Virus record (IMG/VR): IMGVR_UViG_2693429524_000010
DNA from: a virus
Lineage: Duplodnaviria > Heunggongvirae > Uroviricota > Caudoviricetes
Length of the DNA stretch: 5,200 nt
Direction: 5' to 3' (one strand)
Position numbers and translations under genes: made by a program
Notes under the pieces: model-generated
Seen by the model: only the letters and a program-made list of their open reading frames with translations
Told to the model about the DNA's origin: nothing
Database searches by the model: none
Shown here: piece after piece, positions 1 through 5,200 of the stretch
How the letters are laid out: every line of letters starts with the position of its first letter
Position numbering within the stretch: position 1 is the first letter of the stretch

Positions 1-72
1 ATCCTGACTTTCCAGAACCATACGAATCGCCCGCTGACGGACTTCGGGGGAAAAACGAGTATTTTTAGTCAT
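1..72 (-). CDS. IS3-family transposase OrfA, N-terminal 24 codons (partial, runs off the window)
   Basis: Reverse complement of 1-72 translates [24 protein letters not shown], which matches the N-terminus of IS629-group OrfA proteins as I remember them. A GAGG Shine-Dalgarno sits about 8 nt upstream of the ATG at 70-72. Confidence 0.8.
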
Positions 73-126
73 CCTGTTTACCTCTTTCTCAGGGAGTTTA
101 GTCTCCAGGATTTCCGGGGCGGTTCA
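1..126 (-). mobile_element. IS3-family insertion sequence (IS629/IS1203/IS3411-like), orfA-proximal terminus (IRL); element continues leftward out of the window
   Basis: Reverse complement of 73-126 reads TGAACCGCCCCGGAAATCCTGGAGACTAAACTCCCTGAGAAAGAGGTAAACAGG and is followed directly by the transposase ATG. The terminal 13-mer TGAACCGCCCCGG recurs at 5090-5102, consistent with imperfect terminal inverted repeats of one IS type. The family name is from memory of IS3-group sequences, not a database hit. Confidence 0.8.
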
Positions 127-127
127 A

Positions 128-874
128 CCAGCGTCCGTTGCAACGAAGGCTACGCATCTTTCATTTATAAAGGCCCTACTAAGAGCCGCAGAGCGTGAAT
201 GGAAAATGCTGGATAAGGCACCAATTATTAAAGTGCCTCAACCAAAGAATAAACGGATCCGCTGGCTGGAGCCCCATGAAGCACAAAGGCTGATTGATGA
301 ATGTCCGGAGCCATTAAAGTCTGTTGTTGAATTTGCACTGGCAACAGGCTTAAGACGCTCGAACATCATCAACCTTGAATGGCAACAAATAGACATGCAG
401 CGCCGGGTGGCATGGATAAACCCGGAAGAGAGTAAATCAAACCGCGCAATTGGCGTTGCGCTGAATGATACTGCATGTCGCGTTTTGAAAAAACAAATCG
501 GGAATCATCACCGTTGGGTATTTGTGTACAAGGAAAGCTGTACCAAACCAGACGGAACGAAAGCGCCAACAGTAAGGAAGATGCGGTATGACGCAAACAC
601 AGCCTGGAAAGCGGCGCTGAGACGGGCTGGTATTGATGATTTCAGATTTCACGACTTGAGACACACCTGGGCAAGTTGGCTGGTTCAAGCCGGAGTCCCG
701 TTGTCAGTGTTACAGGAAATGGGAGGCTGGGAGTCTATCGAAATGGTTCGTCGATATGCTCACCTTGCACCTAATCACCTTACCGAACACGCACGGCAAA
801 TAGACTCGATCCTGAACCCATCGGTCCCAAATTTGTCCCAATCAAAAAATAAGGAAGGTACTAATGATGTGTAA
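128..874 (+). pseudogene. Phage-type tyrosine recombinase (integrase), 3' fragment; 5' part removed by the IS insertion at 126
   Basis: ORF track 206-874 contains the tyrosine-recombinase catalytic region ([51 protein letters not shown] with R, HxxR and Y). The same frame stays open with no stop back to position 128, immediately next to the IS terminus ([30 protein letters not shown]...). The protein lacks the N-terminal arm-binding and core-binding region that a complete integrase has. Confidence 0.85.
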
Positions 875-1105
875 CTTATTGATTTAAATGGTGCGATAAT
901 AGGAACAATACACATAGGCGATAAGCTTTGTTTTTGTTGCCTTTTTTATTGTTCATTTTTTATAGATACCCCCAAAAGTACCCCCATATCTTTTTCCGCC
1001 CCTGAAATTTGGTTGTTATTCATACAGCATATCAGGCGGTAACGCTCTCCCTTTAACCCACTTATTGTATGATAGTGCTATCCCACAATAAGGAATCAGC
1101 CAGCC

Positions 1106-1465
1106 ATGAGAATGACCAGCCGCAAAAAAGAGATACTTAGCTACTTTGAACCGGATAACCTCGAATGGGTGACTGGTGAGATTGGTGCGCCGCCGTTCGA
1201 TGTGTCGGGTGTGGCCTACCTGCTTCATGGCATGGTGTCGTTCGATAAGCGTCACCAGCTCGAATCAACCCGGCGCACACTGGAAAGCATGGTTGCTGGT
1301 GGACTGCTTGAGCGGGTGACAGTGTATGAATCGCGCCAGATACGGCGCGGCGGTGAGACTAACGCAACGGTCGTGCGTTACGGTTTACCCGGTCATTGTG
1401 CTGTTATGCGCGATACTGGCGGCGCTGATAACGCAATATCAGGTGAATACATGCGGGTCAGTTAA
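1106..1465 (+). CDS. Hypothetical protein (119 aa), function unknown
   Basis: ORF with AGGA about 10 nt upstream of the ATG. GC-rich codon composition similar to neighbouring genes. Its 3' end overlaps the convergent gene 1458-2000 by 8 bp. No family recognised. Confidence 0.45.
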   Translation: MRMTSRKKEILSYFEPDNLEWVTGEIGAPPFDVSGVAYLLHGMVSFDKRHQLESTRRTLESMVAGGLLERVTVYESRQIRRGGETNATVVRYGLPGHCAVMRDTGGADNAISGEYMRVS

Positions 1466-2000
1466 TAGCCTGCAATCTGTCGTTGATGCGGCTCAGGTCG
1501 TAAACCCGGCGTTCAATATCCAGCATCAGGAAATTGTGGATCTCGGCCTGCTCAGGATTATCAGACTCTCTGGCCTGTAATAGCAATTCATTGTAACCAT
1601 GCAAGCCGCCTGAGTTTTCCGCCGGGGTGGTGCCTTTCCCACGCAGGCAGCTAATGGGCTGATTACTCGTATCGTGTGTTTGCTTCTCCAGCACAATGAC
1701 GCAATCCCACCAGTCGCCAAAGTCATACGTGTAAACCAGCTTGTCACCCTCATTCTGGAGCGCCGCCCATAGTGGCGTGATTGCCGCGTTACCCATGCTT
1801 TCATCCTCACCCCATACGCGATACTCGCTACCTGGATCACCTTTACGCCCTTTCTCGAACATATACAGGTGTTCGTCATTCCAGCCAAAAGCTAACTGGA
1901 TCACGGCATGAAGTTTACTAAAGGGGATTTGCTCTGGAACCAGCACACGCCGCCATATAGGTGGTTTGCTGTCTCGGATGGTTATCTTTAGCTGGTACAT
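1458..2000 (-). CDS. Plasmid pRiA4b ORF-3-like family protein (180 aa)
   Basis: The N-terminus MYQLKITIRDSKPPIWRRVLVPEQIPFSKLHAVIQLAFGWNDEHLYMFE and the downstream YTYDFGDWWD motif match what I remember of the pRiA4b ORF-3-like family (Pfam PF07929). AGGA lies about 6 nt upstream of the start on the minus strand. Confidence 0.7.
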   Translation of the reverse strand: MYQLKITIRDSKPPIWRRVLVPEQIPFSKLHAVIQLAFGWNDEHLYMFEKGRKGDPGSEYRVWGEDESMGNAAITPLWAALQNEGDKLVYTYDFGDWWDCVIVLEKQTHDTSNQPISCLRGKGTTPAENSGGLHGYNELLLQARESDNPEQAEIHNFLMLDIERRVYDLSRINDRLQAIN

Positions 2001-2120
2001 GCAAATCCTGAATAAATGCGAATCGGAAGGATAACGATACTGACGTACTCACAATTCTGTAAAGGTGAATAAAGGAAATTTGCTTAATACGCATAAGTTA
2101 CATGTGGAATAATCCCATAT

Positions 2121-2306
2121 CTACCTGCGCGGCGCTGGCTTCTTCCACTGGTAGGCAGGTGCTCGCATCATTTCGCGGAACCTGTCGCGCCGGGCTATAT
2201 CGGCATTAACTGATCGTTCTATCTCCCGTTGATCTGCCTGTGTAAGCTGGTGGCCTCCGTGCTCAAGTTTGGCGATGGTCAATAAGGCTATTTCGCGTGG
2301 TGTCAT
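2121..2306 (-). CDS. Small hypothetical protein (61 aa) with a basic C-terminus
   Basis: ORF with GAGGG about 8 nt upstream of the ATG on the minus strand. The C-terminal tail is lysine/arginine-rich (QWKKPAPRR). No family recognised. Confidence 0.4.
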   Translation of the reverse strand: MTPREIALLTIAKLEHGGHQLTQADQREIERSVNADIARRDRFREMMRAPAYQWKKPAPRR

Positions 2307-2577
2307 ACGTCATACCCTCTGGAAGGATGAAACACGCCCGGATTAAATTTCATTTTTCGCGGGTATAAAAAAACGATGGGGCGGGCAGTCCCGGATAGTC
2401 AGGCCTGTAGAGATTTGACTACCCCCTCCCCACTGGATTCAGGTTACTGCTATTCCGTTAAGCGATGCTTACGGGGATAGCTGCGTTGTGATTTTGACCA
2501 TTCAGGTCGCCGCTATTTCCTCACCGATTGGGTGCTACGCGTGCGCGTACTTGTCCCGAAATACCAGAAACCGCCAG

Positions 2578-2599
2578 CCAGAGGATGATTTCCCTCTGG
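2578..2599 (-). terminator. Candidate hairpin just downstream of the PerC-like stop codon (weak intrinsic terminator)
   Basis: CCAGAGG (2578-2584) and CCTCTGG (2593-2599) form a 7-bp inverted repeat with an 8-nt loop. It is followed on the minus strand by a moderately U-rich run (GGUUUCUGGUAUUUCGG). The stem is short and the U tract interrupted. Confidence 0.25.
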
Positions 2600-2603
2600 T
2601 GGT

Positions 2604-2885
2604 CTACCTTTGCCTCTTGCCGCCATTTAACCGGAAGGCGTTACCGTTCGGTTGCGCTATCCCCATGCGGTGTTGCGTTTCGGTAACAGCTTTATGCAGG
2701 TCGCCAAATTCCTCAACCTTCACGGGCGGGCGCTTCACGTTCTCCAGACACGTTTCACGGCGGCGCTTTATCCATTCCCGATCATCGTCCTCGGTGCATA
2801 ACAGCATGACTTCCATCCATCGTGCGGCAGCTCTCCGGTATAGCCCTTTTGACTCCAGCTCTTCAGCTTTCCTGTCCCTTATCAT
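2604..2885 (-). CDS. PerC-family transcriptional activator (PerC/Pch-like, 93 aa)
   Basis: The N-terminus MIRDRKAEELESKGLYRRAAARWMEVM resembles the conserved start of PerC and the EHEC Pch (PerC homologue) proteins, and the size is typical for the family. GAGAGG lies about 5 nt upstream of the ATG on the minus strand. Confidence 0.75.
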   Translation of the reverse strand: MIRDRKAEELESKGLYRRAAARWMEVMLLCTEDDDREWIKRRRETCLENVKRPPVKVEEFGDLHKAVTETQHRMGIAQPNGNAFRLNGGKRQR

Positions 2886-2921
2886 TTCTGCCTCTCAGAT
2901 TATATAGATAAGCAAAAAGGT

Positions 2922-2948
2922 GTTGGTTCAGTTGGTTCAGTTGGTTCA
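2922..2948 (+). repeat. Three perfect tandem copies of the 9-mer GTTGGTTCA
   Basis: Read directly: GTTGGTTCA at 2922-2930, 2931-2939 and 2940-2948, head to tail with no spacer. Confidence 0.95.
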
Positions 2949-2991
2949 ATTTGTAAAGAGCGTTGTTTTTATTGTGTTTTTTCTAAAATAT

Positions 2992-3021
2992 TGAACCAAC
3001 ATCAACTCATTTTGAACCAAC
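2992..3021 (-). repeat. Two further copies of the same 9-mer in inverted orientation (TGAACCAAC), 12 bp apart
   Basis: TGAACCAAC at 2992-3000 and 3013-3021 is the reverse complement of GTTGGTTCA, giving five copies of the 9-mer within 100 bp. Confidence 0.9.
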
Positions 3022-3220
3022 AAAAAGTGTCCGTGAACTAACACTCTGTCAAATAGTCACTACATATATTAACGGTGAAGACTAAATCCGCCAGCAAATA
3101 GCTTATATAGCACCGCTTTATGCCGCAGTTATGCTGGAACAGTAATCATTTCACAGAACCGCCTAACTACTATATGGCACCTGCTAAAAAGCACATCAGC
3201 CTAGTCAGTTGATCGGTGCA

Positions 3221-3249
3221 TGGATATCCTAACAATTCAACTATATAAC
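3221..3249 (+). promoter_or_regulatory. Candidate sigma-70-like promoter facing the downstream two-gene cassette
   Basis: TGGATA (3221-3226), a 17-bp spacer, then TATAAC (3244-3249) inside a TATATAA stretch. This is a by-eye match to TTGACA-N17-TATAAT and is only weakly supported. Confidence 0.2.
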
Positions 3250-3318
3250 GTGATCTCCCATGTCGATCTACTGTCATGCAATGATTAACAAACACATAGA
3301 CACATCTGCTTGGCGCAT

Positions 3319-3328
3319 TGATTAATCA
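3319..3328. promoter_or_regulatory. Perfect 10-bp palindrome TGATTAATCA, with a related half-site TGATTAA at 3282-3288; possible operator
   Basis: Read directly. It lies 45 bp upstream of the ATG at 3373, in the AT-rich leader of the cassette. Confidence 0.3.
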
Positions 3329-3372
3329 CTGATCATCCATCAGGATATGCGAACCACCGTCACCAGGTTAGG

Positions 3373-4458
3373 ATGATTCTCAAAAGCCACCTGTATTCAA
3401 TGCCTTTGATGGGTTTCATCCATAGTTATTTTCTCGTGACTGACATGGAGATTTTGATTTCAAGGTGTGCAAAAACTATCGCAGAGTACAATGGAGCTCA
3501 AATGACTGTGGCACCAAAAGATCAAAGTTTGAAATCTGTAAGGGTGGGCTTTTACACAAGCTCTGAGAATATTCGCACTAGTAACAAGGGGTTAACCGCA
3601 GAGGCCTTTAAAAATCTGTATGATCGGTGTTCTAAAGACTTCAAGATGACCCACTATGCAGACTTTGGTGAAAGAGAACTTAAAATTCATTTTCTAGACA
3701 TCTCACCCGAGGATGGCTCCTACTTCGGATTCATGTCTCGAAGAAGAAAAAGCGCAACACTGGCATATATTACAGATAAAGAGTGGGTGGAAGAGAAAAT
3801 CCCTCTAGCCGGGGCAAAGACTCTTTCAGAACGTACATACTTTATTTATTATCCTCAGACAGACATTCTAGTATTGTCTTTAAATCATTTAGGTCCACGC
3901 CATAGTGACTTAGCCTTCCTTCTTTTCAACTCCAGTGATCGCGGAGTCCCTGTTTCTTTTGAAGCCATTTGGAAAGAAGAAAGCATCAAAGAACTACTCG
4001 AAACTGGATCCAATCTAAGAAGCTGCGAGATTTCTGTGGCCATCCCAAGAAACTTCAATGCCGCACAGTATCAACTCGATGGAATGTTCGCGAATCAGAT
4101 GATTGAGATGATCAGAGGCACCAGTTCAAGCCACCTGACTATTTCGTTACGCGGACATTCTCCATTAAAAAGAAAAGCAAAGGGATGGCTTGAGGATGAC
4201 GTTAAAAAAAGCCTTAAGGAGATGCTAGAAAAGTTCCCTGGTGGTGATGGTCGTTTAACTTTTGAGAAAGCAAATGTTGTTGCTCAGGGCGATAAAAAGA
4301 AGAAAAGTCTTGTAGACGAAGTTCTTACGGTAAAGAAGATGGTGCCTATCCAAGCAGATGGGTATCCGACCGATACTGACGTTAAAAATGCTATGCTACA
4401 AGCAAAGAATGACAACCTTAGGTATCTAACCCAGTACTATTTGGTTAGTCAAACGTAA
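3373..4458 (+). CDS. Hypothetical soluble protein (361 aa as the longest ORF); candidate sensor component of a two-gene module
   Basis: Long uninterrupted ORF in about 40% GC DNA with no predicted membrane segments beyond the doubtful first 24 residues. Three possible starts: 3373 (AGG then TAGG upstream), 3445 (no clear RBS) or 3502 (GGAG 6 nt upstream, which I favour). Its stop is 12 nt before the next start. No family recognised from sequence. Confidence 0.7.
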   Translation: MILKSHLYSMPLMGFIHSYFLVTDMEILISRCAKTIAEYNGAQMTVAPKDQSLKSVRVGFYTSSENIRTSNKGLTAEAFKNLYDRCSKDFKMTHYADFGERELKIHFLDISPEDGSYFGFMSRRRKSATLAYITDKEWVEEKIPLAGAKTLSERTYFIYYPQTDILVLSLNHLGPRHSDLAFLLFNSSDRGVPVSFEAIWKEESIKELLETGSNLRSCEISVAIPRNFNAAQYQLDGMFANQMIEMIRGTSSSHLTISLRGHSPLKRKAKGWLEDDVKKSLKEMLEKFPGGDGRLTFEKANVVAQGDKKKKSLVDEVLTVKKMVPIQADGYPTDTDVKNAMLQAKNDNLRYLTQYYLVSQT

Positions 4459-4470
4459 CAGGAATACATT

Positions 4471-4908
4471 ATGAGTTCTCGGAAATTGTTTGCTGCCAAG
4501 TCATTGTTTGCTCTAGCTATGGCTATTGCTGGTGCCCATTTTTTACACGACCTAGATCACAATGCTGTCATTTCGGCTGCTGGTGCTCTTTCAACTATTT
4601 CTGGAGTTCTCTTTGGTTTTGTTTTGGCATCAGTCACCATGCTAAGTAGCTTTGATAGTTCAAAGGGAATTGTAGGCGCTCTAAAAAGTAACGGAGTACT
4701 AAAAGGCATTATTGAGGGGCTTTTTGATACAGGAACTACGCTGATCACAGCCTGCCTATTAGCAATGATCTCGATGTTTGCCCCTGTTGTCAGCAATCTG
4801 CCTCTGGATTATTATGCCCTGCTACTCGCAGGGGCATATTTGATTATATCAATGATAACTTTTTTCTTTAACTGGAAATCTTTATCTAAAATAATAAGTT
4901 ACATATGA
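4471..4908 (+). CDS. Small integral membrane protein (145 aa) with four predicted transmembrane helices; candidate effector
   Basis: Four hydrophobic stretches of about 20 residues each, at roughly residues 6-25, 36-60, 87-107 and 112-133, with an amphipathic loop between helices 2 and 3. AGGA lies 7 nt upstream of the ATG, and the gene starts 12 nt after the upstream stop, suggesting co-transcription. Confidence 0.75.
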   Translation: MSSRKLFAAKSLFALAMAIAGAHFLHDLDHNAVISAAGALSTISGVLFGFVLASVTMLSSFDSSKGIVGALKSNGVLKGIIEGLFDTGTTLITACLLAMISMFAPVVSNLPLDYYALLLAGAYLIISMITFFFNWKSLSKIISYI

Positions 4909-5028
4909 TAAATATTTCAAAATGAGTCCCCCTGCTACGGATAGTCCTTGGCTTAAAAAATACCGTCACCGCTGAATACCCACACAGTGCCCCCATCCAT
5001 TTAGTTGGCATAATGTATTCAACTGATT

Positions 5029-5048
5029 GAGGAATGGCTCCTCTTTTA
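5029..5048 (+). terminator. Weak candidate intrinsic terminator downstream of the cassette
   Basis: GAGGA (5029-5033), loop ATGGC, then TCCTC (5039-5043) followed by TTTTA. The stem is only 5 bp, so this is marginal. Confidence 0.2.
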
Positions 5049-5089
5049 CTACCAAACGGCCATCGCTGGCGCATTCATCCGCTGGTAGT

Positions 5090-5200
5090 TGAACCGCCCC
5101 GGGTTTCCTGGAGAGTGTTTTATCTGTGAACTCAGGCTGCCAGATCATCGTTTCCGATGGAAGCATAATAAGCTTTTTCTGCTTCTGCCGGAGGAGTATG
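5090..5200 (-). mobile_element. IS3-family insertion sequence (same type as at 1-126), orfB-proximal terminus (IRR); element continues rightward out of the window
   Basis: 5090-5134 reads TGAACCGCCCCGGGTTTCCTGGAGAGTGTTTTATCTGTGAACTCA. Its first 13 nt are identical to the inverted terminus at 114-126 and are followed by a similar TCCTGGAGA block, as expected for IRR versus IRL of one element. Confidence 0.75.
5132..5200 (-). CDS. IS3-family transposase OrfB, C-terminal 22 codons plus stop (partial, runs off the window)
   Basis: Reverse complement of 5135-5200 translates HTPPAEAEKAYYASIGNDDLAA, followed by a TGA stop at 5132-5134, just inside the terminal repeat. That placement is typical of IS3-family orfB; identity is inferred from position, not from a recognised motif. 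Confidence 0.55.
   Translation of the reverse strand, partial: HTPPAEAEKAYYASIGNDDLAA

Follow-up and report, generated by a model that had tools for sequence, protein, structure and literature searches.

Does a segment with insertion sequence (IS) ends of one type on both sides behave as a unit, or is it native DNA that was interrupted twice? The question is raised by the 5,200-nt stretch of DNA analysed here (the window), in which 4,963 bp (positions 127-5089) lie between two IS3-family ends, and for which the first-pass annotation had proposed that a cassette and a PerC-like gene may be mobilisable or deletion-prone together.

IS ends and their insertion sites

The left IS end, at position 126, reads ...GGGGCGGTTCA, and IS sequence resumes at 5090 with TGAACCGCCCCGGG... 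(Table 1). Both ends in the window begin TGAACCGCCCCGG..., that is with the 5'-TG expected for the IS629/IS1203 group of the IS3 family, and a repeat search places the terminal inverted repeat arms at 102-128 and 5088-5114 (27 nt, 89% complementary). Positions 1-126 are identical to the last 126 nt of the 1310-bp IS copies at comparison loci L003 and L004 (8962-9087; 0 mismatches, BLAST E-value 9e-62) and positions 5090-5200 to the first 111 nt of the same copies (7778-7888; 0 mismatches, BLAST E-value 2e-53), an identity to IS629/IS1203 ends that is far beyond chance. The name follows the RefSeq/PGAP annotation of these reference copies, which are both on the same strand and described as 'IS3-like element IS1203 family transposase, programmed frameshift'. 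In the left stub, the start codon of orfA is found at 72-70 on the minus strand, 55 nt inside IRL, leaving 24 codons within the stub, the product of which has a weak match to HTH_Tnp_1 (E-value 0.0013, below the Pfam cutoff). The right stub carries only the last codons of orfB, with the stop at 5134-5132 (minus strand). The reference copies possess the orfA HTH, the orfB DDE and the frameshift; the frameshift site and DDE region, together with the IS interiors, the distal ends and their target duplications, fall beyond the window.

Both stubs read on the minus strand, with IRL as the inward-facing end of the left stub and IRR as that of the right stub, and are therefore in direct orientation. 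Coordinates, bases and strand thus agree with the earlier description of 4,963 bp bracketed by same-type IS3-family ends, and the 100% identity and RefSeq names place both termini in the IS629/IS1203 group. What the window holds is two IS stubs, and it is from these two ends (126 and 111 nt) that we infer two copies of the same type, the full elements presumably extending outwards. The copies at L003 and L004 have 39 internal differences (~3%), yet are identical at the ends seen in the window, and IRL-end variants at 94-95% identity exist, the IRR ends of which are 99-100% identical to the right stub. Since isoforms share identical ends and only ends are visible here, neither stub can be assigned to one of IS629 sub-types I, II and III, which differ by 4-5%. 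For homologous recombination between the two copies to be efficient, they would have to be of one isoform.

The uninterrupted (empty-site) sequence of each junction is present in many genomes. On the left, the native site lies in an SfV-type integrase gene and reads ...CACGCCAAA/ACCAGCG (GCCAAA/ACCAGCG, the slash marking the junction). On the right, it lies in island intergenic DNA and reads ...GGTAGT/GGAACTTTTT, the uninterrupted island at L001 and L002 having ...GCTGGTAGT/GGAACTTTTTAGCC. As each IS end interrupts a sequence that other genomes carry unbroken, the earlier view that this is not a single simple insertion stands. The same annotation also drew on the mismatch of the flanking bases. 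The inner flanks do differ (ACC and AGT), but the duplication partner of each copy is distal, so that the difference is informative only with respect to one IS on a circular molecule.

Two further features of the junctions were considered and set aside. A BLAST alignment that reaches 5094 could be taken for a microhomology junction, but is a 4-of-5 chance match (native GGAAC vs IS TGAAC). At L010, an IS600 stops 1 bp from the left junction of the window, beside a 10-bp palindrome at 135-144; an insertion hotspot as a general phenomenon was rejected, the left site being intact in 1271 of the 1283 complete genomes that carry the SfV-type integrase.

Composition of the bracketed segment

As judged from its homologies, the interior is not one unit: it combines a truncated prophage integrase with an att core and a single arm of the island. 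The 'cassette plus PerC' module proposed earlier dissolves into these three parts.

Table 1. Coordinates of the IS stubs, their flanks and the features between them
Feature	Position	Strand	Basis or remark
Left IS stub, IRL-proximal 126 nt	1-126	-	IS629/IS1203-type, IS3 family; IRL ends at 126
ACC abutting IRL	127-129	.	3-bp target duplication of the left copy, candidate half; partner would lie beyond the window
SfV/SfII/SfIV-type thrW-integrating phage tyrosine integrase, 3' two-thirds (248 codons)	127-874	+	Pfam, nucleotide identity
att core common to prophage end and island end	871-904	.	Pseudo-thrW 3' end (TGGTGC-GATAATAGGA, 1-nt deletion) and adjacent flank
Accessory arm of widespread satellite-like island, thrW/yagP locus	905-5089	.	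Homology in E. coli genomes
119-aa hypothetical protein	1106-1465	+	
PRiA4_ORF3	1458-2000	-	Pfam
61-aa ORF	2121-2306	-	
PerC	2604-2885	-	Pfam
Iteron-like repeat region	2915-3030		
Low-GC two-gene cassette, first gene (361/318 aa)	3373 or 3502-4458	+	
Low-GC two-gene cassette, second gene (145 aa)	4471-4908	+	
AGT abutting IRR	5087-5089	.	Target duplication of the right copy, candidate half
Right IS stub, IRR-proximal 111 nt	5090-5200	-	IS629/IS1203-type; IRR begins at 5090

The integrase shares 98.6-99.5% nucleotide identity with int of SfV, SfIV, SfI, SfII and phi458. The complete protein, which adjoins thrW at L003, has 372 aa, and the version in the window is short of ~124 N-terminal codons; its residual ORF (206-874, 222 aa) keeps the catalytic domain (Pfam Phage_integrase, E-value 1.5e-47). 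It is thus a gene fragment and not a complete recombinase, though adjacent to the att core. Phage homology stops at 904 and island homology begins at 871, and the core shared by the two, which was aligned with the true thrW junctions, marks the boundary of two elements integrated in tandem. ARAGORN detected no intact tRNA at the att core.

The island part is common, with matches to 871-5094 at 99.5-100% identity in 31 complete E. coli genomes, and at every locus with a visible chromosomal flank it is located between yagP/paoD (or another mobile element) and thrW. Elsewhere, its context includes P22-type ejection genes, a TOPRIM/DUF927 primase, AlpA and an integrase; here, the island's own integrase, AlpA and primase are beyond the right IS. 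What lies between PerC and the ejection-protein genes varies from locus to locus: Abi_2 at L048, a SIEA-like gene at L054 and the pair encoding 318 and 145 aa in the window. The two cassette proteins found no match in PADLOC, Pfam or NCBIfam and match only PHROG families of unknown function. No replication gene was found in 127-5089 by Pfam and further annotation searches.

Tandem arrays that lack IS elements are collinear with the interior, but the whole interior occurs in no single genome. The genome CP053720.1 carries such an array with an intact integrase, an att and a matching island start, and a related IS-free arrangement is seen in CP024978.1 (L016).

Origin of the bracketed arrangement

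Two independent IS629/IS1203 insertions into a tandem array of mobile elements provide the best explanation, and one that we consider probable on balance. The thrW site of the host chromosome would first have received, in tandem, a prophage (lambdoid or SfV-type) and a satellite-like island; two IS629/IS1203 elements would then have inserted separately by copy-out/paste-in, as is typical of IS3-family elements. The left insertion, after about nt 371 of the integrase gene, would have removed the N-terminal DNA-binding part and disabled the integrase. The right insertion, 181 bp downstream of the island gene for the 145-aa protein, would have cut the accessory arm, with PerC and the two-gene cassette, from the core that encodes the ejection proteins, primase, AlpA and integrase. 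The 4,963 bp between the IS copies would then be native DNA in native order. IS629 is known to favour prophage and prophage-like DNA, where 62% of its copies in O157:H7 are located (PMC3271280).

If each insertion was simple, the distal flank of the left copy is predicted to be ...CACGCCAAAACC (the 5' part of the integrase) and that of the right copy AGTGGAACTTTTTAGCC... None of 5426 complete E. coli genomes contains the corresponding distal junctions (native flank, ACC and IRR; IRL, AGT and native flank), and megablast found neither inner junction in the same set; as the inner junctions are likewise absent, the lineage is not sampled there and the missing distal junctions are uninformative. 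Direct IS repeats are deletion-prone through RecA recombination, and with repeats of ~1.3 kb this could delete the interior, leaving one IS, or release a circle of 6,273 bp. In IEE-positive hosts, excision of an IS or an adjacent deletion would be possible in addition.

There is slightly less than an even chance that the window is more or less a whole short-read contig that ends in a collapsed multi-copy IS, in which case a single IS (on a 6,273-bp circle or in a tandem amplification) or unrelated far sides could lie behind the two stubs. The left stub, of 126 nt, equals 127-1, the overlap of a de Bruijn assembly with k=127, and a contig of 126+4963+126 = 5,215 nt trimmed to 5,200 would give the 111 nt observed on the right; however, SPAdes leaves k (127) and not k-1, and the agreement in length is suggestive only. 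Also, contigs of 2-10 kb are the main carriers of the 361-aa protein (613 of 626 blocks). As to a circle, the stubs represent different parts of the IS, unlike the duplicated-end signature of a circular contig, and one IS on a circular molecule would be expected to show identical flanks and replication functions, whereas the flanks are ACC and AGT and the interior is devoid of a replication gene. These flanks and the two distinct empty sites show that a circle could have arisen only secondarily, via recombination of two pre-existing copies.

A less likely reading is that the IS copies, or one of them, stand at a rearrangement, produced by recombination with other IS629 copies or by IS- or IEE-mediated adjacent deletion, with the 5' part of the integrase, the island core or both displaced. 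Such events have parallels. At L010, an IS600-type element joins integrase position 128 to DNA downstream of ykgJ, all between having been deleted, and IEE-dependent IS629 excision and deletions have been documented (PMC9943667; 10.1101/2023.06.07.543989). IS629 generates target duplications of 3-4 bp, with matching duplications at 21 of 47 sites in O157:H7 and none at the other 26 (PMC3271280); at the loci examined here, 3-bp duplications flank four of seven full-length IS copies and are missing from three. The frequent lack of duplications at both sets of sites implies that secondary IS-IS recombination is common, and one or both copies in the window may border a deletion or an inversion instead of a simple insertion. 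Against this, the window itself gives no direct evidence of rearrangement and its interior is perfectly collinear with native arrays.

An active IS629 composite (compound) transposon that carries PerC and the two-gene cassette between sites is a highly improbable reading of the segment. In its favour, the same-type ends in direct orientation form a valid outer IRR...IRL pair, and compound transposons are known for copy-out/paste-in IS elements (10.1101/2023.06.07.543989). Against it, neither junction occurs in any collection searched, the island part is at the thrW/yagP locus in every genome with flank examined, and the interior keeps its native order, truncated integrase and att scar included, which points to bracketing in situ and not to captured cargo. 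Exact 30-mers of both junctions had no match in the GTDB species representatives, JGI metagenomes or IMG/VR, and an exact-protein look-up with two alternative starts of the junction-spanning ORF found no relative carrying the junction. No IS-bracketed contig was seen among the longest contigs listed for the 222-, 361-, 145- and 119-aa proteins, nor either junction among the IMG/VR relatives of the 318-aa protein. The PLSDB plasmids yielded fragments of the interior only, with no record covering at least 80% of it. In these collections, no unit consisting of an IS, the 4,963 bp and an IS was found in more than one genomic context. The earlier suggestion that the segment is mobilisable as a unit thus finds no support, and we similarly give very little credence to the idea that the IS629 pair captured the satellite-island arm, with its candidate two-gene defence cassette and PerC regulator, and made of it a functional compound transposon or a circle able to excise. 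Were such a capture true, the cassette could spread without relying on the integrase of the satellite itself.

Relation to known elements

With two independent insertions as the preferred origin, IS629/IS1203 ends bracketing island DNA are a feature of an already known kind and an ordinary situation: there is no sign that the segment moves as a unit, and the array is a decaying prophage plus satellite island at thrW. Clusters of IS629/IS1203 in prophage-like DNA are a well-documented source of strain polymorphism and form the basis of IS-printing in O157:H7. Relative to IS629/IS1203/IS3411 (IS3 family, 1310 bp; O157:H7, other STEC and Shigella), the terminal 126 and 111 nt of the window are identical, and the TG-starting ends, the imperfect inverted repeat of ~27 nt and the prophage-like location are all alike, whereas the two insertion sites of the window were not found in any genome searched.

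The IS-flanked remnants of SfV, SfII, SfI, SfIV and SfX prophages in the thrW-proA region of Shigella flexneri and E. coli share the integrase and the att core, which stems from the 3' end of thrW. Their integrase is likewise broken by IS3-family elements at L004, L005, L007, L010 and L014; the first four of these loci carry IS629-type or IS600-type insertions in the SfV-type gene, so that IS decay of this locus is recurrent. However, the insertion at about nt 371 is not common to any examined genome, and the remnants adjoin thrW-proA or gtr genes, while the integrase end in the window adjoins a pseudo-att and a satellite-like island. PICI-like and P4-like satellite islands at tRNA sites (integrase, AlpA and primase) are similar in that 905-5089 is the distal arm of such an island; the island core lies outside the window, beyond the right IS. 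Tn6330 (ISApl1-mcr-1-ISApl1) also has two direct same-type IS ends around passenger genes. In the window, unlike in compound transposons of this type, no outer duplication is seen, the outer ends being beyond it, there is no second site, and the passenger is native collinear chromosome-island DNA with gene fragments.

The finding matters little in itself, and its value is in annotation hygiene. The 222-aa 'integrase' ORF is to be read as a fragment, and the segment as a junction of two mobile elements, not a module, in which the arm with PerC and the cassette is severed from the mobility genes of the island. Provided that the pair of IS copies is genuine, deletion polymorphism among strains is likely in this arm. 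The only private SNP of the window lineage is intergenic, at position 4996.

IS629/IS1203 termini at the window edges

IS DNA occupies both edges of the window (126 nt at the start and 111 nt at the end). Full-length reference copies of 1310 bp each were taken from two annotated genomes (L003, CP088131.1 and L004, CP046527.1), where RefSeq labels them 'IS3-like element IS1203 family transposase, programmed frameshift'; IS629 isoforms include IS1203 (PMC3271280). Window 1-126 corresponds to the last 126 nt of these copies (0 mismatches; BLAST E-value 9e-62) and window 5090-5200 to their first 111 nt (0 mismatches; E-value 2e-53), and a repeat search of the window pairs 102-128 with 5088-5114 as an inverted repeat of 27 nt (89% complementary). 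Since the orfA start and the orfB stop lie on the same strand, both stubs read on the minus strand, with the orfA-end repeat (IRL) facing inward at the left and the orfB-end repeat (IRR) facing inward at the right.

The first-pass annotation had described two same-type IS3-family copies in direct orientation around 4963 bp. Its ends, coordinates, orientation, length and flanking bases are all correct, far beyond chance, though what the window shows is two IS ends rather than two copies. Isoforms with 39 internal differences (L003 versus L004) share both visible stubs exactly, and the isoforms in three further loci (L005, L007 and L014) carry a 94-95% variant of the IRL end and an IRR end 99-100% identical to that of the window (BLAST); published IS629 sub-types are 4-5% apart (PMC3271280). 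Because the stubs are alike across isoforms, the matches (126 of 126 and 111 of 111 nt) show that both ends belong to one IS type, IS629/IS1203 by name, but do not extend this to the sub-type.

The edge lengths suggest that the window is almost a complete contig assembled from short reads and terminated where multiple IS copies were collapsed: the left stub equals 127-1 nt, and a 5200-nt cut from the start of a contig of 126+4963+126 = 5215 nt leaves 111 nt at the right, as seen. For the 361-aa protein of the interior, 613 of 626 blocks likewise lie on contigs of 2-10 kb. A stub left by SPAdes itself, however, would be 127 nt long instead of 126. If the contig reading holds, the full contig would not reveal the distal IS ends. 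Because each stub comes from a different part of the IS, there is no duplicated-end signature of a circular contig. Such an assembly artefact is a separate matter of what the window can show and is compatible with any insertion history.

Coordinates of features in the window
Feature	Position	Strand	Details
orfA start codon	72-70	minus	left stub
Interior	127-5089		4963 bp; abutting triplets ACC (left), AGT (right)
Tyrosine integrase gene, 3' two-thirds	127-874		Pfam Phage_integrase, E-value 1.5e-47
Residual integrase fragment	206-874		222-aa ORF
Accessory arm of very widespread island	905-5089		rest of interior; 119-aa protein, PRiA4_ORF3 protein, 61-aa protein, PerC, iteron-like repeats, low-GC pair (318/361 aa + 145 aa)
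PerC protein	2604-2885		Pfam PerC, E-value 3.7e-30
orfB stop	5134-5132	minus	right stub

Native DNA between the termini

The interior has three parts and is not a cassette-like unit; it is the boundary between two mobile elements that integrated in tandem. The integrase region (127-874) matches int of SfV, SfIV, SfI, SfII and phi458, phages that integrate at thrW, at 98.6-99.5% identity; the intact gene has 372 codons and adjoins tRNA-Thr thrW and proA in L003, and about 124 N-terminal codons have been removed by the left IS. Island homology starts at 871 and phage homology stops at 904, and the overlap (TAACTTATTGATTTAAATGGTGC-GATAATAGGA) combines the 17 nt at the 3' end of thrW, carrying a 1-nt deletion, with thrW flank, and is thus an att core or pseudo-tRNA scar; ARAGORN found no tRNA in the window. 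In the searched collection, 5223 blocks list the 145-aa protein of the island. In uninterrupted genomes the arm is followed by P22-type ejection-protein genes and a TOPRIM/DUF927 primase, and in one locus (L029) the island extends to AlpA and its own integrase. In CP053720.1 there is an IS-free tandem array whose integrase is intact, with att and an island that starts as in the window, and CP024978.1 (L016) has a related IS-free tandem arrangement.

Insertion history

The left empty site in the native integrase reads ...CACGCCAAA|ACCAGCGTCC and is uninterrupted in 1271 of 1283 complete genomes with this integrase; the right one in the native island reads ...GCTGGTAGT|GGAACTTTTTAGCC, where BLAST alignments reach 5094 only through the similarity of native GGAAC to TGAAC, the first bases of the IS. 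These two distinct sites and the mismatch of ACC and AGT bear out the initial claim that the region is not a single insertion. The triplet comparison itself excludes a single insertion into a circle and is of limited meaning otherwise, since with two copies the partner of each duplication would sit beyond the window, at the far end of that copy. Among full-length reference copies, 3-bp duplications are present in four of seven (GCC, TAA, TTT and CAG) and absent in three, which agrees with IS629, for which duplications are 3-4 bp long, a match is seen at just 21 of 47 sites, and prophage-like DNA holds 62% of copies (PMC3271280).

The most likely history, and a reasonably probable one, is in our view that two IS629/IS1203 elements inserted independently into a tandem array of prophage and island. 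One insertion would have inactivated the prophage integrase, and the other would have severed the accessory arm of the island from its mobility and replication core. IS629/IS1203 ends in prophage-like DNA are a textbook situation; the distribution of IS629 in O157:H7 is comparable, as are the IS-ridden thrW prophage remnants of Shigella flexneri.

Recombination between the direct repeats could in general delete DNA or form a circle. In the main rival history, which we regard as rather unlikely, IS-IS recombination or IEE-assisted events have deleted or inverted DNA next to at least one of the two copies. A deletion-type outcome at the same place is seen in L010 (GCA_003015325.1), where an IS600-type element lies 1 bp from the left junction of the window and the ykgJ-downstream DNA beyond it implies a large deletion. 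This different IS3-family element (L010 8664-9922; window 127/128) has the same orientation, with a perfect palindrome of 10 bp (CGTTGCAACG, window 135-144) at a distance of 6-8 bp, and has the ends TGAGGTAGCC.../TGAGGTGTAC..., which we take to be those of IS600. An insertion hotspot was considered and rejected; with the site intact in nearly all the complete genomes that carry the integrase, the proximity looks like coincidence.

An active compound transposon is highly improbable, as the IS-4963 bp-IS unit was found nowhere else in the collections searched and the DNA it would carry as 'cargo' is native and collinear, with a gene fragment and an att scar in it; the suggestion that the segment is mobilisable as a unit is therefore unsupported. 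Neither inner junction is present in 5426 complete E. coli genomes, exact 30-mers of both junctions gave no match in GTDB species representatives, JGI metagenomes or IMG/VR, and a near-identity search of PLSDB plasmids with the whole interior returned fragments only. The complete E. coli genomes, among which the lineage itself is not represented, also lack the distal junctions that simple insertions would have made, and exact-protein look-ups gave no IS-bracketed contig among the matches listed. The window has one private SNP, which is intergenic (4996), so it offers no protein variant specific to its lineage.

Variable slot and repeats of the island arm

The island slot from PerC to the P22-type ejection-protein genes varies among islands, holding the 318/361-aa and 145-aa proteins in the window (3373-4908), Abi_2 in L048 (7933-9352) and a SIEA-like protein in L054 (8030-9921). 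The two proteins of the window have no match in Pfam, NCBIfam or PADLOC and match only PHROG families 7651 and 8552, of unknown function; their region is of low GC (~0.40-0.42), and the 145-aa protein is, judged by eye, largely hydrophobic. One possible reading of window 3373-4908 is a satellite hotspot that holds an as yet uncharacterised anti-phage cassette. In L025 (GCA_964246605.1), the 318-aa gene is broken at window ~3762-3766 by an IS3-family element with a 409-aa fused transposase (7972-9200), further evidence of IS build-up in the island arm; a 5-bp alignment overlap there suggests a 5-bp duplication.

The PerC protein scores 31.1 bits against the NCBIfam ANR (AraC negative regulator) model, just under the cutoff of 32. 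The gap between PerC and the cassette harbors an iteron-like region (2915-3030) with three GTTGGTTCA units at 9-bp spacing followed by TTGAACCAAC motifs. A ~86%-identical inverted copy (L025 17907-17993 and equivalent spots in L026-L035) adjoins the primase gene, about 7-8 kb off, in intact islands; the region could serve the satellite as an origin or as an array to which a regulator binds. In L049, L051 and L054, islands with the 119-aa and PRiA4_ORF3 left arm are found at a second place in the chromosome as well, beside spoT-rpoZ-gmk-ligB and a gene of the glycine-transporter family (PF03458), where they carry a different, D5_N/P4-type primase module; the arm is thus common to mosaic satellites.

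Follow-up and report, generated by a model that had tools for sequence, protein, structure and literature searches.

A PerC-family gene beside an origin-type iteron array at the attR-proximal end of an EcCIMP1-type phage satellite

Gene content and carrier island

We analyzed a 5,200-nucleotide stretch of DNA assigned to a virus (IMGVR_UViG_2693429524_000010), hereafter the window. It begins with one end of an IS629 copy (1-125, identified by sequence homology), followed on the plus strand by the C-terminal fragment of an SfV/SfII-type tyrosine integrase (126-874; profile and homology) that belongs to a neighboring element and is cut by IS629. The region 126-904 shares 98-99.5% identity with the 3′ portion of the integrase gene in the Shigella phages SfV, SfII, SfI, and SfIV, and the homology ends at 904. 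On the minus strand at 895-904 lies the att core TCCTATTATC of an EcCIMP1-type island end, recognized by the core sequence given in PMC11773190. It is found 202 bp before a conserved 119 amino acid ORF (1106-1465, plus strand; ORF call and synteny), a distance equal to that in strain MP1. This ORF is the last before attR and is convergent with a conserved island-end gene for a 180 amino acid PRiA4_ORF3-family protein (1458-2000, minus strand; PF07929, 146 bits); the two overlap by 8 bp at their 3′ ends. A conserved 61 amino acid ORF (2121-2306, minus strand; phrog_7271) lies downstream of perC, the gene under study, which is preceded by an array of short repeats. Beside the array is a variable slot with a two-gene cargo on the plus strand (3502-4908), encoding proteins of 318 amino acids (phrog_7651) and 145 amino acids (phrog_8552). 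The window closes with a second IS629 end (5095-5200; homology) in direct orientation with the first. An Rfam search of the window returned nothing at E<=1.

Window positions 905-5094 match the attR-proximal end of EcCIMP1-type islands, which are found at tRNA-Thr between proA and yagU. The window contains both the att core and the right-end order of these islands (perC, 61 amino acid ORF, PRiA4_ORF3, 119 amino acid ORF, att), and the segment 895-5094 is shown to be the attR-proximal end of an EcCIMP1-type PICI. EcCIMP1 is a PICI of the commensal E. coli MP1 and integrates at tRNA-Thr (thrW). Experiments have verified it as a satellite of the P22-like phage Kapi1; excision and transfer induced by a helper phage were shown only for MP1, and AlpA is the established master regulator (PMC11773190). 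An earlier interpretation made without database searches, here called the sequence-only reading, had placed perC on a prophage-like element of the kind that carries pch genes. The carrier is a PICI phage satellite and not a lambdoid prophage.

A complete island reads, in order, integrase, AlpA, antirepressor, Ash, primase (Zn-ribbon, Toprim, DUF927), a small ORF, DUF2824, ejection proteins similar to P22 gp7, gp20, and gp16, variable cargo, perC, the 61 amino acid ORF, PRiA4_ORF3, the convergent 119 amino acid ORF, and att. The integrase, AlpA, and primase modules lie past the IS629 at 5095 and outside the window; related loci have them. The segment between the IS629 ends (1-125 and 5095-5200) measures 4,969 bp; on the left IS629 truncates the integrase, and on the right it separates the island from its ejection-protein and primase modules. 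This IS629-flanked configuration was found in none of the complete E. coli RefSeq genomes, where the best coverage was 84% and the related loci are intact islands.

The integrase fragment stops exactly at the att core (895-904). A second element integrated in tandem at the satellite attR is indicated at this junction. The satellite has its own homologs of the P22 ejection proteins (gp7, gp20, gp16) and a DUF2824 gene, and it has no capsid or terminase genes (locus L016, 13481-18649; locus L002, 20238-23692). MP1 also encodes a 62% identical paralog of the 61 amino acid ORF, encoded on the same strand as perC immediately upstream of the perC-side array (L016, 10940-11122); this gene is absent from the window. 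The PRiA4_ORF3 and 119 amino acid proteins (window 1106-2000; loci L017, L019, and L024) are 92-98% identical between E. coli and Enterobacter/Lonsdalea islands; between the same islands the primase is only 72-81% identical and perC 55-92%. By these identities, the end module is either unusually conserved or recently exchanged.

The cargo slot holds at least three alternative gene sets across islands; elsewhere it is occupied by alpA_1 and a 108 amino acid ORF, or by ORFs of 151 and 66/73 amino acids. No ORF in the window, including the 318 and 145 amino acid pair, had a match in PADLOC, which leaves the neighboring "defence cassette" of the sequence-only reading (3502-4908) without backing from that search. 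The pair also received no Pfam assignment. The 145 amino acid product looks hydrophobic.

The perC gene and its predicted protein

The perC gene (2604-2885, minus strand) starts with ATG and encodes a 93 amino acid PerC-family protein, identified by ORF call, profile, and identity as EcCIMP1_025 / WP_000617443.1. A Shine-Dalgarno sequence, GAGAGG, can be read at 2891-2896 on the minus strand, 5 nt upstream of the ATG. In a profile search the ORF matches the Pfam PerC family PF06069 with E=3.7e-30 and 104.5 bits, over profile positions 1-85 of 90, where the gathering score is 22.6 bits. The earlier claim of a real PerC-family ORF at this place, for which failure to match PF06069 had been named as the refutation, is borne out. 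There is an end-to-end match to phrog_994, and RefSeq labels the same ORF "PerC family transcriptional regulator". Compared with homologs in other genera, and where dS is unsaturated, dN/dS is ~0.1-0.2, which indicates a real coding gene under purifying selection.

The window protein is identical to the MP1 protein WP_000617443.1 at 93/93 positions. Since this is the only PerC-family gene carried by EcCIMP1, the window protein is EcCIMP1_025. We regard the identity of the protein and its genomic context as practically certain.

The AlphaFold model (pLDDT 82.5) has helices at residues 5-13, 16-29, 33-50, and 61-74, followed by a basic and poorly ordered tail, and contains no helix-turn-helix. 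Neither a PDB sequence search nor a Foldseek fold search gave a significant match to a solved structure; the top structural matches were helical bundles of MIT domains at E>1. The model shows a predicted small, all-helical protein of the PerC/ANR type with no recognizable DNA-binding fold. Residues L10, E11, Y16, R17, R18, A19, and C46 are invariant across 33 homologs and form an LE..YRRA motif plus Cys46.

Relatives of the window protein

Reference proteins were taken from annotated records: PerC from pMAR2, PchD and PchE from O157:H7 Sakai, and YfdN from K-12, with a 104 amino acid protein of UniRef name "PchABC family" standing for PchABC. The window protein is 36-37% identical to PerC, 36% to PchABC, 42-43% to PchD, and 42-43% to the C-terminus of YfdN. 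The nearest named relative is PchE, with 53-54% identity over 76 amino acids. PerC and PchABC are 47% identical to each other. The comparison with PerC, Pch, and YfdN that had been suggested earlier thus confirms that all are related, but it places the window protein closest to PchE, which is reported to oppose PchABC. The N-terminal motif KAE.LE.KG.YRRAA.RW and a Cys closing helix 3 are common to the window protein, PerC, PchABC, PchD, and PchE. With this motif, this Cys, a length in the range of ~90-105 amino acids, and helices only, the window protein has all traits of the PerC family. It does not have the closeness or the carrier typical of PerC/PchABC (EAF plasmid perABC, lambdoid prophage), being 36-37% identical and carried by a PICI. 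By sequence comparison, the window protein is a family member on the PchE side and not on the PerC/PchABC side.

In Sakai, pchE is located ~1 kb past the primase of Sp7 and ~0.7 kb downstream of the Sp7 iteron array. The pchD gene of O157 Sakai is part of SpLE1, where it immediately follows ibrA and ybdM (locus L044, 39877-40146), a context unlike that of pchE in the satellite Sp7. PchABC-type genes adjoin phage lysis genes (locus L013), a context unlike that of pchD.

We also compared the family with ANR proteins. Members of that family have 39-80 amino acids, three predicted helices, and a conserved Cys, repress AraC-type activators, and are encoded with an AraC-type gene nearby (PMC4038620). 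The NCBIfam ANR model NF033650 matches residues 5-50 of the window protein with 31.1 bits (E=1.6e-7), against a curated cut-off of 32. The window protein is the top scorer among the PerC-family members tested; the others score 23.5 (YfdN), 18.2 (PerC), 17.9 (PchE), 16.2 (PchD), and 13.6 bits (PchABC). One relative that is 78% identical to the window protein carries the NCBI name ANR. From these profile matches, PerC and ANR look like one superfamily. The activators PerC and PchABC match the ANR model too, so ANR similarity alone does not account for repression. In size, helices, and locus the window protein departs from ANR proteins, with 93 amino acids, four helices, and no AraC-family gene in the island.

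Distribution

The exact protein sequence was found in 14,408 blocks of an assembly collection. At the DNA level, perC with its upstream region matches 634 of 5426 complete E. coli genomes, 219 of them over >=80% of the query. Sources of the carriers include giant panda, yak, deer, mouse, chicken, pig, pangolin, lettuce, and humans, and some carriers are O111 EHEC strains. Commensal and pathogenic carriers have been reported in about equal numbers (Pick et al., PMC11773190). The same study found the presence of PerC to be variable among EcCIMP1-like elements, a point against an essential core role.

Among species-representative genomes, homologs sharing 49-92% identity turned up in islands of eight genera: Enterobacter, Shimwellia, Atlantibacter, Leclercia, Lonsdalea, Pantoea, Chimaeribacter, and Erwinia. 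The integrase, AlpA, antirepressor, and primase are the same in most of these islands, and the right-end genes are shared by many. These eight genera are not known as A/E (LEE-bearing) pathogens. Control of the LEE is unlikely to be the native role of the window protein. The proposal that the gene points to a pathogenic E. coli lineage does not hold, given that it is common in commensal and animal isolates and has homologs in Pantoea, Lonsdalea, and Erwinia. When the protein was compared by tblastn with 50,697 phage records, there were two weak matches only, to the P1-like phi456 and to Fels-1; perC is no typical prophage gene.

Iteron arrays

Upstream of perC, the window contains five exact copies of TTGGTTCA at 2923-3020 and one degenerate copy at 3034-3041. 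The perC-proximal half (2922-2948) consists of three head-to-tail 9-mers GTTGGTTCA with 9-bp spacing, which are invariant in eight aligned arrays. It is followed by an AT-rich spacer of ~43 bp (2949-2991; GC 0.33 for 2901-3100), a candidate melting region, and then by three copies in opposite orientation with 21-bp spacing (2992-3041), two of them exact (2992-2999 and 3013-3020) and the third reading TTAGTTCA (3034-3041). Chance would give 0.24 copies of TTGGTTCA per window, and five copies occurred in 0 of 200 shuffles.

Across 29-34 kb of the E. coli islands, TTGGTTCA is confined to exactly two clusters, against an expectation of 1.3-1.5 copies; the observed count was matched in 0 of 100 shuffles. 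One cluster precedes perC and the other starts ~20 bp past the primase stop codon. The two are inverted, near-perfect twins of ~125 bp that lie 7-9 kb apart and bracket the ejection-protein and cargo modules (10737-10855 and 19277-19395 in L016; 17044-17158 and 24310-24435 in L002). In each twin, an AT-rich spacer of ~40 bp separates three copies spaced by 9 bp from three others spaced by 21 bp (21/11 bp in some islands). The window array (2922-3041) is the distal twin. Islands of other genera have a single array between primase and perC.

When eight arrays from five genera were aligned, the repeat words alone were invariant and the spacers varied. Islands with differing primase alleles keep the architecture and change the word: it is TTGTCTCA in two Enterobacter islands (L017, 9205-9458; L019, 9206-9459) and TCGGTTCA in one Pantoea island (L025, 8668-8914), and TGCGGGTTA follows the primase of Sakai Sp7 (L045, 754-1070). 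Ten primase alignment columns split the TTGTCTCA-type from eight TTGGTTCA-type proteins, and all ten are at positions 822-823 and 891-910 of 918. A link between primase allele and iteron word is suggested by this pattern, which comes from few independent lineages. Sliding-window identity along the primase was also tried and did not separate the iteron types; the C-terminal clustering became visible only in the column-wise comparison.

In the published description, a PICI origin lies 3′ of the replication gene and consists of an AT-rich region with an iteron set on each side (Fillol-Salom et al. 2018, PMC6092414), and the window array has this layout of two sets around an AT-rich region. By its architecture, the repeat cluster is shown to be one of two inverted origin-type arrays and not a private promoter element. 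The 9-mer array noted earlier upstream of perC is real, with its role as a promoter element replaced by that of a copy of an origin-type array. By analogy we infer that the arrays would function as an origin, presumably bound by the island primase-helicase. The window copy may be a relic, because the primase is missing from the window (IS629 at 5095).

Position and expression of perC

In 13/13 related islands that have a primase, perC is downstream of an array, co-oriented with the primase, and the first or nearly the first gene after the array. We distinguish three module orders, with A and B denoting arrays. Type I (pri, A, B, (ORF), perC, packaging) occurs in Enterobacter and in a single Pantoea island. 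Type II (pri, A, perC, packaging, B, 61 amino acid ORF) is found in Lonsdalea, Pantoea, Chimaeribacter, and Erwinia, with no second array seen within the Erwinia locus. Type III (pri, A, packaging, cargo, B, perC, 61 amino acid ORF) is the order of E. coli and of the window. A simple inversion between the twin arrays was considered as the source of these orders and rejected, as the gene orientations do not fit. Among E. coli variants, homology breakpoints are found at ~2903, 3022, and 3044, which are the array edges (the latter two at the outer side of the 21-bp-spaced set), so the array also bounds the variable cargo slot.

The distance from the last repeat to the perC ATG is 37 nt. A scan for sigma-70 promoters and terminators found no site near perC, and a TATAAT at 2899-2904 was rejected as its -10 element because transcription would start inside the Shine-Dalgarno sequence. 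From the short gap and the lack of a convincing promoter, we infer that transcripts of perC must either begin inside the array or pass through it. Such an arrangement suggests that origin binding and perC expression could be coupled. Between perC and the 61 amino acid ORF, a GC-rich branched hairpin followed by U7 (2362-2440, minus strand) is a tentative terminator; its folding energy is no better than that of shuffled sequences and the terminator scan did not call it.

Effect on the LEE and proposed function

EcCIMP1_025 silences LEE1-lux in Citrobacter rodentium in a dose-dependent manner, in LB and in DMEM, in a set-up in which perC of EPEC activates the same reporter (Pick, Stadel & Raivio, ISME J 2025; PMC11773190). 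For the identical protein, this is the ler/LEE1 reporter assay that the sequence-only reading had called for. The result was obtained by expression from a plasmid in a heterologous host. It runs against the sequence-only reading of a PerC/Pch-like LEE activator, as does the 36-37% identity to PerC/PchABC. Other PICI PerC homologs differ in effect: some activate the LEE and others do not (Fillol-Salom et al., PMC6092414), and the PerC-like genes of EcCIEDL933 and EcCICFT073 had no LEE1 effect according to Porter et al. 2005 as cited in PMC11773190. PchE acts in opposition to PchABC (PMC7369912). The PerC family label is no predictor of regulatory sign, and the sign of EcCIMP1_025 is opposite to activation.

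Pch activates only through relief of silencing by H-NS, StpA, Hha, and YdgT and lowers H-NS binding at LEE1 (PMC4764244), and ANR proteins modulate H-NS according to Pick et al. (PMC11773190). By extension from Pch and ANR, the window protein would be a small adaptor that acts on H-NS-type or activator complexes through protein-protein contact and not a classical operator binder; we give this mechanism an even chance. Because the gene is conserved in genera not known as A/E (LEE-bearing) pathogens, its native targets are probably in the satellite, the helper phage, or the host nucleoid. The flanking DNA has a GC content of 0.33-0.42 from 2900 to 4900, which makes it a typical H-NS substrate.

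Taken as a whole, the best explanation is that perC is a PICI backbone gene, located behind an origin-type array, for a PchE-like and complex-acting LEE silencer, and we hold this reading to be probable. A wider proposal, which we put forward as speculation and think rather improbable, is that PerC-family genes are ancestral, origin-adjacent backbone genes of enterobacterial satellites that would remodel H-NS-type complexes on their own AT-rich origin and cargo or on the helper phage. LEE activation by PerC and PchABC and silencing by EcCIMP1_025 and PchE would then be secondary cross-talk, and the paired inverted arrays would serve at once as a two-part origin similar to P4 ori/crr and as junctions at which recombination reshuffles the perC, packaging, and cargo modules.

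Alternative explanations

That perC encodes a PerC/Pch-type ler activator on a prophage-like element, marking a LEE-positive lineage and tying virulence control to the island, is scarcely credible. The protein is a true PF06069 member, some PICI PerC homologs are reported as LEE activators (PMC6092414), the gene is in some EHEC O111 genomes, and the flanking IS629 ends are in keeping with a lineage rich in IS elements, for example EHEC or Shigella. However, the identical protein silences LEE1-lux (PMC11773190) and is only 36-37% identical to PerC/PchABC; it is also present in the commensal MP1 and many animal isolates, with commensal and pathogenic carriers about equal, and homologs are found in islands of plant- and insect-associated genera. 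Pick et al. offered the hypothesis of a strict ANR anti-activator, which would block an AraC-family activator (for example, RegA in C. rodentium) as ANR proteins do with AggR and Rns. We consider this unlikely. The 31.1-bit match at residues 5-50 (E=1.6e-7) speaks for it but is under the curated cut-off, and all tested PerC-family members, including activators, match the model weakly as well (13.6-23.5 bits); the similarity therefore extends across the superfamily and is no guide to the sign of regulation. The three N-terminal helices and the conserved Cys agree with an ANR protein, but the length of 93 amino acids and the fourth helix fall outside the 39-80 amino acid range. A repressive phenotype and a close relative named ANR at NCBI also favor the hypothesis; no AraC-type gene is nearby, unlike at described ANR loci.

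A dedicated regulator of the satellite life cycle, acting on origin firing, the packaging/ejection operon, the cargo slot, or helper interference, with the LEE effect as cross-talk, overlaps with the backbone-gene reading favored above and is in our judgment possible, if somewhat doubtful, in its own right. In its favor are the co-oriented place of perC first or nearly first after the array in 13/13 primase-bearing islands across three module orders, the place of PchE ~1 kb after the Sakai Sp7 primase and array, purifying selection, the presence of perC where LEE-type targets are unexpected, and AT-rich flanks that are a typical H-NS substrate. On the other hand, no perC deletion phenotype for excision, replication, or transfer has been reported, the presence of PerC varies among EcCIMP1-like elements (PMC11773190), and AlpA is already the established master regulator. 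The repeats themselves could be an operator for perC, serving autoregulation or AlpA binding, and not a replication element, which we judge very improbable. The array comes to within 37 nt of the ATG and overlaps any -35 element that perC might have, and direct and inverted repeats are typical of operators; yet an identical inverted twin directly follows the primase stop codon with no perC adjoining, iterons around an AT-rich spacer are the published PICI origin layout (PMC6092414), the word shifts with the primase allele while perC stays homologous, and in type II islands perC is on the opposite side of the array.

Significance

Published work already covers the gene, its carrier, and its LEE effect. 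What is new is modest and limited to the twin origin-type arrays, the fixed place of perC behind an array, and the closeness to PchE. The label "PerC family" should not signal a virulence activator or a pathotype marker; the window protein belongs to a satellite that is widespread in commensal and pathogenic E. coli, and in the one published test it silenced the LEE. The EcCIMP1 paper (PMC11773190) makes no mention of iterons or an origin, and the arrays offer a testable origin for this satellite type. They also put perC first, or nearly so, after the array in every related island examined and delimit the variable slot that holds the candidate defence cassette.

Comparison with known systems

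The window resembles EcCIMP1 of MP1 in its PerC (93/93), the flanking 61 amino acid, PRiA4_ORF3, and 119 amino acid genes, the att core, and the upstream iteron array. It differs in the upstream cargo, which is alpA_1 in EcCIMP1 and the 318 and 145 amino acid pair in the window, as well as in the degenerate third 21-bp-spaced iteron, the IS629 cut, and the abutting SfV-type integrase fragment. In the E. coli islands, as in the PICI origin (PMC6092414), two sets of short iterons flank an AT-rich region immediately 3′ of the primase. P4 is similar in that its crr iterons come directly after the alpha primase gene, with ori 4.7 kb away in the regulatory region; both P4 ori and crr are built from TGTTCACC, whereas the island word is TTGGTTCA. 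Unlike the PICI origin and P4, the islands have as their second cluster a near-perfect inverted twin, 7-9 kb off and before perC.

PerC of EPEC (pMAR2 perABC) and PchA/B/C of EHEC share with the window protein the Pfam family, the N-terminal motif, the Cys, and a similar size. They activate LEE1, whereas EcCIMP1_025 silences it, and their genes are carried on the EAF plasmid beside perA/perB or on lambdoid prophages near lysis genes, whereas the window perC is carried by a PICI. The ANR family (for example, Aar of EAEC; NF033650) is similar in being small and helical with a conserved Cys, in repressing virulence genes, and in the near-cut-off score; the window protein differs in scoring below that cut-off, in being longer with a fourth helix, in having no AraC-type neighbor, and in matching far better as PerC (104.5 bits). 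The gene for PchE of EHEC O157:H7 Sakai (ECs_1588) belongs to the satellite-like element Sp7, where it follows a primase and an array with matching iteron architecture; PchE is reported to oppose the LEE and adhesion and not to activate them (PMC7369912). It differs in its iteron word (TGCGGGTTA), in a C-terminal third that is divergent from that of the window protein, and in its carrier, since Sp7 is another satellite type with capsid and terminase genes.

Follow-up and report, generated by a model that had tools for sequence, protein, structure and literature searches.

The described RexAB-like systems number only five according to a 2026 paper. The pairs RexABpp (PMC12894663), Sbash and CarolAnn (PMC6426596) were recognised mainly by remote homology or structure, are prophage-encoded and proved defensive in experiments; that of mycobacteriophage Sbash was published as a Rex-like pair (PMC6426596). 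Sucellos, which comprises SclA and SclB, is a defence cassette of RexAB-like kind in the superintegron of Vibrio cholerae. SclB is predicted to be a membrane pore, both proteins are required for defence, and Sucellos homologs are mostly found in prophages, often those of Salmonella (bioRxiv 10.1101/2024.07.02.601686). Among the single proteins, RdgC is a known structural relative of RexA (PMC11077077), and a DUF4747 motif was reported in both RexA and Sbash gp30 (PMC6426596).

Here, we analysed an E. coli window of 5,200 nucleotides, the whole stretch of DNA to which all coordinates refer, with a pronounced low-GC tract on its right-hand side. With a probability of roughly 65%, this tract is mainly a ~2.1-kb accessory RexAB-like abortive-infection cassette that occupies a slot for variable cargo in a P4/PICI-like satellite island integrated at thrW.

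Composition and limits of the acquired DNA

The window is about 9 percentage points poorer in GC on the right than on the left: exact counts gave 49.7% for positions 129-2885 and 40.8% for 2886-5089. A first-pass annotation had proposed this shift from three hand-counted 60-nt blocks, all of which were reproduced by a sliding-window profile and exact counts (601-660, 51.7%; 3601-3660, 40.0%; 4501-4560, 43.3%). For the ranges it had compared, exact counts are 49.7% (128-2900) and 40.2% (2900-4910), a significant difference (two-proportion test, z = 6.2). Its value of about 40-43% for the right-hand part is confirmed, whereas 50-55% for the left was too high, given an average of 49.7% and only 47.7% for the integrase gene. 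Likewise, a low-GC tract does lie at 2900-4910, but its end is further right, at about 5000-5089. When a single change-point is fitted between the two IS ends, the likelihood is highest at 2879, where the log-likelihood rises by 20.2, more than in any of 500 shuffles of 50-bp blocks (mean gain 4.2, maximum 13.2). Codon and tetranucleotide usage, suggested earlier as a check, shift together with GC: GC3 is 0.47-0.63 in the five left-hand genes versus 0.39 and 0.34 in the two right-hand genes, and tetranucleotide usage correlates with that of the host flanks at 0.66 in the backbone, but only at 0.34 in the cassette. Intergenic dips occur on the left side as well (875-1105, 38% GC; 2001-2120, 35% GC), and an intact cassette in another island (locus L002) has 41.4% GC. 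By itself, such a compositional shift is a textbook sign of swapped-in cargo and unsurprising.

The whole segment is bracketed by two copies of IS1203/IS629, an IS3-family element. Positions 1-129 (minus strand) represent one end of the first copy, including the start of the transposase gene, and are 99.2% identical to positions 4180-4309 of locus L004, which lie under an annotated 'IS3-like element IS1203 family transposase'. An end of the second copy (5090-5200, minus strand; 100% identity to L004 2996-3106) has the same orientation and is inserted into the cassette tail; homology to intact islands ends at 5094. The first copy truncates a tyrosine integrase gene, of which the 3' two-thirds are left (130-874, plus strand; PF00589, E 1e-47), with a frame that is open from the IS junction and a listed ORF at 206-874. 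This integrase is 99.9% identical to the one encoded next to thrW at a lambdoid prophage end in strain SF-468. It is followed by an att core at 889-904, the 3' end of the tRNA-Thr gene thrW (TGGTGC-GATAATAGGA; 16 of 17 bases match, with a 1-bp deletion). This core was identified by comparing the window directly with the thrW genes of loci L019 and L020, as well as with the duplicated core of L002. No tRNA gene lies within the window besides this 16-nt thrW remnant. Homology to islands without an integrase begins at 871, and in intact copies the island's own integrase is located ~17 kb away, adjoining thrW. Judged from these alignments, the att core marks the junction between the integrase element and a satellite-like island, and the integrase belongs to another element, of lambdoid type, which is integrated in tandem at thrW. 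The integrase had previously been assigned to the pre-existing element that received the cassette; we abandon this view because its 99.9% match is a lambdoid prophage integrase and the thrW att core lies in between. A reading as integron cassette is not supported either, since the recombinase is a phage-type tyrosine integrase at a tRNA att site and not IntI. As a general caution, a neighbouring integrase may belong to another element than the one under discussion.

On the island side of the junction, the left module comprises orf119 (1106-1465, plus strand; 54.2% GC), a hypothetical protein gene in all sibling islands for which our family searches gave no match, and the gene of a pRiA4b ORF-3 family protein (1458-2000, minus strand; PF07929, E 1e-42; 51.0% GC). 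These backbone genes are followed by the small orf61 (2121-2306, minus strand; phrog_7271, E 2e-6; 55.9% GC), which is annotated in sibling islands, and by the gene of a PerC-family transcriptional activator (2604-2885, minus strand; PF06069, E 4e-30; phrog_994; 54.6% GC). The latter is the last high-GC gene, and the change-point falls at its 5' end. Next to it, positions 2886-3044 form an AT-rich stretch of conserved backbone which the window shares with cassette-free islands at 98-99.7%, up to either 3022 or 3044. It contains iteron-like repeats, namely three direct copies of GTTGGTTCA (2922-2954) and two inverted copies of TTGAACCAAC (2990-3022), and the repeat set has a second, inverted copy just 3' of the primase gene (L002 21349-21435).

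The two halves of the window differ in their distribution. The left module occurs in 328 genomes versus the right module in 42 of 5426 E. coli genomes, with all cassette copies in these 42 at least 99% identical; in about 290 genomes with the flanking backbone the cassette is absent and other DNA fills its place. Sibling islands have 871-3022/3044 and the right flank in common and differ in the cargo between, with inserts of 893 bp (three hypothetical genes), 1193 bp (an HTH gene), 1902 bp (an Abi family protein) or 1711 bp (ImmA/IrrE). Five different inserts were found between the same flanks, so that the slot has the pattern of a satellite or prophage cargo hotspot, in which conserved flanks enclose interchangeable, unrelated DNA. 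The flanks of this slot, which lies between perC and the ejection-protein genes, are present in roughly 640 E. coli genomes. Five alternative cargos between identical flanks also argue against cassette loss from a single ancestral state. In the loci L003, L004 and L005 homology is absent from 3023/3045 onwards, so that the variable-slot cargo, the acquired cassette, covers 3045-5089 (plus strand) of the window. Homology sets in again at 16330/16366 of L002 (5201/5237 in window coordinates), and in intact islands the cassette extends ~110-150 bp past the IS junction. Because sibling islands diverge after 3022/3044, the true cassette reaches from ~3045 to just past the window end. Intact islands encode their own integrase, an AlpA-like HTH protein, Ash, a TOPRIM/DUF927 primase and PerC; genes for P22-like DNA-ejection proteins are also present on the island, and Panacea/SocA-type antitoxin domains are found in other slots of related islands.

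The right half of the window is thus GC-poor because a swapped-in two-gene cassette occupies a variable island slot. However, the compositional boundary (~2880) is not that of the acquired DNA (3023-3045 by comparative alignment), and the 160 bp with which the low-GC tract begins (2886-3044) are of other origin, being conserved AT-rich regulatory or iteron DNA of the backbone. A GC change-point and a recombination breakpoint need not coincide. The first-pass annotation is supported in its core idea of a separately acquired right-hand module by comparative data beyond composition, namely the 42 versus 328 genomes, the slot swaps and the RexA/RexB-like pair; its exact extent and the role given to the integrase require correction, as ~160 bp of the tract it took to be acquired are conserved island backbone.

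The cassette proteins and their relatives

Two genes on the plus strand make up the cassette: orf318, encoding a RexA-like protein of 318 aa (3502-4458; 41.5% GC, GC3 0.39; phrog_7651), and orf145, encoding a RexB-like membrane protein of 145 aa (4471-4908; 40.0% GC, GC3 0.34; phrog_8552), which starts 12 bp after the end of orf318. A GGAG motif is found 6 nt before the ATG at 3502. An alternative first gene of 361 aa with its start at 3373 was discarded, since homologs measure 309-318 aa and the RefSeq annotation gives 318 aa. In a Klebsiella copy of the cassette, located in a related island, DNA homology is confined to 3317-4904 at 82% identity. The upstream region 3317-3501 (plus strand) consequently travels with the gene pair, and presumably holds the cassette's own promoter and ribosome binding site. 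Behind the genes, the non-coding cassette tail (4909-5089, plus strand) contains one terminator-like hairpin (5029-5043) with a T run behind it, a consensus match only; in promoter and terminator consensus scans across 2850-5100, sites were no more numerous than in shuffles, so that these scans do not delimit the signals of the cassette.

The AF2 model of orf318 (pLDDT 77) has lambda RexA as its top PDB match in Foldseek (8twq_B; E 7.5e-6, probability 1.0) and RdgC (2owl) as its second. The order of its secondary-structure elements is compatible with the two-domain fold of RexA, that is a split globular domain and a four-strand dimerisation domain. Global TM-scores against 8twq are low (0.34-0.38, rmsd 17 Å), which could be explained by a different domain orientation. 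At the profile level, hhalign aligned the broad DUF6731 family with RexA over 220 collinear columns (E 2e-4, probability 46%); the narrow profile of close homologs gave an insignificant E of 0.057 against the RexA profile, and was likewise not significant against the RexA single sequence. The Pfam RexA model (PF15969) yielded no match to orf318 at E values up to 10, with lambda RexA itself scoring 1e-97. Neither did PF20505 (DUF6731) at E up to 10; homologs with 43-49% identity to orf318 carry this domain, and 67 of 76 relatives retrieved with the family profile match it. Orf318 is thus, by its homologs, best classified as a divergent DUF6731 relative. A Salmonella homolog with 61% identity is named 'DUF4747 family protein' in UniRef. 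Neither the narrow nor the broad family profile retrieved RexA when PDB sequences were searched by HMM, and the broad one gave only weak eIF2-alpha noise. Pfam and NCBIfam scans of both cassette proteins revealed a sub-threshold TubZ-like_C hit (E 0.022) as sole Pfam match, and PADLOC-DB 2.0.0 (2023 models) matched none of the six window proteins at E up to 1. Searching BFVD with the models of orf318 and orf145 returned uncharacterised phage proteins and one Sbash protein, and neither RexA nor RexB of lambda. In the literature searched, we found no functional data or papers on DUF6731.

For orf145, the AF2 model of moderate confidence (pLDDT 69) consists of four long helices. Its hydropathy peaks at residues 6-24, 40-58, 89-107 and 115-133, and the same analysis places those of lambda RexB at 8-26, 48-66, 84-102 and 116-134. 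The Pfam RexB model (PF15968) did not match orf145 at E up to 10, a profile of the partner proteins scored an insignificant E of 0.14 against RexB in hhalign, and BLASTP against RexB gave nothing. The best BFVD match of orf145 is the neighbour protein in the very uncultured phage that provided the best match of orf318. The second-best is a 165-aa protein of mycobacteriophage Sbash, perhaps gp31; E values of these BFVD matches are weak (0.03-0.05).

Both genes also occur together elsewhere. In every locus checked, a gene for a homologous protein of 143-150 aa with four transmembrane segments comes -1 to +21 bp after the RexA-like gene, and this pairing extends to distant DUF6731 genes (L028 and L029). 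The pair was found beside Q in lambdoid prophages (L006 and orf54/53 of phage cdtI), at prophage ends in Rahnella (L008) and Salmonella (L025), and beside the integrase of a Vibrio PM2-like prophage (L011). In two Klebsiella contigs (L021, L023) the membrane-protein gene is uncalled although its DNA is present. In the Klebsiella island the cassette adjoins an Imm_superinfect gene, and in the islands of both E. coli and Klebsiella it lies directly beside iteron-like repeats. In the phage and satellite loci from enterobacteria and Vibrio, GC is 33-41% in the pair versus 45-53% in the flanks; AT-richness is not universal across DUF6731, as a distant high-GC member (L028) has 65% in the pair and 68% in the flanks. 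On this comparative basis the pair is a mobile unit that behaves as a portable moron. Its protein family includes an abundant Salmonella prophage member and Vibrio members; none of the 30 clusters inspected contained a V. cholerae protein, and a narrow-alignment profile search of genome contigs detected only 2 loci. DUF6731 as a whole comprises at least 130 clusters at 50% identity and ranges over Enterobacterales, Vibrio, Aeromonas, Shewanella, Pseudoalteromonas, a purple sulfur bacterium and high-GC metagenomic phages.

Proposed function and rival explanations

In the reading that we favour, the cassette is a self-contained two-gene operon that moves between temperate phages and satellites and keeps its own AT-rich composition at each new site. 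While the compositional shift, the changing slot content, the conserved pairing, the fold match and the transmembrane topology are observations, we infer phage sensing, channel activity and an anti-phage function of the pair by analogy with lambda RexAB and other tested RexAB-type systems. Orf318 would most likely be a cytoplasmic sensor of infecting phage, and orf145 the effector: once activated by the RexA-like protein, the four-helix inner-membrane protein would depolarise or permeabilise the membrane, growth would stop and the infection would be aborted. The earlier suggestion of defence cargo fits with regard to the kind of cassette, as judged from fold, gene pairing and context; PADLOC gave it no match, and the defence function of this pair is putative.

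Other scenarios could be envisioned. The cassette might have been acquired and yet mainly serve something other than abortive infection: the RexA-like, DNA-binding protein could tune the lysogeny/induction switch or the replication of the satellite or prophage, an effect that lambda RexA has without RexB, or the membrane protein could act in superinfection exclusion or an injection block, or be a sequestering partner as in phage Butters gp30/gp31, a pair with reversed roles (PMC12894663). The iteron-like repeats directly beside the cassette in E. coli and Klebsiella, as well as the Imm_superinfect neighbour in the latter, would suit such a role. However, its unrelated accessory positions (Q, prophage ends, integrase, satellite slots) point to a portable moron rather than a core regulator, in other strains the same slot is filled by an annotated Abi family protein, and among the five Rex-like systems described, four are two-component systems for abortive infection or exclusion. 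We consider a regulatory or exclusion role unlikely. As an addiction or toxin-antitoxin-like module that combines a membrane toxin with a cytoplasmic neutraliser, the cassette would stabilise the island instead of providing phage defence. A small four-helix membrane protein with a soluble protein encoded upstream could indeed be toxin and controller, overexpression of RexA makes RexB toxic in lambda and P. putida, and Panacea/SocA-type antitoxin domains occupy other slots of related islands. Yet with 318 aa and a RexA/RdgC-like DNA-clamp fold, the soluble partner is large and unlike a small antitoxin, PADLOC, Pfam and NCBIfam gave no toxin-antitoxin match, and the membrane-protein gene is uncalled in some Klebsiella contigs (L021, L023), though the DNA is there, which makes an addiction module improbable.

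Finally, the drop in GC might reflect local functional constraint instead of foreign origin, namely AT-rich promoter DNA together with a Phe/Ile/Leu-rich membrane protein. Positions 2886-3044 are after all conserved AT-rich backbone, backbone intergenic regions also have 35-38% GC, and hydrophobic proteins use T-rich codons. This explanation is largely refuted by the slot comparison, with its ~290 backbone-carrying genomes that lack the cassette and hold other DNA instead; moreover, GC3 is low as well (0.39 and 0.34), and the gene for the soluble 318-aa protein is equally AT-rich. It is hardly credible to us.

The abortive-infection cassette thus preferred might be one example of something wider. 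One might speculate that DUF6731 and its four-transmembrane partner of 143-150 aa form a broad RexAB-type sensor/pore family, missed by Pfam RexA/RexB and PADLOC and maybe distinct from Sucellos, which would be an AT-rich moron of lambdoid phages, PM2-like prophages and satellites; we regard this as possible, albeit rather doubtful. The position beside replication iterons in satellites hints that the pair may read out phage or satellite replication intermediates. What matters beyond this island is the link drawn here between DUF6731 with its conserved membrane partner and the RexA/RexB architecture. If this link is true, an annotation as abortive-infection module would become possible for many 'hypothetical' pairs carried by Salmonella, E. 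coli, Klebsiella and Vibrio prophages or satellites, and the thrW island slot would be a natural test bed of interchangeable defence cargo.

Comparison with described systems

The gene order of the cassette is that of lambda RexAB, with the gene of a soluble protein first and that of a four-transmembrane protein of ~145 aa second, with a gap of 12 bp here versus 15 bp in lambda. Orf318 has a predicted fold whose best match is the RexA crystal structure, and orf145 agrees with RexB in length and in its four-peak hydropathy pattern. Both pairs are carried by temperate mobile elements and resemble each other in composition (40-42% GC here; lambda rexA 40.2%, rexB 42.5%). In contrast to lambda, however, the Pfam RexA and RexB models do not match, sequence evidence for the link being weak, and orf318 is 39 residues longer than RexA. 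Furthermore, neither in the window nor in sibling loci does an immunity repressor gene lie next to the pair, its neighbours being perC and iterons, Q or prophage ends instead.

With respect to its genomic context, the island resembles P4-like satellites and PICIs, in which defence hotspots were reportedly described by Rousset et al. 2022 and Fillol-Salom et al. 2022. It shares with these hotspots conserved flanks around cargo that is interchangeable and mostly AT-rich, an annotated Abi family protein among it, and it likewise carries a primase, an AlpA-like HTH protein, Ash and an integrase at a tRNA gene. Unlike them, it adds genes for P22-like DNA-ejection proteins and a PerC regulator.

RexABpp of Pseudomonas putida prophage P1 (PMC12894663), Sbash gp30/gp31 and CarolAnn gp44/gp43 (PMC6426596) are, like the pair studied here, RexAB-type pairs with a four-transmembrane partner. 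They differ in belonging to other sequence families and hosts, and the RexA-like proteins of Sbash and CarolAnn measure 370-372 aa. As far as descriptions can be compared, Sucellos is similar in having two genes, a predicted RexAB-like structure and no match to the Pfam Rex domains, and DefenseFinder reports Sucellos in a P4-like satellite of Enterobacter. Taken together, the cassette probably represents a further pair of the RexAB/Sucellos type.

Composition and extent of the acquired DNA

The first-pass annotation had noted, from hand counts, a drop in GC content in the right-hand part of the window, and this drop was reproduced by sliding windows, exact counts, change-point analysis, GC3 and tetranucleotides. 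In 300-bp sliding windows, GC is 0.44-0.56 across most of 1100-2900 and 0.37-0.44 from about 2800 to 5000, while exact counting gave 49.7% for 128-2900 versus 40.2% for 2900-4910 (z = 6.2). The individual hand-counted blocks were accurate as well (51.7%, 40.0% and 43.3%), but the range of 50-55% proposed for the left side exceeds its true average. This side is heterogeneous, with 47.7% GC in the integrase gene and 35-38% in two intergenic regions. Between the two insertion sequence (IS) ends, the best single change-point lies at 2879 with a log-likelihood gain of 20.2; over 500 shuffles of 50-bp blocks, the gain averaged 4.2 and never exceeded 13.2. Since GC3 is also lower in the two right-hand genes (0.39 and 0.34) than in the five left-hand genes (0.47-0.63), the shift is more than an amino-acid effect. 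Normalised tetranucleotide usage of the backbone correlated at 0.66 with that of the host flanks, and usage of the cassette at 0.34. Taken on its own, this compositional finding is ordinary.

Of 5426 complete E. coli genomes, 328 contain the left module (1100-2890, at least 80% coverage) and only 42 the right module (3400-4910), the latter always with at least 99% identity. In islands free of the right module (CP53, O111:H8 8234 and YJ6), the alignment with the window starts at 871 and is lost after 3022 or 3044. These islands match the intact cassette-bearing island L002 (AMSCJX02) again from L002 position 16330/16366 on, the equivalent of window position 5201/5237, just past the IS junction. 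The slot thus delimited holds three small hypothetical genes (893 bp, 45.4% GC), an HTH regulator with hypothetical genes (1193 bp, 50.0%), an annotated Abi family protein with a hypothetical gene (1902 bp, 42.7%), an ImmA/IrrE peptidase with hypothetical genes (1711 bp, 42.4%) or, in 41 genomes, the present cassette (about 2.1 kb, 41.4%). Because sibling islands share flanks yet differ in cargo, the acquired unit spans about 3045 to about 5200. Judged from these alignments, the low-GC DNA is swapped-in cargo with a boundary that differs from the GC change-point. The earlier reading of the right module as separately acquired, defence-like cargo holds in its core, while its exact boundary has to be moved, as the backbone extends to 3022/3044.

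The segment 2886-3044 is conserved backbone despite a GC content of only about 37-39%. Next to perC, within 2921-3022, GTTGGTTCA is repeated three times in direct orientation with 9-bp spacing, and TTGAACCAAC occurs twice as inverted copies. The repeat set is found again, inverted, immediately 3' of the TOPRIM/DUF927 primase gene (L002 21349-21435), which suggests that the repeats are replication iterons; Klebsiella islands likewise have the motif next to the primase (L022 7810-7851 and 8056-8089). The two-copy layout resembles the ori/crr pair of P4.

Two elements in tandem at thrW

The window is E. coli DNA that begins and ends in IS1203/IS629 sequence (1-129 and 5090-5200). These are opposite IS ends in the same orientation, and both match annotated IS1203 in L004, an island without the cassette. 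The 4.96-kb segment between them has a composite-transposon-like layout. Its exact IS-bracketed arrangement is absent from complete E. coli RefSeq genomes, where the best coverage was 84%.

The tyrosine integrase gene (130-874, PF00589), which is cut by the left IS, had been assigned to the same element as the cassette. This assignment could not be upheld: the integrase is of lambdoid type, 99.9% identical to that of a lambdoid prophage end abutting the tRNA-Thr gene thrW in strain SF-468, and a thrW att core (889-904; 16/17 match to the thrW 3' end with a 1-bp deletion) directly after its stop codon separates it from the cassette-bearing island. At this core, homology to a different element, an island of about 21 kb, begins. 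Given the SF-468 identity, the att core and the new homology thereafter, two different mobile elements are integrated in tandem at thrW; on this sequence evidence the integrase is outside the cassette-bearing island and belongs to the tandem neighbour.

The intact island reads thrW, its own integrase, AlpA-like HTH, AntA/B, Ash, TOPRIM/DUF927 primase, P22-like ejection proteins, variable slot, PerC, orf61, pRiA4b-ORF3, orf119 and distal att core. The P22-type DNA-ejection (injection) genes adjoin the cargo slot (L001 17880-23048, L002 17238-20692, L003 10777-14348); islands with replication genes of P4/PICI-like type do not usually carry them. The orf119 (+) and pRiA4b-ORF3 (-) genes are convergent with 3' ends overlapping by 8 bp (1458-1465), a pair kept across 328 genomes. 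A second variable slot lies between att core/integrase and orf119 (L002 9387-11707, L004 4752-6460; just left of window-equivalent 871). One strain has genes there for hypothetical proteins of 543 and 198 aa, another has a cytosine methyltransferase with an HNH endonuclease, and the GC content of the two inserts is 42-44%. Some strains carry a further insert within the left module (equivalent of window 1100-2890) that encodes a Panacea/SocA-domain protein and would make a third cargo site of the same island.

The cassette as a portable gene pair

The cassette comprises orf318 (3502-4458, 318 aa), with a start backed by RefSeq annotation and homologue lengths, and the co-oriented orf145 (4471-4908, 145 aa) after a gap of 12 bp. 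Neither has a Pfam, NCBIfam or PADLOC match, and their PHROG matches, phrog_7651 and phrog_8552, are both function-unknown groups. Homologues of orf318 occur in Klebsiella, Pantoea, Cronobacter, Citrobacter, Rahnella, Yersinia, Salmonella, Xenorhabdus, Morganellaceae and Vibrio; an exhaustive profile search delivered 132 clusters at 50% identity. Homologues with 43-49% identity carry PF20505 (DUF6731), which is matched by 67 of 76 full-length relatives and of which no mention was found in the literature searched. A Salmonella homologue, 61% identical to orf318 and present on at least 1000 contigs, is labelled 'DUF4747 family protein' in UniRef; a DUF4747 motif was reported in RexA and Sbash gp30 (PMC6426596).

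At all loci examined, a gene for a protein of 143-150 aa with four hydrophobic segments starts -1 to +21 bp after the DUF6731-type gene, and this partner is homologous across the family (19-92% identity). The pair resides between Q and lysis genes of lambdoid prophages (L006, phage cdtI orf54/orf53) and directly downstream of dinI-family genes at prophage ends in Rahnella (L008 7350-9407) and Salmonella (L025 6663-8406), the latter beside pepN, presumably the Gifsy-2 site. It also adjoins the integrase gene in a PM2-like Vibrio prophage (L011), sits in a related Klebsiella satellite (L022) and has a Cro-like gene as its neighbour in a metagenomic phage (L027). These are typical moron/accessory sites. 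In Enterobacterales and Vibrio the pair has 33-41% GC versus 45-53% in its surroundings; the exception is one high-GC metagenomic member (65% versus 68%). DNA shared with a Klebsiella copy is limited to window 3317-4904 (82% identity), which defines the travelling unit as both genes together with about 185 bp upstream. In contrast to the Klebsiella loci L022 and L024, the 145-aa partner is uncalled in contigs such as L021 and L023, where an opposite-strand 72-aa ORF is listed. As both genes are still covered by the DNA alignment, such strains may carry an inactivated membrane-protein gene.

Likeness to RexAB and other defence pairs

Among 350,000 PDB chains, the best match of the orf318 AlphaFold2 model (mean pLDDT 77) was lambda RexA (8twq_B; E 7.5e-6, probability 1.0), followed by RdgC, and unexpected RdgC homology is reported in the RexA structure paper (PMC11077077). 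The strand and helix order of orf318 is compatible with the described RexA fold, a split globular domain around a seven-stranded sheet plus a central four-stranded dimerisation domain with helices (PMC11077077). Global TM-scores are low (0.34-0.38), taken over whole chains with both domains together; the two RexA domains were argued to swing relative to one another (PMC11077077). In profile-profile comparison with the RexA alignment, the broad DUF6731 alignment matched along 220 collinear columns (E 2e-4, probability 46%), while a narrow homologue alignment gave no significance.

The orf145 model consists of four long helices, and its four hydropathy peaks (6-24, 40-58, 89-107, 115-133) fall at nearly the same positions as in RexB, a protein of 144 aa (8-26, 48-66, 84-102, 116-134). 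Its best BFVD match stems from uncultured phage ctylc9, also the source of the best BFVD match of orf318; the second-best, of 165 aa, comes from mycobacteriophage Sbash and may be gp31. This phage encodes gp30/gp31, a defence pair published as Rex-like in which gp31 has four transmembrane segments (PMC6426596). Lambda rexA and rexB likewise have 40.2% and 42.5% GC inside a richer genome. As modelled, the cassette pair is probably RexAB-like.

Hhalign pairs a single stretch, orf145 29-61 with the second transmembrane helix of lambda RexB (37-67), at a non-significant E of 0.14; in this alignment the family-invariant His30 of orf145 stands opposite RexB His38. A loop common to distant partner proteins, 'KLxKNxRRTGH', resembles RexB 'RRLAKIREYGY'.

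By analogy with lambda RexAB, P. putida RexABpp (PMC12894663) and the actinophage pairs, the cassette is predicted to be defence-like cargo. A dimeric, DNA-clamp-like 318-aa protein would sense infection through a phage protein or a replication/recombination intermediate and would then activate an oligomeric four-helix membrane protein. By dissipating the membrane potential or permeabilising the membrane, the latter would stop growth and abort infection, and such a satellite-borne module would shield both host and island from competing phages. Sucellos (sclA/sclB) of the V. cholerae superintegron is described as structurally RexAB-like without a Pfam Rex match, as requiring both genes, as acting abortively and as having homologues mostly in prophages, often of Salmonella (bioRxiv 10.1101/2024.07.02.601686). 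DefenseFinder reports it from nearly all S. Enteritidis genomes and from a P4-like Enterobacter satellite. No V. cholerae protein was among the orf318-family clusters inspected. The Sucellos profile, compared here by its published description, fits the cassette family well, so that the cassette is probably either a member of the Sucellos family or of a further RexAB-type family.

Follow-up and report, generated by a model that had tools for sequence, protein, structure and literature searches.

Mirror-image iteron arrays in EcCIMP1-type phage-inducible chromosomal islands of Escherichia coli: a probable origin-type module for the island primase-helicase

The stretch of DNA considered here (the window, 5,200 nucleotides of the Caudoviricetes record IMGVR_UViG_2693429524_000010) carries a C-terminal integrase fragment, a gene for a PRiA4_ORF3 protein, a PerC-family gene, a cluster of short repeats termed array A and two cargo open reading frames, with IS3-family termini at its two ends (Table 1). 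Pfam returned no match for the 119-aa, 61-aa, 361-aa and 145-aa ORFs, PADLOC and Pfam together gave none for the cargo and small ORFs, and Rfam and tRNA scans likewise gave no match. The window was placed by comparison with complete E. coli genomes, none of which covers more than 84% of it. On this sequence evidence, it is assigned to the attR-side end of an EcCIMP1-type phage-inducible chromosomal island (PICI). The island ends at an att core, TCCTATTATC, and therefore the integrase fragment to the left of this core belongs to a neighbouring CP4-6-like remnant. The order of genes in such islands is int, an AlpA-like HTH gene, an antirepressor gene, DUF4222, Ash/Icd, small ORFs and a TOPRIM/DUF927 primase-helicase gene, followed by a small ORF, P22-like ejection-protein genes, variable cargo, PerC, o61, PRiA4_ORF3 and o119. 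The PerC gene has the orientation of the primase operon and is found directly downstream of array A along island transcription.

EcCIMP1 itself, from strain MP1, excises and is mobilised by the P22-like phage Kapi1, as has been shown experimentally, and its boundaries, mapped by sequencing of the excision junction, are the same att core (PMC11773190). Its PerC homolog represses LEE1, and its published description makes no mention of an origin or of repeats (PMC11773190). The island in the window is of the same family: it agrees with EcCIMP1 in att core, gene order and terminal module, and also in PerC (WP_000617443.1, found annotated in L001-L003 too), o61 and PRiA4_ORF3. Its cargo (the 361-aa and 145-aa ORFs), its mutated sixth iteron and its IS insertions set it apart from EcCIMP1. 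The window includes neither the primase gene nor the second array described below, has IS elements on both sides and carries a mutation in its sixth iteron; its copy of the array may be an orphan within its genome.

Table 1. Features of the window and of the repeat array, with their coordinates
Feature	Position	Strand	Remarks
IS3-family termini	1-126 and from about 5090		
Integrase C-terminal fragment	206-874		Pfam; outside island
PICI att core, TCCTATTATC	895..904	-	marks island end; same core flanks EcCIMP1 in MP1
PRiA4_ORF3 protein	1458-2000	-	Pfam
PerC-family gene	2604..2885	-	Pfam PF06069, E = 3.7e-30
Homology block of about 220 bp	2802..3022	.	PerC 5' end, leader, array
Array A, probable distal origin-type iteron module of EcCIMP1-type PICI	2915..3044	.	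mirror-image paralog of array B
Three tandem GTTGGTTCA iterons	2922-2930, 2931-2939, 2940-2948	+	9-bp period; PerC-proximal set
AT-rich spacer	2949..2991	.	43 bp, 21% GC; candidate melting region
Inverted iteron 4	2992..3000	-	perfect GTTGGTTCA
Inverted iteron 5	3013..3021	-	perfect GTTGGTTCA, 21 bp past iteron 4
Inverted iteron 6	3034..3042	-	one mismatch (GTTAGTTCA), 21 bp past iteron 5
Variable cargo, 361-aa and 145-aa ORFs	3373..4908	+	between arrays A and B in complete islands

Array A was first noticed as five perfect copies of GTTGGTTCA, and these lie exactly where the earlier note had placed them. A sixth, imperfect copy was overlooked there, and it is perfect in most other strains (including L002, L003, L006, L007 and L086). 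The combination of tandem and inverted copies described at that time is also real, and it is more regular than had been noted, with a 9-bp period in the tandem set, a spacer of 43 bp and a 21-bp phasing in the inverted set; the repeat unit is actually a 10-mer, TGTTGGTTCA / TGAACCAACA. As was claimed, chance can be ruled out as the source of these repeats: at up to one mismatch, GTTGGTTCA has seven matches in the window (1.24 +/- 1.11 expected), a number reached in 0 of 200 shuffles. The local GC minimum (0.33) falls at the array, in the 43-bp spacer. The distances to the neighbouring genes agree with those first given, as the array lies 36 nt from the start codon of PerC (2885) and about 330-350 bp from the first cargo ORF (3373). 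CRISPR arrays consist of repeats of 24-48 bp with unique spacers of similar length, and the units here, 9 bp long, abutting or 12 bp apart and in both orientations, bear out the statement that this is not one.

Every complete E. coli island contains a second array, array B, with six GTTGGTTCA copies in mirror orientation, located 26 bp beyond the primase-helicase stop codon; the distance from array A to this stop codon is 7.3-8.4 kb. In three strains, array A and the reverse complement of array B are homologous over about 125 bp and have in common, in this order, an AAAAGGT leader, the tandem triple, ATTTGTAAAG..TTGTTTT, an AT-rich stretch and the inverted triple, while the sequences between the iterons have diverged between the two arrays. 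The length of the 43-bp spacer is invariant in all A- and B-type arrays, and the first inverted iteron is at offset 70 in each of the arrays examined. Beyond the spacer, B-type arrays are spaced at 11/21 bp and A-type arrays at 21/21 bp, and the two are distinct paralogs across genera, with the 43-bp spacer and 21/21 phasing of A-type arrays kept in E. coli, Leclercia and Cedecea. In EcCIMP1, all six iterons of each array are perfect, the mirror geometry of the two is exact, and both fall within the mapped att boundaries. In addition, a circular record of 12,152 bp (NZ_CP148430) corresponds to an excised island and contains both arrays, an indirect hint of autonomous replication. The two arrays bracket an accessory module made up of the P22-like ejection-protein genes and the variable cargo. 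Of 5426 complete E. coli genomes, 537 have the array, at a median of two places per genome, and it is never annotated. The possibility that EcCIO42 (Fillol-Salom) is the island of strain 042 referred to here as L006 was considered and rejected, since EcCIO42 is a different island, at 1.83 Mb.

Compact relatives in Enterobacter, Kosakonia, Lonsdalea and other genera have a single origin region, about 285 bp long, that comprises four iteron sets and is followed directly by PerC. In E. coli array A, the PerC-proximal end is the counterpart of the distal tandem triple of these compact origins together with its tail (ACACYWTTTYTGCTTAT), and the tail that follows the tandem triple of the window (reverse complement ACACCTTTTTGCTTAT) is common to the distal end of the 285-bp origins of Enterobacter and Lonsdalea. 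Judged by its sequence, the tandem triple at 2922..2948 is the counterpart of set IV in the compact origins. The two clusters of the compact relatives are contiguous, and the spacer of their distal cluster is GC-rich, unlike that of the AT-rich array A. The two clusters of E. coli and several other genera are separated by 1-9 kb of accessory DNA, and in E. coli the distal cluster truly mirrors the proximal one, AT-rich spacer included. Given the GC-rich distal spacer of the compact relatives, the term 'second origin' may apply only to the E. coli-type mirror copy. Among 50 loci that could be judged, the second cluster is adjacent in 22, distant in 14 and both in one, and 13 have the proximal array only; thus, the distal cluster is not essential for the family. 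PerC is also not fixed in its place: in Lonsdalea, Chimaeribacter and Pantoea, it comes after array B, with o61/PRiA4 following the distal array.

The island primase contains Zn_Ribbon_Prim, Toprim_3 and DUF927 domains (Pfam) and an unannotated C-terminal region of about 270 aa. Its residues 402-813 match PDB 8tch, a 'Pathogenicity island protein' (E = 1.5e-11), and more weakly the related helicase 5dgk (0.008); this match and the DUF927 domain make it an initiator of the SaPI-Rep-like self-loading helicase type. Relatives of the primase were surveyed at 77 loci, with one genome per species, and in about 55 of these, from many genera of Enterobacterales, an array of the same architecture starts 22-45 bp past the primase stop codon. 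The iteron word varies by lineage, with GTTGGTTCA in the majority and GTTGTCTCA, GTCGGTTCA, ACGGGTTAY, GGTCGGGTA and others elsewhere, and in elements with two clusters, both are always of one iteron class. In an alignment of 37 full-length primases, covariation with the iteron class was expressed as the ratio of between-class to within-class identity. Residues 1-400 are unrelated to iteron class (ratio about 1.0), and the signal is concentrated in residues 881-918, within the last 40 residues (ratio 0.61). All 23 primases of the GTTGGTTCA class have RG[YF]QRKS-PRI at this place, all five of the GTTGTCTCA class have RGYQGRV--RE within near-identical flanks, L028 of the GTCGGTTCA class has RGYQRKT-PRI, and the classes with a GGTCGG core have KG[VI]T[RK]K[TS]-L. 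This covariation comprises perhaps 5-6 independent switches, the GTTGTCTCA class being one clade. The iteron sequence would appear, on correlative grounds, to be specific to the cognate Rep.

SaPI Reps read their iterons through a C-terminal winged-helix domain, with one hexamer loading per side (PMC9371898). A winged helix may also be present at the C terminus of the island primase, as suggested by its homology to SaPI Rep and by a sub-threshold Pfam HTH_56 match of the C-terminal domain (E = 0.1). A profile search with this domain found no PDB match at E <= 10, and two AlphaFold models, covering the primase and its C-terminal domain, have pLDDT values of 43.9 and 48.6, too low for a search by fold.

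Islands that have exchanged their replicase provide natural experiments. Arrays A and B are intact in all seven E. coli islands with the DUF927 primase, and array A is absent or decayed in all four islands that carry the PerC/o61/PRiA4 module at 94-99.7% nucleotide identity but have a different replicase (Fisher p = 0.003 for the association of replicase and array, in islands that are not phylogenetically independent). Three of these four, L008, L090 and L091, have a primase of the P4 family and no GTTGGTTCA array anywhere, and a cluster of GTAGGGATA iterons lies 3' of that primase. In the fourth, L089, which has a DUF5906 replicase accompanied by its own GGTGGTACAGGT-type iterons in two clusters, array A is down to two inverted copies, the tandem triple and the AT-rich spacer having been deleted. 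An array that stays intact with its cognate primase and decays after the replicase is replaced bears the signature of selection that depends on the cognate protein. The earlier note had named absence of the array from otherwise identical loci among the findings that would count against its reading; such absence or decay does occur in these four islands, only where the replicase has changed.

Selection can also be seen within the array. Seven distinct A-type arrays from E. coli, Leclercia and Cedecea vary in 1 of 54 iteron columns and in 39 of 67 spacer columns (Fisher p = 2e-12), and when the triple that anchored the search is left aside, in 1 of 27 and 39 of 67 columns, respectively (p = 4e-7); the sole variable iteron column is the window's own sixth copy. 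Judged from these alignments, the iterons are under purifying selection. It is thus improbable that array A is a functionless relic, a piece of origin duplicated or rearranged when the accessory module was inserted or when islands recombined, because iterons conserved in 53 of 54 columns beside variable spacers, an A-type paralog that keeps its spacer length and phasing across genera, and an array that is intact in seven of seven islands with the cognate primase and decays once the replicase is replaced all argue against loss of function. A relic would nevertheless account for some features of the locus. The clusters of the compact relatives sit side by side, so that the split resembles an insertion into a larger origin, and one array suffices in 13 of 50 relatives. 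Moreover, homology of the cargo between E. coli strains stops where the array has its outer edge (3022 or 3044), as in a recombination scar, and the copy in the window combines a mutated sixth iteron with flanking IS elements.

The position of the array between PerC and the cargo invites another reading, in which it would be a transcriptional operator for PerC, for the divergent cargo operon or for both, bound by PerC, the 61-aa protein or an AlpA-type regulator. In its favour, the array lies near the start codon of PerC and precedes the cargo by about 330 bp, and the 220-bp block formed by the PerC 5' end and the array moves as one between otherwise different islands, being 96-98% identical where the 3' part of PerC and the cargo are unrelated or diverged (matches at query 203-423/445 and 1-423/445). 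However, the iteron class is independent of PerC, which is 92-94% identical in elements with GTTGTCTCA (L014, L018) and 52-54% identical in elements with GTTGGTTCA (L006, L007), and the identity of the AlpA-like HTH protein and of the antirepressor also fails to separate the iteron classes. An identical array adjoins the primase gene with no PerC nearby, the distal array of Lonsdalea, Chimaeribacter and Pantoea is followed by o61/PRiA4 rather than PerC, and a promoter and terminator scan of 2800-3450 found nothing, including no sigma-70-like site. Control of PerC also fails as an explanation because the array is absent or decayed beside a near-identical PerC module in L008, L089, L090 and L091. 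We thus regard an operator as very improbable. Of the earlier proposal, which was iterons or clustered sites for a DNA-binding protein, the iterons stand; the binders and targets named with it do not, since the repeat tracks the primase-helicase encoded outside the window. The array is indeed kept in related islands, as that note suggested checking, and the partner with which it travels is the primase-helicase, not PerC or the integrase.

The weakest alternative is that the repeats are arm-type sites of the integrase or excisionase (RDF) sites (both also proposed in the earlier note), or packaging sites of a helper phage (pac / small-terminase). Arm sites, like some sites bound by terminases, do typically consist of short tandem and inverted repeats, and the island has no identified packaging signal (PMC11773190). 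This reading is nevertheless hardly credible. The att core is 2 kb away, and the integrase is 86-87% identical in elements with either GTTGGTTCA or GTTGTCTCA, while that of another GTTGGTTCA element has 29% identity. The repeat co-varies instead with the C terminus of the primase, and a related array occurs in only 1 of 50,697 phage records, at 74% identity, and is therefore not a common helper-phage site.

With these alternatives weighed, we hold with fairly high confidence that the array is an origin-type iteron module of an EcCIMP1-type PICI, serving the island's Pri-Rep protein, in which a TOPRIM primase is fused to a self-loading DUF927 helicase, as the covariation and conservation of its sequence suggest. 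What array A does as a second copy is less certain than the identity of its iterons. The PICI/SaPI origin, as Ubeda et al. reportedly described it, has its iterons 3' of pri-rep. By definition, the origin of a PICI lies directly 3' of the gene for its replication initiator (Fillol-Salom et al. 2018, PMC6092414), and SaPIs have six to twelve iterons just downstream of rep, in opposite directions and split around an AT-rich centre (PMC9371898). Array B fits this description in both position and anatomy, whereas array A fits it in anatomy only, with two opposed iteron sets around an AT-rich region (three direct copies, the 43-bp spacer and three inverted copies), and lies elsewhere. The island initiator is likewise a self-loading helicase homologous to SaPI Rep and the iteron sequence is likewise replicase-specific, but the iteron is a 9-10-mer here and a penta- or hexamer in SaPIs. 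The mirror-duplicated origin around an accessory module is an undescribed arrangement of a known kind, that of PICI origin iterons. A literature search by text found neither a duplicated or split PICI origin nor a GTTGGTTCA iteron, while the iteron sequences in Fig. 2a of PMC6092414, which are not text-searchable, may include this class.

Two clusters of the same repeat, in mixed orientations and several kb apart on a small satellite replicon, are also a feature of phage P4. In the P4 annotation, crr (4291-4590) is close to the stop codon of alpha (4636), and ori (9086-9809) is next to vis, 4.5 kb away. The P4 alpha protein binds both clusters via its C-terminal domain, and crr is needed in cis. 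In both systems, one cluster is directly 3' of the primase-helicase gene and the other is beside a small regulator gene, and the N-terminal Zn-ribbon and Toprim_3 domains of alpha are shared by the island primase. In contrast, the helicase core of alpha is D5_N/DUF5906/Pox_D5 and that of the island primase is DUF927 and SaPI-Rep-like, which places the latter outside the alpha family, and comparison of the C-terminal domain of the island primase with P4 alpha by hhalign detected no similarity (probability 0.07%). The repeats also differ (TGTTCACC in P4 and GTTGGTTCA in the island), and the island clusters are mirror copies of each other, unlike those of P4. By analogy, P4 is the closest functional parallel, with a resemblance in working rather than in family membership.

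A further comparison is offered by the auxiliary iteron clusters incA of P1 and incC of F, which titrate Rep, pair with the origin and control copy number. Like array A, they are extra clusters of initiator sites outside the minimal origin, with genes in between; unlike array A, which keeps a full origin-like anatomy, they consist of 17-22-bp direct repeats for initiators of the RepA/pi type and have no AT-rich melting region. The second copy might alternatively be a true second origin, a copy-control cluster like P1 incA/F incC or a homology anchor for exchange of cargo.

We propose that, upon induction by a helper phage and excision of the island, Pri-Rep hexamers would dock on the iterons on either side of the spacer through their C-terminal DNA-reading domain and that the docked Pri-Rep would melt the AT-rich 43-bp spacer. 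Array A would then be either another site of initiation or an auxiliary site that binds Rep, acts in cis and works together with array B, comparable to crr and ori of P4. With the tandem triple only 37-63 bp upstream of the start codon of PerC, bound Rep may also influence the expression of that gene. From the comparisons above we infer physical Rep binding, origin firing or looping, and whatever regulatory effect there may be. That arrays A and B form a functional pair is a more tentative proposal, which we think possible rather than likely: it would involve either Rep looping (a P4-like ori/crr arrangement that arose independently in a replicon of the SaPI-Rep type) or two opposed origins, together with a cassette slot, portable homology arms for cargo swaps between islands of different species, and expression of PerC and cargo that Rep occupancy would tie to the induced state. 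As the pair brackets the accessory module, with its ejection-protein genes and defence-like cargo, it would define a replication-linked cassette slot, and the conserved arrays may serve as homology anchors for the exchange of cargo.

In summary, about 10% of complete E. coli genomes have an unannotated array of this kind, usually twice, and its probable identification as Rep iterons would provide EcCIMP1-type satellites with the origin missing from their published description. It also corrects the natural assumption that such repeats are regulators of a virulence-linked PerC gene. If the distal copy is dispensable, the finding shrinks to routine origin annotation. Nevertheless, the mirror-duplicated origin raises the question of whether PICI replication can be initiated from two sites in an ori/crr-like manner, and whether origin repeats set the limits of a hotspot of cargo exchange. 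In addition, the correspondence of QRKSPRI with GGTT, QGRV-RE with TCTC and QRKT with GTCGG constitutes a candidate recognition code, which could predict incompatibility or cross-replication among satellites.

The slot between the two origin copies, iteron array A near PerC and array B 3' of the primase-helicase gene, is variable: in the window it is filled by a two-gene cargo, and in other strains it holds different genes (HTH, ImmA/IrrE and others). Neither the 361-aa nor the 145-aa cargo protein has a match in Pfam or PADLOC, and the pair is a candidate for an uncharacterised accessory or defence cassette. In L001 and L002, the stretch between the two arrays encodes a DUF2824 protein along with homologs of P22-type ejection/injection proteins. 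The satellite encodes these proteins, yet its helper phage Kapi1 is also P22-like, and their sequences diverge strongly from island to island; the 'DNA transfer' protein, for instance, shows 35% identity. A 10-bp indel or duplication distinguishes the array B versions of different strains (L086 11776-11896 versus L001 19590-19700), so that the inverted iterons are phased at either 11/21 bp or 21/21 bp; AACACGGTATTTTGAACCAAC is duplicated in array B of E. coli MP1.

Positions of features in the window and in comparison loci
Feature	Location	Remarks
IS3-family terminus, left	window 1-126	- strand (orfA); one element type common to both edges, TGAACCGCCCCGG..TCCTGGAGA
Integrase C-terminal fragment	window 206-874	outside the PICI
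att core of the island	window 895-904	TCCTATTATC
Terminal module	window 1106-2306	119-aa ORF, PRiA4_ORF3/MM3350-like protein, 61-aa ORF
Cargo gene 1	window 3373-4458	361-aa protein
Cargo gene 2	window 4471-4908	145-aa hydrophobic protein
IS3-family terminus, right	window 5090-5200	transposase C-terminus, ending in AEKAYYASIGNDDLAA (stop)
P22-type ejection/injection homologs and DUF2824 protein	L001 15510-18964; L002 14640-19298	E. coli islands; between arrays A and B
Iterons, two clusters	L089 19440-19527 and 20530-20640	GGTGGTACAGGT / ACCTGTACCA; DUF5906-replicase island, E. coli E50
Iterons, about 12	L008 15543-15794; also L090, L091	GTAGGGATA, both orientations; directly 3' of the P4-family primase
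Related array	L088 (NZ_CP069874.1) 5490-5607	74% identity; 16-kb circular Klebsiella record
Related array	PQ569648.1 100970-101087	Klebsiella phage record P12620-1, 106.5 kb

At the attR end, the terminal module is kept across genera with 95-98% protein identity, and it is present whatever the replicase type of the island. The position of the att core places the neighbouring integrase fragment in the adjacent CP4-6-like remnant, which lies at the thrW/yagP site. Both edges of the window are termini of IS3-family copies, which resemble IS629/IS1203. The left orfA runs outward past the window edge, and the two copies share the same orientation; thus, one IS copy lies on each side of the 4.96-kb island fragment. 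Among the complete E. coli genomes compared, none shares these IS/island junctions. The hexamer TGAACC at the IS terminus also opens the iteron complement, probably by coincidence.

Arrays also occur on circular records. NZ_CP148430.1 (L087) comes from a chicken E. coli isolate and is recorded as a circular 'plasmid' of 12,152 bp. The whole record is an EcCIMP1-like island in excised, compact form; it runs from int to PerC, carries both arrays, 1.9 kb apart, and is possibly an episomal form caught in assembly. The circular Klebsiella record is a PICI of the capsid-forming kind, and its Rep is of the DUF927 type.

Islands with other replicases carry iterons of their own. Those with a P4-family primase (L008, L090 and L091) occupy the same att sites as EcCIMP1-type islands, and an SSB gene adjoins PerC in L090 and L091. 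The two clusters of the E50 island are about 1 kb apart with two small ORFs in between. Since this island also has two clusters, pairing of iteron clusters may be widespread among these satellites.

Follow-up and report, generated by a model that had tools for sequence, protein, structure and literature searches.

The two adjacent genes A and B, located on a 5,200-nt stretch of DNA (IMG/VR record IMGVR_UViG_2693429524_000010, Caudoviricetes; the whole stretch is called the window below), probably constitute a two-component module for phage exclusion (abortive infection) of the RexAB type, which a mobile element carries as cargo. A divergent Rex-like pair had been proposed in the first-pass annotation, and this reading is supported by the RexA fold and remote RexA homology of the soluble protein A, the RexB-like architecture of the membrane protein B, the pairing of the two genes and the mobile contexts in which they occur. 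RexAB was the first abortive-infection system to be described, about 70 years ago, and to our knowledge its mechanism is still not settled. The module is composed of the following features:

3373..3501, plus strand: upstream in-frame extension of the A ORF, 43 codons, probably untranslated
3493..3496, plus strand: Shine-Dalgarno sequence GGAG of gene A, 5 nt before ATG 3502, read from the sequence
3502..4458, plus strand: gene A, 318 aa (WP_001528727.1), predicted cytoplasmic RexA-fold protein, divergent DUF6731 member, proposed sensor/DNA-binding component
4460..4463, plus strand: Shine-Dalgarno sequence AGGA of gene B, within the 12-nt A-B spacer, 7 nt before ATG 4471, read from the sequence
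4471..4908, plus strand: gene B, 145 aa (WP_000098670.1), predicted four-helix inner-membrane protein, proposed RexB-like effector
5029..5053, plus strand: weak and uncertain terminator-like hairpin with T-run from a consensus scan, 120 nt after B

Counted from its first ATG, the long ORF of gene A covers 3373..4458 on the plus strand and encodes 361 aa, while the RefSeq gene call (WP_001528727.1) comprises 318 aa; both lengths had been considered for the soluble ORF initially. No properly spaced Shine-Dalgarno sequence was found at ATG 3373, the 43-codon extension is missing in the homologues as well as in the RefSeq call, and the PHROG match of A (E 3.6e-139) starts at residue 46 of the 361-aa form. 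The spacing of the GGAG motif, the RefSeq call and the starts of the homologues and of the PHROG profile thus all favour ATG 3502, and the real gene A is almost certainly the 318-aa version.

Gene B follows the stop codon of A after 12 nt on the same strand, with A first, as had been read from the ORF coordinates at the outset. The lower GC content that had been ascribed to the pair is likewise apparent, with 41.5% for A, 40.0% for B and 39.0% for the intergenic DNA upstream vs 47-52% in the left half of the window. Compared with a 91%-identical Klebsiella-type copy, dN/dS equals 0.054 for A and 0.065 for B, values around 0.06 that indicate strong purifying selection on both genes; together with the strong PHROG matches (for B, phrog_8552 with E 3.6e-54), they indicate that A and B are real genes and no chance ORFs. 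With respect to expression signals, a scan upstream of A gave no convincing promoter, as promoter-like matches do not exceed those in shuffled sequences, the terminator at 5029..5053 is only a candidate since such sites are no more numerous in the region than in shuffled sequence, and an Rfam search gave no match.

Protein B possesses four hydrophobic segments (residues 6-24, 40-58, 89-107 and 115-133), and its AF2 model consists of four long helices at low confidence (pLDDT 64), in line with the 145-aa protein with four hydrophobic helices described originally. Lysine and arginine residues cluster at the N-terminus, in the loop between helices 2 and 3 and at the C-terminus; judged from this charge distribution only, both termini would be cytoplasmic. 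The best-conserved part of the protein is the loop joining helices 2 and 3.

Used directly as queries, A and B had no significant match in Pfam, NCBIfam, PADLOC or the PDB sequences, which agrees with the earlier statement that neither protein is recognisable at the sequence level. The PADLOC-DB v2.0.0 HMMs returned zero families for A or B at E <= 1, and no defence database or paper naming the A/B family was found. Neither A nor 118 family members matched the Pfam RexA model (PF15969), which detected lambda RexA as positive control with E 1e-97; equally, neither B nor 11 distant partners matched the RexB model (PF15968), for which the lambda RexB control scored E 8.5e-92. The sub-threshold Pfam matches were rejected as noise: TubZ-like_C for A (E 0.026), DUF2649 for B, and MotA_ExbB and Phage_holin_5_2 for B homologues.

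The relationship of A to RexA is indicated by structure as well as by profile comparison. In the predicted fold of A, structure comparison recovers the two-domain fold of RexA; A also resembles the DNA-binding fold of RdgC, Iml3-Chl4 and CENP-N, with scores much below those for RexA, and these are housekeeping recombination or kinetochore proteins that, unlike A, have no membrane partner. A and RexA are both basic, with a pI of 8.9 and 8.6, respectively. Comparison by hhalign of a single sequence or a narrow A alignment with RexA gave no significant signal, and the link is exposed only by the broad family profile: aligned by HHalign with a RexA family alignment of 30 sequences, the broad DUF6731 profile reached 90.8% probability (E 1.2e-6) over 250 columns in a nearly full-length alignment of A 14-315 with RexA 2-270. 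The score of 50.3 compares with at most 17.6 (E >= 0.12) for reversed, column-shuffled and unrelated control profiles. In this alignment the invariant L-G-P-x-x-S-D-L of A (with G131, P132 and D136) lies in register with F/Y-G-P-T-T-x-D-L of RexA, and K265-K268 of A are placed beside RexA R219/K221, residues which are essential for DNA binding and exclusion, DNA-binding mutants of RexA losing exclusion. The profile alignment and the register of the motif indicate that A is a remote homologue of RexA, beyond a mere analogue.

The assignment of A to DUF6731 (PF20505) is by profile and transitivity, without a direct score. A itself does not match the Pfam model, but relatives of 43-45% identity pass the cut-off. 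Two homologues that align to A with E about 1e-70, P0030 and P0035, do so with 42-45 bits, and 104 of the 118 representatives retrieved with the profile of A are DUF6731 proteins. That A falls below the threshold is explained by its position on a divergent enterobacterial branch. Together with its membrane partner, the family comprises 136 clusters at 50% identity; for DUF6731, neither a described function nor a paper was found in the searched literature. As a side observation, a 45-residue segment of the A profile (about 178-223) is matched 9 and 11 times by two very long proteins, P0112 (2101 aa) and P0174 (1823 aa); the cause is either an artefact of composition or a repeat domain that is related to part of the RexA-like fold.

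B resembles RexB in architecture. The lengths are 145 and 144 aa, the hydrophobic segments of RexB (8-26, 48-66, 84-102 and 116-134) are close to the four of B, and the positively charged clusters at the N-terminus, in the helix 2-3 loop and at the C-terminus are common to both proteins. The figures for lambda given in the first-pass annotation, 279 aa for RexA and 144 aa with four hydrophobic segments for RexB, were verified. With single-sequence or narrow profiles, hhalign of B to RexB was not significant. Against a RexB profile of nine sequences from genuine cI-rexA-rexB loci, the HHalign probability was 0.7% at first; inclusion of distant B partners raised it to 11.5% and then to 50.4% (E 1.6e-4), without a rise in the composition-preserving controls (E >= 0.11); the alignment spans 62 columns, and each time B 16-81 was collinear with RexB 20-85. 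Homology of B to RexB is on this basis likely but unproven. The model of B is of low confidence and its structural matches in BFVD are weak; the best viral structural matches of A and B come from one and the same uncultured phage, and the second-best for B, also weak, is a 165-aa Sbash protein. The RexB of Klebsiella phage ST101-KPC2phi6.1 (L014 2856-3284) was annotated by the depositor as 'biopolymer transporter ExbB (RexB)', and one B homologue has a sub-threshold match to MotA_ExbB with E 0.12; a distant link of RexB and B to MotA/ExbB-type proton channels may be worth a test.

Comparison with described two-gene systems places the pair beside, but not within, the known Rex lineages. Like lambda rexAB (PF15969/PF15968; PDB 8TWQ), A/B is a tight operon with the soluble gene first and co-inherited partners, whereas identity to the lambda pair is about 15%, A is 39 residues longer than RexA, and lambda rexAB is located in the immunity region while A/B is usually found in the Q-lysis gap or an island. 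In lambda, rexAB lies downstream of the repressor gene cI and is transcribed with it in lysogens, exclusion of phages such as T4 rII proceeds by membrane depolarisation with both genes required, and RexA is a dimer that binds DNA non-specifically. The actinophage pairs Sbash gp30/gp31, CarolAnn gp44/gp43 and Butters gp30/gp31 equally combine a cytoplasmic and a 4-TM protein from a prophage, although they come from another phylum, vary in gene order and orientation and, in the case of Butters, have reversed roles. Sbash gp31 has a central loop in the cytoplasm that is conserved and required for defence (PMC6426596), and the equivalent loop of B is its best-conserved part. In the Pseudomonas putida prophage P1, RexABpp (PP_5643/PP_5644) requires both genes for defence, RexA binds DNA, and overexpressed RexA causes RexB-dependent growth arrest and leakage (PMC12894663, 2026). 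The two genes were recovered at L121:573-1565 and 1568-2134, where the native start of PP_5643 is GTG, ATG being the engineered version of the authors (PMC12894663). Compared by hhalign and hmmsearch with all A/B-family profiles, RexApp and RexBpp gave scores of at most 16 (E >= 0.05) as single-sequence targets of limited sensitivity; on this comparison, RexABpp is a lineage separate from the A/B family. Kiwa resembles A/B in combining the 4-TM KwaA with KwaB (DUF4868), a soluble DNA-binding protein of about 310 aa; it was rejected as an identity for the pair, since A and B have no PADLOC or Pfam KwaA/KwaB match and the gene order is opposite.

The pairing of the two genes, which the first-pass annotation had suggested to check, extends over all intact enterobacterial loci. 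A four-segment ORF of 145-153 aa begins 2-28 nt after A in 77 of the 80 enterobacterial prophage loci, A being disrupted in the remaining three. At the distant loci, many of them GC-rich (Halomonas, Sulfuritalea, Oxalobacter, Hydrogenophaga, Polynucleobacter, Magnetococcales and others), downstream sequence was recovered in 17 cases, and in 16 of these A is followed by a four-helix partner. As the loci were not de-replicated, these counts describe the sample and are no frequencies. Members of the family occur in E. coli, Klebsiella, Yersinia, Salmonella, Aeromonas, Halomonas and others, and the A-B pair is a rare accessory trait in E. coli, where 42 of 5,426 complete genomes carry it as a single chromosomal copy of at least 99% identity, with both genes annotated as 'hypothetical protein'.

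The pair occupies several distinct genomic slots. In 65 of the 80 loci B is directly followed by the antiterminator gene Q on the other strand, so that Q flanks the pair on one side and the holin/endolysin genes on the other, with the pair running antisense to the late operon; the named phage cdtI is an example, and the same slot harbours stx in Stx phages. The PerC island context of the window recurs at five loci. As in lambda cI-rexA-rexB, a cI-type repressor gene (HTH and Peptidase_S24) directly precedes the pair in the same orientation at L006 and L030; neither the window nor the 65 loci with the Q-lysis slot have this location. On Vibrio phage 10N.286.54.F4_PE001 (L012 181-2896), an integrase gene at the left end is followed by genes for an A-like (351 aa) and a B-like (150 aa) protein. 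As this 14.6-kb temperate element is PM2-like (Vinavirales) and belongs to another viral realm than the tailed phages, the A-B cassette has apparently crossed viral realms. In addition, the lysis-proximal region of one E. coli prophage (L003) encodes, besides the DUF6731 pair by the holin gene, an Acb2/Tad1-hairpin protein of the anti-CBASS/Thoeris sponge family (5792-6085), so that defence and counter-defence cargo adjoin.

The window itself is E. coli DNA of the thrW (tRNA-Thr) island adjoining proA and belongs to the accessory end of an element that resembles a satellite or a prophage. On this island, in lambdoid prophages and in the Vibrio virus the pair rides mobile elements. The window contains, besides the pair:

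206-874, plus strand: integrase C-terminal ORF, 222 aa, tyrosine-recombinase catalytic domain only (Pfam Phage_integrase, E 1e-47)
within 1106-2306, plus strand: 119-aa hypothetical protein, 8-nt convergent overlap with the PRiA4_ORF3 gene
1458-2000, minus strand: PRiA4_ORF3-family gene
2121-2306, minus strand: 61-aa phrog_7271 gene
neighbour of the A-B pair: PerC regulator
from about 5088 to 5200: IS629 end, about 180 nt after the B stop codon

The thrW element has genes for an integrase, an AlpA-type HTH protein, ash and a TOPRIM/DUF927 primase, which are satellite-like, as well as antA/B and ejection proteins of P22 type. At L001 25238-37841 and L002 20880-34255 it combines satellite-like genes with P22-type ejection/injection proteins and has no capsid or tail genes, a composition that is unusual for a satellite. 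The ORF at 206-874 is likely what remains of a second integrase at the island's far end, and related genomes possess integrase pseudogenes or IS3 elements at this position. The block 1106-2306 is conserved and travels with PerC and the A-B pair in at least 31 E. coli genomes. Where IS629 is missing, the pair is followed instead by a hypothetical gene of 390 nt and by genes for P22-type DNA ejection (L001 24830-28692). The intergenic region between PerC and A contains five copies of the 9-mer GTTGGTTCA (2922-3021), three of them as tandem direct copies with 9-nt spacing at 2922-2948, which are faced by inverted copies TGAACCAAC at 2992-3000 and 3013-3021. The array, which lies 37-136 nt upstream of the start codon of PerC, has the appearance of a protein-binding site (regulator, iteron or recombinase arm site).

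By analogy to lambda RexAB, Sbash gp30/31 (and CarolAnn) and P. putida RexABpp, a mechanism can be proposed by which the pair would confer an anti-phage phenotype. A would be a cytoplasmic dimer with a RexA/RdgC-like DNA-binding fold that binds DNA, for which its basic pI and the K265-K268 run beside RexA R219/K221 are indirect indications, and a lysogen or a cell with the island would express A and B constitutively as one operon. An incoming phage would provide the trigger, either a phage protein or a DNA-protein intermediate of replication or recombination, upon which A would change state and contact B at its conserved cytoplasmic helix 2-3 loop. B might then oligomerise into a leaky pore or channel that permeabilises the inner membrane, membrane potential and ATP would be dissipated, growth would stop and the infection would be aborted.

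Against a Rex reading stands that A and B miss the Pfam Rex models and that no repressor gene adjoins the pair in the window. A reversal of roles, with A as a toxic or antiviral DNA effector and B as the anchor that sequesters A until infection, seems unlikely. Such a soluble effector, held by a membrane anchor until infection, operates in phage Butters gp30/gp31 (PMC12894663) and would suit the DNA-clamp RexA/RdgC fold of A and the dependence of exclusion on DNA binding by RexA, yet the membrane protein is the effector in four of the five Rex-like systems described (PMC12894663). B is constrained as strongly as A, with the cytoplasmic loop its most conserved part, which fits either model. We regard with similar reserve a role mainly in the life cycle of the resident element rather than in defence, in which A would bias the lysis-lysogeny switch and B modulate host physiology: RexA biases the lambda switch toward lysis independently of RexB (PMC11077077), and regulators adjoin the pair, cI at L006 and L030, Q at most prophage loci and PerC in the window. 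On the other hand, the pair is found unaltered next to regulators that are unrelated, in a PM2-like virus as well as in a satellite-like island, and since a regulator of a single switch should not transfer so freely, this disfavours a life-cycle role, while the strict co-inheritance of A and B argues for joint action.

That most copies adjoin holin/endolysin genes could also point to a lysis-timing accessory or addiction module, in which B, as a toxic membrane peptide or one like a holin/antiholin, would be regulated by A to stabilise the element or tune lysis, and one B homologue indeed has a sub-threshold match to a Pfam holin family (E 0.006, 17 bits vs a cut-off of 29). We consider this very improbable, as transcription of the pair runs against that of the late lysis operon, the pair is also found far from any lysis genes in the window, at L006 and at L012, no member of the B family passes any holin model, and the partner A has a RexA fold, which we do not know from any holin regulator. 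Cumulatively, the behaviour of the pair as a transferable cassette and its orientation make these three alternatives less likely than a RexAB-type exclusion module.

A more far-reaching proposal, which we advance tentatively and with some doubt, is that DUF6731 and its four-helix partner form an ancient, unrecognised sister branch of RexAB that has spread across Proteobacteria, has been exchanged among lambdoid phages, PM2-like Vinavirales and satellites and has acquired its own trigger specificities. The antisense placement in the Q-lysis slot may then be functional, with Q-antiterminated late transcription silencing the cassette head-on at induction; if true, the prophage would thereby avoid aborting its own lytic cycle.

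The analysis supports the view that DUF6731 and its unnamed membrane partner constitute a large and widespread Rex-related family (the 136 clusters at 50% identity) carried by many prophages. If the family is functional, current defence finders would miss a whole class of prophage immunity, and many natural variants of both partners would be on offer for study of how a RexA-type sensor communicates with a RexB-type channel. With respect to applicability, the A/B family is a candidate factor behind the failure of phage therapy in clinical Enterobacteriaceae.
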